A stretch of 64,000 nt of DNA, from positions 1-64,000 of the forward strand of contig JBDHKN010000035.1 of NCBI GenBank assembly GCA_039586365.1. Direction: 5' to 3'. Every line of letters begins with the position of its first letter. Position 1 is the first letter of the stretch. Position numbers and translations under genes: made by a program. Positions 1 through 64,000 of this stretch are shown here, piece after piece. Source of the DNA: Gemmatimonadota bacterium (GTDB lineage Bacteria; Gemmatimonadota; Gemmatimonadetes; Gemmatimonadales; GWC2-71-9). The notes beneath the pieces are model-generated. The model saw only the letters and a list, made by a program, of their open reading frames with translations. It was not told the origin of the DNA and did no database searches.

Positions 1-428
1 TAGCTGTACTCGGTGATCCCTCCGGTCAACAGCACCTGCGCCCCGATGATGCGTCCCTGTGTTGCAGCGGTCTCCTGGTTGACACGCCCTGAGGAACCGA
101 AGTCCTGCTCCTCGGTTACCTGGGCGATCTTGCTCCGCTCGAGCACCACGAAGCGTCCCGACTCCACCAGAGCGGTGGTCAGTAGCTCTGTCAGACCCAG
201 GGCGAAATCCTCAGGCGGCGGGATCTCCAGCTCAGTCGTCGCAGACCCCGGCCGGTAGGACGTGGTCGTGCTGATCGCATCGTCGGAGAGATCCGTCACA
301 GCAACACGGAGCCTCGGACTGAGACGGGATTGTGCGACCAGTAGCGGCCCCGGTGTTACCGCCAGCAGCAGCCAAAACGAGACCGCAGCAGCAAAAGCAC
401 GCCTGGATAGGCAGGTACTCAGCGACAT
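1..428 (-). CDS. CsgG/HfaB-family protein (3' end beyond window edge)
   Basis: Not in the ORF track; translated by hand from ATG 428: signal-like N-terminus, then LTELLTTALVESGRFVVLERSKIAQVTEEQDFGSSGRVNQETAATQGRIIGAQVLLTGGITEY, typical of the CsgG family. Confidence 0.85.
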   Translation of the reverse strand, partial: MSLSTCLSRRAFAAAVSFWLLLAVTPGPLLVAQSRLSPRLRVAVTDLSDDAISTTTSYRPGSATTELEIPPPEDFALGLTELLTTALVESGRFVVLERSKIAQVTEEQDFGSSGRVNQETAATQGRIIGAQVLLTGGITEYS

Positions 429-571
429 TGTTCCCGACTGGACCGTTCGCATCGGCCGATGCGACCGCAGGTCGAACGTGCTGCCCACAGCGAACTGCGC
501 CGCCTCATGGGCATGCAACGGTCGCGATCCCAGCATCAGCCCCAAGTCGACCGGATTGGGCGTTGGCATTG

Positions 572-1876
572 CTACCTCTCACACACCAGCGTGGCCTGGC
601 TCGTGTTGTTGCCTTCCCGCGCTTCGGCAACTACGCCGTTCGAATCGATCGTGACGGCGACGGCCACGGTGTCAGCGACCGATTGGGAAACGAAGGTGTG
701 CACTTGCTGACCCGACGCTGTGGCCAGCGCTCTTTCCGGATCCAACGCCACCATAGTGATGGAGTCCGACGGCTCCTCGCCGAGCGACATCCGGAGCAGC
801 AGGGATGCGTTGTCCCAGACGTCCGCCGGCAGAGCGGCCGGGCCTTGATTGGTCACGGCGACGACCACGTGACACTCGGCGTCGAGCCTCGGACTCGAGA
901 CCGCCAGGTCGGGCAACCGGTTGTACGCGACTTCTTCCAGAATCTTCCGGGTCAGGTTCTCTTGGACGGTCCAGCTGGCGCCGCCGTCATTGGAGAGTGC
1001 CGCGGTTCCCCGCCAACCGACCGCGACCAACGCGCCATCACGCCCCAACGCCAACCCCCTGAGACGCTGGGTCGTGCCCGATTCGCCAGCCGTCCATGTC
1101 TCACCGCCGTCCTGCGATCGCACGACAGCCCCGTCCCAGCCCACAGCCACGACTTTGGCACCGTCCGACGCCACAGCCTCCAGCGTCTTGCGCGTGGGCG
1201 CATTTGACACCGTCCAGGTCCGACCGCCATCCGTGGAGTAAGCCGCCTTGCCCAAGAGACCGACCGCAACCCACCTGCCGTCAGCCACATAGGTCAGGCC
1301 GTTCACGTGCCCACCCATGCCGGTGCTCGCTATCGCCCAGGTCGTTGCGCCGTCATGGGAATAGACGATCAGTCCTTGTGGACCTCCGGCGACCCAGGTT
1401 CCCTCCCGATCGGTCGCCACCGAAAGGAGCGCGTCGGTAGTCCCCGAGTTGCCCGCCTGCCACGTGTCACCCCCGTCGCTGGAACTTAGGATGGTCCCGT
1501 TGCCACCGACGGCCACGAACAGGCCGGCATCGTCCCACGCGACACTCTGCAGGATTTCCTCGCTGCCTGAGGCCATTGGCTCCCAACTGGCACCACCATC
1601 GCTCGACCGGATGATGGTACCGTTGGCCCCCACGGCGACGAATCGTCCCCGGTTGTCGGATACGACGCCGTTGATGTACGAACGGGCGGGGGTCAGGACC
1701 GTCCAATTGGCGCCGTCATCCCTCGTGTACATGGCAGTCCCGTCTCTCCCCACAGCGATGTAGTCCGTCCGGCTCCCGCCGCCGGCTTGCTGCGCGGACA
1801 GAGGTGCAGTAGGAACGAGCAAGCACAGGGTTGCGATACGCCCCAGGCTCGACCCGAGTGTTCGTCGGTGCCGCAT
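572..1876 (-). CDS. Secreted BNR/Asp-box repeat beta-propeller protein with C-terminal CARDB-like Ig domain
   Basis: Signal peptide; about 7 repeats of SxDGGxTW with VAVG strands; C-terminal PDLAV...VTNQGPA...IDSNGVVAEAREGNN CARDB signature; GGAGG upstream. Confidence 0.85.
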   Translation of the reverse strand: MRHRRTLGSSLGRIATLCLLVPTAPLSAQQAGGGSRTDYIAVGRDGTAMYTRDDGANWTVLTPARSYINGVVSDNRGRFVAVGANGTIIRSSDGGASWEPMASGSEEILQSVAWDDAGLFVAVGGNGTILSSSDGGDTWQAGNSGTTDALLSVATDREGTWVAGGPQGLIVYSHDGATTWAIASTGMGGHVNGLTYVADGRWVAVGLLGKAAYSTDGGRTWTVSNAPTRKTLEAVASDGAKVVAVGWDGAVVRSQDGGETWTAGESGTTQRLRGLALGRDGALVAVGWRGTAALSNDGGASWTVQENLTRKILEEVAYNRLPDLAVSSPRLDAECHVVVAVTNQGPAALPADVWDNASLLLRMSLGEEPSDSITMVALDPERALATASGQQVHTFVSQSVADTVAVAVTIDSNGVVAEAREGNNTSQATLVCER

Positions 1877-1951
1877 GATCATCCTCCACGCTCTACAGGT
1901 ATTATGAACAGCCTAGAACGATGCCGAACCTGGGCCGGCCAGCAACACATC

Positions 1952-2116
1952 TCACAGCACACCACAGAAGAGACTGCCTTCCACGTCGATCCGATGGCCG
2001 GGGTGCGACTCGAGCCCGTTAGCTGTGAAGCTGTCCGTCTCGCTGCCGCCTTCGCGCTCCCCGCAACCATGCACTGCGAGCAATGCCAGACTCGCTGCGA
2101 ATACTCCTCGCTTCAT
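1952..2116 (-). CDS. Small putative lipoprotein, possibly a truncated remnant
   Basis: GAGG SD, MKRGVFAASLALLAVHG-C lipobox-like signal, only 54 aa. Confidence 0.4.
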   Translation of the reverse strand: MKRGVFAASLALLAVHGCGEREGGSETDSFTANGLESHPGHRIDVEGSLFCGVL

Positions 2117-2370
2117 TGTCACCTCGGCTCGTGTAGTCATGGTCTCAGCTCGAGCCTGGCTGCGACCCGATGCCCCGAGCGGTCCAGTCCAGTTCTAGCC
2201 AGCCCCGGCCGGGGTCCCTCCACGACATCGTTGCCACCCGAAATACTGCTGCTACTCCTGTCACAGGAAAACCGGTCCGAATCGGCTCACGAATGACCTG
2301 CGAGCCCCGCTGAGCCATTCATTGGGCGAATCCTGTTGACTGGGGTGGAGGCGGCCAGCACCTTCATGTG

Positions 2371-2940
2371 ATGGAGTCTTCGGAGGAGATTACCGCACGG
2401 CTCAGGGCCGCCGAACAGGGGGACCGCGCAGCCCTTGACGAGGTATTTGCAGTCGTCTATGGCGAATTGCGCCGTCTGGCTCAAGCTCAACGCCGCCGTT
2501 GGAGCGGTGACCACACGCTGGATACGACAGCGTTGGTACATGAGGCATACCTCAAGTTGGTGGACCAGAGCCAGGCTCGGTGGAACGACCGGGCACATTT
2601 TCTCGCGATCGCCTCCAAGGCAATGCGGCACATCCTGGTCAACTACGCGGAGCAGCGTAGGGCGGCGAAGCGGGGAGGTGGCGTACAAGCGATACCATTG
2701 GACGATGTGAACCCGGTGGGTGAACAGGCCGCGGAGGAGGTGCTCGCCCTGCACGAAGCGCTGGAACGGTTGGCGGAAGTGAACGAGCGTCAAGCTCGCG
2801 TGGTCGAAGCCCGCTTCTTCGCTGGCCTGCCGATTGAGGAAACTGCAGAAGCTCTGGCCATCTCACCGGCGACTGTGAAGCGAGACTGGAAACTTGCGAG
2901 TGCGTGGCTCCATCGGGAAATCAAAACGACCCTCATGTGA
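2371..2940 (+). CDS. ECF sigma factor, TIGR02999 / kinase-associated type
   Basis: VYGELRRLA...DTTALVHEAYLKL...HFLAIASKAMRHILVNYA...VVEARFFAGL...TVKRDW; directly upstream of a Ser/Thr kinase. Confidence 0.95.
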   Translation: MESSEEITARLRAAEQGDRAALDEVFAVVYGELRRLAQAQRRRWSGDHTLDTTALVHEAYLKLVDQSQARWNDRAHFLAIASKAMRHILVNYAEQRRAAKRGGGVQAIPLDDVNPVGEQAAEEVLALHEALERLAEVNERQARVVEARFFAGLPIEETAEALAISPATVKRDWKLASAWLHREIKTTLM

Positions 2941-2948
2941 AGGCCGCC

Positions 2949-5537
2949 ATGACGCCTGAACGTTGGCAGCAGATAGAGGCAGTTTTCACAGCCGCGCTGG
3001 AGCAGCCAGCCGGCGTCCGCGAGCACTTTGTTGCCGAGGCGTGCCGCGACGATGAGGAGCTGGAGCGGGAGGTAACGTCGCTGCTCACGTCGGCCGACTC
3101 CGCCGGCGACTACTTCGTCGACCTGGCTGACCGGGCTGGCGTGCCGACCGTAGACGATGCGTCACCCGATCGGCTGGAGGGAAAACGCATCGGCAACTAT
3201 CGCTTGGTCCAACTCATCGGCCGGGGCGGCATGGGCGCGGTGTACTTGGCCGAGCGGAACGACCGGCAGTTCGAGATGCAGACCGCGCTGAAGCTCCTGC
3301 CGGTGGGTCTGGAATCGGAGGACGCGCGACTCCGGTTCCTTTCAGAACGACAGATCCTCGCCCGTCTCAAGCATCCGAGCATTGCACAGTTGTTGGATGG
3401 TGGTGTGACTGACGACGGCACGCCGTACTACGTGATGGAACACGTCGAGGGCTCGCCGATCGACGAGTACTGCGACGGGCGGGGTCTCACGGTCAACCGA
3501 CGACTCGAGATCTTCCTCAGTGTATGCGAGGCGGTGCTGCACGCGCACCGGAACCTGATCGTCCACCGAGATCTGAAGCCTGCCAACATCCTGGTTACTG
3601 AACAGGGGCAGGTGAAGCTGCTGGATTTCGGGATCGCCCGGGTGCTGGATCCCGACCAAGACGGCGGCACAGGGTTGACCCAAACAAGACGGGCCCGTCC
3701 GATGACGATGGCATATGCCAGCCCGGAGCAGGTTCGCGGCGAGATCGTGACCACGGCCAGCGACGTCTACGCACTGGGAATCCTCCTCTACAAACTGCTT
3801 GCGGGACGCCATCCCTACCGGTTGCCTTTCACCTCGCCAACCGATGCCGAGCGCATCATCTGTCAAGAGGAGCCGCCTCCACCGAGCGCCGCAACTCGGC
3901 AGGTGGCAGCAGCGCAAGCCGGAGTTGAGGGCTCCCTCGTACCCGAACCGGCGGCTCGCCCGCGCCGGCCATCGGTCCACAAGTTGGCGCGCGAGCTGTC
4001 GGGTGACTTGGACACGATCGTCATGATGGCGCTGCGGAAAGAGCCTGAACGGCGGTACGCTTCAGTCGCACAGTTCGCTGATGACATCCGGCGGTACCTG
4101 GCAGGTCTGCCCGTCAGCGCGCAGCGGGACACGCTGCGGTATCGGGCCTCTCGATTCGTCAGCCGCAACAAAGTCCCGGTGACGGTTGCGGCCGTATTTG
4201 CCGCGATGCTCGTCGCCCTGGTAGCCCTCTCGTTGCGGTTTGCAGTCACGACGGCAACCCAGTCACGCGCGATCGCGCTGGAGGCCGAGACGACAGCGCA
4301 GGTCGCGACATTCCTGGTCGATCTATTCAAGACGGCCGATCCGGTCGAAGGCTTGGGGGATACAGTTCGAGTGCGCACCGTTCTCGATCGGGGCACGGAA
4401 CGGGTCGACGAAGTACTGATCGCACAGCCTGAGATTCGCGCGAGGATGCTGGACGTTATAGGTCGCGTTTATGGAAACCTCGGCCTCTACGACGCCGCGC
4501 TCGATCTGCATCAGCGCTCCGTCGAACTACAGCGGCATCTGCATGGCGACTCGCATCCCGAGGTCGCGAGCAGTCTGGAACAACTTGCGCTGACACAGCG
4601 GCTCAGGCGCAACTTCGAGGCCGCTGAACCGCTCTATGCGGAAGCCCTCGACATACGCCGGCGTGTGAACGACGATCCAGCACACGTCGCCAATGCGTTG
4701 CAGGGACTGGCGTTGACATTGCGGGATTTGGGCAGGGCGGATTCCGCGGAGGCGTTGATACGAGAAGTCCTGGACCTTCGAACCAAGACGTTTGGCGCAG
4801 CCCATTTCCAAACGGTCGCCGCACGTCACGACCTGGCATTCGTCCTGCGAGCCAAGGGTGACCTCGACGCGGCGGAGGCGATGTATCTCAGTGTGATTCC
4901 GCAATTGCGCATGCACGGTGACTCGGGCCGCCGACTGCTCGGCAGCGCGTTCAACAACCTCGCGTTTCTGTACAGCAGGAAGCAGCAGCCCGCTGAGGCC
5001 GAGCGCTGGTACCGGGAAGCGCTGCCATTGGAGCGTGTAGGCGGCAGGGAGCCCAATCTCGTCACTCTACTCAATAACCTGGCCGGGGTGCTGCACGTGC
5101 AAGGCAAAGACGCCGAGGCCGCAGCAGCTCTCCAGGAACGACTCACCGTATCCCAGGAGCATTGGCCGAGTGGAGACTGGCGTATCGGTGAAGCGCACGC
5201 GGCGCTTCGCAACTTCTTCTTGCTGGTGGGAGACACGGTGAAGGCAGAGCCGTTTGCGCGCCGCACGTCCGAGATCTACGAGGCGGCGCTCGGCGCCGAC
5301 CACGGATGGACTGCCCACGCCAGAGTTGTACTGGGCACTTGCCTGACCGCGTTTGGGCAGTTCACCGAGGCAGAGCTGCTGCTGCTGGAGGGATACGGTA
5401 CGCTACGGACCAGATCCGGGCTGGAAGATCGCTACACGCAAGACGCCCTGACGCGGCTCGTGACGCTGTATCGATCCTGGGGAAGGGATGACCTGGCAGA
5501 GCAGTATCGGGCCTCGCTAAAGCCCTCGCAGGAGTGA
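2949..5537 (+). CDS. Membrane Ser/Thr protein kinase with C-terminal TPR repeats
   Basis: GRGGMGAVY, HRDLKPANIL, DFGIA, YASPEQ motifs; one TM helix; kinesin-light-chain-like TPRs. Confidence 0.95.
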   Translation: MTPERWQQIEAVFTAALEQPAGVREHFVAEACRDDEELEREVTSLLTSADSAGDYFVDLADRAGVPTVDDASPDRLEGKRIGNYRLVQLIGRGGMGAVYLAERNDRQFEMQTALKLLPVGLESEDARLRFLSERQILARLKHPSIAQLLDGGVTDDGTPYYVMEHVEGSPIDEYCDGRGLTVNRRLEIFLSVCEAVLHAHRNLIVHRDLKPANILVTEQGQVKLLDFGIARVLDPDQDGGTGLTQTRRARPMTMAYASPEQVRGEIVTTASDVYALGILLYKLLAGRHPYRLPFTSPTDAERIICQEEPPPPSAATRQVAAAQAGVEGSLVPEPAARPRRPSVHKLARELSGDLDTIVMMALRKEPERRYASVAQFADDIRRYLAGLPVSAQRDTLRYRASRFVSRNKVPVTVAAVFAAMLVALVALSLRFAVTTATQSRAIALEAETTAQVATFLVDLFKTADPVEGLGDTVRVRTVLDRGTERVDEVLIAQPEIRARMLDVIGRVYGNLGLYDAALDLHQRSVELQRHLHGDSHPEVASSLEQLALTQRLRRNFEAAEPLYAEALDIRRRVNDDPAHVANALQGLALTLRDLGRADSAEALIREVLDLRTKTFGAAHFQTVAARHDLAFVLRAKGDLDAAEAMYLSVIPQLRMHGDSGRRLLGSAFNNLAFLYSRKQQPAEAERWYREALPLERVGGREPNLVTLLNNLAGVLHVQGKDAEAAAALQERLTVSQEHWPSGDWRIGEAHAALRNFFLLVGDTVKAEPFARRTSEIYEAALGADHGWTAHARVVLGTCLTAFGQFTEAELLLLEGYGTLRTRSGLEDRYTQDALTRLVTLYRSWGRDDLAEQYRASLKPSQE

Positions 5538-5576
5538 GCGCAGCCGAGTGTCGTTGTATTTGGCTTAACCGGCGAC

Positions 5577-5619
5577 AAAGGAGCCCCGCAGAAGTCTGCA
5601 GCTGCGGGGCTTCGCTTTG
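5577..5619. terminator. Hairpin between convergent genes, probable bidirectional terminator
   Basis: aaagGAGCCCCGCAG...CTGCGGGGCTTCgcttt, part of a longer imperfect palindrome 5551-5654. Confidence 0.6.
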
Positions 5620-5703
5620 ACGTCGGCTAGCCAACCAAGCGCTGCCGACAACGATTCTCCGGCACGTCGTTAGACTTGTGCCTGGCGGGCGTCGATCAGC
5701 TGG

Positions 5704-6096
5704 TCACGCTCCAGGTGGACAGGTCACCACGATTGTGTTGGAATTCTCGGCCTCCGGGTAGACCACGTGCATCACGCATTCCTTTGCCTGCCTGCCTATC
5801 CCGCGGCCAACGCGGCTGTCCCAGCTGCGGGCCTCAGCACCTCGAAAACCGTTGTAGTCAGTCACACTGTTCACCTCCCAACCCTGTCCCTCGAGCAGCT
5901 TGGCGAGAAGCTCGGCTCTCTCGAGCTCCTTGTCCTCCTCAGCAATTTCCAGCGACGCGATTCTGAACACTTCGAACCGTATCTCCGTCTTCTCCAACTT
6001 CAGACTGGACTCCTCTGAGACCTTGTCGGCGTGCATCATCCAGGCCGCCGGGGCGAACAGGAACATCAGTCCAGCAAAGGTGAAAATCCTACGCAT
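5704..6096 (-). CDS. Hypothetical secreted protein
   Basis: GGAGG SD; signal-peptide-like MRRIFTFAGLMFLFAPAA; 130 aa. Confidence 0.65.
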   Translation of the reverse strand: MRRIFTFAGLMFLFAPAAWMMHADKVSEESSLKLEKTEIRFEVFRIASLEIAEEDKELERAELLAKLLEGQGWEVNSVTDYNGFRGAEARSWDSRVGRGIGRQAKECVMHVVYPEAENSNTIVVTCPPGA

Positions 6097-6266
6097 TGGT
6101 GCCTCCATGGTGGTAAGGGAGCGCGGTGGCCGACGTGGCTTGCACCGTCACCCTTATCACAGGAAACACTCTCCCGACGGCTCATCCCGTCCGGGCCAAT
6201 ACGCAAAGAAACGCGACTGCCGAGGCCCACCACGGCCCCGGAGTCATTGAGCAGCAGAGGAGTCAA

Positions 6267-8525
6267 CTACTCCTCCAACGCCCTCACTTCCGCGGTGGTC
6301 ACCCTCAGCCGGTAGGATAGCTCCCGAGCAATGCCGAGCAGCATTTGCGAGGCGACCAAGGGTTCCTGTTCGGTGAGCTGGTGGAAACCGTCGTTCGAGA
6401 GGAACAACAGCTCGCTGTTCGTTTCGGCGCGGACCGTGGCGGAGCGCGGCTTTCCCTCCAGGACCGCCATGTCCCCAAAGAAGACACCCGCGGCGAACGT
6501 GGCAAGCCTGCGGGTGCGATCTCCGTCCACCGAATCTGCCAGGATACTCACATATCCATTGAGAATGAAGTACATGCCATCGCCGGGATCGCCTTCGTTG
6601 AAGACGATGTCACCTTCCTTGAACGAGCGTGGCACGAGGAAGGGCTGAACGATTTGGAGCTGCGCATCTGACAGGCTCTTGAATACGCTGAGATCCCGCA
6701 GCACCCGCATGGCGCTCGATACTTGCCGCTCGAGCGTGATGTGGTCGATCAACGTTTCCTCCGCCCACTCCAAGGCCCGATCCGTGTCCTCGAACACGTG
6801 TTGCTCGCCAACGGCCTCTAGCACGCCAATGTCGGCGAGAAAGCGCTGGATTCGCTCCTTGTCTTTGTCCCCCGAACCGTTGACGTGTGCGAGCACCAGA
6901 TGGTTGCCCTTTTCCTGCGCTCGGTCGACAATCTGGCGCATCACCTGTGCACCCGTGAGATCGATGGTATCGACCCGCTTGAGATCGAGAATGATGCAGA
7001 GTCGCTCCAGATCCTTCTCGACCTCAGTCTGCAGCTTGTCACACGTTCCGAAGAACAGCGAGCCACTGAGCTCGTACACAACGATCTTCGCGCCATTGTC
7101 GGCGAGCAGCTGCATAGCGTCCTGATCTCGCACTCGCTTGGAATGGACCATGTCCCCGGTGTACCGCCGCCGCACGATGGTGCGCCGCAGCTGATCCCTC
7201 ACAAACAGGAGCGACGCGATCACGAGACCAATGCCCACAGCGACCATGAGATCGATGCTCACGGTGATGACGGTGACAACCGCCACTATGAACAGGTTCT
7301 CGAATGCCGACTTCTTCTTGATGAGGTTGAGACTCTCGTAGTCCACCATGCCCACGGCCGTGACGATCAGAATCCCGGCCAGGACCGACATAGGGATCCA
7401 CTGAACCAGGCCTCCCAAAGCCAGTACGACCAACAGTACCACGACGCTGTTGACGACGGCGGCCAGCGGTGTCCGGCCACCCGCATTGACGTTCACCATC
7501 GTGACCGCCGTAGAGCCGGCCGCCGGGAGGCCGCCGAACATCGCTGAGGCGATATTGCCGATGCCCTGACCGAACAGCTCCTGGCGGCTATTGTGTCTCG
7601 TCTTGGTGACGATGTCGGAGACGACGGACGTGAGGAGTGTGTCGATTGAAGCTAGCACACTGAGTGTGAGTGCCGGCACGAGAATGGACAGCCACAGCGA
7701 TGCTGGAATGTCACCCACGATACGGAGAAACGTGAACAGCTGGGTGGGTGTGGGTATGGCGCTGGGGATCGCGCCTACAATCAAAGAGTTGCCAGTGAAC
7801 TGCAGCAGTCCGGGACTGGCAGTCACACCTATCACGACATAGGCCAAGATGCCGAATACCAGGCCGACCAGCGCCGCCGGGACAGCACGGATGAAGCGTC
7901 TGGCCAACACGATGGTGGCGATAGTCACCAGGCCCACCACGACGGTCTCGTACCGCAAGACGGCATCGCCGTTCAGAATCGCCGCAATACTCGTGGATTT
8001 GTCCACACCGAAGAACGGCCGCACCTGGGACAGGAAGATGATGACCGCAATACCATTCATGAATCCCGCGACTACTGGATACGGGATGTATTTGATCAAC
8101 CGGCCACCACCCAACAGCGCGAGGAGTAGCTGCAGCACGCCGCCCAGCACGATAGTGGCTGCGACAAGTAGCAGTATCACCTCGGCGGGGTCCACATCCA
8201 GCGCCGTGAGCGCAGGATCCTGCATGGCTCGGACGATCACCGACGTCACCAACACAGACATCGGGGCGGTGGCAATCGAAATCTGTGCCGGGGTGCCACC
8301 GAACAGACCCGCCAGAGCGCCAGCTATGATGGTGGCGTAGAGACCAGCCAGTGCTCCCTGGGCCACATACTCAGGCCCGAGCGGCGCCAGGGCTGCGACA
8401 CCGAATGCGATGGCCAGTGGCAGGGCGACCACCGAGGTCGTGATGCCACCGAGGATGTCGTTGCGTATGTTGGAAAGCAGTTTCACGTGAGAGCCTGAAA
8501 TAGCCGTTTTGGAGGCCCGCGTCAA
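6267..8525 (-). CDS. SulP/SLC26 anion transporter with STAS and cNMP-binding domains
   Basis: DILGGITTSVVALPLAIAFG, GLFGGTPAQIS, ELFGQGIGN, GSLFFG STAS, C-terminal FFGDMAVLEGKPRSATV cNMP domain; start may be a GTG about 39 nt downstream. Confidence 0.93.
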   Translation of the reverse strand: MTRASKTAISGSHVKLLSNIRNDILGGITTSVVALPLAIAFGVAALAPLGPEYVAQGALAGLYATIIAGALAGLFGGTPAQISIATAPMSVLVTSVIVRAMQDPALTALDVDPAEVILLLVAATIVLGGVLQLLLALLGGGRLIKYIPYPVVAGFMNGIAVIIFLSQVRPFFGVDKSTSIAAILNGDAVLRYETVVVGLVTIATIVLARRFIRAVPAALVGLVFGILAYVVIGVTASPGLLQFTGNSLIVGAIPSAIPTPTQLFTFLRIVGDIPASLWLSILVPALTLSVLASIDTLLTSVVSDIVTKTRHNSRQELFGQGIGNIASAMFGGLPAAGSTAVTMVNVNAGGRTPLAAVVNSVVVLLVVLALGGLVQWIPMSVLAGILIVTAVGMVDYESLNLIKKKSAFENLFIVAVVTVITVSIDLMVAVGIGLVIASLLFVRDQLRRTIVRRRYTGDMVHSKRVRDQDAMQLLADNGAKIVVYELSGSLFFGTCDKLQTEVEKDLERLCIILDLKRVDTIDLTGAQVMRQIVDRAQEKGNHLVLAHVNGSGDKDKERIQRFLADIGVLEAVGEQHVFEDTDRALEWAEETLIDHITLERQVSSAMRVLRDLSVFKSLSDAQLQIVQPFLVPRSFKEGDIVFNEGDPGDGMYFILNGYVSILADSVDGDRTRRLATFAAGVFFGDMAVLEGKPRSATVRAETNSELLFLSNDGFHQLTEQEPLVASQMLLGIARELSYRLRVTTAEVRALEE

Positions 8526-9062
8526 ATGACTCTGGACTGTCGGATCGAGTCACGGGTCCTAGACCTGCAACGCGGCTCGGAACCGGCCGATCGCAGCTGC
8601 ACCGGCTCGCGTTAGCCTGTCGCGGGACCGCATCAGCCTGTCGCGCCATCGCGCCGCGCCAGCGACATCAGTAGCAGTTGAACGTCACCGACCGCACAGC
8701 GATATGCCGCGGCCGGCGTTGGTCACCCCGCAGCAAGCCGCCTGGCCAACAAGCGTTTCTGGCGCGCGGCAGCCCACAGGAGTCCACGGTTGCGCTGGAG
8801 CAGCTGAGTCTCTTTTTGTCGGGCTCAGCCCTGCGGTCGGTCCGGGACTTCCGTGATGACTGCCGCGCGGCGACACTGCGGGCAAGTGACGTGCCATGCC
8901 ACGGTAACCACCGTAGCCACCGAACATTTAACGCTGCCACACCGCGTGTGGAGACTCGCATGAGGTGCGGAGATGGTTTGGCTGGGCGTGTCGGCAGGAC
9001 ATCGCCCAAACACGAAGCCCACTCAGTAACCAACCGCTCAGATCGGCTCCGCTGGCGGGACG

Positions 9063-9434
9063 CTACCGCCGCATGATGACTTCGATCGCACCTCCGGTAT
9101 ACCCGGTGCCCCACCGTGTGGTCGCATCGGACGGACTGATGTAGCGCAGTTGCTGGACGTTCTGAGTGCTGATCGAACGCAGCATCTCCAGATCGCCGGC
9201 CCGCACGTTGTCGATGACCACCACGGGCGCGGTCGTGCCAGAGCGGGTCCGGAACCATGTGGATCTGAGCCGTTGGATCGCGTCGTACACATCACCCAAC
9301 CCACCCAGGCTCGCCAATTCCTCCGCCGTGATGACGTTGCGGTTACCCACAGACCGGCCACTCGTCTGACCACCTGAGGCGCATGCCATGGCCAAGACGG
9401 CCGCCGCCGGGACAATTACGCGAAGCCTGTTCAT
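9063..9434 (-). CDS. Small lipoprotein resembling a TonB-dependent receptor plug domain
   Basis: Lipobox MAC; NVITAEEL...VYDAIQRLRSTWF...SPSDATTRWGTGYTGGAIEV. Confidence 0.8.
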   Translation of the reverse strand: MNRLRVIVPAAAVLAMACASGGQTSGRSVGNRNVITAEELASLGGLGDVYDAIQRLRSTWFRTRSGTTAPVVVIDNVRAGDLEMLRSISTQNVQQLRYISPSDATTRWGTGYTGGAIEVIMRR

Positions 9435-9642
9435 ACTCATCCTCCCATGGGTATCGGCATCAGTCTGTCCGTGAAGCAGAGCCATTAAGATGCGGTGATG
9501 GCCCCGGGTACGCGAGAGGGCTACGAGGCACGGGCTGGCCTGGCTGCCATCGCAGGTCTGGTCGCGCCCTCCCCAACGACCTATCTTCGCGCACCACCCA
9601 AGGTCGGGCCGGTCCTGAGGATTCCCTGCGACGGAGGTTTAC

Positions 9643-11097
9643 ATGCGTCACGTATGGTCATTCACGTCATTGGCGTGCGGCATGGCGCTGGTCTCGACAG
9701 CGTCTGCTGCCGGCCAGACCACTGACACGGAACGCCAGGCAGCGGGAGACGTTCTGCGCCAGATAGAGGCACTGCAGCAACGGCTCCAGCCCACACAATT
9801 GGCGCGCAGTCTGGCTGCTGGGAAGCATGCCGGGTTGGACGGTGTGTTCGAGCGCATCGACGAATTATGGGCGTCCGAAATGCAGGATCTGAGCGACCAC
9901 ATAGGGCACAATCCTGAGGTGGGCTTTGAGGAATTCCACACCGTCGACACCCTGACCGCGGTGCTCAGATCGCACGGTTTCGCGGTGGAGACCGGGATGG
10001 CCGACCTCGCCACGGCCTTTGTTGGCGCCTGGACCTCTCCAGCCGGACCCAACGGACCCGCCCTCGGCGTCATAGTCGAGTACGACGCTTTGCGCTCCAC
10101 TCAGGGGCCATTCCACGGCTGCCAGCACAATGCACAGAGCCCCGTGGGATTCGCGGCCGCCGTGGCGGTAGCACAGCACATGGAGCGTAACCAGATCCAG
10201 GGCAGCGTTATCGTGTACGGCACGCCGGCAGAGGAGATGGGGCCTCCCGCCAAGGAGATCATGTGGCGGGCCGGGGTCTTCCGAGGCGCCGACATCCTGG
10301 TACGAAGTCACGGTGCCAGTGAGACGGCCCGGGGGAAAGCCGGCTTCGGTATCTGCTGCCTCAACATCAACATGGTCAAGTACACGTTCACCGGCCGCCC
10401 ATCGCACCAGCGCGCCTCTTGGTTCGGGCGCAACGCCCTGACCGCGGCGGTGAGGTTCTACGACGCCGTCGACGGCCTCAGGCCGACCTTCCGGCCCGAA
10501 GCATCGATCCAAGGCGTGATTCCTGAGGGAGGAATCGCCCCCAACGTGGTACCGGACCGCACCGTAGTCGACTACTACATCCGCTACCCCGACGAGGTGT
10601 ATCTCGAGCACATGACCGCAATGATGGCCGACGCCGCCCGGGGGGCCGCACTAGCAACCGGGACGCAGGTCGAGATAGAGACGTACGGCCGCCTGCGCGA
10701 TGGCATCACCACCGGAAGCCTCGAGGAGTTGGTCTACGCGTACGCCGAGGTCTTGCAGGCACCACAGCTCAGGCCGGAACCACAGCGACCCGCGGGTTAC
10801 GAGGAGACGGGCTTCGTGTCGCGCGACGTCCCGGGCGTTGGTGTCAGCGTCTTCAGCTCACCCGCTGCGGGCCACTCCTATGAGCGATTCGAGGACTCAC
10901 TGAGACCGGTGGGTCATCAAGGTTTCCTCCTCGACGCCAAGATCATGGCCGCGGTGCTGTATCACTTCCTCACCGACGAGCGGTTCCGGAACACGGTGCA
11001 AGAAGAACACTCCATCCTGTCCGGGCTGCTGGACGAGTACCTTAGCGGGCTCAGGACGGCCTACGGGGCCGAGGTGGGAGCCGCGAGGCAACCATGA
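9643..11097 (+). CDS. Secreted M20-family amidohydrolase (AbgB/PM20D2-like)
   Basis: HNPEVGFEE, EYDAL, HGCQHN, GTPAEE, GRNAL, APNVVPD motifs; signal peptide. Confidence 0.88.
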   Translation: MRHVWSFTSLACGMALVSTASAAGQTTDTERQAAGDVLRQIEALQQRLQPTQLARSLAAGKHAGLDGVFERIDELWASEMQDLSDHIGHNPEVGFEEFHTVDTLTAVLRSHGFAVETGMADLATAFVGAWTSPAGPNGPALGVIVEYDALRSTQGPFHGCQHNAQSPVGFAAAVAVAQHMERNQIQGSVIVYGTPAEEMGPPAKEIMWRAGVFRGADILVRSHGASETARGKAGFGICCLNINMVKYTFTGRPSHQRASWFGRNALTAAVRFYDAVDGLRPTFRPEASIQGVIPEGGIAPNVVPDRTVVDYYIRYPDEVYLEHMTAMMADAARGAALATGTQVEIETYGRLRDGITTGSLEELVYAYAEVLQAPQLRPEPQRPAGYEETGFVSRDVPGVGVSVFSSPAAGHSYERFEDSLRPVGHQGFLLDAKIMAAVLYHFLTDERFRNTVQEEHSILSGLLDEYLSGLRTAYGAEVGAARQP

Positions 11098-11329
11098 CTG
11101 GAGATCCTGCCTCACGCCGACGGCCGGCTCGTGGTCCAGGCTGACAGAACCGCCGGTCGCAGAGGCTTGCAGGCCGAATGCAGCTGCTTCTCAAACCGGG
11201 AAACCTATCCAGCGCGTGTCGCCTAGAGGAGAAGCGCAGGGGACCCAGTCACAGCCCCCAACTCGCCTGATCAGCGACTGAGACCACCAGCAGACCAGCT
11301 CGGCGCTTAGCTGGACAACCATAGGCTGG

Positions 11330-11379
11330 GGTGATTCTGGCTGCAGCACGTCCCGGTGATTCTGGCTGCAGCACGTCCC
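11330..11379. repeat. Perfect 25-bp tandem duplication
   Basis: GGTGATTCTGGCTGCAGCACGTCCC x2, followed by a partial GCACGTC. Confidence 0.9.
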
Positions 11380-11517
11380 GCACGTCGGCTTGCGAAAAAG
11401 GCCCGCAGGCACCTGCACCGCGTTCTAGACGGTATCGGGTGGTGAGACAAGGGGACTGCTCCTGTTGCGCGGGGTTGGGATGCGCGCCCGCGAGGCCTAT
11501 CTTCCGGCCACCACATA

Positions 11518-13308
11518 ATGGCCGATCTCTCTCGCATCGTCGCCTGGCGCCGCCGTGTCGAGGCACGCATTACTGAGCGCGCCCAAGCACTGATCTCAAG
11601 GCTGTCACGCCTGGGATTGGACGAGAATGCACTGCTGCTGGGATTCGCAGTGACCATAGGCGGTGCAGTCGGGGTCGCGGTAATAGCCTTCTACAAGCTC
11701 ATCGACCTGTTCCAGAGTGTCGCTCTCTCGGCTGCGGGTCGGCTTACGGGGTTGGGTAGTCTGTCGATCCTGCTCGTCGTGGTGGTTGGGATCGCCCTCA
11801 CCCGCTTATTGATCAAGTACGGTACGGGCGATTCGGACGGCGAGAACATCCCCGATGTAATGCGAGCGGTGGCTAAGAGGGGCGGGGTCGTTCACAGCGT
11901 GCCCGTGGCCGTCAAGACCGCGGGAGCCGCCCTCGTCATGGGCCTCGGTGGATCGGTGGGGGCCGAAGGACCGGTGGCGGTCGCCGGATCGGCGCTGGGT
12001 TCGAGGATCGGCCGCTCGTTTCGGTCTGGGCCGGCACGTCTCAAGCTTCTCGTCGGTTGCGGTGCGGCCGCCGGCATCTCCGCGGCGTTCAATGCACCCA
12101 TCGCGGGCGTTTTCTTCTCATTGGAGAAAGTGGTTGGCAGTTTCGGGGTCACGTCCTTCCCCCCGGTGCTCGTCGCCAGCGTCATCTCGGCGGCAATCTC
12201 CCGGGCCGCCTTCGGTGACACCCCCGTAATAGAGATCCCAACGGAATACGGCGTGGGCTCTGCCAGTGAACTCGTGCTATATGCGCTGCTAGGCGTTGTA
12301 ACAGGCGTCGTCTCCGTCTTCTACACCAGAGGACTACATGGGATGGGAGATCTATTAGGCCGCCTGCGGAACGTCTGGCAACGGATCTTGGTGGGGGCGC
12401 TCGTAGTCGGTGTACTCGATATCCTGTTCCGCGCCGATCTGTGGGGTCGCGGCCACGAGAGCTTCACCATCGAGATGATCGGAGATCGCGCCGGTCTCTT
12501 CCTCATCGCACTCGCCTTCGCGAAGCTGGTTGCCACGGCTGCTACGATTAGTGTCGCCAGGGCGGGAGGGGTGTTCACGCCCGCGATGTTCATTGGCGCC
12601 ACACTAGGGGGTGGCCTCGCCGTGCTCGGAGCCAGGGTCCTACCGGGGTTCACGATCGTTCCGGAGGCGTTTGCGTTGGTTGGAATGACGGGCCTGGTTG
12701 CGGGTTCGACGCATGCACCGCTCACAGCCATCATGATCGTGTTCGAGATGACCAGCGATTACGCTCTGATCCTGCCGCTCATGTTGTGCGGTGCGATCGC
12801 GTACATCACTGCACGGCGGATCTATCCCGAGTCGATCTATTCGGAATGGTTGGTGCGCCGCGGAGAGAATATCCACGCCGGGCGCGACACGGCGGTGCTC
12901 GAGCGGCTCAAGGTACAGGATTCGTACAACAACGATCCCCACGTAGTAAGCGAGAACGCCTCGGTACCCCAGATCATTGCCGCTATCAGTGCCAGCACGC
13001 AGATCGAATTCCCGGTGCTGGATGGCAACCTGGGACTAGTTGGAATGATCACCTACGGCGATCTCCGCACCGTGCTCGCCGACGCCGATAAGCTGGCGCC
13101 GGTACTCCTGGCCGGCGACCTCGCGAACCAGGAGTTCGAGTGGGTGACGCCGGAAGATTCGCTCCGCACGGCTCTCAGGAAGCTGGCGATCCGCGGCCGG
13201 CACCACATTCCGGTACTCGATAGCAAAGACCCCGATAGGCTCTTGGGCCTGATCAGCCGGCAAGAGATCCTGTCGGCGTACGACAGGGAGTTCTTGAGGG
13301 AAGGTTAG
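11518..13308 (+). CDS. ClC chloride channel/antiporter with two CBS domains
   Basis: GSVGAEGP, GAAAGISAAFNAPIAG, GGVFTP, APLTAIMIVFEMT, SIY, C-terminal CBS pair. Confidence 0.93.
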   Translation: MADLSRIVAWRRRVEARITERAQALISRLSRLGLDENALLLGFAVTIGGAVGVAVIAFYKLIDLFQSVALSAAGRLTGLGSLSILLVVVVGIALTRLLIKYGTGDSDGENIPDVMRAVAKRGGVVHSVPVAVKTAGAALVMGLGGSVGAEGPVAVAGSALGSRIGRSFRSGPARLKLLVGCGAAAGISAAFNAPIAGVFFSLEKVVGSFGVTSFPPVLVASVISAAISRAAFGDTPVIEIPTEYGVGSASELVLYALLGVVTGVVSVFYTRGLHGMGDLLGRLRNVWQRILVGALVVGVLDILFRADLWGRGHESFTIEMIGDRAGLFLIALAFAKLVATAATISVARAGGVFTPAMFIGATLGGGLAVLGARVLPGFTIVPEAFALVGMTGLVAGSTHAPLTAIMIVFEMTSDYALILPLMLCGAIAYITARRIYPESIYSEWLVRRGENIHAGRDTAVLERLKVQDSYNNDPHVVSENASVPQIIAAISASTQIEFPVLDGNLGLVGMITYGDLRTVLADADKLAPVLLAGDLANQEFEWVTPEDSLRTALRKLAIRGRHHIPVLDSKDPDRLLGLISRQEILSAYDREFLREG

Positions 13309-13354
13309 GCTAGACCTCAGTGTCCCGACGGTACCACCCGCCCGTCCACCCGAT

Positions 13355-13383
13355 TTGACAACCAGGTTGAGAAACAGTAACGT
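13355..13383 (+). promoter_or_regulatory. Sigma70-type promoter for the fadL-like operon
   Basis: TTGACA-N17-TAACGT, 35 bp before ATG 13418. Confidence 0.6.
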
Positions 13384-13417
13384 CTTGACCCTCAAACTCT
13401 TAGGTGCGGAGTACAAC

Positions 13418-14824
13418 ATGTCACGATATGCTACTGTCTTCGCGGTGGGAGCCCTCGCGGTCGCATTTGCGGGGCACTTGACGGCACAGGGCTTTTCTGT
13501 AAACGAGCACGGCACCTGTGTCATGGCCCGCGGCGGCACCGGGGTGGCGTCACCGTGCTCTGATGGTTCGACCATCCTGTTCAATCCGTCTGGGATCGCC
13601 GGCGTGACCGGCTTCTCGGTCGCTGTCGGTACGACCCCGATCTTGGCGCTGGGATCTTTCATCGACGATCAGCTGGAGAACGAAGCTGAGCTGCAGAACG
13701 AAGTGGTGTTCGTGCCGCATGGCTACATCACCTACGGTGTGAACAGCCAGTTGGCCGTGGGATTCGGCTTCTTCGTCCCCTTCGGGCTGGGGACGGAATG
13801 GGAAGACACGTTTGAAGGTCGGTTCAACGGGTACAACAACGACCTACAGTCCATCTACCTCCAGCCCACTGTGGCTTTCCAGCCGCATCCCAAGGTGAAG
13901 ATCGGAGCGGGACTGGACTTCGTGTTGGGTAAGGTGAAACTGACTCAGCGTGCTGACCTGTCAGAGTTCCAGGCCATACCTGGAGTCACCTTCGGGCAAC
14001 TCGGGATTCCATTTCACACCGACTTCGCCGACGCCAAGCTCGAAGCGGTCAATGCCACGGGTGTGGGAGGCAACTTCGGCATCACCATCGAGCCGGCTGA
14101 CTGGATCAGCTTCGGGGCCCGGTACATGATGCGGGTGAAGTTGGACTACGACGCCGACGTGGAGTTCCAATCGATCCCGACAGGAATTATTCTGCCGCCA
14201 GGCAACCCGCTGTCGCTGTCATTGGGACTGGACCCGACGAGTCCCCTTCCCCTTGACACCGTGTTAGCAGCTGCCGACCTGTTTGCCGCCGGAGGGCCAC
14301 TGGGCAACCAGACGGCTGCCACGAGCATAACGATGCCGGATCAGCTGGTCGCCGGCGTGGCGCTGCAGATCTCGCCGACCGCGAAGTTTCTGTTCGACTG
14401 GCAGTACATCAACTGGACGGTGTTCGACACGTTGGTCGTCGATTTCGAGAATCCGGCTACGCTGGACCGCACTCTGGCGGAGAACTATAAAGGCACACAC
14501 GGGTTCCGGTTCGGTCTCGATCTGGCCGCGACCGACTACCTCGCAGTGCGGCTCGGCTATCTCAACCACAAGGGGGCGGCCCCACCAGAGAACGTCACAC
14601 CGCTGCTACCTGAGGGCGACAGAAACGAATTCACGATTGGGTTCGGCTACAGTTTTGCCAACCGAGCCAGTCTCGATCTGGCCTACCAGTACCTCAAACA
14701 AAACGACCGACGCGGTCGGGTCCGTGAGCCGGTGGCGGGTGAGGCACCGTCTACTGAGCTGAATAGCGGGATCTACAAGTTCTACGGCCACCTGTTTGGG
14801 GCCACCTTAGCGGTGCACTTCTAA
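13418..14824 (+). CDS. fadL: OmpP1/FadL-family outer-membrane long-chain fatty acid transporter
   Basis: Signal peptide, GFSVNEHG...ARGG...FNPSGIA hatch, PFGLGTEW, terminal Phe. Confidence 0.88.
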   Translation: MSRYATVFAVGALAVAFAGHLTAQGFSVNEHGTCVMARGGTGVASPCSDGSTILFNPSGIAGVTGFSVAVGTTPILALGSFIDDQLENEAELQNEVVFVPHGYITYGVNSQLAVGFGFFVPFGLGTEWEDTFEGRFNGYNNDLQSIYLQPTVAFQPHPKVKIGAGLDFVLGKVKLTQRADLSEFQAIPGVTFGQLGIPFHTDFADAKLEAVNATGVGGNFGITIEPADWISFGARYMMRVKLDYDADVEFQSIPTGIILPPGNPLSLSLGLDPTSPLPLDTVLAAADLFAAGGPLGNQTAATSITMPDQLVAGVALQISPTAKFLFDWQYINWTVFDTLVVDFENPATLDRTLAENYKGTHGFRFGLDLAATDYLAVRLGYLNHKGAAPPENVTPLLPEGDRNEFTIGFGYSFANRASLDLAYQYLKQNDRRGRVREPVAGEAPSTELNSGIYKFYGHLFGATLAVHF

Positions 14825-14859
14825 TGTCAACGCGCACACGAGTGGTAGAGGATTACACA

Positions 14860-16146
14860 ATGACTCGCCGCAACAGATTGAATCGCATTGTCGGGGGAGT
14901 AGCTCTCGGCACCCTCCTGCTCCTGAGTGCCTGCGACAAGGACACGCTCACGCCGCCAACGGCGTCGAACGTTCCGGTCGAACTGCAGGACGTCTTCATG
15001 CGCTATGTGGCGATCGGGACCAGCATCACGGCCGGAATGCAGGGCTTCGGAATAAACGACGCTACGCAGCTCCAGGCCTATCCCGTGCTCCTGGCACGGC
15101 AACTCGGCTTGGATGTTCCGACCCTGACCAATCCGGTAACCAAGGAGTTCAACGTCCCCCTGATGCACGGCCCGGGATGTCCGCCGCCAATAGTCAACAT
15201 CTTCACCCAGGAACGTATTGGCGGTGCTGACCAGACCACATGTCTATTCCGCACCGAGCCGATCCCGGAGTTCATCAACAACGTCGCGTTCCCCGGGGCG
15301 GACGTGGTTGAGACATTCGATTACTACGACCCGGCAATTGTCGGGAGCGTTACGGACGTGTTCAAGACCTTCTTGCTAGGTGGTAGCACTCAGCTAGAAA
15401 TCGCCACTGAATTGGAGCCCACGTTCGTGACAGTCTGGATCGGAAGCGGGGACGCCCTGAACGCGATCCAGGATCAGACCGATCCGGGCAACGCGAACCT
15501 CTACCCGGACCCCGCCCAGTTCGCCGCCTGGTACGGCGAGTTGATGGATGGCCTCGCAGCCATCGGCAGCATCGAGGGCGGTGTGTTGCTAGGAGCCGTC
15601 CAGGTGACTGGAGCTCCGTACGTGTCCGTGGGAGGAGCATACTTCCAAGCCGCACAGCAGATTCCGACCCTCACTGTGGACGCGAACTGCCTCGCAACGG
15701 CACCGATTCCGGGATCTGCCGGGACAGCGTCCGTGCTGGTTCCGTTCCACTACGGCGCGGTCTTGATGGGTCAGGCCGCGGCGGGAGTCCCGACCACGCT
15801 GGACTGTTCGGTACCACAGGTGATTACGGCCGACGAAGCTGCCGCGCTGATCGTGACTGTGGCACAGTACAACGCGGCCATCGAGCAGGCAGCCGACGAC
15901 CTGGGGTGGATCTATCTCGACCCCAACGAGTTGCTGCTACAGTTGGCCCAAGATCCGACAGCCATTCGGCCGTTCCCCGCCTTCAGCGATCAAGATCCGC
16001 AACACCTCACGGCACCGTTTGGCTGGGCCTTGAGCACGGACGGTCTCCACCCCAGCGCAAGCGCACACGTGCTGGTAGCGAACGCATTGATCGAGGCGAT
16101 CAACACCGAATACGCGACGTCGATCGATCCAATCGCCACGCAGTAA
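14860..16146 (+). CDS. SGNH/GDSL-family lipolytic lipoprotein
   Basis: Lipobox LSAC; YVAIGTSITAG, NNVAFPGA, WIGSGD, DGLHPS blocks. Confidence 0.85.
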   Translation: MTRRNRLNRIVGGVALGTLLLLSACDKDTLTPPTASNVPVELQDVFMRYVAIGTSITAGMQGFGINDATQLQAYPVLLARQLGLDVPTLTNPVTKEFNVPLMHGPGCPPPIVNIFTQERIGGADQTTCLFRTEPIPEFINNVAFPGADVVETFDYYDPAIVGSVTDVFKTFLLGGSTQLEIATELEPTFVTVWIGSGDALNAIQDQTDPGNANLYPDPAQFAAWYGELMDGLAAIGSIEGGVLLGAVQVTGAPYVSVGGAYFQAAQQIPTLTVDANCLATAPIPGSAGTASVLVPFHYGAVLMGQAAAGVPTTLDCSVPQVITADEAAALIVTVAQYNAAIEQAADDLGWIYLDPNELLLQLAQDPTAIRPFPAFSDQDPQHLTAPFGWALSTDGLHPSASAHVLVANALIEAINTEYATSIDPIATQ

Positions 16147-16169
16147 CGGGTCTGATCTCCCTATGTGGG

Positions 16170-16207
16170 ACCGGGGGGCCGATTTGGTCGGCCCCCCGGT
16201 TGTGTTT
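16170..16207 (+). terminator. Rho-independent terminator
   Basis: ACCGGGGGGCCGA-tttgg-TCGGCCCCCCGGT followed by TGTGTTT. Confidence 0.8.
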
Positions 16208-16221
16208 AGATTGACGCGATT

Positions 16222-17925
16222 ATGTTTGCCCTGCTCCGCGACATAGCACTGCGGTCGGGTGGTCGCTCGGTCCGACAACTAAAAGGGTTCGGCGGCGTCA
16301 CGGCGAGACGAGTCGTGCCGTTGTTTCGAACCGCGACCATCCTCGTGAGCGTAACGGCCTCATCGGCCACTGTAGCCTCTGCCCAGTACCCAGATACCTA
16401 CGTTCTTGGCAAAGGCGTCCTGCGGGTGAGTTTCGAGCCCTGGTACATGAATGCCAAGGAGAGGTTCGACGCCGGAGGAACAATCGAACCGTTGGGGACG
16501 GATCTGACCCGCGATTCGGCGGGTGTCAACTTCTTTCCGTCCCTGGAGCCGGCCGAGCGAGCCGTCCAATCGATCATCGGGGACGAGACGTTCCGGATCA
16601 ACGCCGGGGTCTTCCAGACCAAACAAGAAGCAGATGTGCGTCGCTTCCCGTTCAACTTCCAGCTGGGACTGAGCAACAGACTGACCCTGTCGGCTTCCAT
16701 ACCGGTTGTGACAACACGCTCGCAGGTGTCGTTCACCGTGGACGACGGCAGCTCCAGTGTCGGCTTGAACCAGGTGATGGACGGCACGGCACTACAGGCT
16801 GCGGTTGCCCTGTTGGGCGAGCTGGAAGCCTCCGCAAGCTCTCTCGAGTCTATGATCGCAGGCAACGCGTTCGACTGTCCCAGCGGCCCGCAGTGCAATA
16901 GCGCTCGTGACTTGGTAACCAGAGCCCGCGCACTGAGAGCGGATCTCATGCTGCTGACCGGAGTGCTGGGAGACGGCAGCCTCTCGCCACACCTGCCCCC
17001 GTTCGCACCGCTCGGCTCGTCAGCCTCGGGCCAGGCGATACTGGCTGCCATCCAGAGCATCTCGACCGAGCTGCAGTCGTTCGGTGCTCCGAGTTTGACG
17101 AGCACCCTGCCGCTCCCTGAGGCGGTGGTAGGTGCCGAGGACGTCAACGCTGTACTCACCGAGTCGCTGTATGGCTACGAAGCGGCCTGGCCGCTCGACT
17201 TCATCAAACGCAAGGAGAAACTGGGCGATCTCGAGGTGGGACTGCGTTGGGGGCTGGCACAGGGCAGCTCGTTCAGAGCCGTGGTGTCGACGACGGTGAG
17301 GTTGCCGACGGGTGTGCGGGACCAGCCGGACAACTTCGTCGACATCGGCACCGGAGACAAACAGACTGACGTCCAGCTTGGTCTGGAGGCCGCCTTCGAG
17401 CCCGGAAGCGTGGCGAGCCTCGCAGTATCCGGCTACTACAATTTACAGCTGCCTGACAAGCTACCGCGCCGCTTGGCCCCACACACCCGGCCGATCCAGC
17501 TCGCTGTCTACCAGCTGGGTGTTTCGCGCAATCTCGGGGATGCGTGGCGAGTAGGCGCCTTCCCGGCGGTCCGCCTGGCCCAGGGATTCACAGCCTACGG
17601 ATCGATCGACTACTTCCGCAAGGGCGGCGACAAGTACAGTCTGCTGGACCCGTATCCCGGGGACGGTGAGGGTCCGACCGTGCAGGATCTGGAGTTCGAG
17701 ACGGGCGCGGAGCTGCTCAGTGTTGGAGGCGGCATCCACTACCGCTCGACCGGCAGGTCAGGCACGAGTCTCCCGGTCGAGGCGGGAATACGCTACCACG
17801 CTGCGTTCAGCGGTTCCGGAGGCCAAGTGCTGAAGACCAGGGGCATCAGCTTCTATTTGCGGCTGCATTTCTGGCTGTTCGGCAAACCGGCAGCACCGGA
17901 AGCCGAGGCAGCACCGCCTCCCTAG
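16222..17925 (+). CDS. Hypothetical exported protein, probable outer-membrane beta-barrel with helical insert
   Basis: 567-aa ORF; GLSNRLTLSASIP, LGDLEVGLRW, VRLPTG, GTGDKQTD amphipathic strands; start uncertain. Confidence 0.6.
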   Translation: MFALLRDIALRSGGRSVRQLKGFGGVTARRVVPLFRTATILVSVTASSATVASAQYPDTYVLGKGVLRVSFEPWYMNAKERFDAGGTIEPLGTDLTRDSAGVNFFPSLEPAERAVQSIIGDETFRINAGVFQTKQEADVRRFPFNFQLGLSNRLTLSASIPVVTTRSQVSFTVDDGSSSVGLNQVMDGTALQAAVALLGELEASASSLESMIAGNAFDCPSGPQCNSARDLVTRARALRADLMLLTGVLGDGSLSPHLPPFAPLGSSASGQAILAAIQSISTELQSFGAPSLTSTLPLPEAVVGAEDVNAVLTESLYGYEAAWPLDFIKRKEKLGDLEVGLRWGLAQGSSFRAVVSTTVRLPTGVRDQPDNFVDIGTGDKQTDVQLGLEAAFEPGSVASLAVSGYYNLQLPDKLPRRLAPHTRPIQLAVYQLGVSRNLGDAWRVGAFPAVRLAQGFTAYGSIDYFRKGGDKYSLLDPYPGDGEGPTVQDLEFETGAELLSVGGGIHYRSTGRSGTSLPVEAGIRYHAAFSGSGGQVLKTRGISFYLRLHFWLFGKPAAPEAEAAPPP

Positions 17926-18031
17926 GCACCGGCAACACACAGCCCACCGCCGACCCAGCACGCCAACCCTCAGCTCGTTGCTAACCCCGGTCGGCATCCC
18001 GGGGACCGCCCGGAGGACCACCGGTTGGCGG

Positions 18032-19744
18032 CTACCCCCGGGAGGGAGCCCGGGGACCACCGGGCCCCCCGCCCCGCCCCGTTCCTTCTCCCCGCCTCCT
18101 AATCATCTCCGCGGCATGCTTGAGTGCAACCGGATCCTCCGCATCACCGAGCATCCGGGCGAGTTCGACCACTCTCTCGTCGCCTGTGAGTACCCGGACC
18201 TGTGAACTCGGCATCCCGTCACGAACCGGCTTGTCTACCCTCAAGTGATGCCCGGCCCGGGCGGCGATCTGCGGCAGGTGTGTGATTATCAGCACTTGGC
18301 GTGACAGTGCTACCTGAGCCAGAGCAGCGGAAACCTGCCCAGCGACTTCGCCACCAATCCCCTGATCGACTTCGTCGAACACCAGCGTTGGTATCGCGTC
18401 GTGCTGTGCCAGCACCACTTTCAACGCCAGCATCAAACGCGACAACTCGCCTCCGCTCGCGACTTGTGCCAGCGGCCGTGGTTCCATCCCGGGATTCAGA
18501 TTCACCAGAAACTCGATCACGTCCTTGCCTGCCGAGGTTGCTCGCTCTGCTGGCTGTAGCGCCACGGTGAGTTTGCCGTGCTCCATGCCCAGACCGGGTA
18601 GCAGGGCATCCACGGCCGACTCGAGGCGGGCAGCAGCATTCTTCCGCCCCACGGTCAGCTCGTTGGCCACGGCCTCCAGCTCACGTTCCGCCACCTCGCG
18701 CTCCTCACTGATACCTGCCAGGTCCAGATCAGCCGTATCCAACAGCTCGAGCTCCCCAAGTGCCTGCTCACCGGTTCGAATGACGTCTTCAACAGCCGGT
18801 CCGTACTTCTGCTTGAGCCTGTACAACACGTCTCTGCGAGCCTCGACCTGTGCCAGCCGTTGGGGATCGGTTTCAATGTTCGTTACATACCGTCTCGCTA
18901 CTTGGACCAGTTCCGCGACGTTTGCCTCCGCCGAATCGATCCACTCGCGCCAACCCGAGACACTTCCGTCTATCCGCTCCAGCTGCGCCACTAGCCTAGT
19001 CGCTTGCCCCAGGGCTGTGAGGACGGCGCCACCGTCTCCGTCGAGGAGCTGCAGCAAAGCCTCTGCGTATTTGGTGAGGTCCTCCACATTGGACAGTCGC
19101 TTGCTCTCTATCTCGAGCTCTTCGTATTCACCTATGCGTGGATCGGCCTCGGTTATCTCTTTGGCGACGTGACGCAGATAGTCCGCCCTTCTCTTCACGT
19201 CTTCCTTTCGCGCAACCAGATCGGCTTCCCGGCTCCGTAGAGCCGAGGCCCGCGCGAACGCGTCTGCCGCGGCCTGCCTGGTCGCACCGAGGTTGCCGAA
19301 TGCGTCGAGGATATCGCGCTGAGCCGCAATCTTGAGGAGTGACTGCGCTTCGTGTTGTCCGTGGAGATCAACCAAACGTCGCCCGAGAGACGCGAGCGCA
19401 GTTACCGTGGTGGGACTTCCATTGGCCCAGGCGCGGTTCCGGCCTGCGGCGTTGATATCGCGGCGAAAGATCAGTTGATCACCGATCAGTTCGACACCGG
19501 CCTCGTCCGCCGCTCCCAGCAGGTCGCCCTCGCCTATGTCGAATGCAGCCTCGACCACAGCACGGTCCGAACCGGGCCTGATGAGGTCACTCGTCGCCCG
19601 TTCGCCCAGCAGCAGGGCGAGGGCATCCACCAGCATCGACTTGCCGGCTCCGGTCTCGCCGGTCAATACATTCAGGCCGGGACCGAGAGAGAGTGTTACG
19701 TCTTGTATGACCGCGAGATCGCGAACGCGGAGTTCGGTGAGCAT
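18032..19744 (-). CDS. recN: DNA repair protein RecN
   Basis: LTGETGAGKS, HGQHE, ASGGELSR, FDEVDQGIGG, ITHLPQIAA. Confidence 0.97.
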   Translation of the reverse strand: MLTELRVRDLAVIQDVTLSLGPGLNVLTGETGAGKSMLVDALALLLGERATSDLIRPGSDRAVVEAAFDIGEGDLLGAADEAGVELIGDQLIFRRDINAAGRNRAWANGSPTTVTALASLGRRLVDLHGQHEAQSLLKIAAQRDILDAFGNLGATRQAAADAFARASALRSREADLVARKEDVKRRADYLRHVAKEITEADPRIGEYEELEIESKRLSNVEDLTKYAEALLQLLDGDGGAVLTALGQATRLVAQLERIDGSVSGWREWIDSAEANVAELVQVARRYVTNIETDPQRLAQVEARRDVLYRLKQKYGPAVEDVIRTGEQALGELELLDTADLDLAGISEEREVAERELEAVANELTVGRKNAAARLESAVDALLPGLGMEHGKLTVALQPAERATSAGKDVIEFLVNLNPGMEPRPLAQVASGGELSRLMLALKVVLAQHDAIPTLVFDEVDQGIGGEVAGQVSAALAQVALSRQVLIITHLPQIAARAGHHLRVDKPVRDGMPSSQVRVLTGDERVVELARMLGDAEDPVALKHAAEMIRRRGEGTGRGGGPGGPRAPSRG

Positions 19745-20617
19745 CTAGGCATTCTCTCGGTCGCTCAAGTCACCCCACTGTAGTTTTTCACGTACTCGGG
19801 TGAAGTACCCTTTCCGTCCAATCCGTACCAATTTCACCGCATCCTTGAGTCGCTTCACCACGACGCGATCGCGTGGCTTCAGCGTCGACTCGAGCTGACC
19901 ATCGTATGACAAGACAACTTCGTCTCTAAGCGGCGGCGCTTGTTGCAGGTATATCACTGCGTCACCGGAGACGACGAGTGGGCGGACGGCCAGCGCATGT
20001 GGGCAGATCGCGGTGATGATGAGTGCATCGACCTCGGGCATGACCATGGGGCCGCCGGCACTCAGGGAGTACGCCGTAGACCCTGTCGGTGTGGATACTA
20101 TGATGCCATCGGAACTGTACTGCCCTACCTCCTCCTCATCGATCCAAACGGTCAAGCGGACTACCCGGGCCACACCCTCTTTGTGAAGCACTATGTCGTT
20201 CAACACCACAGAACGGGCTCGCTCCTCACCTGCCTCATCGACGATACACGCTTCCAGGGCGCCACGCTTCTCGATCCAGTGTTCGCCGCGAACAAAGGCA
20301 TCCAAGGCGCTCTCCAAATGGTCCGGCTTCGTGCTGGTGAGGAACCCGACCCGACCGATATTCACACCCAAGATGGGAACGTCCCGGCTGGCAACCAGCC
20401 GAGCGCCTCTGAGCAGAGTGCCGTCACCTCCAAATGTTATCAGCAGATCGATATCGGGTAGTGCGGTGTCAAACTCTGGTACAGGATTCGGCCACATGTG
20501 TGCCAGCGTTGGCTCAGTGACTACCGTGACACCAAGTGCGGATACTCGTGTATGCAGCTGTGCTAGGAGTTGCGGTAGGTTCTCGTAGCGTTCATTGCCG
20601 ACTACCGCGACTTTCAT
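19745..20617 (-). CDS. nadK: NAD kinase
   Basis: GGDGTLL, LND, DGIIVSTPTGSTAYSLSAGG. Confidence 0.96.
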   Translation of the reverse strand: MKVAVVGNERYENLPQLLAQLHTRVSALGVTVVTEPTLAHMWPNPVPEFDTALPDIDLLITFGGDGTLLRGARLVASRDVPILGVNIGRVGFLTSTKPDHLESALDAFVRGEHWIEKRGALEACIVDEAGEERARSVVLNDIVLHKEGVARVVRLTVWIDEEEVGQYSSDGIIVSTPTGSTAYSLSAGGPMVMPEVDALIITAICPHALAVRPLVVSGDAVIYLQQAPPLRDEVVLSYDGQLESTLKPRDRVVVKRLKDAVKLVRIGRKGYFTRVREKLQWGDLSDRENA

Positions 20618-22518
20618 TTGCTCGGGACGCTTTCTTGAGCTGCCCAGGCCCTCACGCTAGCGGCAATCGCGTCCGCACTCAAACCGGCGTCGCTGAGTTG
20701 TTGTGAGCGCGAGGCGTGTTCGTAGGTCCGATCCGGTGCACCCATGACGACGACCCTCACGTCGTGAGCACGCGCCTCCACCGCCGCAGCCACAAAGGCA
20801 CCAAATCCGTTTGCCCCGGTACCATCCTCAACGGTCACGAGCACCCGGTGCTTGGCAACCAGTTCCTCCATCAGCGCGTGGTCTAGTGGCTTGATGAACC
20901 TGCAGTTCACAACCGTCGGATCCAGTCCCTCAGAGGATAGTAGCTCGGCCGCCCGCAGTGCCGGCTGACACATCACTCCAACAGCGAGAATCGCACATTC
21001 ATTGCCATCACGTAGCACCTCCCACGTGCCGTACGGGACCGGTTTCACTTCGGCCACCGCGGGAGCTGGGACGGATACGCTGTCCCGTGGGTAGCGAATA
21101 GAGAATGGACCATGCTCGTGCTCCAGAGCACAACGCAACAGCCCAATGAGCTCGGCAGCGTCTTTCGGTTGCGTGACAGTCATGTTGGGTACCGAAAGCA
21201 TATAGGCGATGTCGTACAGACCCATATGTGTCTGTCCGTCGGCACCGACCATTCCGGCCCGGTCCAGGCAGAATATCACGGGCAGCTTCTGGATGGCCAC
21301 GTCGTGGATGACGCAATCATACGCTCGCTGGAGGAACGTTGAGTAGATCGCCACCACGGGACGCACTCCCTGCGTCGCGAGGCCCGCGGCAAATGTGGTC
21401 GCGTGAGCTTCGGCTATGCCGACATCGAAGAAGCGATCCGGCCACTTCTGCTGAAACAGGTCGGTGCCGGTCCCTGACGGCATCGCAGCCGTTATTGTCA
21501 CCAACTCGGGGTACTCGCCAGCCAACTCCGCTAGCGCCTGACCGAATATTCGCGTCCACGACAACGACCCATCCGCCTTGCTGGGGCGCAGGATCCCGGT
21601 TACCGGATCATACGGGCTACGCGCGTGGAACCTCTCGTGGTCCGACTGCTCCCCAGGGAACCCCTTTCCTTTCTCGGTGAGAACGTGCACGATGCGGGGC
21701 CCGTGCAGGCTCTTGACCATTTCGAACGTCTTGAGCATCGCCTCGATGTCGTGTCCGTCGAGCGGCCCGAAATACCTCAACCCGAACTCTTCGAACAGCA
21801 TGCCGGGGGACCAGAGATTCTTGATACTCTCCTCGATGTTGCGGGCCAGGTCCACCATGCGGGCACCACCCACGACCTTTGACGTCCGCTCTATTACATG
21901 TTTGATGCGCTCACGCAATCGGTTGGTCACGGGGCTAGCAATGATGGAACCGAGATATCTACTCATCGCTCCGACGTTGGGGGCTATAGACATCCCATTG
22001 TCGTTGAGTACCATGATGATGTCCCGTTCCGAATGGCCCGCGTTGTTCAGACCCTCGTACGGGAGACCGCACGTCATCGATCCATCACCCACGACAGCTA
22101 CGACGTGGTAATCCTCTCCCCTCAAGTCCCTTGCCGTCGCAATGCCGTAGGCCGCCGACATGGCCGTACCGGCATGTCCGGCCCCGAAGATGTCGTGGTC
22201 ACTTTCATCTCGGCGCAGGAAACCGGACAAGCCGCCTTGCTGTCTCAACGTGTTCAGGCGGGCGTTGCGGCCGGTGAGCACCTTCCAGGGGTAGCCCTGA
22301 TGCCCGACATCCCAGACGATCTTGTCGCGCGGTGACTCAAAGCTGTACAGCAAAGCCACGGTTAGCTCGACCACTCCGAGACCCGCGCCTATGTGACCCC
22401 CGGTTTCGGAAACAACCTCGATGAGCCGCCTGCGCACTTCGTCAGCTAGCTCTTGCAGCTGCTCCTTCGTGAGCCGCTTGACGTCTTCAGGTCCCTCTAT
22501 CGATTCCAGCAATCCCAT
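20614..22518 (-). CDS. dxs: 1-deoxy-D-xylulose-5-phosphate synthase
   Basis: GGHIGAGLG, WDVGHQ, GDGSMT, DVGIAEAHA, YSTFLQRAYD. Confidence 0.97.
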   Translation of the reverse strand: MGLLESIEGPEDVKRLTKEQLQELADEVRRRLIEVVSETGGHIGAGLGVVELTVALLYSFESPRDKIVWDVGHQGYPWKVLTGRNARLNTLRQQGGLSGFLRRDESDHDIFGAGHAGTAMSAAYGIATARDLRGEDYHVVAVVGDGSMTCGLPYEGLNNAGHSERDIIMVLNDNGMSIAPNVGAMSRYLGSIIASPVTNRLRERIKHVIERTSKVVGGARMVDLARNIEESIKNLWSPGMLFEEFGLRYFGPLDGHDIEAMLKTFEMVKSLHGPRIVHVLTEKGKGFPGEQSDHERFHARSPYDPVTGILRPSKADGSLSWTRIFGQALAELAGEYPELVTITAAMPSGTGTDLFQQKWPDRFFDVGIAEAHATTFAAGLATQGVRPVVAIYSTFLQRAYDCVIHDVAIQKLPVIFCLDRAGMVGADGQTHMGLYDIAYMLSVPNMTVTQPKDAAELIGLLRCALEHEHGPFSIRYPRDSVSVPAPAVAEVKPVPYGTWEVLRDGNECAILAVGVMCQPALRAAELLSSEGLDPTVVNCRFIKPLDHALMEELVAKHRVLVTVEDGTGANGFGAFVAAAVEARAHDVRVVVMGAPDRTYEHASRSQQLSDAGLSADAIAASVRAWAAQESVPSK

Positions 22519-22556
22519 TATTCAGCCACCATAGAATTCCTACCGGAACTAAGCTG

Positions 22557-23408
22557 CTAGTTGCTCCGCTCCGTAATGAAGTGAGCCAGCGCACCGAGCA
22601 ATCCAGAATCTAGTCCTACAGACGCCAGGTGGTCTACGGCTCGTTGAACATGCCCTGCGGCTTCCTGGGTGGCCTGTTGCACACCCACCAGGGTCGCGAA
22701 TGTGGCCTTGCGCTGCTGCGCGTCCTTGCCTGCCGTCTTGCCCAGATCCAAGGATGTCCCCGTGGCATCCAGGACATCATCCACTATCTGGAATGCCAAA
22801 CCCGCCTCATTCCCATACATCCGTACAGCCTCGACCTGTTCCTGCGCGGCCTCCGCCGCCAACGCTCCCATCACGCCACTCGCTGTGATCAAGGCTCCTG
22901 TCTTTGCCTCGTGAATCCGTACCAATTCGTCGCGCGATATTTCACGCCCCTCTGCCTCCAAATCCAGCACCTGACCGCAGATCATTCCAGCAGCCCCGGC
23001 CGCGCGAAACAACTCGAGTGCAACGGCACAGGTCGTTCGGTGTGACAGTCTCAGTTCGCTCGCTCCCACGACGAGTATCCGCCCAGCGAGAGGCACCATG
23101 CGAAACGCGGCCTCGGTCGCGGTGGCGACATCAAACTGGCGATGGGTGGTAGGGCGACCCCGTCGCAAGTCGTCGTCGTCCATGCAGGGTAGATCGTCGT
23201 GCACCAGCGAGTAGGTGTGCACCACCTCCACGGCCGCGGCCAGCTCGGCGGGATCCCCACTGCCACCCAACTCGCGGTAGGCCGCTGTGAGCAGAGCCGG
23301 CCTCAAACGCTTGCCGGAAGTGGACAGGCTGTACGCCAAGGCCTCACCCACAGCTCCAGAGTGTTGCCCTTTCATCCGCTGACCCCAGCGTTCCAGTACT
23401 CGGTCCAC
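22557..23408 (-). CDS. ispA: Polyprenyl (farnesyl/geranylgeranyl) diphosphate synthase
   Basis: GKRLRP, SLVHDDLPCMDDDDLRRG, FQIVDDVLD, GKTAGKD; start uncertain (GTG 23408 or CTG 23462). Confidence 0.93.
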   Translation of the reverse strand: MDRVLERWGQRMKGQHSGAVGEALAYSLSTSGKRLRPALLTAAYRELGGSGDPAELAAAVEVVHTYSLVHDDLPCMDDDDLRRGRPTTHRQFDVATATEAAFRMVPLAGRILVVGASELRLSHRTTCAVALELFRAAGAAGMICGQVLDLEAEGREISRDELVRIHEAKTGALITASGVMGALAAEAAQEQVEAVRMYGNEAGLAFQIVDDVLDATGTSLDLGKTAGKDAQQRKATFATLVGVQQATQEAAGHVQRAVDHLASVGLDSGLLGALAHFITERSN

Positions 23409-23442
23409 AGCCTCTTTTGTAGCTGTGAGGAACGGGCGAGGA

Positions 23443-23688
23443 TCAGAGATCGAGGTGGTCAGTGCTGACGGAACCGTCCGCTTCCTCCAATACGCGTCTG
23501 ACAGTGAGTTCAGATTGCTGCAACAACTCGCGGGCCCTACTGAGACTGCGTACTCCGTCTTCAAATAGCTTCAGGGCTCGATCGAGGTCCACGTCGTTCC
23601 CCTCGAGCGCACGTACGATCTCTTCCAGTCGTTCAATTTCGGCTCGAAACGAGACCTTCTTAACCTTCGCTTCAGCTGGCTTCTTCAT
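23443..23688 (-). CDS. xseB: Exodeoxyribonuclease VII small subunit
   Basis: SF...RLEEIVRALE...LDRALKLFEDG; between xseA and ispA. Confidence 0.93.
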   Translation of the reverse strand: MKKPAEAKVKKVSFRAEIERLEEIVRALEGNDVDLDRALKLFEDGVRSLSRARELLQQSELTVRRVLEEADGSVSTDHLDL

Positions 23689-23700
23689 ACCGCTCACCCG

Positions 23701-24873
23701 CTACCCCACGGTTCCGTCTGTCTTAGCCCTCACATCTCCGTCCGAAACCGTGAGGCGGAATTCCTCACCGGCAACGAAGTCTCGCACGCATCTACGCACT
23801 TTACCCGTATCGGCCCGCGCTACTGAGTACCCCCGCTGGAGAACCTTGAGAGGGCTGAGCGCATCGAGCTTGCCACTGAGTCGATCGACCAGCGCCCCAC
23901 AGCGTCCGACCTGCATCTGAACAGCAGCCGTGAGCCGGTCAGCCGTGCGCGCCAAGCGTTCTTTCCCGAGATCGGTGTGGCTCGTCAGTCCCTGGGCCAG
24001 GCGGCCGGCCAGCGCATCGAGCGCAGCGGTAACTGATTCACGATCAGGCACAGCCGTCTCTGCAGCCGCGGACGGCGTCGGAGCACGAACATCGGCCACG
24101 AGATCAGTGAGTGCCAGATCGGTTTCGTGACCCACCGCCGAGATCGTCGGGACCCTGACCGCTGCAACCGCCCGCGCGACCATCTCACTGTTGAAGGTCC
24201 ATAGATCCTCGCGAGACCCACCGCCCCGTCCTACGAGCACGAGATCCACGTCCGGGATGCGATTGACCAAGCGCAGCGCAGTGCAGAGCTCCTCTTCCGC
24301 CCCCTCACCCTGTACTCGCGTCGCGACTACCAGCACTTCAACCACCGGCCAACGACGTTCGATAACGTACACGATGTCCCGCAAAGCTGCCCCATCGGGG
24401 CTAGTTACCACGGCGATCCTGCGTGGATAGGTCGGCAACGACTTCTTGCGTGCCGGATCGAGCAGTCCGTCCCTCTCCAAAGCAGCTTTCGCCTTTTCCA
24501 GCCGGATCTGCCACAGACCGCCGGTTTCGGTGGGAACGAGCTGTCTTACAGTGAGCCGGAACTCGCCCCGTTCCTCCCACACAGTGGGTCGCGCATCCAC
24601 GAAGACCTGCATGCCATCGTCCGGTGGACCCGGCAGGCGCTGGTTGTCGCTACGCCACATGACACAGCGGACCTGGGATTGAGCGTCGCGCAACGAGAAA
24701 TACCAATGGCCGCTTTGGTATGCCTTGAACCCAGTCACCTCACCTCGTACCCACAGACGGTCCAGCCCTGACTCGATCAGACGACGCGCGCGTTTCGTTA
24801 CGTCCGAAACGCTCCACGCACCCTCGTTCGAGTCGCTGGCAGAGTTGGAGAATAGGTCTAGGCCTGCGCCCAC
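23701..24873 (-). CDS. xseA: Exodeoxyribonuclease VII large subunit
   Basis: SGHWYFSLRD, VVTSPDGAALRD, GRGGGSREDLW, SAVGHETD, TPSAAAE. Confidence 0.96.
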   Translation of the reverse strand: MGAGLDLFSNSASDSNEGAWSVSDVTKRARRLIESGLDRLWVRGEVTGFKAYQSGHWYFSLRDAQSQVRCVMWRSDNQRLPGPPDDGMQVFVDARPTVWEERGEFRLTVRQLVPTETGGLWQIRLEKAKAALERDGLLDPARKKSLPTYPRRIAVVTSPDGAALRDIVYVIERRWPVVEVLVVATRVQGEGAEEELCTALRLVNRIPDVDLVLVGRGGGSREDLWTFNSEMVARAVAAVRVPTISAVGHETDLALTDLVADVRAPTPSAAAETAVPDRESVTAALDALAGRLAQGLTSHTDLGKERLARTADRLTAAVQMQVGRCGALVDRLSGKLDALSPLKVLQRGYSVARADTGKVRRCVRDFVAGEEFRLTVSDGDVRAKTDGTVG

Positions 24874-25745
24874 CGCTTGGCAGCCTGCACCGTGTTATGG
24901 AGGAGCATCGTTATCGTCATCGGCCCCACACCGCCGGGAACCGGAGTGATGGCCGCAGCCACTTCCTTAGCTTTGTCGAACTCGACATCACCCACCAGCC
25001 GATAGCCTTTGTCCGCGGAGGGATCCACCACTCGGTTCGTTCCGACGTCGATCACCACCGCTCCCGGCCTGATCCAGTCGGCTTTGACGAACTCTGGCAC
25101 GCCAATCGCAGCAATCAAGATATCTCCCTGGCGAGTGACCGTAGGAAGCTCCTTAGTGCGAGAGTGACAGACAGTGACGGTTGCATTGGCCCCTTTCGCC
25201 TTCTGCAGCAACAGTGACGCCATCGGCCGCCCGACGACATTCGACCTGCCGACTATCACCACATGGGCTCCTTCGACCTCCACCCCAGAGCGCACTAGCA
25301 TGTGCTGAACGCCAAAGGGCGTTGCCGGACAGAACCCGGTTGGATCGCCATTCGCCACTTTGCCCACGTTTACCGGATGGAACCCGTCAACGTCCTTTTC
25401 GGGAAGGATGCGGTGCAACGCCTGGCGCTCGTTGATCTGACTGGGAAGCGGCAGCTGTACCAGAAATCCGTGGATCCTCGAGTCCGCATTCAGCCGGTCG
25501 ATCACGGCCAGCAAGTCGCTCCCGGTGGCATCGGCCGGTAGCTTGATGGTTTGGCTGTGAATGCCGATCTTCTCGCAGGCTTTCCCCTTCATGCGCACGT
25601 ACACCTGACTGGCCGGATCATCGCCAACCAGCACCACGGCCAAGCCCGGCGTTACTCCACCTGCCCTCAGCTCCTCTATTTCCGTGGCGAGCTCCGCCCG
25701 CATTTCTTCAGCTATCGCCCTGCCGTCGATGATCTTAGCGTGCAA
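24858..25745 (-). CDS. folD: Methylenetetrahydrofolate dehydrogenase/cyclohydrolase
   Basis: LVQLPLP, KDVDGFHP, GRSNVVGRP, TPVPGGVGPMT. Confidence 0.97.
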   Translation of the reverse strand: MHAKIIDGRAIAEEMRAELATEIEELRAGGVTPGLAVVLVGDDPASQVYVRMKGKACEKIGIHSQTIKLPADATGSDLLAVIDRLNADSRIHGFLVQLPLPSQINERQALHRILPEKDVDGFHPVNVGKVANGDPTGFCPATPFGVQHMLVRSGVEVEGAHVVIVGRSNVVGRPMASLLLQKAKGANATVTVCHSRTKELPTVTRQGDILIAAIGVPEFVKADWIRPGAVVIDVGTNRVVDPSADKGYRLVGDVEFDKAKEVAAAITPVPGGVGPMTITMLLHNTVQAAKRWAQA

Positions 25746-27315
25746 AATCCACAGCCCTCGTTTCTCGAATCACCACCACCTTGATCTGTCCCGGATACTG
25801 GAGCTCATTCTCAATCCGCCGCGCAATTTCGTCGGAGAGAGACACGGCTCGTTCGTCACCGACTGCATCAGGAGACACGACTATCCGGATCTCTCGTCCC
25901 GCCTGTATCGCGAAGGCTTTCTCGACCCCTTTGAAGCCGGTGGCAATATCCTCGAGATTGGTCAATCGCTTGACATAGGTGTCGAATGCCTCGCGACGCG
26001 CCCCTGGCCGTGACCCGCTCACAGAATCCGCCGCCTGTACAATTACCGAGATTGGGGTTTCGTGGGCAACGTCGTCGTGATGCGCAGCTATGGCATTCAC
26101 CACGACCTGGTGCTCGCCGTACCTCTCGGCCACCTCAACCCCAAGTTCTACATGGGTACCTTCGTGTTGGTGAGTGAGCACCTTGCCGATATCGTGCAGC
26201 AGCGCACCACGTTTGGCTAGATGAACGTCCAGCTTAAGTTCGGCCGCCATTATGCCGGCCAGCCAGGCGACCTCCTTGGAGTGAGCGAGAATATTCTGAC
26301 CGTAAGACGTACGGTATTTCATCCGCCCTACCAGCTTGATCAGCTCGGGATGCATACCGGTTATTCCAAGCTCATACGCCGTTTGCTCACCCGCGTCAAC
26401 GATGTCCTCTTCGATCTGCTTGCTGATCTTCGCCACGACTTCCTCGATACGCCCCGGATGGATGCGACCATCCGCAATGAGCTCTTCGAGAGCGAGCCTA
26501 GCAGTCTCGCGCCGTACCGGGTCGAAACACGAAATCACCACGGTATCGGGAGTGTCGTCGATTATCACGTCCACTCCTGTCGCCGTCTCGAATGCCCGGA
26601 TATTGCGGCCTTCCCGGCCGATAATGCGGCCTTTCATTTCGTCGGAGGGCAGCGCCACGGCAGACACGCTGGTGTTCGCCGCATGCTCGGAAGCAATCCG
26701 CTGCACCGCGAGAGCGACGATCTTCTTGGCCTCTCGATCCGCACCACGTCTTGCCTCTTCTTTGATGTCCCGTATCGTGGCAGCGGCATCGCTCTTAGCC
26801 GCGTCGGTCATCTCCTGAATCAACAGCGCCTTGGCTTCCCCCTCGCTCATGCCGGACAATTCCTCGAGCCGCTTGCGATGCTCTGTGATTGCTTCCGTCA
26901 CGCCCTGTTCCTTCTCGGTCAGGTGCTTCTCCCGATCGCGCACTGACTGCTCGCGCCGTTTCAGCTCCTTGTCACGATCGTCGAGCGCATTGAGCTTCCG
27001 GTCGATCAGCGTTTCTCGTTCGCCGACTCTCGCTTGCAGCCGATCCAGTTCTTCACGACGGCGCTTCTCCTCAGTATCCCACTCCTCGCGCAGCCTTATC
27101 ACTTCTTCCTTGCCAGCCAGCACCGCTTGGGCACGGGCTGCTGCTGCATCGCGCCCAGCTTCGGCTAAGATCCGTTGGGATTGCTGCTCGGCTGATTCCC
27201 CGGCTGCATCGGCTATGCGCCGTTCGACCCGCCTCCCGAATACGTAAAAGACCGCCCCGGCAATCACTGCAGCGCCGAAAGCGGCCATCACCAAAACGAG
27301 GAGGTCCGTACCCAT
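25735..27315 (-). CDS. rny: Ribonuclease Y
   Basis: N-terminal TM, coiled coil, KH (KGRIIGREGRNIR), HD (LLHDIGK). Confidence 0.97.
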   Translation of the reverse strand: MGTDLLVLVMAAFGAAVIAGAVFYVFGRRVERRIADAAGESAEQQSQRILAEAGRDAAAARAQAVLAGKEEVIRLREEWDTEEKRRREELDRLQARVGERETLIDRKLNALDDRDKELKRREQSVRDREKHLTEKEQGVTEAITEHRKRLEELSGMSEGEAKALLIQEMTDAAKSDAAATIRDIKEEARRGADREAKKIVALAVQRIASEHAANTSVSAVALPSDEMKGRIIGREGRNIRAFETATGVDVIIDDTPDTVVISCFDPVRRETARLALEELIADGRIHPGRIEEVVAKISKQIEEDIVDAGEQTAYELGITGMHPELIKLVGRMKYRTSYGQNILAHSKEVAWLAGIMAAELKLDVHLAKRGALLHDIGKVLTHQHEGTHVELGVEVAERYGEHQVVVNAIAAHHDDVAHETPISVIVQAADSVSGSRPGARREAFDTYVKRLTNLEDIATGFKGVEKAFAIQAGREIRIVVSPDAVGDERAVSLSDEIARRIENELQYPGQIKVVVIRETRAVDFAR

Positions 27316-27414
27316 GTATCTATCTCCAGCGACAACGGGCTAGTGGTCCCAGCACCGCTGTCGTACCAAGCAAGCTGACGTCAGACAGCAATCCGAACCG
27401 GCTAACAGCGAAAG

Positions 27415-27750
27415 TTACGTTCCTTCACCGGACGGAGCAAATGACCCAGTCGCCCGCGAACTCCGTTTGACAGGGGGAAGAACTCGACAGAGATCCGTAG
27501 CCATGTTACTTACCCGGTCTGCTATCTCGTGAGCTAGCCTGCGTTCCTGGAATAGCTCATCCGTGATGGCCAACGCCACAAGGATGGCCGCCTTGTGTGT
27601 CTCCACCATCGTTCCAGAAGACAAGACTTCTTTGAGCGCTCGGTCGACATGCTCGGCTACGGCTTTCGTGTATTCGACAGGACGATCCGACTTGAGCGTG
27701 TACTCGTCGGCACCGATGGTGACCTTGACAATAGTCCTGTTGCTCGTCAT
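27415..27750 (-). CDS. zapA: Cell division protein ZapA
   Basis: VKVTIGADEYTL...VAEHVD...AILVALAITDELF; position between pheT and rny. Confidence 0.88.
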   Translation of the reverse strand: MTSNRTIVKVTIGADEYTLKSDRPVEYTKAVAEHVDRALKEVLSSGTMVETHKAAILVALAITDELFQERRLAHEIADRVSNMATDLCRVLPPVKRSSRATGSFAPSGEGT

Positions 27751-28043
27751 CGGCTCTGCTCCTCCAGTTCAACCTGCTCCTCCAGGAACTCCAGACGAGC
27801 CAGGAGATCGGCCATCCTCCGTCGAGCAGCGTTCAGGCGGCTCGTCACCTGCGCATTCTCGGTCTCGAGCTCCTTGATCTTTGCGTGAGAAGTCACGACA
27901 TCGTGCTCGACCCCAATCGAAGCTCGTTCTGACTCCGCTTTCAATGCTCGACGCCGCCACGACGCGAGCTCGTCCTTCACGTGTTCAAGGACTCGCGACA
28001 GCTCGTCGAGCGCTGCGAACTCAGGCCTGTCTGAGTTCGACAC
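27747..28043 (-). CDS. Coiled-coil protein, ZapB-like by position
   Basis: Heptad-rich 98 aa between pheT and zapA. Confidence 0.7.
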   Translation of the reverse strand: MSNSDRPEFAALDELSRVLEHVKDELASWRRRALKAESERASIGVEHDVVTSHAKIKELETENAQVTSRLNAARRRMADLLARLEFLEEQVELEEQSR

Positions 28044-30378
28044 TCAATTGCTCCTTGAGTCCTTTGAGCACGCGTTGCACGATTCGGTCAACTTCCTTGT
28101 CCTTGAGGGTCCGCTCCGGAGCCCTGAACACCAAGCGCCAGGCGACACTGCGTCCGGCGAGATCGTCGGCCCGGTACTCGTCGAACAACTCTACCCCCTC
28201 GAGTAGACCGCCGGCAGCCTCCCGCATCGAAGCCTCCACGTGTTCGGCTCGAACACCGGGCGGCAAGACCAGAGCGAGATCGCGCTCAACCGGTGGAGTC
28301 GCGGGTAGCGGTCGATAACGCGCACCGCTCCCATCTGAGGATACGACGTCGAACTCGAACCCAAACAGCGGTGCGGCCCAAGCCGGACGCTCGGCCTGCA
28401 GGGCGCCAGCCCAAGCCCGCGTGTGCCCCTCAGCATCTACCTGGACCCACGCACCGTCTCGCCAGCTCAGCGCACCCGCTGGCCCACACGCGTTGCGGGC
28501 CTCTTCAAAAATATGCTTCAGATCCCAAAGATCGTAATCGGCGGCCGGTGACCCTGACGACCAATGTGACGGGTTACGGGACCCCGATACGATCCCAGCC
28601 AACCGCAAGGTCTCTTGAGGTTGGACTCCAGGTCCCCGGGCCTCAAACACCGTTCCAATCTCAAACAGTCGAATATCGCGCTCCCGAACTGACCAATTGC
28701 GATCTGCTGCTCTTGCCAAGCCATCCAGCAGAGATTCCCTCAGCCTCACTTCAGCCGCCGACATCGGATTGAGTATCGCCTGAGCGCGCTCGCCTCCGGT
28801 CGCCACCAACGAGATCGTACGGGCCTCGTTCATGCCAAGTTGGGTGAGCAGACGTCTGGCTCGGCCCTTCAAAGACTCCACCGGATCGTTTGGCACTGTG
28901 CTTGGTCTGAAGGGCCGCATCTCAACCGGGAACTCGTCGTAACCCTTGAGACGCGCTACCTCCTCAATAAGATCCACTTCACGAGTCACGTCGGGACGCC
29001 AGCCAGGCACCTGAACCGCCATCCGATCGTTCTTGGGGGCTACCACGAATCCGACGCTGACGAGATGCCGTTCTATCTCCTCGTTGGTCACAGGGGTGCC
29101 GAGCAGGTGCTCGACTCGTGCCGGACGCAGGAAGATCGAGCTGCTCTTCACAGGCTTGGGATATACATCCACGGCCGCTTCGATCTCTTTTCCCCCGGCC
29201 ACGGCGCGAATCAGCGCCACCGCACGACGCACCACATCGGGCATCGCATGAATGTCCAGTCCCCGCTCGAACCTGTAGGAGGCCTCAGTGTTCATCCGCA
29301 GCTTCTTCCGGGTCGCACGAATCCTCTTGCGATCGAAATGCGCGCACTCGAGAAGAACGTCGGTGGTAGCGTCGGACACCTCTGACTCAGCCCCACCCAT
29401 GACCCCGGCAATAGCCGTGGGACCTTCCCCGTCACAGATCAGTGTCATACCCGGCTCGAGCTCGCGCTTCTCGCCGTCGAGGGTCGTCATGTGCTCGCCA
29501 GGTAGCGCCGAGCGGATTACGAGCCTGCTGCCCCGAACCTTGGCGAGATCAAATGCGTGCAACGGTTGGTTCAGTTCGAATAGGATGTAGTTGGTCGCAT
29601 CCACGACGTTGTTGATTGGTCGAGCACCGACGCTACGAAGCCGAGCCTGCAGCCAATTGGGCGACGGACCAATCTGAACTCCGCGGATCGCTGCAGCGAT
29701 GTAGCGAGGACAGCCGGCGGGGTCTTCGACGATCACGTCTATTCCATCCACGCTGCCGGAACCCCTGGTCCGTCGCGGATTGCCACCTTCAGACGGGGCG
29801 CCAGGGATCGGCTCCAGACGCACCACGCCGTGGTATGCCGCAGCCAACTCCCGCGCGACACCCTTGTGGCACAATAGGTCGGGTCGGTTTGCGGTCACAT
29901 CAAGCTCTAGCCGCGTGTCTGCCAGACCCAGTGCCTCAGTCAGTTCTGTTCCAGGCTCGGCATCGACGTGAAGCTCCATGATGCCGGCGTGGTCCACACC
30001 CATTTCCAGCTCACGCTCCGACAGAAGCATACCATGCGACGTTACTCCACGGATCTTCCGGGACGTGAGCTTGAGCCCCCCCGGCAGCTCGAGGCCAACT
30101 GCCGCGTACGGATAGGTCTTCCCGGCCTGGACATTGGGTGCCCCACACACGACTTCGACTACCTTTGATCCGTCGTTCACCTGACAGACAGAAAGTCGGT
30201 CCGCATTTGGGTGCTGTGCGACGTGCTCGACCAATCCGACGACCACACCTTCGAGCCCTTGATATAAGGGCTCAACACTGTCCACGGGAGCTCCGAGCAT
30301 TGCCAGCTTCTGCGCGGCTTCGGTGGGATCAATTTCCTGACCCAGCAGGCTTGCAAGCCAGTTGACGGAAACGTTCAT
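28021..30378 (-). CDS. pheT: Phenylalanyl-tRNA synthetase beta subunit
   Basis: HPNADRL, CGAPNV, TANRPD, ASYRFERG, DLIEEVAR, FDX-ACB C-terminus. Confidence 0.97.
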   Translation of the reverse strand: MNVSVNWLASLLGQEIDPTEAAQKLAMLGAPVDSVEPLYQGLEGVVVGLVEHVAQHPNADRLSVCQVNDGSKVVEVVCGAPNVQAGKTYPYAAVGLELPGGLKLTSRKIRGVTSHGMLLSERELEMGVDHAGIMELHVDAEPGTELTEALGLADTRLELDVTANRPDLLCHKGVARELAAAYHGVVRLEPIPGAPSEGGNPRRTRGSGSVDGIDVIVEDPAGCPRYIAAAIRGVQIGPSPNWLQARLRSVGARPINNVVDATNYILFELNQPLHAFDLAKVRGSRLVIRSALPGEHMTTLDGEKRELEPGMTLICDGEGPTAIAGVMGGAESEVSDATTDVLLECAHFDRKRIRATRKKLRMNTEASYRFERGLDIHAMPDVVRRAVALIRAVAGGKEIEAAVDVYPKPVKSSSIFLRPARVEHLLGTPVTNEEIERHLVSVGFVVAPKNDRMAVQVPGWRPDVTREVDLIEEVARLKGYDEFPVEMRPFRPSTVPNDPVESLKGRARRLLTQLGMNEARTISLVATGGERAQAILNPMSAAEVRLRESLLDGLARAADRNWSVRERDIRLFEIGTVFEARGPGVQPQETLRLAGIVSGSRNPSHWSSGSPAADYDLWDLKHIFEEARNACGPAGALSWRDGAWVQVDAEGHTRAWAGALQAERPAWAAPLFGFEFDVVSSDGSGARYRPLPATPPVERDLALVLPPGVRAEHVEASMREAAGGLLEGVELFDEYRADDLAGRSVAWRLVFRAPERTLKDKEVDRIVQRVLKGLKEQLSVELRQA

Positions 30379-30380
30379 TC

Positions 30381-31406
30381 CTATTCCAAGAATTGGCCCA
30401 AGAAACGCATATCATTGTCGAATAGCAGCCGGATGTCCGGTATGCCGTACCGGTGCATCGCGATGCGGTCCGGACCCATACCGAACGCGTAGCCACTGTA
30501 ACGTTCCGAATCGATGCCGCAGTTCTCCAGTACCGCTGGATGGACCATACCAGCACCCATGATCTCGATGTAGCCGCTGTTCTTACAGGTCGAGCATCCG
30601 CTTCCGTTACAGACGTGACATTGCACGTCAACCTCCGCCGAGGGCTCAGTGAACGGGAAGAACGACGGTCGAAAGCGCTCTTTGGTGTCCGCACCAAAAA
30701 ACCGCTTCACGAAGAAATCGATGGCTGCCTTGAAGTCGACGAAACTGACGCCTTCGTCTACCACGAGGCCCTCGATTTGCTCAAACACGGGTGAGTGTGA
30801 GGGATCCCAAGCGTCTCGTCGATACACGCGGCCGGGCACCAAGATGCGGACGGGTGGTTTGAACCGCTCCAACGTTCTCGCCTGCATCGGTGATGTGTGC
30901 GTTCGGAGCACTATACCGGGTGTGAGGTAGAAAGTGTCCTGCATGTCGGCAGCAGGATGATCCAACGCAATGTTGAGCTTGGTAAAGTTGTAGTCCTCGG
31001 TCTCGGCTTCCGGGCCCACTACCCGCGTGAATCCGAGTTCTTTGAATACGTCGCAGATCTCATCAACCACCGCCGTCACCGGGTGGACGGCCCCGCGCCA
31101 AGTCGAACGTGCCGGCATGGACGGGTCGAGTTGGCTAACCTCCGTCGCCAGCGCTGCCAGTTCCCCCTCTCTGTCGGCTAAGGCTCGCTCGATACTGCGT
31201 TTCACCTCATTAGCTCGTATCCCCACGGAGCGACGTTCTGCAACGGGCATCTCATTCAGGGAACGCAGCACCACGGTCAGCACGCCAGCTTTGCGGCCCA
31301 ACAGCTCGGTGCGCAACTCAGCTAGACGTGCGGAGTCCGCCCTGGCAACTTCGTCCACGGCGTTCAGTGCCTTTTCGAGGTGATCGTATACGGTCGGATC
31401 TGACAT
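30381..31406 (-). CDS. pheS: Phenylalanyl-tRNA synthetase alpha subunit
   Basis: HPAADMQDTFY, LRTHTSP, FFPFTEPS, GYAFGMG. Confidence 0.97.
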   Translation of the reverse strand: MSDPTVYDHLEKALNAVDEVARADSARLAELRTELLGRKAGVLTVVLRSLNEMPVAERRSVGIRANEVKRSIERALADREGELAALATEVSQLDPSMPARSTWRGAVHPVTAVVDEICDVFKELGFTRVVGPEAETEDYNFTKLNIALDHPAADMQDTFYLTPGIVLRTHTSPMQARTLERFKPPVRILVPGRVYRRDAWDPSHSPVFEQIEGLVVDEGVSFVDFKAAIDFFVKRFFGADTKERFRPSFFPFTEPSAEVDVQCHVCNGSGCSTCKNSGYIEIMGAGMVHPAVLENCGIDSERYSGYAFGMGPDRIAMHRYGIPDIRLLFDNDMRFLGQFLE

Positions 31407-31421
31407 GGTTACCCGACCCGC

Positions 31422-31775
31422 CTAGAGGCTCTTCTTCGCGACCTCCGCAAGCTCACTGAAGGCCGCTGGGTCACGCACTGCCAGGTCGGCCAGCATCTTG
31501 CGGTTGATCTCGACCCCCGCCTTCTTCAGACCGGCGATGAAGTGGCTGTAGGAGAGGTCGTGAAACCGCGCGGCCGCATTGATCCGTACGATCCACAACT
31601 GGCGGAAGTCCCGCTTCTTGCGGCGCCGATCCCGATATGCATACCGGAGACCGCGCTCGACCGTTTCCTTGGCGGACTTGTAAAGCTTGCTTCGTCCTCC
31701 GCGCGCTCCCTTTGCCGCCTGCATGATCTTCTTCTTACGCTTGAGGCGCGCGACGGCGCTCTTGACTCTTGGCAT
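31422..31775 (-). CDS. rplT: 50S ribosomal protein L20
   Basis: MPRVK...[24 protein letters not shown]. Confidence 0.98.
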
Positions 31776-31781
31776 CTTGTC

Positions 31782-31976
31782 TTAAGCCTCCAAGAGCCGC
31801 TTTATCCGAGACTCGTCCGCACTCGAGACAAGCGTGCCCTTCCGCAGGTTTCTCTTCCGCTTCGGATGCTTCTTTGTGAGTATGTGGCTCTTGTAGGCCT
31901 TGAAGCGCTTCACCCTCCCCTTGGCGGTCAGCCGGAATCGCTTCTTAGCACCGGAGTTGGTCTTTTGTTTTGGCAT
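31782..31976 (-). CDS. rpmI: 50S ribosomal protein L35
   Basis: [14 protein letters not shown]...HILTKK. Confidence 0.97.
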
Positions 31977-32064
31977 CTCGGTTACTTCCTGACACTCTAA
32001 TTCGGCTACCCTCACCAATCCCGGAATGGATGGCAAGGGACGGTTACCTCTCCACCTCTCACTA

Positions 32065-32154
32065 CTAACCACTAACTGCTGACTGCTAACTGCTGACCAC
32101 CAACCGCCGACCGCGGCCGCCTAACCGCTCCCTGTTCCCTGCTCTCCGTTCCCC
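32065..32154. repeat. Two short heptamer tandem arrays in the infC-rpmI spacer
   Basis: CTAACCA CTAACTG CTGACTG CTAACTG CTGACCA CCAACCG CCGACCG (32065-32113) and GCTCCCT GTTCCCT GCTCTCC GTTCCCC (32127-32154). Confidence 0.75.
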
Positions 32155-32158
32155 ATAC

Positions 32159-32695
32159 TCACTTCGGCGCCAGCACCATCGTCATGTTGCGGCCTTCTAG
32201 TTTCGGCTCAACCTCGATCTTCCCGACGTCCTCGACCTCACGGTAGGCACGCATCAAGACTTCTTGTCCCAGCTCGGGATGGGTAACCTGCCGCCCGCGG
32301 AACATCATCGTCAGCTTCACTTTGTTCCCATCCTGCAGGAACTTGCGCGCGTGCCGGGTCTTGAACTCAAAGTCATGATCGCTGATCCCCGGCCGATACT
32401 TCACCTCCTTGAGGTGGATAACGTGTTGCTTCTTCTTGGCTGCGCGCGCCGCCTTGGCCTGTTCAAACCGATATTTCCCATAGTCCATCACCTTCACAAC
32501 CGGTGGGCGCGCACCGGGAGCAACTTCCACGAGGTCCAGGCCACGTTCGGCGGCGGTACGCTGTGCTTCCTCTACTGGGACAATCCCAACCTGCTCACCG
32601 TCGGCGTCGATCAGCCGTACTGGACTGATCCTTATCTGCTCGTTTACCCGGACGCGCTGCTCCTCTTTGTCGTTGCGGACGTTACGTACGGTCAG
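32159..32695 (-). CDS. infC: Translation initiation factor IF-3
   Basis: RVNEQI, LDLVEV, MDYGKYRFE, MFRGRQ; likely CTG start at 32695 by SD spacing (the ORF track uses GTG 32704). Confidence 0.96.
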   Translation of the reverse strand: MTVRNVRNDKEEQRVRVNEQIRISPVRLIDADGEQVGIVPVEEAQRTAAERGLDLVEVAPGARPPVVKVMDYGKYRFEQAKAARAAKKKQHVIHLKEVKYRPGISDHDFEFKTRHARKFLQDGNKVKLTMMFRGRQVTHPELGQEVLMRAYREVEDVGKIEVEPKLEGRNMTMVLAPK

Positions 32696-32721
32696 TGAGG
32701 CCACCTCCTCCCGAAAATGTT

Positions 32722-32858
32722 CAACAAAAAAGCGGCTCCAGGTTCACCGGAGTCCGCCATGGCCGAAACCGGCCATACTGACCTTTCCTGAGAACCCTAA
32801 ACGCACACGCGGACCTAACCGGTGGCAATAGGGTGAAGCGCTCACGCGCTTGCTTTCC
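32722..32858 (-). ncRNA. L20-leader-like ribosomal protein autoregulatory RNA with intrinsic terminator
   Basis: Minus strand: AAAGCAAGCGCGTGAGCGCTTCACC, then GCGGACTCCGGTGAACCTGGAGCCGC-TTTTTT just before the infC SD; canonical position upstream of infC-rpmI-rplT. Confidence 0.6.
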
Positions 32859-32877
32859 TATTATTTCAGTTCCCAAG

Positions 32878-33828
32878 CTACGCTGGGCCCGGAACAGTGT
32901 CAAGGACCTTGCAGGCAAACGACTTAGAGTCCCGCTCAACCCTGCCCGATACCACTTCGGGATCGTGCTCGAAGAACATTGACCACCCCTCGACCTCGGC
33001 CCTTGCGAGTAAGGCACGCTTGGTCTCCAACGTCACCATGGGCTCGAGGTCGTACCCCATGATCCAAGGAAGTGGAATGTGAGCCGCAGTCGGAACTAGG
33101 TCACCCACGAAACAGACTGTTTCCCCGGCTTTCGTTATGAGCACTGACTGGTGGTGGGGCACGTGCCCGGGGGTGGGGATCAGCTCTATGCCCGGCAAGA
33201 CCTCTGCCCGACCGTCAACCAGCTGCCACCGCCCGGCTGCTGTCACGGGATCGAAGTTCGGCGCGAGATAGCTAGCAGCCGTGCGCTCGTTGGTCTTCAG
33301 CGCGAAATCGAGTTCGCCCCGCTGTACCACATAGGTGGCGTTGGGAAAGGCGAGTCGGATCTCCTTTGCCCCGTCTGCCCCCGAGCCTTGGTGCTGTGAG
33401 CGGGCAGGATCAGCTGCCACGCTACCGCCCCGCCGCTCGATGGATGTATTCCCGCCAGCATGGTCGAAATGCAGATGGGTATTGATAACCCAACGAACTT
33501 CCTCCGGCTCCACACCAGCTTCCCGCAGCGCGTCTTCGAGTTGCGTCGGCCCGACGGCACCGCTGTTCTCGACCCCGTAGATCCCGAGGAACTTCCCGCT
33601 CTGCTTGTTGCCGATTCCGGTGTCGATCAGAACCGGCCCCGCGTCGTGCTCGACCAGCAGGCATCGCAGGGCCAGCGGAATGCGATTCAGCTCGTCGGGT
33701 TGTATGCGCTCCGCCCAGAGTAGCTTGGGAACGACACCAAACATCGCACCGCCGTCGAGATGCTGTCGCCCGGCCTCCAGAGCATGACACCGCATGGTTC
33801 CGACGTTGAACGACTTGATCAGCGTCAC
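32878..33828 (-). CDS. MBL-fold metallo-hydrolase (YtnP-like)
   Basis: LDGGAMFGVVPK, THLHFDHAGG, TPGH, GDLVPT, WIMGYDL, FEHD. Confidence 0.93.
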   Translation of the reverse strand: MTLIKSFNVGTMRCHALEAGRQHLDGGAMFGVVPKLLWAERIQPDELNRIPLALRCLLVEHDAGPVLIDTGIGNKQSGKFLGIYGVENSGAVGPTQLEDALREAGVEPEEVRWVINTHLHFDHAGGNTSIERRGGSVAADPARSQHQGSGADGAKEIRLAFPNATYVVQRGELDFALKTNERTAASYLAPNFDPVTAAGRWQLVDGRAEVLPGIELIPTPGHVPHHQSVLITKAGETVCFVGDLVPTAAHIPLPWIMGYDLEPMVTLETKRALLARAEVEGWSMFFEHDPEVVSGRVERDSKSFACKVLDTVPGPA

Positions 33829-34670
33829 AACGTGTCCGTCGATCGGGGAAGTGCACTTCGTTTGCGGGACCGGAGCCGTCCCAGTCTGCGGAGGTCATCA
33901 AGTGTGACTGCGCCGCGATCCCGGGCCAGATCTAGCAGCCGCTGTAGCGCTCTCGCTGTCGCGAGCGCATCGTCGGCGGCACGATGCCTGTTGGCAATCT
34001 CGATGCCGAAATACGCCGCCACGCTATCGAGATTCCGGGACCGCAGACCGGGAAGGAGTCGGCGTGCAAGATCGACAGTGCATAGGCGCGGCCCCTCCAG
34101 CACCACGTCACGCGCAGAGCGCATCTCTCGTGCTAAGAAGAGCCAGTCGAACCTGACATTGTGCGCCACGAACACTCGCCCTGCCAACGCTGCCAGCACA
34201 TCGTCGGCAAGCTCGCTGAACGTGGGTTTGCCACGCACCATGGACTCGGTGATCCGGGTCAAAGCGCTGGTAAACCGAGGTATCGGCCGTTCCGGGTTCA
34301 CCAGTGACTGGCAGACAGTCTCGATGTTCGATCCGACAAGCGCGATGATGGCGATCTCGACTATGCGATCACCGCCGCCTGGCCGCGTGCCCGTGGTCTC
34401 AAGGTCTACCACGGCAAAGGCGCAGTCACTCAACCTCGGCGAGCCGAGCTTTACCTGGGCAAGTGCCCACCGTCCATCACTCAGCCGCTGAATCCGCGGA
34501 TCCGCCCCTAGTAACGCCACTGCGACCCGTTCCGCGACCAACGTGGGGACCTTGCCAAGTCCTATCACGTCTCGAGCTAGGCTCGCACTCTCCACCGGTC
34601 CGGAGGATAAGTGCTCGATGGCACGATCCACTAGGGTACCTCCGGGATGACTGATGATCCCGTGAGACAC
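33825..34670 (-). CDS. DEDDh 3'-5' exonuclease (DnaQ/PolC-like) with N-terminal extension
   Basis: VVDLETTG, VAHNVRFD, HRAADDALAT. Confidence 0.92.
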   Translation of the reverse strand: MSHGIISHPGGTLVDRAIEHLSSGPVESASLARDVIGLGKVPTLVAERVAVALLGADPRIQRLSDGRWALAQVKLGSPRLSDCAFAVVDLETTGTRPGGGDRIVEIAIIALVGSNIETVCQSLVNPERPIPRFTSALTRITESMVRGKPTFSELADDVLAALAGRVFVAHNVRFDWLFLAREMRSARDVVLEGPRLCTVDLARRLLPGLRSRNLDSVAAYFGIEIANRHRAADDALATARALQRLLDLARDRGAVTLDDLRRLGRLRSRKRSALPRSTDTL

Positions 34671-35096
34671 TAGAGGTCGCCTCTCCGTGTGGCAACAGTC
34701 ATGCGCAGTGGTCCGCCGCCAACGCGGAGGATTTCAGCACCCTCCACCGTGATGACGGCTCTCTGCCCCCCGCTATTTGCGGTTCATCGGTAGGGAGATT
34801 GGCAGCTGGCACGACGCTCAAACCGGCATGCTCGAAATAATCGAGTGTCCTCGCATTCACCCGAATATCCGACCACCTAACCCGGCCGAATCGCAGACAT
34901 TTTGCACCCTGATCCCCACTGGTCCCACTTCTGCACACCGCAGCGCCTGGCGGACTGGAAATCGACGCGATCGTCGTACAGATATGCCCTTCTGGCTCCG
35001 AGTGTGACAGCGAGGAGTTCGTGCCCGGGGTGCGTTCCAAGACGGCCCGGGGCGGGCCGATCTCTGACGTAACATGCACTGATGGCATGTGCCAAT

Positions 35097-35717
35097 CTAG
35101 CGATTGCGCAGCGCGTAACTCAACGTTTCCAATTCGAGGGCCATGTTCACGTTCTTGACCACCACTTCGTCGGGGTGCGACACCTGAACCGGCGCAAAAT
35201 TCAAAATGGCCTTGATCCCAGTAGTGACGATACGATCCACCAGCGACTGCACCGCACACGCTGGAGTGGCAACAATGGCGATATCTGCTGGCTCCCGTGC
35301 CAGATCCGCCTCGATATTGCGCTCATCCTGCACCTGCAGTCCGTCCAAGCTGACACCTACTTTGTCCCTGTCATTGTCGTACAACAGCACGATGTGGAAG
35401 CCACGACTGACGAATCCCTGGTAGCCGACCAGCGCTCGACCGATCTTGCCCGCTCCAATGACGACTACCCGATAGGGCCGGTCCAATCCCAGTATGTCCC
35501 GCAGCTGAGCAATCAGCTCCGGAACCGAGTACCCCAATCCCCTCTTGCCGAAAGAACCAAAGAAGGAAAGATCCTTGCGCACCTGAGCTGGAGTGGTGTG
35601 TCCCTGGCCGGCCAACTCCTGGGAACTCACGGTACCCTTCCCTCGGGTTGCGAATTCCTCCAGCAGCCTGAGGTAGACGGACAATCTCCGAACCGTGGAC
35701 TCCGCGATCCTTCCCAT
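35097..35717 (-). CDS. rex: Redox-sensing transcriptional repressor Rex
   Basis: TVRRLSVYLR, QVRKDLSFFGSFGKRGLGY, IGAGKIG, ILNFAP. Confidence 0.97.
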   Translation of the reverse strand: MGRIAESTVRRLSVYLRLLEEFATRGKGTVSSQELAGQGHTTPAQVRKDLSFFGSFGKRGLGYSVPELIAQLRDILGLDRPYRVVVIGAGKIGRALVGYQGFVSRGFHIVLLYDNDRDKVGVSLDGLQVQDERNIEADLAREPADIAIVATPACAVQSLVDRIVTTGIKAILNFAPVQVSHPDEVVVKNVNMALELETLSYALRNR

Positions 35718-35723
35718 GGGGGT

Positions 35724-35741
35724 TTGTGAAAGATTTCACAA
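35724..35741. promoter_or_regulatory. Rex operator
   Basis: Perfect TTGTGAA-AGAT-TTCACAA immediately upstream of the rex ATG. Confidence 0.9.
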
Positions 35742-35765
35742 CATATCCCATGCAGGGCCTGAGCG

Positions 35766-36632
35766 TCAACGCGGTACAGCCCGGAACAGGCTCACAAAGA
35801 TGGGGGGTGACAACATCTCCGGCCGCGCTGTGGGGTCGATTCCCAACCCGATCAGGATCTCTTCGCAATCCTGCCGGCTCAAATTGACCAGCGAACGAAG
35901 GCTGCCCCGGAGCTGCTTTCTCCGGCGGGCAAAGAGCGCCGTCACAAAGCGGCGGAAAGGTTGCTGTTCCTCATCTTGCAGCAGCACTTCCGTTCTCGGC
36001 CTGATCCGAACCACCACTGAGTCAACTTTCGGCGGCGGATGGAACGAACCCGGCTTGACGTTCAGTACTCTGTCAGCCTCGGCTAGAGATTGAACTCCCA
36101 CAGACAGGGCCCCGTACGTCCTCGAGCCCGGTACGGCCAACATACGTTCAGCGACTTCCCGCTGCAGCAAGAACACGGTGACACTCGGACGTGGTGGGGT
36201 CAGAGCTTTCTCAATCAATGGGGATGAGGCGTAGTAGGGGATGTTGCCGATAACCTTGAACGATGTGAGCAGCGAACCTCGAGCGGCGACCGGATCTGGC
36301 AGCAGAGAAACCCAGTCAAGCTGCAATGCGTCACCCGCGACAACGGTCACATTGTCTGGTAGCGGCGGAGCGTCTCGGCATCCTTCCTGTCTGGCGGCGG
36401 CGACCTGCTCCCCTGCCCCGGCTCTCCGCTCTCCCCTCAGTTCGGCAACCAGCGCCTTGTCGCGCTCGATTGCGAGTACTCGACCTACTAGCGGGGCAAG
36501 CCTCCGTGTGAGGCTCCCCCTTCCCGGGCCCACTTCGATCACCAGATCTTCTGAACAAGGTTCCAGAGCGGCGACGATCCGGTCGAGGATCGCCGGATCA
36601 GTCAAGAAATGCTGTCCGAGTCTCCGGCCCAC
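35766..36632 (-). CDS. rsmA: 16S rRNA m6,2A dimethyltransferase
   Basis: LGQHFL, EVGPGRG, GNIPYY, QREVAER, FHPPPKVDS. Confidence 0.96.
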   Translation of the reverse strand: MGRRLGQHFLTDPAILDRIVAALEPCSEDLVIEVGPGRGSLTRRLAPLVGRVLAIERDKALVAELRGERRAGAGEQVAAARQEGCRDAPPLPDNVTVVAGDALQLDWVSLLPDPVAARGSLLTSFKVIGNIPYYASSPLIEKALTPPRPSVTVFLLQREVAERMLAVPGSRTYGALSVGVQSLAEADRVLNVKPGSFHPPPKVDSVVVRIRPRTEVLLQDEEQQPFRRFVTALFARRRKQLRGSLRSLVNLSRQDCEEILIGLGIDPTARPEMLSPPIFVSLFRAVPR

Positions 36633-38174
36633 TCAGGCCCTAAGTACCAGGACCGTCCGGTCATCTGACGCCGGGCCGGCGAACTGTGTCACCGCTTCGA
36701 CGACGGCCTGCACGATCGCTGCTGCTGGCACGTTTCTGTGGGCATCGACGACATCGAGCACACCTGCCTCACCGAACATGGTTCCATCTTCGCTGGCGGC
36801 GTCGGCGATACCGTCCGAAAACAGCACCAGGAGGTCTTCACCCTGCTCCCACCTGGCCTGCGAGGCAGCTATGGCATCCCCGTCAGCCAGACCCAGGGGA
36901 GGGCTGGTAGCTCCGAGACGCTCCCGCTGGCCATCGTATGCGACTCTAAAGGCGTGGGGGTGGCCCGCGTTGGCATATCTCAGGGTCCCGCCCCGGGCGT
37001 CGATAACACCATAGAACAGCGCGAGATGCATTTCGGTCTCCGCCAACTCATTCCGAATTGAGCCCAGCAGGGCCCGGAGTGCGTCGTCGGGTGTGGTCGC
37101 TTCCGCAGCGTGGATGCCCGCAGCCGACAGGACCAAGGCCATGATCAGAGCCGACGAGAAACCGTGTGACGAAACGTCACCCAACATGACTCCAACCTGG
37201 CCCTGTTGCAGCCGCAAGAAATTGTAGAAGTCTCCGCCCACACTTTGGGCCGGCTGGCAGTGTGCTGCTGCGTCGACCTTGGGGCCGAGCACCGAGGGAG
37301 ATGGCAGCAACTTGAGCTGCAGGTCGTGGGCAAGTTGCAGCTCATGGCGCAGGCGCTGCTGGTCCAGATCGCGTTCCACCAAACGGGCATTCTCAATAGC
37401 CACTGCGATCTGACTGGCAATCGCCTGAACCAGCCTTCTCTCGCCTCCGCTGAAGGAATCAGTGCCCGTGCGGTCGGTCAGGTTGATCACACCGACCGGA
37501 CGCTGGCTGCCATCCGGTGCAGCATAGATTATGGGCACGGAGAGAAATGCGGAGCCGACATAGTCACGTCCGTCAGGACACCCGGGACTGCTGGCTTGGG
37601 AGTCCCTCGGATCGAACGTGATCGTCTTCTTTTCCCGAAAGACCTGAGCCGCAATGGAACAACCATCGTCCACGGGAATCGGATCGAAGCGGGCAACGTC
37701 TTTACCAACCCACGCAACCGCTCTGAGCAAACCGGCATCCTGGTCGTGGACCAAGATCGACGCCCTGTTCGCGGCCACCCCTCGGCTCACCACCTCCACG
37801 ATCTTCTGAGCTGCGTCTTCGAGCCGTATGGTTCGCCCCAGCGTCTCGCTGATCGTGTACATGAGTTCGATTTCCTCCAAGCGAGCGGCGAGGGCCTTAG
37901 CCAGTCGCAGGGTATCCCGCTCTCTGTGGAGGAGGCTCGGGAGGATCGGCGCGAGCTTGTGGAGAACTTCTTTGGAATCGCCGCGCTCAGCCACAACCTC
38001 GTACCAGTAGCCAGCCAACTCCGTCACCGGTGCCAGCGCACGATGCTCATCGAGGGGGCTGACCTGACCGTCACTTCCAACCACTATGGTCGGGGCGGAT
38101 GCACCGTCGCAGCCCAATACCGGCCTGAGACGCCCCCGTCCGAAACGCCATATCAGGATGCGGCACTGTAACAA
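36633..38174 (-). CDS. GAF + SpoIIE/PP2C phosphatase (RsbU-like)
   Basis: GAF domain; VGGDFY, GDVSSHG, YANAGH, FSDG, DDRT; start uncertain. Confidence 0.92.
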   Translation of the reverse strand: MLQCRILIWRFGRGRLRPVLGCDGASAPTIVVGSDGQVSPLDEHRALAPVTELAGYWYEVVAERGDSKEVLHKLAPILPSLLHRERDTLRLAKALAARLEEIELMYTISETLGRTIRLEDAAQKIVEVVSRGVAANRASILVHDQDAGLLRAVAWVGKDVARFDPIPVDDGCSIAAQVFREKKTITFDPRDSQASSPGCPDGRDYVGSAFLSVPIIYAAPDGSQRPVGVINLTDRTGTDSFSGGERRLVQAIASQIAVAIENARLVERDLDQQRLRHELQLAHDLQLKLLPSPSVLGPKVDAAAHCQPAQSVGGDFYNFLRLQQGQVGVMLGDVSSHGFSSALIMALVLSAAGIHAAEATTPDDALRALLGSIRNELAETEMHLALFYGVIDARGGTLRYANAGHPHAFRVAYDGQRERLGATSPPLGLADGDAIAASQARWEQGEDLLVLFSDGIADAASEDGTMFGEAGVLDVVDAHRNVPAAAIVQAVVEAVTQFAGPASDDRTVLVLRA

Positions 38175-38209
38175 CTTGCCGAGCCCGCCGATGATGGCTT
38201 CGAGTTCGT

Positions 38210-38680
38210 CTAGGCGCAGCGCATTATCATGCAGATTGAGTTACCTCTATCGTTGAACCGAACTTCGTCCACGAGTTGGTGAATGAGGAACAGCCCCCGC
38301 CCGTCCGGTTGCTCCACATGTTCCGGAAGAGTTGGATCGGGGATCCTCGTAGTATCGAACCCCTCTCCTTCATCCCTCACGTGCACTGACACCGACTCTT
38401 GCGTGACAATCACCCGTACGTCGACGCGCTTGCCAGGATCCATACGATTCCCATAGACGATCGCGTTCGCGAGTGCTTCGGATAAGGCCACACGAAGCTT
38501 GAAGCGCGCCGCCCGCGGCGGCACCCCGGCTGCCAGGCAATGGCGCGCAACGAGGTCCACCGCCTCTTCCACGATCTCGAGATCAGTCGGGACCCGAAGC
38601 GAAATCTCGATCCGACGATCCGGCGCATCCAGAGGTGGCGACTCGCTCCTCCGGACGGACAACCTGAGCGGGGCTGTCAC
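38210..38680 (-). CDS. Anti-sigma factor / serine kinase (RsbW-like)
   Basis: ALSEALANAIVYGN, DEGEGFD, GRGLFLI. Confidence 0.92.
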   Translation of the reverse strand: MTAPLRLSVRRSESPPLDAPDRRIEISLRVPTDLEIVEEAVDLVARHCLAAGVPPRAARFKLRVALSEALANAIVYGNRMDPGKRVDVRVIVTQESVSVHVRDEGEGFDTTRIPDPTLPEHVEQPDGRGLFLIHQLVDEVRFNDRGNSICMIMRCA

Positions 38681-38684
38681 TTAC

Positions 38685-39023
38685 TCAGAACGCGGACAAC
38701 GCCTCTTCGAGCGAATCGCTGATCGCGAAGAGCGCATCGAGCTTGGTGAGCTCGAAGAGCGTGTGAAGGTCGTCGTTGAGACTGGCCAGGCGTAGCTCAC
38801 CGTCCACCTCACGAATCTTCTTGGACAGGGAGACCAGCACCCCCAACCCAGAAGAGTCTATGTACCCGGTTTCCGAGAAGTCGATCAAGAACTTCCGCTC
38901 ACCAGCCTCGAGGGCGTCCAGCACCTTCTGTTTGAGCTCATGGCGGTTTCCCACGATGAGCTGCCCGTCCACCCCCAACACCACGACCCCTTTGTCCTCG
39001 TCCCTGCGAAACGTGAAACTCAT
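38685..39023 (-). CDS. STAS anti-anti-sigma factor (RsbV-like)
   Basis: YIDSSGLGVL, LFELTKLD; GGAGG SD before ATG 39023. Confidence 0.93.
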   Translation of the reverse strand: MSFTFRRDEDKGVVVLGVDGQLIVGNRHELKQKVLDALEAGERKFLIDFSETGYIDSSGLGVLVSLSKKIREVDGELRLASLNDDLHTLFELTKLDALFAISDSLEEALSAF

Positions 39024-39042
39024 TGAGCCCTCCAGGTTATTG

Positions 39043-40020
39043 CTAAGCCGATCCAGCCGCTTGCAGCAGGGCGACCGCGGCCACATCGACGATGTCAGAC
39101 GGTGTGGCACCCCGCGACAGGTCTGCCATTGGCCGCTGCAGCCCCTGAACGATCGGCCCAATCGCCCCGGCACCAGCCAATCGCTGCACCAGTTTGTATG
39201 CTATGTTCCCGCTGTCAAGATCGGGAAACACAAGGACATTGGCCCGTCCCGCCACAGGCGACCCCGGGGCCTTCCTGTCTCCAATCTCCGGAACCAGTGC
39301 CGCATCTCCCTGAAGCTCTCCATCACAGGGGACGTTCGGAGCGAGGCGCTTGAAATAGCCGAGGGCCTCCAAGACCTTGTCGACCCTGGGCCCACTGGAG
39401 CTACCCTTCGTACTGTAGGACAAGAATGCCACCACCGGTGAATCCCCCACTACGAGCGCCCTGTCGCGAGCGGCCGCCCATGCGATTTCCGCCAGCTGCT
39501 CTGCGGTTGGATCGGGCACGACCCCGGCGTCCGTGAAGGTCAGCACGATGTCTCCAGCACCCTCAGCCCCACGTGTCCCCCGACAGAATTCGTAGTACGG
39601 TGTGCCAGGTGGCAGGACCATGTAGAACGAACTGCTTACGGTCTTGACACCCGAGGCCGGTCCAATCGCCCACAGTCCAGCTCTAATCACGTCCGCAGTA
39701 GGGCACGTGGCCCCGGCGACAGCGGCATCCACCTCCCCCAGAGCAACGAGACCGGCTGCAAGCCGTATCGGGTCGTTCGCCAGTTCCAGGGCCTGCTCCA
39801 TGTCTCGGACTTTGTCTGGTTTGCGGGCCAACAGCAGCTCCGCCACTCGTGCAAGCCGAAGGTCCCCGCTCGTAGACCTATCGAGAACGATCACCTCGGC
39901 GATGCCGTGACGTTCGATTTCCGCCGCAGCAGTGCGAATCCGCTCGTCCCAGCCCTCCGCCAGAACCACCTTGCCGCTGGTGGCGGCTGCCCTCTGACGG
40001 AGGGTCTCTCTAAAAGTCAC
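39043..40020 (-). CDS. pta: Phosphate acetyltransferase
   Basis: [34 protein letters not shown]. Confidence 0.93.
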
Positions 40021-40499
40021 GCTCTAAAACGCTCCCGCAGAGCTCGCTCGACCACCGGGTGCACAAGCTCACTCACGTCACCACCCAAGCTGGCAACTTC
40101 GCGGACCAGGCTGGAGCTGAGGAAGGTGAGATCTACCGCCGGCATCAAGAAGACGGTCTCCAATTCGCTGTGAAGTCGCCGATTCATCAACGCCATCTGG
40201 AGCTCAAACTCGAAATCACTCACGGCCCGCAATCCGCGGATCACAAGCCGAGCGTCGTTCGTTCGCGCGTAGTCCGCCAACAGTCCGTCGAACGAACGGA
40301 CCTGGACACCTTCCATCGCACCAAATACCTCTTGCAGCAAACGGAGCCGCTCCTCCAGGGTGAATAGCGGTGCTTTCGACAGGTTCACAGCTACGGCGAC
40401 AATGATGCGATCCGCGAAAAGCAGACTTCGACGCACGATGTCTTCGTGTCCCCGCGTCACGGGGTCGAAGGAGCCAGGGTAGATAGCAGTCCGTGTCAT
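40017..40499 (-). CDS. coaD: Phosphopantetheine adenylyltransferase
   Basis: [31 protein letters not shown]. Confidence 0.97.
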
Positions 40500-40671
40500 G
40501 CAATCCGTACTGAGCAGTTAGAATCGGTTCGATCGGCACCTGTATGTTGTTGTGCCCCGTCGCCTTGGGCAACCCTTACATGCGCATGTGCTACCACCCA
40601 CGTAGCCTCGCTAACATGACACGAGCCAACCGAGGCACACCTGGCCGTCCGGTGCAAGCAGTATCCAACGT

Positions 40672-41187
40672 TCAATGTTCGTAGCAGAAGGTCACGGCGA
40701 CATCTCCGTATCGCCGGGTCTCATCCCCGTGGCACTTCAGTGCGGCTGAGTGTTCCACACTCAACACGTTGGTAAAGGGGCGGGCATGGAACTGCGTCAG
40801 GAGGCGAAGAGCTTGATCAGTGGAATATGGCGGGTCTGCCAACACGATATCATAAGATCCCCCTCCTAGCCGTCCGACAAAACGAAGAGCGTCACCGCGG
40901 TAGATCCGTGTTACTGCGCTGACCCCGAGAACCGCCACGTTCGAGCGTATTGTTCTCACACAATCGGCTGACAGATCGACGAAATCCGCCTGCACAGCAC
41001 CTCGAGACAGAGCCTCCAGCCCCAGCACGCCCGATCCAGCGAACAGATCCAGCACACGTGCGCCGGGCAGTGATGGAGCGAGAATGCTGAGCCAAGCCTC
41101 GCGGACTCGTTCGGTCGTGACCCTGACTCTGCGATCGCTGGGTCGTTTGAGCCTGCGACCTTTGAACTGGCCGGCAACTATCCTCAC
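40672..41187 (-). CDS. rsmD: 16S rRNA m2G966 methyltransferase
   Basis: RIVAGQFKGR, LDLFAGSG, EALSRGA, DPPY; GTG overlaps the recJ stop. Confidence 0.94.
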   Translation of the reverse strand: MRIVAGQFKGRRLKRPSDRRVRVTTERVREAWLSILAPSLPGARVLDLFAGSGVLGLEALSRGAVQADFVDLSADCVRTIRSNVAVLGVSAVTRIYRGDALRFVGRLGGGSYDIVLADPPYSTDQALRLLTQFHARPFTNVLSVEHSAALKCHGDETRRYGDVAVTFCYEH

Positions 41188-42893
41188 TAATCCGCCGGCT
41201 TGATTTGGACAACTCGTGCTTGCAGAGTACTTCGGCCGCGCCACTCGTGCCGATCGAGCCGCAACGCTACGTCGACGGGCCTATGCCACCAACCCTGCTC
41301 GACCCTGTCCGCCCAGTCGAACCCGATTGCCGGCAGCTTCCCCGAGTCGTCTTCCAATGTGAACTTGAGGTGATTCGATCCCACCGTCTCAGGCGTCCTG
41401 GCGAAGGCACGTTCAACACCCAGGATCGGAGCAGGGTTTCCAGGACCGAAAGGTTCCAGGTGCCGTATGAGGCGTTCTAGCTCGGCGTCGAACGACGAGA
41501 CGTTGCCAACTATGTCGACCCGCTGGGTGGGTATCAGGTCTTCTGCAGACAGTTCTTGAGCGGCAACCTGGTTGAATACAGCACGAAACGGCTCCAAGCG
41601 ATCTCGTCTGAGTGTCAGGCCAGCTGCCGCACGATGCCCGCCCCACCGATCAAGGTGCTCGGCGCTGCGCCCCAATGCGTCGTGCAAATCGAAGCCCGGG
41701 ATGCTCCGCCCTGATCCTCTCCCCTCACTCCCTTCCAGGGCCACGAGTATGGTGGGCCGATGGTAGCGTTCTACGATTCTGGAAGCCACGATGCCTATCA
41801 CGCCCGGATGCCATCCCTCCCGCGCCAGTACAAGCCCACGCGAGCTTTCCAGATCAACGGTGCACTCGATGTCTTCGATGGCCTCCGCCAGTATCCTCTC
41901 GTCTAGCTCCTGCCGCCGAGCGTTGATAGTATCGAGTGAACGCGCGAGGTCATGTGCAGTGTGCTCGTCGTCGGTCAGCAGGAGACGAAGACCGTCCATA
42001 GCATCGCCAATCCGACCAGCCGCATTCAACCGGGGGCCCAAGACGAATCCAACCTGCCCTGCCCGAATCGGTTTGCCGGCGAGCCCTGTCACCTCAAGCA
42101 GTGCACGGAGACCCGGCCAGCGGGTTTGTTCCATCATCTTGAGACCGAATCGTACCAGTGTACGATTCTCGCCGACCAGGGGCACGATGTCCGCTACGGT
42201 AGCCATCGCGACCAAGTCGAGCACATGTAGCGGCGCGTTCTCAGCCAGGCCCAGTTCCATACAGACAGCCTGTGCCAACTTGAATGCAACTCCGGCACCG
42301 CAGAGTTCCTTGCTGAGAGAAGCACAGTCTTCGCGTCGCGGATTGACGACCGCATCGGCAGGAGGAAGCTCGCCCGGTAGATGGTGATCCGTTACAACCA
42401 CCGCCAGTCCAGCTTCCCTCGCCCGGGTCACCGTCTCATGGGCTGTAACGCCGCAGTCACAGGTAACCACCAAAGACGCACCGTTTTCAATGGCCGCTCT
42501 CAATCCGGCGGGCCCGAAGTCGTACCCATCGCGCAGCCGGTGTGGAACAAACGGAATCACCTCCGCACCCGCCAGGCGAAGTATCCGAGTTAGTAGTGCG
42601 GCAGCGCACTGGCCGTCTACATCGTAGTCACCGTGTACGAATATGCTCCGTCCCGCGCGCACCGTGTCGGCAATCAGCCTGGCAGCCTGCTGCATGTCCT
42701 TGAGGAGATACGGGTCACTCAGGCCACCGAGCGAGGGCCTCAGGAACACTTTGGCTTCCTGGGGAGAAGTGAATCCCCGCTGTATCAAGAGGGCGGCCAA
42801 CGTCGGCGGCAGGTTCAGGACGGTAGCTAGCGACCGGACTTCTGTCAGGTCCGCGGGTGGCACAATCTCCCAACGGGAATATCTCCGCATCAT
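41187..42893 (-). CDS. recJ: Single-stranded DNA exonuclease RecJ
   Basis: GDYDVDG, TDHH, ATVADIVPL, PRLNAAGR, GSGRS, GGH. Confidence 0.97.
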   Translation of the reverse strand: MMRRYSRWEIVPPADLTEVRSLATVLNLPPTLAALLIQRGFTSPQEAKVFLRPSLGGLSDPYLLKDMQQAARLIADTVRAGRSIFVHGDYDVDGQCAAALLTRILRLAGAEVIPFVPHRLRDGYDFGPAGLRAAIENGASLVVTCDCGVTAHETVTRAREAGLAVVVTDHHLPGELPPADAVVNPRREDCASLSKELCGAGVAFKLAQAVCMELGLAENAPLHVLDLVAMATVADIVPLVGENRTLVRFGLKMMEQTRWPGLRALLEVTGLAGKPIRAGQVGFVLGPRLNAAGRIGDAMDGLRLLLTDDEHTAHDLARSLDTINARRQELDERILAEAIEDIECTVDLESSRGLVLAREGWHPGVIGIVASRIVERYHRPTILVALEGSEGRGSGRSIPGFDLHDALGRSAEHLDRWGGHRAAAGLTLRRDRLEPFRAVFNQVAAQELSAEDLIPTQRVDIVGNVSSFDAELERLIRHLEPFGPGNPAPILGVERAFARTPETVGSNHLKFTLEDDSGKLPAIGFDWADRVEQGWWHRPVDVALRLDRHEWRGRSTLQARVVQIKPAD

Positions 42894-43609
42894 TCGTGGT
42901 CTGCGTTGTACACCAGCACTCCGCACGCTTCACACGGCTCAACAGACTGCCCTGCTTGGATCTGTTGACGCCGATGGAGGGGGACGGACGTAAAGCAGTG
43001 ACCACAGGCTCCGCCTCGCAACGGGTAAAGCGCTTGAGGAGCTCTGCCACGCAGGATCTTCTGATAGAGATCCAACAGATCGGGGCCAATCTGCTTGGCG
43101 GCTTCGTCTCGCTCCCTCCTCGCCTGCGCCAATTCAGCCTCGAGTTCGCTGGTTCGAGCAGCCAGCTCTTGCCTGGTCGGCTCCTGCGTTTCTCTCGTCT
43201 CCTGGACCTCTCGCTGCATCTCAGCGAGCCTGTGCTCTGCCTCCTGCACCTTGTCCGCTGAACGAATCCACTCGGCTTCCTCTTTCGCCAGCACGGTGCG
43301 AGCTAGGTCCAGCTCGGCCATGATGGTCGCGGCTTCCTTCGCTCCCCTCACCCACTCGAGTTTCTGCCGGCGCCGCTCCTGCATGACGCGATAGCTCTCG
43401 ATTCTTTCTTCCAGTTCGGCCCTGCGGACTTCTGCATCTCCGGCGTCCTTCTGGGCCAGCGCCAGTTGCTCTTCAGCCTGCGCCAGGGCAGTATCGAGTA
43501 CCTCGATCTCCGGCTGGAGTGCATTGAGTTGCTCTTCCACCATCATCACGGCTCGATCTTTCTCCTGCAGATTCAACAAGACCGCCAAATCAACCTGCAC
43601 CTGTGTCAC
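42890..43609 (-). CDS. Coiled-coil protein with C4 zinc ribbon (DUF164-type)
   Basis: Long coiled coil, then CGHC...CEACG. Confidence 0.88.
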   Translation of the reverse strand: MTQVQVDLAVLLNLQEKDRAVMMVEEQLNALQPEIEVLDTALAQAEEQLALAQKDAGDAEVRRAELEERIESYRVMQERRRQKLEWVRGAKEAATIMAELDLARTVLAKEEAEWIRSADKVQEAEHRLAEMQREVQETRETQEPTRQELAARTSELEAELAQARRERDEAAKQIGPDLLDLYQKILRGRAPQALYPLRGGACGHCFTSVPLHRRQQIQAGQSVEPCEACGVLVYNADHE

Positions 43610-45386
43610 CTCCTCGACGAATCACATTCCATTCGGATGTATTCAACTTCCGCGACTCTCGACTGAGCGCGGTCTTTTCTTCGAGCAGCCTGATCTTCTC
43701 GTCCTCGGCAGCTACGGCGATCTCCCGCGAGACCGCACGTTTCCTTTCCCGAAGAGGACGATTTTCCAAGCGGTTGAGTGCTCCCTCAACAATCGCGTCC
43801 ACGTTCCCTTCACCGAGTCCTTGATCGATCAGCCCCGCAACCAGCATTCGTTTGTTCCCTTCAGTGAAGCTCAGGAACTCGTGCGCTCTGGTGTCCGGTT
43901 CAGCACCCGCCACCAACTGTATCAACTCACCCTCCGGTTGATGCAGCGAACCTGTTTCGGGTACGAGGTCCCCAATCCGCTGGCGCCACTCCGGCGCGTG
44001 CAGCATGACACGCAGCAGTTCTCGTTCGGGTATCGCACGAGCGCTGGACGGGGTGGAGTCTGCCCGAGCTGCGCTTGCACGGCTGGTAGCGCTGACTGGA
44101 CCGGAGCCACGGCGTCCTGTTTCTGCCTCCCGGCGAACCGACTCCCCGGATACACCCAACGCCTCAGCCGTGCGGCTCACGTATAGATCACGCGTAACCG
44201 GATCGGCAGCAGCGCGGATAGTGGGTACGATCCGGTCGAGGGCCTTGCGGCGCCCCGACAGCGTGCCCAGCCACCCTTTGCGTTCCAGTAGCTGTAACTT
44301 CCGTTCGAGCACGTCGATGGCATCTTCCATGAGCTGCCGAATCACAGCCGCACCGCCTTGCTGAGCCAGGGTGTCGGGATCCTGTCCCAACGGAAGAGTT
44401 GCTATGGATACCCTCAATGAGGCCCGCAGGAACTCGTCGGCAGCCCGGAACGTCGCCCGCAAACCGGCTGGGTCACTGTCATACAGGAGCGTTACGTTCT
44501 TGGTGTACCGCTTGAGGACGTTAGCCTGATGTTCCGTGAGCGAGGTGCCCAAAGGGGCGACGACCTCCTCGATCCCCGCCTCTACGAGTCGCAGAACATC
44601 GAAATAACCTTCTACGATAACCGCCCGCTCTGCCCTACGAATCGCGTGCTTCGCTTCGTGCAGGTTGTAGAGTAGTCGGCCCTTGTGGAATAGCTGCGAT
44701 TCGGGTGAGTTGAGATACTTCGGTTCGCCCTCACCGAGTACCCGTCCGCCGAACCCCACAATACGGCCACGCAGGTCGTGGATGGGGAACAGCAATCGGT
44801 TCCAGAACCGGGGGCGTATGCTACCGTCCTCCCGCTTCACGGTGAGGCCCGCCTGCAGCAGGATCTCTCCGGTCACGCCGAGAGTCTTCATCGCGTCCAG
44901 GAACTCATTGCCTTTGGGCGAATAGCCCAAGCCCAGGGGGCCAGCCTTTTCCAATGGGACGCCTCGCTGCTCCAGATAGGTCCTCGCCGGACCAGCATCG
45001 TCCGCCTCGAGCAGCCTCCGGGTGAACCACTCCCCAGCCACTGACACTGCCGAGAACAGCGGCTCACGCGGGTCTGGTCCGCCGGTGGGCCGGTCAGGAA
45101 TCGAGATACCACAGCGGCGCGCCACCTCCCTGACTGCCGTGGGATACTCCATACCAAGACGCTTCATGAAGAAAGTGAAGACGTCTCCCGCCTCATGGCA
45201 CACGAAGCAGTAGAACATCTGCTTTCTCGGAATCACCGCGAAGTTGCGGTGTTTGCCGCCATGAAACGGACAAGGACCACGATAGTCCGTGCCGGTGCGC
45301 TTGAGCTCGACGTGTTCGCCGATGATCTCGACAATATCGGCGGTGTCGCGCACTCTCTCTACGAGTTCGTCAGGTATGCTGCTCAA
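43590..45386 (-). CDS. dnaG: DNA primase
   Basis: CPFH...CFVC zinc finger, GFGGR, KYLNSPE, VEGYFD, YDSDPAG, DPD. Confidence 0.97.
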   Translation of the reverse strand: MSSIPDELVERVRDTADIVEIIGEHVELKRTGTDYRGPCPFHGGKHRNFAVIPRKQMFYCFVCHEAGDVFTFFMKRLGMEYPTAVREVARRCGISIPDRPTGGPDPREPLFSAVSVAGEWFTRRLLEADDAGPARTYLEQRGVPLEKAGPLGLGYSPKGNEFLDAMKTLGVTGEILLQAGLTVKREDGSIRPRFWNRLLFPIHDLRGRIVGFGGRVLGEGEPKYLNSPESQLFHKGRLLYNLHEAKHAIRRAERAVIVEGYFDVLRLVEAGIEEVVAPLGTSLTEHQANVLKRYTKNVTLLYDSDPAGLRATFRAADEFLRASLRVSIATLPLGQDPDTLAQQGGAAVIRQLMEDAIDVLERKLQLLERKGWLGTLSGRRKALDRIVPTIRAAADPVTRDLYVSRTAEALGVSGESVRREAETGRRGSGPVSATSRASAARADSTPSSARAIPERELLRVMLHAPEWRQRIGDLVPETGSLHQPEGELIQLVAGAEPDTRAHEFLSFTEGNKRMLVAGLIDQGLGEGNVDAIVEGALNRLENRPLRERKRAVSREIAVAAEDEKIRLLEEKTALSRESRKLNTSEWNVIRRGGDTGAG

Positions 45387-47818
45387 GAGATGAACTCCAC
45401 CACTGTGACACCGCTGCCGCCCTGCTCTGCCGGCGCCAGTGTGAACCTCTTCACGCGGCCATCCCGCTGCAAAACCTCTCCCACCCGCGCCCTCAACACT
45501 CCTGTACCCTTGCCGTGGATGATCCTCAACCAGGGGAGGTCATCAGCCACCGCGTAATCGAGCGCGAGTATCACTGCCGCCTCCGCTTCGTCTCCCGTCA
45601 TGCCCCGGATGTCAATGTCGGAGGTGGCCGCAGGGACTTCGGGTTGGCGCATCATCGGACGGGATCGTTCGGGGGGCGAGGATACGGGACCGGTATCGGA
45701 CGTTGACGGCGGCACCTCCTGGATCTTCCCTTTGGCGCGATGCTCGGCCCGGATACCACCCGACCTAGCTAACTGCTCCCCACTCGCCGTCACTCTCCAT
45801 CCCTTCTTCGCCAACTGTTCCAGTTGTTTCAGCGCCTCCCCTTCCTCCTTCACTCCCGCTTCCACCAACCGGCGCGCTTCCTTTGCTGCCTTCTCTGTCG
45901 CTGCAGTGCGGGCGAGCCCCAGCGCCTCTTCAACACGACGCCGAGCCTGGAGCAGGAACTGGCGGGCTTGTTCTCTCCCATCTCGCTCGAGTTGACGCTC
46001 CTGCTCGCGGAGTCGCTGCTCCCTCCCCTCGAGAGACTCGCTGAAAACCGTGTTGTCGCGACGGAGTCTCTCGAGACGAGCCGCCTCAGCTGCCAACTCT
46101 TCCGCTTGGCCAGAGAGCTCGACTTCCTTTCGCTCCAAGTCGGCAAGTATGGCGTCGAGCGACCGAGCTTGTTCTGGCAGGAGCGCCTCGGCGCGTTCAA
46201 GCACCTCCACCGGCAAACCCAATCGACGGGCTATTGCCAAGCCAAACGAACGGCCAGGCTGGTCTTTGACGAAGCGGTACGTGGGCGCGAGCGTCTCCAT
46301 ATCAAACTGTAGCGAGCCGTTCACAATTCCTGCTGTCCGAGCTGCGAGATCTTTGAGGTCGCTCAAGTGAGTGGTTGCGATCGTAGTGCTACCACGGTCG
46401 TTTAGTGAAAGCAGCGTTGCACCTGCCAGCGCAGCTCCCTCCACCGGATCGGTGCCACCCCCCACTTCATCTAGCAACACCAAGGACCGGGAGTCTGCCG
46501 TGACAAGCACCTGCTTGATCTCGGCGACATGGGCGCTGAAGGTCGACAAGCTAGCCGCAATGGACTGGTGATCCCCAATGTCGACGAAGAAGTGATGAAA
46601 CACAGGTAACACGGTACCCGGACCCACGGGAGGGATGATCCCCGACTGCGCAAACGCGCTCAGGAGTCCCATAGCCTTGAGCAGCACGGTCTTGCCGCCC
46701 GCGTTGGGACCGCTGACCAGTAACGTGCGTTCGTTATCTGCCAATTGCAGCTCGAACGGAACCGGTTGTGACGACTCCGCCCGCAGCAACGGATGTACAC
46801 CTCGAGACACCTTCAGTTCGGACGGAGGTTCAACCATCGTCGGTGTGGTACCGTCCATCTCCACCGCGTAGCGGGCGCGGGCGTAGGTATCATCCACGCG
46901 CTCGCACATCAACAGGCCACGAGCCAGCTCGCCACCGTGGGGCCGCAGACGCCCGGTCAGCTCACGCAGTACTGCCAGCACAGCTCGAGCTTCCTGTGCC
47001 TCCCACGCATTCAACTCGTTGCCTAACTCTACCGCTTCGGGCGGCTCGACGAAGAGCGTCGCGCCGGAACTCGACTCTTCATGCACGATCCCTCTGACCC
47101 TGTTGCGGTCGTCGCGCCGGACTGGGATGACGTAGCGTCCCCCCCTTACCGTCACCTCCGCTCCGCTCACTTCCTGCCCGTACCGTCGCAGCTGCTGCTC
47201 CAAGAAAGCGACCAGCCTCGACCGGGTCTCTCTTACGCGCCGGCGGGCCTTGGCAAGCTCCGGTGACGCCTCGTCTTTCACCCGTCCATCCGGATCCAAC
47301 GATCGGGCTATCGCGGCCGCAATCTCTGCAGGAGGTACTTCCACCGCAAACGCAGCGACACGCGGTGCGTCGGGCGCGATGCGAAGCAGGCTGCCGCGGA
47401 CTGTGCGCATGCCTTCGATGGCCGACCCAACCGCGTTCAACTCCTCGGGCTCGAGAACGTTCCCGGGAACTGCGAGTTTCTCAACCACAGACGTGAGGTC
47501 CTGAACTGCTTCCGGCCTGAAGGGGTCGCCTGAATCCAGCAGGCGCTGCAGCTCGGCCACGGTGGCGAGTTCAGCTTCGATCCACTCCAAATACCGCTGG
47601 GGGACCCGCCTGCGGACCGACGCAGCTCCCAATTCCGAAACGGCATACCGGGCAACGGTTTCCAGCGCTGTCGTGAACTCCAGTTCTGCCAGAACTGCAG
47701 TCGTGGCCGATGCTGGAAAAGCGGAAGGGGTGCTGACAACCACAGTCGCCAACACCCCTGGTCGCTCTTCGGCCGGGCCCCTGTCTGTCATACGAAGCAG
47801 CCGTAATGCACCGTGCAT
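45383..47818 (-). CDS. mutS2: Endonuclease MutS2 with Smr domain
   Basis: SGPNAGGKT, DIGDHQSIAASLSTFS, LLDEVGGGTDP, IIHGKGTG; start may be downstream. Confidence 0.95.
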   Translation of the reverse strand: MHGALRLLRMTDRGPAEERPGVLATVVVSTPSAFPASATTAVLAELEFTTALETVARYAVSELGAASVRRRVPQRYLEWIEAELATVAELQRLLDSGDPFRPEAVQDLTSVVEKLAVPGNVLEPEELNAVGSAIEGMRTVRGSLLRIAPDAPRVAAFAVEVPPAEIAAAIARSLDPDGRVKDEASPELAKARRRVRETRSRLVAFLEQQLRRYGQEVSGAEVTVRGGRYVIPVRRDDRNRVRGIVHEESSSGATLFVEPPEAVELGNELNAWEAQEARAVLAVLRELTGRLRPHGGELARGLLMCERVDDTYARARYAVEMDGTTPTMVEPPSELKVSRGVHPLLRAESSQPVPFELQLADNERTLLVSGPNAGGKTVLLKAMGLLSAFAQSGIIPPVGPGTVLPVFHHFFVDIGDHQSIAASLSTFSAHVAEIKQVLVTADSRSLVLLDEVGGGTDPVEGAALAGATLLSLNDRGSTTIATTHLSDLKDLAARTAGIVNGSLQFDMETLAPTYRFVKDQPGRSFGLAIARRLGLPVEVLERAEALLPEQARSLDAILADLERKEVELSGQAEELAAEAARLERLRRDNTVFSESLEGREQRLREQERQLERDGREQARQFLLQARRRVEEALGLARTAATEKAAKEARRLVEAGVKEEGEALKQLEQLAKKGWRVTASGEQLARSGGIRAEHRAKGKIQEVPPSTSDTGPVSSPPERSRPMMRQPEVPAATSDIDIRGMTGDEAEAAVILALDYAVADDLPWLRIIHGKGTGVLRARVGEVLQRDGRVKRFTLAPAEQGGSGVTVVEFIS

Positions 47819-47928
47819 ACCAAGCGGCGTGTACTCGACCTGCGAGTCATACCTGCTAAGTGAGTCTGGAACACTTCGAACTGAACGACCGGAGAGCTAA
47901 TGCGCCTACTCACTCCTAGGAGGATACA

Positions 47929-48117
47929 CTAATACCTGTACGGGCGACGTCTCTTCCGTTTGGCGGCATTGATCTTCCTCTTGCGCCGCTCGCTCGGCTT
48001 TTCATAATGGCGGTGCTTACGAAGATCCGAGAGGATGCCAGCCTTCTCACATTTCTTCTTGAAACGGCGCAGCGCGCGCTCGAAGGACTCATCTTCGCTG
48101 ATCAGTACTTCCGCCAT
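47929..48117 (-). CDS. rpsU: 30S ribosomal protein S21
   Basis: [12 protein letters not shown]...YEKPS. Confidence 0.96.
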
Positions 48118-48167
48118 CAATCTCCTGCCACTGGGACTCAAATGCGAAGAGGATACGCAGAATTCCC

Positions 48168-48196
48168 AATTTAGAACTGGCTCCGCCTAATCTCAA
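48168..48196 (-). promoter_or_regulatory. Sigma70-like promoter for rpsU
   Basis: TTGAGA-N17-TAAATT on the minus strand. Confidence 0.5.
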
Positions 48197-48202
48197 GGAG
48201 CA

Positions 48203-48547
48203 TCACCCTGGTGGCCACCTCATCACCCGCCCCCCCAACACGTGCGCGTGGAGGTGAAACACCGTCTGCCCCGCATCCGCATTCGTGTTGATTACAACTC
48301 GATAGCCACGCTCACCGAGGGCCTCATTGCTGGCGATCTTCTTGGCGAACAGCAGTAGCCCCCCCAGCGTGTCGGCCTCTTCGGCCTCGTTTAGCGACGT
48401 CACATGTTCGCGCGGGATGACCAGAACATGCGTTGGAGCCTGAGGATTGATGTCTCGGAAGGCAAAGAACTGGTCGTCTTGAGCAACTGGCGTCGCTGGG
48501 ATTTCGCCTGCAGCGATCTTGCAGAACAGACAGTCTGTCGCGGTCAC
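48203..48547 (-). CDS. Histidine triad (HIT/HinT) nucleotide-binding protein
   Basis: CLFCKI, AFRDINPQAPTHVLVIP, GQTVFHLHAHVLGG. Confidence 0.95.
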   Translation of the reverse strand: MTATDCLFCKIAAGEIPATPVAQDDQFFAFRDINPQAPTHVLVIPREHVTSLNEAEEADTLGGLLLFAKKIASNEALGERGYRVVINTNADAGQTVFHLHAHVLGGRVMRWPPG

Positions 48548-49695
48548 GCCCCGAAAGCCTCTTTCATTCGGTTCCAGATCCGTCGGCCGATACTGTCCTC
48601 CTCCGGAGGATCCCCCTCCAGATCGGAGAGCCGCTCGAACAGCTCCCTCAGTTCGGCAGTGAGCTTGGCAGGCGTCCACACCTGGACATGAACATGCAGT
48701 GTGCCACGCTTCCCCGAATTCAGATTGGGAAGTCCCTTCCCATGCTGCGGTAGAATGGTGCCCGATTGGGTTCCAGGAGGAACCTCTATCATCTCGTCAC
48801 CGTACGGAGTGGGGATGCTGAATTCTGCACCCAACGCTGCTTGGCTGAAGGCAACCTGAAGATTGTAAATCAGGTCGTCGCCATGTCGCTCGAACCGCGG
48901 GTCATCTTCCAACTCCAGCTCTACCAGTAAGTCGCCCGGGGGTCCATTTCGCGGCCCCGCAGCACCTTTTCCCCGCAGTGTGAGGTAGTTCTCGCGCGCG
49001 ACTCCGGGAGGTACCTCGATGTCCACCACCGACTCTGAGCGGACTCTGCCGTCACCACGACACTCCTCACAAGGTTCTGAGATGACCGTGCCATCTCCGT
49101 TGCAGCTCGGACAGGTCGTGACGGAAACGAGCTGACCGAACAGCGACTGCTGGGCACGACGGACCTCACCTACTCCACCGCAGGTTTGACACACGCGCGT
49201 GGAGCTGCTGGGTTCCGCTCCTGTTCCGTCGCAGCGTTTGCACTGCTGTAACGACTTGAGCTTTATCTTGCGTGTTGTCCCGTGCGCGATGTCCTCCAAA
49301 CCGAGGCGAAGCGATACACGGATGTCTTGACCGCGATGCCGAGTTCTCCTACCGCGCTGGCCTCCACCGAAGAACGCATCGAATCCACCCAAGTTGCCGA
49401 AATCGCGCATGAACATGCTGAGCGCTTCTGAAAGATCGAAGGGATGGAACCCGTAACCGCCAGCGGCACCACCCTTGAGACCGGCCATCCCATATCTGTC
49501 GTAAGCCGCGCGCTTCTGGGGATCGTTCAGAACGTCATACGCCTCGCTCACGTCCTTGAAACGCTCTTCCGCCTGTTTGGAGCCTTCATTTCTGTCCGGA
49601 TGGTACTGCATCGCCAGCTTCCGATACGCCTTCTTGATCTCGTCAGCCGACGCATCGCGCGAAACGCCAAGTGTCTGGTAGAAATCCTGTGTCAT
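48544..49695 (-). CDS. dnaJ: Chaperone DnaJ
   Basis: J domain with HPD, G/F region, four CxxCxGxG repeats. Confidence 0.97.
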   Translation of the reverse strand: MTQDFYQTLGVSRDASADEIKKAYRKLAMQYHPDRNEGSKQAEERFKDVSEAYDVLNDPQKRAAYDRYGMAGLKGGAAGGYGFHPFDLSEALSMFMRDFGNLGGFDAFFGGGQRGRRTRHRGQDIRVSLRLGLEDIAHGTTRKIKLKSLQQCKRCDGTGAEPSSSTRVCQTCGGVGEVRRAQQSLFGQLVSVTTCPSCNGDGTVISEPCEECRGDGRVRSESVVDIEVPPGVARENYLTLRGKGAAGPRNGPPGDLLVELELEDDPRFERHGDDLIYNLQVAFSQAALGAEFSIPTPYGDEMIEVPPGTQSGTILPQHGKGLPNLNSGKRGTLHVHVQVWTPAKLTAELRELFERLSDLEGDPPEEDSIGRRIWNRMKEAFGA

Positions 49696-49706
49696 CGCAG
49701 TTGGCG

Positions 49707-50741
49707 CTAGTGGACGAGGTCACTCATGAGACGGCTAGCGTGTTCCACCAGCGCAACGACCTTTCGGTAGGGCATCCGGGTCGGGCCCATGACGCCAATG
49801 ACGCCGGAGAGCGACCCGGACACATAGGTCGACGTGACCAACGTGAATTCGCTCAGCTTGGGGTTCAGGTTCTCGCCACCTATGGTAACGGTTAATCCGG
49901 GTCCGTTCCGCTGCTCCAGGGCCTTACGCAACGGATCTCGCTGTTCGGTCAGTTCCAGCAACGTGCGCATGCGGACGTTGGAGCTGAACTCAGGTTGGTC
50001 CGCCAACATCTGAGCGCTGCTTAGCACCACTGAACCGCTCTCAGATTCCTGGGAGTGAAACAGGGATTCGGCCTCTTCGACAAAGATGTTGAGGAGTTCA
50101 TGGCCTTGCGCTACCACCGAGGCGTCCTGTAGGCGTTCGCGCAGCGTTCTCCTGACTTCCAACAGTGTTTGTCCGGCCAGGCGCTCGTTGAGAACCCGAG
50201 CCAGACTGTCAAGTGCTTCACGCGGCAGTGCATTGCTGACCTCGACAAAGATGGTCTTGGCAGCACCACCCCTCAGCAGCAGGACGATCAAGATACGCTC
50301 AGCCGACACGCTCAGGAGTTCCAGCCGCTCCAGCAGGGCATCGTCAAATGAAGGTGCGACCGCAACACCGAGTTCTTGGGTGAGCACCCCCAATACCTGA
50401 GCAGCGTTCTTGAGGATGCCCTCAATGGCTGTGGCATCACTGCGAAGTTCCCGCAACAGCGCGTCCTGCTCCATCGGAGTCGGAGTCGAGCGTTCCATGA
50501 GACTGTCCACGTACACGCGGTAGGCCCGGTCCGTCGGTATCCGACCAGCAGACGTGTGCGGGTGATAGAGGTATCCGCGCTCCTCTAGGTCGCTCATCGT
50601 GTTTCGCACCGTGGCGGCGGACACTCCGAGCTTGAACCGTTTTGCTATGCTGCGCGACCCAGCAGGCTCCGCAGACTCAACGTAGCTCACGATGACCGCC
50701 TCAAGGACCTGCCGTTCGCGCTCAGTCAAATCATCCAGCAT
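49707..50741 (-). CDS. hrcA: Heat-inducible transcription repressor HrcA
   Basis: SAATVRNTMSDLE, PHTSAGRIPT, GVMGPTRMPY. Confidence 0.96.
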   Translation of the reverse strand: MLDDLTERERQVLEAVIVSYVESAEPAGSRSIAKRFKLGVSAATVRNTMSDLEERGYLYHPHTSAGRIPTDRAYRVYVDSLMERSTPTPMEQDALLRELRSDATAIEGILKNAAQVLGVLTQELGVAVAPSFDDALLERLELLSVSAERILIVLLLRGGAAKTIFVEVSNALPREALDSLARVLNERLAGQTLLEVRRTLRERLQDASVVAQGHELLNIFVEEAESLFHSQESESGSVVLSSAQMLADQPEFSSNVRMRTLLELTEQRDPLRKALEQRNGPGLTVTIGGENLNPKLSEFTLVTSTYVSGSLSGVIGVMGPTRMPYRKVVALVEHASRLMSDLVH

Positions 50742-50770
50742 ATTACTCCAAGTCATGATCGGACAATAAA

Positions 50771-50797
50771 TTAGCCACCTTTGCCCGAGGTGGTCAA
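50771..50797. promoter_or_regulatory. CIRCE-like 9-9-9 inverted repeat upstream of hrcA
   Basis: TTAGCCACC-N9-GGTGGTCAA, overlapping a TTGACC...TAATTT promoter-like sequence on the minus strand. Confidence 0.45.
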
Positions 50798-51970
50798 GGC
50801 AGCCACCAATGCGTCCAACCGGAGCCATCCTGCCGGGGTCAACCGGGCCATGCCTGCAGCGACTACCATCCAGCCGCTGTCGAGCGCGGCCTCCAGCACC
50901 GTCGGCTCCAGATCACCCAGACCATCATACCGGAGACCCTTTGCAGTGCGCAGTGACAAGTAAACTCGCTCCAAGCGTTGCTGATCCGGTGTCAGCCGCT
51001 CTCGCCCGGCGACGGGTAGACTGCCAGTGACCACAACTCTCTCGTACTCGGCCCAATTACGTACGTTCCACGACCGCTCAACACCGTCGAAGCTGTGTGC
51101 GGCAGGCCCCAGCGCTCCATAAGGCACCCCGCACCAATAGGCGCGGTTGTGCTGGGACTCGTGGCCCGGTCGGGCGTAGCTGGAGACTTCATAGTGGTGG
51201 TATCCGGCGCCGCTCAGTATCTCATGCGCCAGCATGAACTCATCCGTATAGCGACCTTCGGCAACCGGGACTGCGTCGCCTCGTGCAATCCAGCGCGACA
51301 GCGGCGTCTTCGGCTCTACCGCCAGGCCATATGCCGAGATGTGATCGGGGCCCAGCTCCACTGCTCTGTGCAGATCGGCTGCAAAGTCCGCCTGTAGCTC
51401 ACGCGGCAAGGCGAATATCAGGTCCAGTGAGACGGACTCGATGCGACTCTGCTGCAACAGTCTCACGGCATCGCTAGCCTGCTCGGCCCGGTGAGTCCGA
51501 TGCATCCAGTCCAAGACACGCTGGTCAAACGATTGGACGCCGAGTGAGACGCGATTCACACCGGCCGAGAGCCAGTTCTCTACGGCACGTGGGTAGACGT
51601 CTTCCGGATTGGCCTCCAGGGTCACCTCTGGTTCTGCGCGGCCGTGCCGTGCCAAGCCTGGATGGTGAGGGACGGTGAATGGCGGTGAAGGACGGTGAAG
51701 GATCGGGCTCTCACTGCTGTCACGCACCAGGAAGTGAGTGACGATTCGTGCCACCTGCTCGGGCGGGAGCTTGGAGGGAGTGCCACCACCTAGGTACAAC
51801 GTTTCAAGCGGCGCTGCGTCCCACGCACCGTGCAATCGCTTCAGGTCGTGCTCTTTGAGTACTGCAGCGACATAGCGGCCCGCCGGGATCTCCCGCCGCA
51901 CTGCGATGGCAAAGTCGCAATACGAGCATCTGCGGCTGCAGAACGGCACATGGATGTAGAGGTGCTGCAT
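50771..51970 (-). CDS. hemW: Radical SAM heme chaperone HemW
   Basis: YIHVPFCSRRCSYCDF, GGGTPS, YEVSSYA, HNRAYW. Confidence 0.93.
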   Translation of the reverse strand: MQHLYIHVPFCSRRCSYCDFAIAVRREIPAGRYVAAVLKEHDLKRLHGAWDAAPLETLYLGGGTPSKLPPEQVARIVTHFLVRDSSESPILHRPSPPFTVPHHPGLARHGRAEPEVTLEANPEDVYPRAVENWLSAGVNRVSLGVQSFDQRVLDWMHRTHRAEQASDAVRLLQQSRIESVSLDLIFALPRELQADFAADLHRAVELGPDHISAYGLAVEPKTPLSRWIARGDAVPVAEGRYTDEFMLAHEILSGAGYHHYEVSSYARPGHESQHNRAYWCGVPYGALGPAAHSFDGVERSWNVRNWAEYERVVVTGSLPVAGRERLTPDQQRLERVYLSLRTAKGLRYDGLGDLEPTVLEAALDSGWMVVAAGMARLTPAGWLRLDALVAALTTSGKGG

Positions 51971-51983
51971 ACAAACTGACAGC

Positions 51984-53081
51984 TTACAGCCGACAACTGC
52001 CAACCGCCATGCGAAACATTTTGCCGGGTTCCTGGTCGACCAGGCCGCGGATCTCCAGCGAAGTCAATGCGGCAAGCGCCTCGCCAGCGGATGTGCCCAG
52101 CTGCTGCGCTATCTCGTCCACCTGTTCGGCACCCAGTTCCAGAGCATCGATCGCACGTCTTTCTGTCTCGGTTAGGTCATTCGGGAGCGACATGCCGGGT
52201 CGGCCCTTGCCTGAGATCCCATATTCCTCTAGGACGTCCCGTAGACCGAGAGCGGGCTTCGCTCCATGCTGGATGAGTCGGTTACAGCCGAGCGACAAGG
52301 GACTTGTGATCGGACCCGGTACCGCAAGCACTTCCTTCCCTTGCGCCAAGGCACAATCTGCAGTGATCAACGTACCGGATCGCTCACCGGCCTCGACCAC
52401 CAGAGTGACCATGGCCAATCCGCTGATCAGTCGATTACGGCGCGGGAAGCTCCCGGCGCTCGGTCGCTCACCCGGAGGGAACTCGGTGACAATGCAGCCT
52501 GCAACCGCGATTCTGTCATAGAGAGCGCGGTTGGCAGCTGGATACACCACTCCCAGCCCGTTTCCTAGCACTCCGACAGTGCCACCACCACTATCCAGGG
52601 CTGCCTCGTGTGCGATTCGGTCTAAGCCGCGCGCCATACCGCTCACTACGACCAGGCCCGCACGGCTCGACCCTCCTGCGAACATCCTGCAGACCCCAGC
52701 GCCATATCTGCTGTGCGATCTACTCCCGACCACAGCGACACTGGCAGTATTGAGGTAATCCAGCCGGCCGACTGCAAACAGGAGCGTGGGGGCATCGGGG
52801 ATCTCACGGAGGCTGGCTGGGAAGTCCTTGCCGGTTGGCAGCAGGACGTGACCACCCAAGTCTCGAGTCTGTTGCACGACCCGCTCACCCAACCCCGGCG
52901 TTGCTTCACCGATCGCGGTAGCTGCAGCACGGCTGATCGACGATACGCTCAGCAACTGCTGAGACGAAGCGCCCAGAACCGCGTCAGCAGTCCGGAACCG
53001 CGCCAGCAGCATTTCGAGCCTAGCTCGACCTATCCCGGGCACGAGTGCGAGTGTGACATAAGCGATGTCGGCCTGATTCAC
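51984..53081 (-). CDS. dprA: DNA processing protein DprA
   Basis: VAVVGSR, VSGMARGLD, FPRRNRLISGL, SGTLITA. Confidence 0.96.
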   Translation of the reverse strand: MNQADIAYVTLALVPGIGRARLEMLLARFRTADAVLGASSQQLLSVSSISRAAATAIGEATPGLGERVVQQTRDLGGHVLLPTGKDFPASLREIPDAPTLLFAVGRLDYLNTASVAVVGSRSHSRYGAGVCRMFAGGSSRAGLVVVSGMARGLDRIAHEAALDSGGGTVGVLGNGLGVVYPAANRALYDRIAVAGCIVTEFPPGERPSAGSFPRRNRLISGLAMVTLVVEAGERSGTLITADCALAQGKEVLAVPGPITSPLSLGCNRLIQHGAKPALGLRDVLEEYGISGKGRPGMSLPNDLTETERRAIDALELGAEQVDEIAQQLGTSAGEALAALTSLEIRGLVDQEPGKMFRMAVGSCRL

Positions 53082-54100
53082 GGTAGGGGTACCGCCTGAT
53101 CTGGATCGGGCTGTTCGCGGGGCCGGGTCAGCAACTGCCAGACGCTCTCCTTGAGTTCGCCCAAGCCCCGGTTGGCAGCAGCTGAGACCAGCAAAATGTC
53201 TGTGGCGCCGGGGGCAGCCAGCTTAGGTGGCTCCTCATTCGGCGGCAGAAGGTCGGCTTTGGTGAGCGCCACGATGTACGGTTTGTTTGCCAGTGCCGGG
53301 TCGTAGGCGCGAGCCTCATGCCGAATCACGTCCAGGCTCGCTTGCGGGTCAGGAGCGTCTAGCGGTACCAGGCAAACCACCACCCGAGTCCTTTCGACGT
53401 GCTGCAGGAACTTGTGGCCTAGCCCCTTGCCCTCATGCGCCCCTGCGATGATGCCAGGGATATCCGCGAGCACGAAGGAGCGCCCTTCAGCGAGCCCCAC
53501 AACTCCGAGATGCGGCTCCAGCGTTGTAAATGGGTAATCAGCGATCTTCGGCCGCGCCGCAGACAGCGTAGCTAGCAGTGTGCTCTTGCCTGCGTTCGGC
53601 TCACCGAGGAGCCCTGCATCGGCAATGAGCTTCAGCACTAACTCTATCCGCCGGTCTTCTCCCGATTCACCCGGTTCCCACTCACGCGGTGCCTGATGGG
53701 TTGACGTAGCGAAGGCCGCGTTACCGCGTCCGCCCCGACCACCTCTTGCCACGCAGACTGTCTGCCCTGGCGCCAGCAGCTCGGCGATCAACTCCCCGCT
53801 GCCTGCATCGGTTACCACGGTCCCCGGTGGAACGGGGAGATACTCGTCCGCCCCGGACCTTCCAGTCTTGTTGGAGCCCTTGCCATGCTGCCCCCGCTCG
53901 GCCTTCCAATGCGTGCGGTAGCGGTAGTCCAGGAGGGTGGAGAGTTGGGGGGCGACTACGACGAACACACTGCCGCCGGCGCCTCCGTCGCCTCCGTCCG
54001 GACCTCCCTTCGGCACGAACCTCTCACGGCGAAACGAGGTGCAGCCGGAGCCGCCTATGCCGCCGGTGACGTGGATTGTGGCGCGGTCGATGAAGGTCAT
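53078..54100 (-). CDS. obgE: GTPase ObgE
   Basis: GGPDGGDGG, PNAGKST, DYPFTTL, DIPG. Confidence 0.97.
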   Translation of the reverse strand: MTFIDRATIHVTGGIGGSGCTSFRRERFVPKGGPDGGDGGAGGSVFVVVAPQLSTLLDYRYRTHWKAERGQHGKGSNKTGRSGADEYLPVPPGTVVTDAGSGELIAELLAPGQTVCVARGGRGGRGNAAFATSTHQAPREWEPGESGEDRRIELVLKLIADAGLLGEPNAGKSTLLATLSAARPKIADYPFTTLEPHLGVVGLAEGRSFVLADIPGIIAGAHEGKGLGHKFLQHVERTRVVVCLVPLDAPDPQASLDVIRHEARAYDPALANKPYIVALTKADLLPPNEEPPKLAAPGATDILLVSAAANRGLGELKESVWQLLTRPREQPDPDQAVPLP

Positions 54101-54224
54101 GATCAGCTGCCGCTGGCAGGTATCAACTGGCAGCCGTCAGCAGGCTGCACCGGCTGCTCCGCCCTGTTATGCGAAACGTCTAACAGTCGCATCGCCCAAA
54201 TCTCTCAGCGCTCTGGCCACGGTC

Positions 54225-55241
54225 CTAATCGATTCCGCGCCTGCTTAACCCAACGAACGAGACTCCCCCCGTGGGACCAACAGCTCCAACCGCTATTCCC
54301 CGTGTGTTGTGGACAGGCAACTCTGCAAACTGCGGGACGACCGATGAGGGGGCCGGATCAAGCTCCAGTTGGTCCAACACGGCCACCAGCGCGACCATAG
54401 CGCTCATTGCATCACCGTCTTCCACTTTCAGGGCGATGCCGAGTCCGCGGTCCAGCAGCGCTGCCAGATAGAGACCCTCGGCGCCCACTTTGGCAACCAG
54501 CTGCCCTGGATAGGCGAGCATGAGGTCGGTTGCCAGCCGAGCGGTGCCCGCCACGAGGTGTGGATGCTCCACCATGGCTGAGACCACCGTCCTCTCAGCC
54601 ACCCCCTCGCCTGCGACGAGTCGAGCCATAGCCAAAGCCAGGTTGAATAGAGGGAGCGCAAAAGTGACCGCCGTGCAGCCATCGATGCCTTCTCTGATGG
54701 CCGATTCTGACAATCCACTCCACCGCGCCAACTCACGCTTGATACGCTGCTGGACCGGGTGGCCCGACGCCTGATAGCCTTCCGTCTCCCAATCGTGGTG
54801 TCGCGCCAGTGCCAGCATACCGGTGTGTTTGCCAGAACAGTTGCTCGACAACGGTGCAGCCGGTGCCAGCAGTTCAGGATCGAGCGGCGGAACGGAGTAT
54901 GTCGCTCCGAGCGCGCGATGAGGACCGCAGGCCAGGTCGCTTTCTGCGCAGCCGATCCGCCGTAGGAATTCGGCAACGATCGCCACCTGATCCTGTTCGG
55001 AGTTGTGTGATGCGCAGGCAAGTGCGAGTTCCTGTGACGTGATGCTGAAGCGATCAACCACTCCGTCTTGAACCAGAGGCAGTGCCTGGAATGGCTTCAC
55101 GGTTGACCGCGTGACAGTAACCAACTGAGGGTCACCCGACGACGCCACCAGCCTGGCGTCAGGGGTAACGATGGCGACGGAGACGCGGTGAACAGATTCG
55201 ATGATGCCAGAGCGGGTCGATTCAATTCGTAGTTCACTCAT
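54225..55241 (-). CDS. L-asparaginase II (Rhizobium AnsA-type)
   Basis: RSGIIESVH, RSTVKPFQA, CASH, NCSGKH, DGC, AKVGAEG, KVEDG. Confidence 0.9.
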   Translation of the reverse strand: MSELRIESTRSGIIESVHRVSVAIVTPDARLVASSGDPQLVTVTRSTVKPFQALPLVQDGVVDRFSITSQELALACASHNSEQDQVAIVAEFLRRIGCAESDLACGPHRALGATYSVPPLDPELLAPAAPLSSNCSGKHTGMLALARHHDWETEGYQASGHPVQQRIKRELARWSGLSESAIREGIDGCTAVTFALPLFNLALAMARLVAGEGVAERTVVSAMVEHPHLVAGTARLATDLMLAYPGQLVAKVGAEGLYLAALLDRGLGIALKVEDGDAMSAMVALVAVLDQLELDPAPSSVVPQFAELPVHNTRGIAVGAVGPTGGVSFVGLSRRGID

Positions 55242-55530
55242 TGGTGGCTGAAGATAGGTGCACAGGTGCGTGGGTGCATAGGGGCATGGTCGGAGTGGGG
55301 AAGGAAACGCTGGTACAGGAGCCCATACATTCGCAGATCGAGCGCGGCCACACCGTTTCATCTGACAGCGTGGGGAGGAACTGGGTTGGCTAGGTACCAT
55401 CGGGCGGTGGCGGGTCAGGGTGCTCCCGCCGGGGTTAAGCGATGGAGTGTGGGGTCCTCCTTGACTTGTCACTGCCCCCTGACCACCTATTCTGGACATC
55501 GGTAGTACCTGCACAGAAGGAGAACCCAGA

Positions 55531-55914
55531 GTGCGCAGGATCTTGACGCTCGGTCTCATGGCCGGTGTGCTAGCAGCATCCGGCCCATTAACCGCATGCG
55601 GAGGCCTGGGCCCGGACGACATCGCGGGTCGATACGTACTGACGTACGCCCAGGGCATGGAAGTCCCGACCACGGTTGAGGTCGGAGAACTCATTTTCGA
55701 CATCATCGGCGGCTGGTGGCAGCTCAACAGTGACCGCACCTGGTCATCCCACCTGGAAACCGACCAGACTATCTCGGACGACTCCGGAACTTATGAGAAT
55801 GACGGAGAGTTCGTGACATTCTCCAACGACACGCCGTTCGAGACAATAGGGACCATAGACGGGGATCGCCTCATTGTTGTGGAGGGCGAGCTAGTACTGA
55901 TATTTGTGAGGTGA
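55531..55914 (+). CDS. Lipoprotein, lipocalin-like small beta-barrel
   Basis: AAGGAG SD, lipobox LTAC, GRYVL...LNSDRTW...SGTY pattern. Confidence 0.75.
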   Translation: MRRILTLGLMAGVLAASGPLTACGGLGPDDIAGRYVLTYAQGMEVPTTVEVGELIFDIIGGWWQLNSDRTWSSHLETDQTISDDSGTYENDGEFVTFSNDTPFETIGTIDGDRLIVVEGELVLIFVR

Positions 55915-56043
55915 CGGATCGGCTATCAGCAATCAGCCGCAAGCCGCTGGCTGTCCGTTGTCAGCCCTACCCTATCCGCTTCCCGTACGGGAAGCGTAAA
56001 GTTAGAATGATTGTTGGCCGGTCGATCCTGCGGCCAACAAATT

Positions 56044-56117
56044 GGGTGGTTAGCTCAGTTGGTTAGAGCGCCGGTCTCACATACCGGAGGTCGGCGGTTC
56101 GAATCCGCCACCGCCCA
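56044..56117 (+). tRNA. tRNA-Val(CAC)
   Basis: GGGTGGT/ACCGCCC acceptor stem, AGCTCAGTTGGTTAGAGC D arm, CCGGT-CTCACAT-ACCGG anticodon arm, GGTTCGAATCC T arm; CCA not encoded. Confidence 0.96.
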
Positions 56118-56128
56118 TTGAACAAAGC

Positions 56129-56164
56129 GAAGCCCCGCAATCAATTACGTGGTTGTGGGGCTTC
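56129..56164 (+). terminator. Hairpin after the tRNA
   Basis: GAAGCCCCGCAATCA...TGGTTGTGGGGCTTC. Confidence 0.6.
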
Positions 56165-56214
56165 ATCGACACCGCCAAAACACACCCATCATCGACACCG
56201 CCAAAACACACCCA
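56163..56214. repeat. Perfect 26-bp tandem duplication
   Basis: TCATCGACACCGCCAAAACACACCCA x2. Confidence 0.92.
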
Positions 56215-56416
56215 GGCAGGTGCTATCCCGGCCCCGGCCGCACGCGGCATTTCGCCCCTGCAACGGTTCCTCCAATTAACTGACAGGAGTGGAGCGGTTA
56301 ACCGTCGTTGAAGCGGCACTTGAGGTCGTGGGCTCGCCCGTGGGTGATCTTTTTGTTGTCGCCCACCAGCGAGGGCTACGACCTCAGCACTCCAGCAGAT
56401 CGGTGACGGGCAAGCT

Positions 56417-56662
56417 CTACTTGGTGGGATCGTACCTGCGATCGCCCGGGACCTCAGTAATGAATGCGGTTCGATGGCAGGGCATACAATCCACCCGCCA
56501 TATGGGACCCAACGATCCACCGCCCTCAATTGGTCCCCGAACGCTCAACTCACCCTGGCACAGCGGACAAGCCGGGGGCCCGCCTCGAGCGCCGAGGCTT
56601 TCGCGGATCTCCCGGGCCTGCTCCGGGGAGAACGTAACCGGTGTCTCAGAGTACCTGGAGAT
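56417..56662 (-). CDS. Small CPxC/CxxC zinc-ribbon protein with no canonical start (ATC start or pseudogene)
   Basis: Hand translation: ISRYSETPVTFSPEQAREIRESLGARGGPPACPLCQGELSVRGPIEGGGSLGPIWRVDCMPCHRTAFITEVPGDRRYDPTK*. Confidence 0.55.
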   Translation of the reverse strand: MSRYSETPVTFSPEQAREIRESLGARGGPPACPLCQGELSVRGPIEGGGSLGPIWRVDCMPCHRTAFITEVPGDRRYDPTK

Positions 56663-57244
56663 GGCTCACACTCACGCTTGGTCGTTATGAAAACTGCGCT
56701 GCGGTCCGGCTGGCCACAATGGCGGCACCTTGCTTTGGATTGCCGCCAGGTGTTGCGTCAGAGACACGGCTCGTCGTAAGCCAATAATTTCAAACGACAT
56801 GCGGCGCACATTGCACACCCAACACTGACTTGACCCTGCAACAGGACGAGCGGTTGGGGTCTGCCACAATCAATATTGGTGTGCGTCATCTGCACCGTGC
56901 GCCCTGCCCACAGACTCGACGAACGCTCGCAGGGTGGTCCTGCTCAATCACACCCCTTCAGTCAGCAGGAAGGCACTGAGGCGGGCCACCTCGTGGGATC
57001 CGTTTCGCCACGACGCGTTCACACTCAGGTGACCTCGACGCCGAACAAGCGATAGACGAAACATACGCTACGCAAGAGTACCTGGCCCGCTTCATGCAAA
57101 CCGTCCAGTACCATCGAAATCCTGCCCGGATGCCGTCCGGGATGTTGCGTTGAAGAAAGGCCGGTTAAGCCAGTGTCCACCAGAGGCGTGAAGACACCGC
57201 GCTCGCGAGTCGCAGCGCGCGTGCAGCCCAACACCCCCCCCACC

Positions 57245-58447
57245 ATGCCTGAATTCACTACCCAGGGCCTGTCGGGAGACAGAGTCCCCTTGGCATATCG
57301 AATACCTGGCGTCGATCCCAGGTCGTTAGGCCCGTCTGAATCCAGGATAGAGAACGTGGAGTCGGCCCTTCCGAGATTGCTGGCGGTATTCCAACGCTGC
57401 CTCGAAGTGGCCGATGTCGACGGCGTGGTCGACGTTTGCCTCGAAGAACTGCGACTGAATACTCATCAGTTCAGTGCCGCCGCTATGCTGATGGCCCTGT
57501 ACCGCAATCTGCTCAAAGAGGACGACGTAGAAGGATACCTCGTGACGACTGCCCTGTTCGCGCGGCTGCAGGATCCCAAGCTCGCAGAGCTGGCGGCAAG
57601 GGACTTCCTCATCGAGACAGCGCGGCGGTATGCCAACCACACATCGCATCTTTTCCCCGTCCTCCACAAGCACGCGTCGGCCGCTTTGACGATGTGCAAG
57701 TTGGCAAACCGCAGCAGAATCCGGCTCTTTCTGCGGGACGCCCTTGTCTTTTGGCCATCCCTGCTCGCATTGCGACCAAGAGTCTTCGAGATACCGCTGG
57801 ATTTTCTGGTGTTCACCCGCCCTCTCAAGGACAACGGACGCAGCCCATTGGTATTCTCGGACGACGGCTCTGGCGTTCTGAAGCGCAGTGCCCAGCACTG
57901 CGTGCCCCGCACCCTGGTACTCGATGTGGGCCTGTATGGGACTCTGGTCAAAGAGCTCGACGGGAAAGGATTTTTCGCGGGCGACGGCTCCGTGTTGTTC
58001 CTGGGAAGCCGGAATCCGCACATACCGGGATTTCTCAACGAGCTGAGGTTGCGCGAGGCGCCCGCTGAAGTGGTTGTTCAACAGCAAGATGTGGTCAGAT
58101 ACGTAGACACGGTCGAGTGCCTGCTCAAACCGTTCCTGTTACTACCATCCCTCGATGGGAACATGGTCTTCTTGGAGCTGGGTGACGGTATTTCCTTTGT
58201 CTGCTCGGTGGTATTTCTTTGGAGTTTGTATCGCTACTCCCTAAGTGCGGACAAGTTCGATAGTCCTCACTCTGCGGCAGACCTGCTGTCGCCCGCCGCT
58301 GCTCTGGAGAAGCGGTGGCTACTAGGCGAGCCGATTCCCGCTTGGACCAAGGCAAAGGACTTCGTCGCGAATTGGTCCGCGCATGACCTGAAATCTGCCG
58401 CCGAAACTCGGGAATGGCTCGACCGCTGGAAGAGGAACGACCCATAG
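57245..58447 (+). CDS. Hypothetical protein with putative PRPP-dependent phosphoribosyltransferase-like motifs
   Basis: About 400 aa; RLFLRDA, FTR, LVLDVGLYGTL, FLGSRNP motifs; overlaps the trpA-like start; start could be GTG 57173. Confidence 0.6.
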   Translation: MPEFTTQGLSGDRVPLAYRIPGVDPRSLGPSESRIENVESALPRLLAVFQRCLEVADVDGVVDVCLEELRLNTHQFSAAAMLMALYRNLLKEDDVEGYLVTTALFARLQDPKLAELAARDFLIETARRYANHTSHLFPVLHKHASAALTMCKLANRSRIRLFLRDALVFWPSLLALRPRVFEIPLDFLVFTRPLKDNGRSPLVFSDDGSGVLKRSAQHCVPRTLVLDVGLYGTLVKELDGKGFFAGDGSVLFLGSRNPHIPGFLNELRLREAPAEVVVQQQDVVRYVDTVECLLKPFLLLPSLDGNMVFLELGDGISFVCSVVFLWSLYRYSLSADKFDSPHSAADLLSPAAALEKRWLLGEPIPAWTKAKDFVANWSAHDLKSAAETREWLDRWKRNDP

Positions 58448-59208
58448 AACTCAACCACGCCATAGCCGACGCAAACAGGAACGGCCGTCTCGGGCTGGTT
58501 CTCTACACCATTCCGGGCTTTCCGACTGCCCCGGATTATCTGGCCACGCTCGACTTGCTGAACAAGAGCGCCGCAGTGTCGATTGTCGAGATGACCATTC
58601 CCGTCGCCACAGGCTTCTCGGACCATGCCAACGAGACAATTCGGCGTGCCCACATTCAGGCCGTCAAAGAGACGGAGTCGCGGGACATTCCTAGACCCGG
58701 CAAACCGGCTCTATGCGTCCTGTACAAGTCCACGTCCGATACCCGTGGGTTTGAATCTGTTCTGGTCGATACTCTCGGTCAGTTTGAGGGACTCATTCTC
58801 GAGTGGGCAGAAGAAGATGAATCCTCATATGTTGCGATCGCTCGCAAACACGGACTGGAGCTGGTGCAGTGCGTCGGCCCATGGATGAGCCCCGATACTA
58901 TCCAGCGAGTGGTGGAACGAACCGAGGAAGAGCCTTTAATCTATCTTATGTCAGCACCCATGACCGGTGCGCAGCTGTTCTCCAACCAGGAGCTCGACAG
59001 TTGCATTCTAGCGGCGAAGAAGCACAGGCCGAAAGCAAAGGTGGCGGCAGGATTCGGAATCGGTAACGGCCAAGACGTGCGGCGCTTGGCCGAGATAGAC
59101 GCCTTGGACGCGGTCATTATTGGTACAGCTTTTCTCCAAGCCATGGGCGCCGGGCCGGAGGCAACCATGAAGCTGCTCGCAGACGTCGAACCGGCCTTGG
59201 AACGCTAG
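58414..59208 (+). CDS. Divergent tryptophan synthase alpha-chain-like TIM barrel (orphan)
   Basis: LYTIPGFP, IVEMTIP, ETIRRAH, IYLMSAPMTG, AGFGI, DAVIIGTAF follow the TrpA motif order. Confidence 0.85.
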   Translation: MARPLEEERPIELNHAIADANRNGRLGLVLYTIPGFPTAPDYLATLDLLNKSAAVSIVEMTIPVATGFSDHANETIRRAHIQAVKETESRDIPRPGKPALCVLYKSTSDTRGFESVLVDTLGQFEGLILEWAEEDESSYVAIARKHGLELVQCVGPWMSPDTIQRVVERTEEEPLIYLMSAPMTGAQLFSNQELDSCILAAKKHRPKAKVAAGFGIGNGQDVRRLAEIDALDAVIIGTAFLQAMGAGPEATMKLLADVEPALER

Positions 59209-59225
59209 CAACAGCTCACGCGACT

Positions 59226-59927
59226 ATGTGGGACCAATCATCAGGCCGGACTCGGATAAAGCTATGCGAGTTCGAATGCCTCGACCCAGCCTACGAAGCC
59301 AGCCAGATGGGTGTCGACGCGCTCGGTTTTCACATCTTCCAACACCAGGACGCGCTCGAAAAGGCAGCGCGGTTCGCTGAAGTTTTTCGCTACCTTCCTG
59401 CTGCGGTAACCAAGGTCCTGCTGACCGACCTGGAGCTGGACTTCCTAGTTGGAGACGTTCTGCCGCTACTCAGATGTGATGCGATTCAGCTGTACCCAGA
59501 CTGGTCCGCCGAACAAATCGCACGGCTGCGAGATGCATCTCCTTCCGAGCTGAGAATACTCAAGGTCATGTCGGCTAACACTGATGAGAACAAGTTCGGG
59601 AATGACGACGAGTTCCTCCACTACTACGACAAAGTCGTGGATGCTTATCTACTCGATAGCCATCGAATTGGCGGGACGGGTCGCGTAGCCGACTGGCAGC
59701 ATTGCGGGGATATTGTCACCAAGACCTCACTGCCCGTCTTCTTAGCCGGTGGTCTCACCGCAGAGAACGTCGCCGAGGCCATTCAGGTCGTGCGCCCCTA
59801 CGGTGTGGATGTGGAGAATGGAGTAAGTGATCGCATTCCTGACGGACCTCTGGTGAAGAACATGGCGAAGTGCCGCGAGTTCGTCGCCGCGGTACGTAGC
59901 GCAGATCGAGAGTCGGGAAGAGTCTGA
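59226..59927 (+). CDS. Divergent phosphoribosylanthranilate isomerase (TrpF-like)
   Basis: RIKLC, DALGF, DAIQL, YLLDS, GGTG, DW, FLAGGLTAENV, PYGVDV. Confidence 0.88.
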   Translation: MWDQSSGRTRIKLCEFECLDPAYEASQMGVDALGFHIFQHQDALEKAARFAEVFRYLPAAVTKVLLTDLELDFLVGDVLPLLRCDAIQLYPDWSAEQIARLRDASPSELRILKVMSANTDENKFGNDDEFLHYYDKVVDAYLLDSHRIGGTGRVADWQHCGDIVTKTSLPVFLAGGLTAENVAEAIQVVRPYGVDVENGVSDRIPDGPLVKNMAKCREFVAAVRSADRESGRV

Positions 59928-59983
59928 GCGCCGATACCCTGTCAGAGCCCGCCCGAGCCTGATCGAGGTCAGGTCACGCGAGA

Positions 59984-61126
59984 CTAGCGGAATGGTGCCG
60001 GGAGCCACCGACTGGCCCACCGGGCCAACGGGGTGGCGAACGAGGCCTTTTCCTTAACCGTGGGCTTCACTGTGTGCTCCAGCAGTCGACAGAAGCGGCA
60101 CTTCGGCAGCCGGGAGGAGAAGATGCACATGCTCGCGTGCTGCCGTGCCCCGGTGGCCATCTCGTTCTTCCAACGAGCCGAATCTCCCAAGAAGTCCAGC
60201 AGCCGATATCCCTGCGTAAAGCCATCCTCGACGATATGCCCGAACAGAACCGCACCCGGCGAAAGTTGGCGATACCCCTGTCGGTACGAGGTCTTCAGGG
60301 CGTAGAGCTGACCGTCGAAGATCACGCCGAACACGTGTGCGATCGACCGCGAGTCGAGTTGGAGCAGGTAGATGCGCAGCCATCCGCTGCGGGCACAGCG
60401 CAGCGCCAGGTCACGGAAGAAGGTCTCGAGCCCGGACTCGGTCGTAAGGGAGGTGTGCTCGCCCTCCTTCCAACTGTCGCGCTCGATTGAGAACACCTCA
60501 TCCATGGCAGCGTCCACTTCCTCAGGGACCGAAACCACCCTCCACTCGGCACGACCGGCCTGTATCATGGCCTTACGTTTGCGGCGCAGTTCGCTCCGGA
60601 AGTGGCGCGACCGGCTGGATAGATACGACTGCCAATCTTTCTCGAATTCCAGAATGGGAGCTTCCGTGTCGGGTTTCGTCGTTGTGAGCATGTGGTGGTG
60701 TGCGGCCACCTCCGGCACCACTCGCAGCGTAGCCGCATCCTCAAGCACTCGCTTCAAACCAACCTTCACGGGCTGACCCCGCTGACGCAGATACCCGAGC
60801 GCGGCATCGATTATCTCATCCGGCTCGCCCTCGCAGACGATGTCTTCTCGTCGCGTCTGAGGATTGACCGGCAACGTGAGGGTCTTGGGACACCACAACT
60901 CTCCGGCAATGTCTTGGATCAAGGGAATCAGGCCAACCAGCCGCTCGGCGCGCCACACAAACAGAAACGCGATTGGTTTTCCGCGCCAGAACGCGTTGAG
61001 CCAGGAAATCAACCATTCATAGCTGCCAAAGAGGTCCCGGTTGGAAGACCGGCTCAACAGACTCTCCCATGCCTCACGGTAGTCCGCGAGTAAGTCTATG
61101 TCGTTGATCTCTTCAACGCGCAACAC
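59984..61126 (-). CDS. GNAT-family acetyltransferase (CelD/BcsL-like)
   Basis: F.SYEWL..W, WQSYLSSRSRHFRSELRRKRK, SPGAVLF, LDFLG...WK; AGGAG SD before GTG 61126. Confidence 0.88.
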   Translation of the reverse strand: MLRVEEINDIDLLADYREAWESLLSRSSNRDLFGSYEWLISWLNAFWRGKPIAFLFVWRAERLVGLIPLIQDIAGELWCPKTLTLPVNPQTRREDIVCEGEPDEIIDAALGYLRQRGQPVKVGLKRVLEDAATLRVVPEVAAHHHMLTTTKPDTEAPILEFEKDWQSYLSSRSRHFRSELRRKRKAMIQAGRAEWRVVSVPEEVDAAMDEVFSIERDSWKEGEHTSLTTESGLETFFRDLALRCARSGWLRIYLLQLDSRSIAHVFGVIFDGQLYALKTSYRQGYRQLSPGAVLFGHIVEDGFTQGYRLLDFLGDSARWKNEMATGARQHASMCIFSSRLPKCRFCRLLEHTVKPTVKEKASFATPLARWASRWLPAPFR

Positions 61127-61163
61127 GCCTGCACTCCTAGCCGATTCAGTGCCACTCAAGCCA

Positions 61164-61748
61164 CTACTCCACAACCCTGCGCAGCCACCCCTCTTTCCAA
61201 AAGAGAAAGCAGGTGCGATCGCAGCCCGCCCAATCGCAGTCGATGTGTCTGGGTGGCTCACAGAACACCTCGTCGAGCAGCACGACGTTCTTGACCTTGA
61301 CCATGCGCCAGCTGCGCTCGTCGAAAAAGCGGACCGCCCGCTTTCGAACGGTGTACGTTTGCCCACAGTACCGATCCATCAGGGCCGGGATGTACGCTAG
61401 CCCCTCGAACTTGCCCTCTTGGTCCAGCGTCGCGCCGATCTCTTCAACCGATTTGACTTGAACTCTGTCACCCGGCTCGAGCCCGAGGACGTCAGGTTGG
61501 GTTCGCGTCCCCCCCGAAGGATCCGGCTTAGCGCGCCTGGCTTGGATACGCTCCAGTGCCCGCCTCGGAAGCAGGCTCGGCGTCCTGACGAGTTTCCAGA
61601 GACGCAATCCTTGCAGCATCAGTATCCGCTTCAGCCGCTCGGCGTGCACTTCCGCCGCGGACGGTGGATCCCCTGCGGCGGTCAGGACCTCAAGCTGACA
61701 GATCCTATCGACCGGCTCCCGGTTGTCATTCAAAATCACTGCGATCAT
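61164..61748 (-). CDS. Cys-rich hypothetical protein, probable SH3-like fold
   Basis: LEPGDRVQVKSVEEIGATLD...GL...MDRYCG...FCE...CDRTCFLFWKEGWL; start uncertain. Confidence 0.7.
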   Translation of the reverse strand: MIAVILNDNREPVDRICQLEVLTAAGDPPSAAEVHAERLKRILMLQGLRLWKLVRTPSLLPRRALERIQARRAKPDPSGGTRTQPDVLGLEPGDRVQVKSVEEIGATLDQEGKFEGLAYIPALMDRYCGQTYTVRKRAVRFFDERSWRMVKVKNVVLLDEVFCEPPRHIDCDWAGCDRTCFLFWKEGWLRRVVE

Positions 61749-62208
61749 CGCTCCCGGATATCGGGTGAGCCGCCACCGCCCAGCCCCACACTGCGAAACC
61801 GAGTCGGTGCCCGTGGCTCACGACGCACGGGCGTGTCTCACATAGCAGGTCTGCCCGCTGCAGGTGGACCGCTGGTCACCATTCCCAGATGGCAAATACC
61901 GCGCCGTTGCCATCCGTCGGAGACTCTAAGGTAAGTTAGCTACTCTGGCTTCGAACGGCCGTTTGTCAGAAGTCGGGTGAGATCCGACCCGGGATCTCTC
62001 CCCGGTCACAGCCCGACCGCCACCCTCGGACCTCGCGTGATTTTGCGCGGACCAGAGGGTAAGACGGGGGTCTCAAACCAGGCTCAAGTTCCCTGCCTCA
62101 TTCTCAAAGACGCATTGCGGTGACCCGTAGCCAGTCCTGTCTGCCGAATTGGCGCCATTAGTTTCCGCGAAAAGGAGCACTCCGGCTCGCCCCGGGTGCG
62201 GCGGAGCT

Positions 62209-62438
62209 GCTGAGGTAGCGTTCCGGGACGTGGAGGAGGCGTCCCCGCTCACGGAGGAAGCGTTCCCGATGACGGAGGAAGCGTTCCCGACCGCTGGGAA
62301 GCGTTCCCGACGGCTGAGGAAGCGTTCCCGATGACCGAGGAAGCTTTCTCGCTGATCCAGAACGCGTGCCGGGCCGTCCAGGAGGCGAGCTGGACAAAGG
62401 AGGAGGCGTTCCCGACCGCCCAGGAAGCTCGGCTTGCG
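62209..62438. repeat. Degenerate 21-bp tandem array, 11 units, one of 20 bp
   Basis: Units like ACGGAGGAAGCGTTCCCGATG; reads xEEAFPx heptads on the + strand. Confidence 0.85.
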
Positions 62439-62932
62439 GCACGTAACTACCTGTAATACAACGAGATAACGCACGGCGGGTGGGTGATCCGCTGTGATTT
62501 TGGAGGGTTGAGTCACAGCTCCACTGGGGAAGGCAGGGTGAGGGGGGCGATGTCAGCGTGGCAGAGGACACCGACGGACTCGAAACAGCGGTACAATCGC
62601 GCGCACATGTGACAAGCCTGTTCGTTTTCGGGCCCTTTCGGGCGCCAGCCTCAAAAATCGCGGGACAAACCTGAAAAAGTCGGCCGAGGGACATCACCTT
62701 TGCACCCATAGACATGGACGGCTTCGCACCAACAAGGGTCCCCTGCCGTTCATTGGGCTGCGGAGTTGCAGCAGCACCCCTACGCACAGGTCGCTCGGCT
62801 GAGGAGTAACGCATCGCGGCCCACGAGAAGTCTTTGTGACGACCGGAGGAGGGCTGTGGCAACACTGGGAAGCACAGACTGTACACTCTAGGATCGCTTC
62901 AGCCCCAATGCGTCCAAGGAAGTAACACCGTC

Positions 62933-64000
62933 CTATTCAGACCTCAGCACCACCATCGGGTCTACCCTGCTTGCACGCCATGCGGGCACGTAGCACGCCA
63001 GCGCCGCAACCGCAAGCAGGATGAGCGGTCCCGCCACGAAAGTGCCGGGATCAGCACTGCTGATGCCGTAAACCAAGTTCTTCATCACACGGCTCAGCCC
63101 CAGGGCTCCAACCAACCCGAGCGCGATGCCGGCCGCCGTGACAAGCATTCCCTGGCGGATTATGAAGCGCACGATTCCAACCTGGGCGGCCCCGAGCGCC
63201 ACGCGGATCCCGATCTCTCGGGTGCGGCTCGCGACCGAATAGGAGAGGACGCCGTACACGCCGAGTACGGCTAGCAGTAGGCCCGTCAAAGCAAATGCCG
63301 TCATCAATGTGGCGGCGAATCGCTGCTTTGCAGTCGAGGCCTTCACCAGGCTCGCCATTGTGCGGACGTTTGAGATCGGTTGCCTCGGTTCGATCTCAGC
63401 GACAACCGCCCGCACCTGCGACACCAAGCTGGCCGGCTCGAGCTCAGTCCTGATCGCGAGCGACATCTCTCCGAATGGGAGTTGGGCGTACGGTGCGTAG
63501 AATTGCGGTAGGTCGTCCTCGTACACGTGCAGTATGCGTGAGTGGCGGACTATCCCCACGACCGTCCAGCTCTCACCGAGCATGGAGATCTCCCTACCAA
63601 CGGCGTCTCCATCCGCCCAGTACCGCGCAAGCTTCTCGTCAATCACCGCCACGAACGGGGCCGCCTCACGCTCGTCATCATCCATCGTGAAGCTCCGCCC
63701 GGCAACGAGCCCTATGCCCATAGTCGCGAAATAGCCGGGCGTGACGGGCATGTAGTCGACCATGGGAGATTCCTGTCCATCGACCAACGCATCCGGCCTG
63801 CAATCGCTCTGATTCCGGTTGGCGTATCCCAACGGTAGCGTCCCCGTGGCCGCTGCCGACTGGACCCCGGGCACGGACCGCAGGCGTTCGAGGAGGGTTT
63901 CGAAAAAGGTCACGCGAGCCCTGTTGTCATCGTAGCGGCTGCGAGGTAGTGCCACGTCGACCGCAACCAGGTTCTCCGCAGTGTAGCCGGGGTTGGAACG
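62933..64000 (-). CDS. ABC transporter permease, MacB/FtsX (ADOP-like) type, 5' part outside the window
   Basis: VTPGYFATMGI, GVYGVLSYSVASRTREIGIRVALGA, PAWRASRVDPMVVLRSE. Confidence 0.93.
   Translation of the reverse strand, partial: RSNPGYTAENLVAVDVALPRSRYDDNRARVTFFETLLERLRSVPGVQSAAATGTLPLGYANRNQSDCRPDALVDGQESPMVDYMPVTPGYFATMGIGLVAGRSFTMDDDEREAAPFVAVIDEKLARYWADGDAVGREISMLGESWTVVGIVRHSRILHVYEDDLPQFYAPYAQLPFGEMSLAIRTELEPASLVSQVRAVVAEIEPRQPISNVRTMASLVKASTAKQRFAATLMTAFALTGLLLAVLGVYGVLSYSVASRTREIGIRVALGAAQVGIVRFIIRQGMLVTAAGIALGLVGALGLSRVMKNLVYGISSADPGTFVAGPLILLAVAALACYVPAWRASRVDPMVVLRSE

Follow-up and report, generated by a model that had tools for sequence, protein, structure and literature searches.

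A conserved three-gene cassette combining a predicted phosphoribosyltransferase with TrpA-like and TrpF-like barrels in Gemmatimonadota and other bacteria

Results

The window analysed here, a 64,000-nucleotide stretch of contig JBDHKN010000035.1 from a Gemmatimonadota bacterium (GCA_039586365.1), harbours three adjacent plus-strand genes, namely ORF1 (P0001; 57245-58447), a predicted phosphoribosyltransferase of 400 aa when counted from its ATG, with an in-frame GTG upstream at 57173; ORF2 (P0002; 58414-59208), encoding a TrpA-like barrel of 264 aa; and ORF3 (P0003; 59226-59927), encoding a TrpF-like barrel of 233 aa. The tight coupling reported in the first-pass annotation was borne out when both distances were recomputed from the coordinates (a 34-nt overlap and a 17-nt gap, respectively). 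With regard to coding status, dN/dS values of 0.07–0.20 in all nine pairwise comparisons with four related loci indicated purifying selection on the cassette. These values ruled out a pseudogene reading and, together with the conserved gene order, indicated that the trio does not consist of chance open reading frames. In one metatranscriptome run, which had no DNA control, three contigs of 150–200 nt were found on the two barrel genes at a depth of about 3, a coverage too sparse to count as evidence of expression.

The cassette starts 1.1 kb downstream of tRNA-Val(CAC) (56043-56118, plus strand), with a small divergent open frame in between (56417-56665, minus strand; start codon unsettled) that carries two CxxC motifs; both are regarded as context only. 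The tRNA is not among the elements conserved with the cassette, and L008, a locus with 92% identity, has a different upstream region. The CxxC open frame is kept in L008 and L009, has a paralogue on contig C21 of genome G000, and adjoins the cassette in the two closest loci only. An Rfam scan upstream of the cassette returned nothing beyond the tRNA, promoter and terminator counts at the locus were at chance level, and the downstream neighbour in the window is an Acetyltransf_6 GNAT. A recent island at tRNA-Val was unsupported, since neither an att-site duplication at this position nor an integrase was found in G000, and the GC3 of the cassette (0.63–0.69) was in a range like that of host genes (0.64–0.75).

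The complete trio was present in the same order in 9 of the 10 related loci long enough for testing, which, along with matches among distant relatives, upheld the earlier proposal that the three genes are co-conserved. Carriers comprised Gemmatimonadota, Nitrospirota and one deltaproteobacterial MAG. Its occurrence is rare and patchy, and its chromosomal position varies between loci; genome draws recovered it in 1 of 301, 1 of 401 and 1 of 301 genomes (each time the centre genome only) and in 0 of 251, and yielded no new contexts. As an indirect proxy for linkage, we compared the sizes of the longest contigs of clusters. The longest contig was identical in size to that of a TrpF-like or ORF1 cluster for 25 of the 55 TrpA-like clusters, whereas about 0.6 would be expected by chance. 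Of 10 ORF1 relatives at a greater distance (27–31% identity), 7 also matched by this proxy, one of them being from Sorangium sp. So ce1014. Two loci were incomplete, L004 having no TrpA-like gene and L028, a second copy in G002, retaining an ORF1 remnant and the TrpA-like gene only, and the gene set can therefore break up. TrpF-like clusters outnumbered the others (at least 120 listed at 48% identity or above, compared with 55 TrpA-like clusters), and some TrpF-like proteins may have other partners. In the loci examined, no trpC was found inside or beside any cassette and no trpB beside one; no HAD phosphatase gene lay within any cassette, the sole HAD gene being that of L056, two genes downstream.

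The patchy, mobile distribution bears on the conflict role raised in the first-pass annotation. In such a role, the cassette would phosphoribosylate and remodel a nucleobase, nucleotide or macromolecule into a toxic, signalling or protective product acting against phages or competitors. Such a role would also be in line with the upstream fragment at L008, which we take from its motif to be integrase-like, and with a distant ORF1 relative that reached 0.91 against two Atlas clusters with viral members, which is a lead only. However, among 100 ORF1-family proteins there were no PADLOC 2.0 matches and one PHROGs match, four viral-contig scans for cassette genes were empty, INPHARED phages contained no cassette gene (one distant ORF1 relative was found), and no recognised defence genes lay beside the loci examined. 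The conflict role was thus left unsupported, and we regard it as very improbable. Plasmid searches returned at best a protein of 35% identity from a different TrpF subfamily, and a further plasmid search gave no match.

ORF1 was matched by no Pfam or NCBIfam model, and scans of 100 proteins of its family gave two single weak matches to Pfam and none to NCBIfam. The AlphaFold2 model of ORF1 (pLDDT 88.6) had as its best structural neighbour the Bcs3 CriT structure 8a0c (Z 13.3, rmsd 3.1, 200 residues aligned), followed by 7shg (Z 11.3, rmsd 4.1, 211 aligned), with ordinary phosphoribosyltransferases far behind (next rows at Z ≤ 5.6). Bcs3 CriT was also matched by a profile of 57 distant ORF1 relatives (E 3.7e-4); the profile of close homologues, A1, found no match among PDB sequences. 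A Foldseek search against the PDB and viral models returned nothing at E ≤ 0.001, the top PDB rows above this value being type I phosphoribosyltransferases. The ESM Atlas yielded TPR-like leads only, all of them below 0.9, and these were rejected. The model and the profile match agree with the earlier claim of a phosphoribosyltransferase fold other than that of TrpD, and ORF1 is predicted to be a stand-alone enzyme of the CriT/gPRT type.

The motifs of ORF1 are R164-D165, R192, D227-x-G-x-Y-G-T233, S255-x-N-P and D288-x-x-E291, and conservation over 100 sequences was 100% for D165, 97% for D227, 96% for R164 and 97% for R192. The available text on CriT (PMC10299916) describes a split acidic pair, D680 and E818, and the pyrophosphate/phosphate residues R679 and R708; ORF1 keeps the residues aligned to R679/D680, R708 and E818. 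Judging from its spacing, E291, which was invariant in 100 of 100 ORF1-family sequences, would be the counterpart of the proposed CriT base, E874.

According to the available portion of PMC11127046, the characterised gPRT/CriT enzymes all make O-glycosides on glycans; the type has so far been known from the assembly of capsules and O-antigens only. Since ORF1 groups with these enzymes, a role in glycan decoration is a serious competing explanation; it was not considered in the first-pass annotation. Here, ORF1 would put ribose-5-phosphate on a surface polysaccharide or an (amino)sugar nucleotide, and the barrels would rearrange or trim the unit in place of a phosphatase, giving rise to an unusual substituent. 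The two structures nearest to ORF1, Bcs3 CriT and the 7SHG ribofuranosyltransferase, are consistent with this role, as are the location of L006 inside a polysaccharide cluster (presumably ABC transporter, glycosyltransferase, DegT-like and FdtA-like genes), the same genes flanking L012, and the GNAT directly downstream in the window; a neighbour at L004, with no Pfam match, seems to us to resemble CapK-type ligases. No glycan genes, however, stand beside the trio at L005 (scramblase, MFS), L007 (NRPS), L010/L011 (Hsp20, hrcA) or L016 (EamA, GNAT), the HB-2 bundle and HAD partner of CriT are missing from ORF1, and an O-glycoside is incapable of an Amadori shift, all of which make glycan decoration unlikely.

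ORF2 matched PF00290 (E 2.6e-15) and scored far below the NCBIfam trpA cut-off. The TrpA-like family, with about 22% identity to TrpA, aligned with four canonical TrpA proteins at a probability of 99.3 (HHalign), and the model of the protein (pLDDT 94.4) was closest to TrpA (Z 27.4, rmsd 2.2, 237 aligned), the top four folds all being TrpA (Z 23.2–27.4) and other folds reaching 17.4 at most. E59 (equivalent to Glu49), Y177, T184-G185, AGFG and G237-T238 are kept, with E59 present in 54 of 54 sequences and GFG and G237 invariant, and S69, N73, H80, W131 and C153 are new invariant residues. The TrpB-contact motifs, which we take to be YxN, DLP and the Gly181 loop, are replaced. None of the candidate columns for Asp60 held an invariant acid: position 70 was Asp in 23, Glu in 17 and another residue in 14 of the 54 sequences, position 72 was Ala in 52 and position 73 was Asn in all 54. 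Two aligners placed the canonical Asp60 against position 70 (Asp/Glu in 40 of 54), and the start of helix 2 at E74 in the model favoured A72 as the Asp60 column. The catalytic acid has likely, but not certainly, been lost.

ORF3 matched PF00697 (E 6.6e-17), and its best TrpF equivalog score was 107.9 bits, compared with an NCBIfam cut-off of 215. Residues were assigned by alignment to T. maritima PRAI (1lbm/1nsj), where we take Cys7 and Asp126 to be the catalytic pair and Arg36, His83 and Ser180 to be substrate/phosphate contacts. C14 (Cys7) was present in 69 and D144 (Asp126) in all 70 of the TrpF-like sequences. No Arg was found at the Arg36 position, the His83 and Ser180 positions were occupied by invariant Tyr90 and Glu197, and H36, E121 and N122 were new invariant residues. 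The earlier statement that both barrels keep their phosphate-binding elements therefore held for the TrpA-like site and needed correction for the TrpF-like phosphate loop, which is altered, with Glu at the Ser180 position in 70 of 70. This replacement, together with the new invariant His, Glu and Tyr residues, may reflect a different chemistry. The family also formed a clade separate from operonic TrpF in a 55-row tree (support 100/99), a point that the first-pass annotation had proposed to check.

The host carries trpD-trpC-trpB-trpA as an operon of its own, and its trpC, canonical trpA and TrpE/PabB-type matches sit on contigs other than that of the cassette. The canonical trpA, on contig C126, ruled out a displaced canonical trp operon. 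The first-pass annotation had named, as a point that would speak against its reading, the prospect that ORF2 and ORF3 are the only trpA and trpF of the genome; this was not so for trpA, and was so for trpF as far as the 86% complete genome extends, where no canonical trpF was found and ORF3 was the sole TrpF-family gene. In the family, however, trpF is often missing from genomes that do not carry the cassette. Among the six cassette hosts, canonical trpF was not found in four (G000, G002, G004 and G005) and accompanied the cassette copy in G001 and G003; canonical trpA was also present in G001–G003. In G004, no trpC, trpD, trpB or canonical trpA/trpF scored above the cut-off, and one missing contig could conceal a complete trp operon.

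The four hosts without a detected canonical trpF are of relevance for an accessory anthranilate route, in which ORF1 would replace TrpD, the TrpF-like protein, acting as PRA isomerase, could fill this gap, TrpC would come from the host, and the TrpA-like protein would free indole like maize BX1. The retained equivalents of Cys7/Asp126 and Glu49 are compatible with such a route, and BX1 was the top PDB sequence match of the TrpA-like protein, by a trivial margin (37 vs 36 bits). Variants of TrpA and HisA can, moreover, rescue trpF loss, according to the available text of PMC13643763. However, trpC without any TrpF-family match was the state of 12 of the 24 genomes of the family (completeness of 90% or more in 7 of the 12), which indicates that the lineage manages without trpF, and two of the six hosts keep canonical trpF while no trpC was found in G004. 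Furthermore, the Arg36 position is lost, and Asp60, which BX1 keeps together with Glu49 (available text of PMC11574760), is not invariant. We therefore hold an anthranilate route to be distinctly unlikely.

Discussion

In the best reading of these data, to which we assign a probability of roughly 45%, the cassette would run a short PRPP-dependent pathway that applies the logic of tryptophan synthesis to an acceptor other than anthranilate, with neither TrpB nor TrpC. As its fold and PRPP-site residues suggest, ORF1 would use PRPP to load a small amine with ribose-5-phosphate. The TrpF-like barrel, by virtue of its catalytic Cys and Asp, would then turn the N-ribosyl-5-phosphate into 1-amino-1-deoxyribulose-5-phosphate by an Amadori shift, a reaction that requires an N-glycoside. 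Finally, the TrpA-like barrel, given its Glu49 equivalent and phosphate site, would cut off glyceraldehyde-3-phosphate, so that ribose C1-C2 would stay on the acceptor and the product would be a pyrrole-fused small molecule of indole-, azaindole- or deazapurine-like nature. The loss of Arg36 points to an amine that bears no ortho-carboxylate, and therefore not to anthranilate; if this amine is an electron-rich aryl or heteroaryl one, the ring would close without decarboxylation, and no TrpC would be needed. The lack of a HAD phosphatase in the cassette and the phosphate motifs in both barrels would fit a phosphorylated product that is passed on. Also in favour are the conserved gene order, the cassettes being free of trpC, the lack of trp gene matches in G004, and the hosts that keep canonical trpF or trpA next to the cassette copies. 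The O-glycoside products of the characterised relatives, the incomplete loci, the surplus of TrpF-like clusters and the altered TrpF-like residues count against this reading. A narrower version, a convergent, TrpC-free 'pseudo-tryptophan' route in which a glycan-type phosphoribosyltransferase turned N-ribosylating enzyme, a TrpF of a new subfamily and a TrpA with a new function would build a pyrrole-fused, azaindole-/deazapurine-like heteroaromatic out of an amine and ribose C1-C2 and release glyceraldehyde-3-phosphate, is conceivable and rather doubtful.

No description of the gene set was found in the literature searched (mostly outside subscription journals, without supplements), and the cassette is likely an undescribed small pathway making something other than tryptophan. 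If the narrower version above is true, ORF1 would be the first member of the gPRTs with a role outside glycans, and the TrpA-like protein would belong to the TrpA family without having indole-glycerol-phosphate as its substrate. The predicted ORF1 enzyme extends the recently described gPRT/CriT class beyond bipartite glycan enzymes. Textbooks use TrpA and TrpF as models of (β/α)8-barrel evolution, and natural paralogue families that combine intact catalytic cores with a rebuilt substrate site offer a rare test case of neofunctionalisation. The system is compact, its three proteins being testable in one tube with PRPP; Sorangium sp. So ce1014 is, by its record name, a cultured carrier, and Archangium violaceum carries a TrpF-like gene. 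Databases label these proteins as plain trpA and trpF, which can make a tryptophan pathway look complete in a metabolic model when it is not.

With regard to known systems, the tryptophan pathway likewise joins a PRPP transferase, a TrpF with catalytic Cys/Asp and a TrpA with Glu49, here within one operon. It uses TrpD, whereas the transferase of the cassette is predicted to fold as a type I-like gPRT, and the cassette differs further in having no TrpC, TrpB or TrpE and in the loss of Arg36 and of an invariant Asp60. The stand-alone indole-3-glycerol-phosphate lyases (maize BX1/IGL) are also TrpA paralogues apparently freed from TrpB; compared to them, loop 2 of the TrpA-like family (FSxHAN) is longer and has been rebuilt.

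CriT (H. influenzae Bcs3, 8A0C) and the gPRT domain of 7SHG have in common with ORF1 the predicted fold, the split ribose-binding Asp/Glu pair and the RD, SR and phosphate-loop motifs. In contrast to these enzymes, ORF1 is a stand-alone 400-aa protein with 7–11% identity in structural alignment, from which the HB-2 bundle around the CriT active site is absent, and which carries additional SRNPxIxGxxN and PxW motifs. While CriT/gPRT is paired with a HAD phosphatase in a bipartite enzyme, ORF1 has no fused or adjacent HAD, and its partners are two TIM barrels, usually outside glycan clusters. The recruitment of a phosphoribosyl-transfer/Amadori-isomerase module from amino acid synthesis into specialised metabolism has a precedent in the adechlorin, pentostatin and coformycin clusters, as described in the available text of PMC13055916. 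Those AdeK/PriA and HisG recruits are of the HisG/HisA type, act on nucleotides and belong to Actinomycetota, whereas the cassette combines a gPRT with TrpF-like and TrpA-like barrels.

Anatomy and selection of the cassette

Three genes were delimited on the + strand of the window, 1.1 kb downstream of tRNA-Val(CAC): ORF1 (57245-58447), an open reading frame for which the family models gave no match; ORF2 (58414-59208), which is TrpA-like (PF00290, E 2.6e-15); and ORF3 (59226-59927), which is TrpF-like (PF00697, E 6.6e-17), with the scores of the latter two lying far under curated equivalog cut-offs. Recomputation gave a 34-nt ORF1/ORF2 overlap and a 17-nt ORF2-ORF3 gap, and these coordinates bear out the first-pass annotation, which had described three such + strand genes past tRNA-Val. 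The cassette genes are under selection, since all nine pairwise comparisons with four related loci yielded dN/dS values of 0.07-0.20. The trio is a real, undescribed, conserved three-enzyme cassette, whose anatomy is well-supported and whose product is putative.

Further features were observed in this neighbourhood. An exact 26-nt tandem duplication lies right behind tRNA-Val (56163-56214), and a small putative open frame with two CxxC motifs (56417-56665, - strand) is kept in two related loci (L008 and L009) and has a paralogue on host contig C21. Degenerate 21-nt tandem repeats (62197-62428) have like arrays on contigs C22, C50, C63 and C65. Upstream of the 92%-identical cassette of L008, at the place of tRNA-Val, there is a fragment (136-594, - strand) that we take, by motif, to be an integrase-like C-terminal part.

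Co-conservation and spread

Pattern scans recovered 13 loci with an ORF1 relative (four genomic, nine metagenomic), recorded under Gemmatimonadota, Nitrospiraceae and Deltaproteobacteria, three of which stop inside ORF1 or early in ORF2. In support of the first-pass reading, all three genes occur in the same order in nine of the 10 testable loci, among which L007 and L014 are one contig and L010 and L011 near-copies; in L004, the TrpF-like gene lies directly 3' of ORF1. Protein searches also found the TrpF-like gene in Sorangium, Archangium, Myxococcus, Ca. Kentrum, Desulfobulbus, Ectothiorhodospiraceae and Caldilineaceae. With matching longest contigs as an indirect proxy for linkage, 25 of 55 TrpA-like clusters had a longest contig exactly as long as that of a TrpF-like/ORF1 cluster (~0.6 by chance), as did 7 of 10 mid-distance ORF1 relatives, the three exceptions sitting on contigs 1.5-3 kb long. 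The ORF1 and TrpF-like accessions of Sorangium sp. So ce1014 (XXU47854 and XXU47857) are three apart, so that one extra gene could fit.

The cassette was present in three of eight genus genomes, only in each centre genome in draws of 301, 401 and 301 genomes, and in none of a draw of 251. Its flanks are tRNA-Val and GNAT here, a polysaccharide cluster in L006 and L012, an NRPS in L007, Hsp20/hrcA in L010 and L011, MFS in L005 and EamA/GNAT in L016. Genome G002 holds a second, decayed copy (L028, 1177-2244), comprising an ORF1 C-terminal remnant and an intact TrpA-like gene (dN/dS 0.13), in which no TrpF-like gene was found. This rarity, the differing flanks and the decayed copy point to a self-contained, horizontally spread unit, despite a base composition that showed no difference from the host.

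Tryptophan genes of the host

A separate canonical trp operon is present in the host, with trpA on contig C126 accompanied by trpC and by trpD and trpB (the latter two recognised from sequence), and a TrpE/PabB-type gene lies on C12. The possibility that the cassette supplies the genome's only trpA and trpF therefore failed for trpA and held for trpF, ORF3 being the sole match of a TrpF-family search of this 86% complete genome. An anthranilate-to-indole or TrpF-supply route, on which this sole match bears, nevertheless appears distinctly unlikely: in 12 of 24 other family genomes, seven of which reach a completeness of at least 90%, trpC scored over cut-off and a TrpF-family search gave no match, by which a 'replacement trpF' reading of ORF3 loses support, and two of six cassette hosts (G001 and G003) keep a canonical trpF beside the cassette copy. 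No trp genes over cut-off were found in G004, a cassette carrier of unstated completeness.

The trpF-less trp operon (C126:62989-70764; also G007-G026) is common in the host family, and G016 has a short trpF remnant next to trpC. At C126:64157-69965 and in L061, trpD and trpC have an antisense lexA between them, and trpB is separated from trpA by two genes foreign to the trp pathway, presumably HEAT-like and HD-domain.

Predicted structure of ORF1

A profile search gave 123 ORF1 representatives, and 100 full-length family members were aligned. The profile of 57 distant members matched CriT, the transferase domain of Haemophilus influenzae Bcs3 (8A0C), with E 3.7e-4, pairing the RD, the SR and the strand-end acid and leaving the HB-2 bundle of CriT as an insertion. 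The AlphaFold2 model of ORF1 (pLDDT 88.6) was closest to Bcs3 (Z 13.3, rmsd 3.1, 200 aligned), followed by 7SHG, a ribofuranosyltransferase of Thermobacillus (Z 11.3, rmsd 4.1, 211 aligned), and then type I PRTases (Z ≤5.6); the predicted fold thus agrees with the earlier proposal of a non-TrpD phosphoribosyltransferase. In CriT, D680 and E818 bind ribose, R679 and R708 bind phosphate, and E874 is the proposed base (PMC10299916, section 9); the ORF1 equivalents are D165, D227, R164 and R192, and E291, invariant in the ORF1 alignment, would be the counterpart of E874.

In PMC11127046, the characterised members of the gPRT (glycan phosphoribosyltransferase)/CriT class are described as bipartite enzymes that include a HAD phosphatase and add O-linked ribose to glycans. 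Glycan decoration, for which the two nearest structures of ORF1 speak, is in our view unlikely as the role of the cassette, in which no phosphatase gene was found. Also noted were many distant gPRT-like proteins that stand alone and belong to no Pfam family (P0183-P0267), and two Atlas clusters with viral members scored 0.91 against one of them.

The TrpA-like and TrpF-like barrels

The predicted model of the TrpA-like protein has the TrpA fold (Z 27.4), and its family (54 aligned sequences) retains equivalents of Glu49, Tyr175, Thr183-Gly184 and the phosphate site. At the motifs that we take to be TrpB-contact ones, other conserved residues are found, so that, judged from the alignment, the claim of a kept phosphate element and altered partner motifs appears sound. 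Asp60, which according to PMC11574760 takes up the N-H proton of indole and is conserved in BX1, has no invariant counterpart in the 54 sequences. Aligners place it at position 70 (acidic in 40/54), and the helix register of the model at A72.

In the TrpF-like alignment (70 sequences; reference T. maritima PRAI), C14 and D144 are kept, corresponding to Cys7 and Asp126, while the Arg36 position is without Arg, His83 is replaced by Tyr and Ser180 by Glu; in canonical PRAI the pair is catalytic, and the other three contact substrate or phosphate. Of the expected altered substrate motifs and kept phosphate elements, the former stood, with the Arg36 position lost, but at the phosphate loop the latter did not, the Ser180 position being Glu. 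A separate clade was recovered with support of 100/99 in a 55-row tree (30 of the 70 cassette-type sequences, nine 'KICC'-type and 16 canonical), with KICC-type orphans as its sister under midpoint rooting.

The KICC-type proteins (motif KICC...MPSG.G; L043, L045-L049, L057, L058 and L064) make up a second orphan TrpF subfamily, and no trpC was found in G028 and G030, which carry them. Three cassette-type TrpF-like proteins (P0130, P0136 and P0143) bear a Rieske [2Fe-2S] domain at the N-terminus, a hint that certain cassette variants include a redox step.

Proposed route and relation to known systems

The reading that we favour, at a probability of roughly 45%, is a PRPP-dependent route, all of whose reactions we infer, running from an ORF1 adduct through Amadori isomerisation to glyceraldehyde-3-phosphate release. 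That a transferase without phosphatase adjoins two phosphate-binding barrels suggests that a ribose-5-phosphate adduct from ORF1 would be passed on to them. The intact Amadori catalytic pair implies that this adduct would be N-linked and a substrate for the TrpF-like isomerisation, and the loss of Arg36 argues against anthranilate and for another acceptor. The lack of a trpC would suit an acceptor able to cyclise without decarboxylation, or one cleaved without cyclising, and the TrpA-like enzyme would then free glyceraldehyde-3-phosphate. A conflict role for the cassette seems improbable, and about as small a share falls to other explanations taken together.

No published description of this gene set was found in the literature covered, which included few subscription journals and no supplements, consistent with the first-pass view of the trio. 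By membership tests, the cassette falls outside the trp operon and, having no HAD phosphatase, outside the bipartite ribofuranosyltransferases, and its two barrels fall outside canonical TrpF and canonical TrpA. The proposed route would follow a logic like that of the TrpD-TrpF-(TrpC)-TrpA sequence, and it resembles the HisG/PriA enzymes recruited by nucleoside-antibiotic clusters, as described in PMC13055916.
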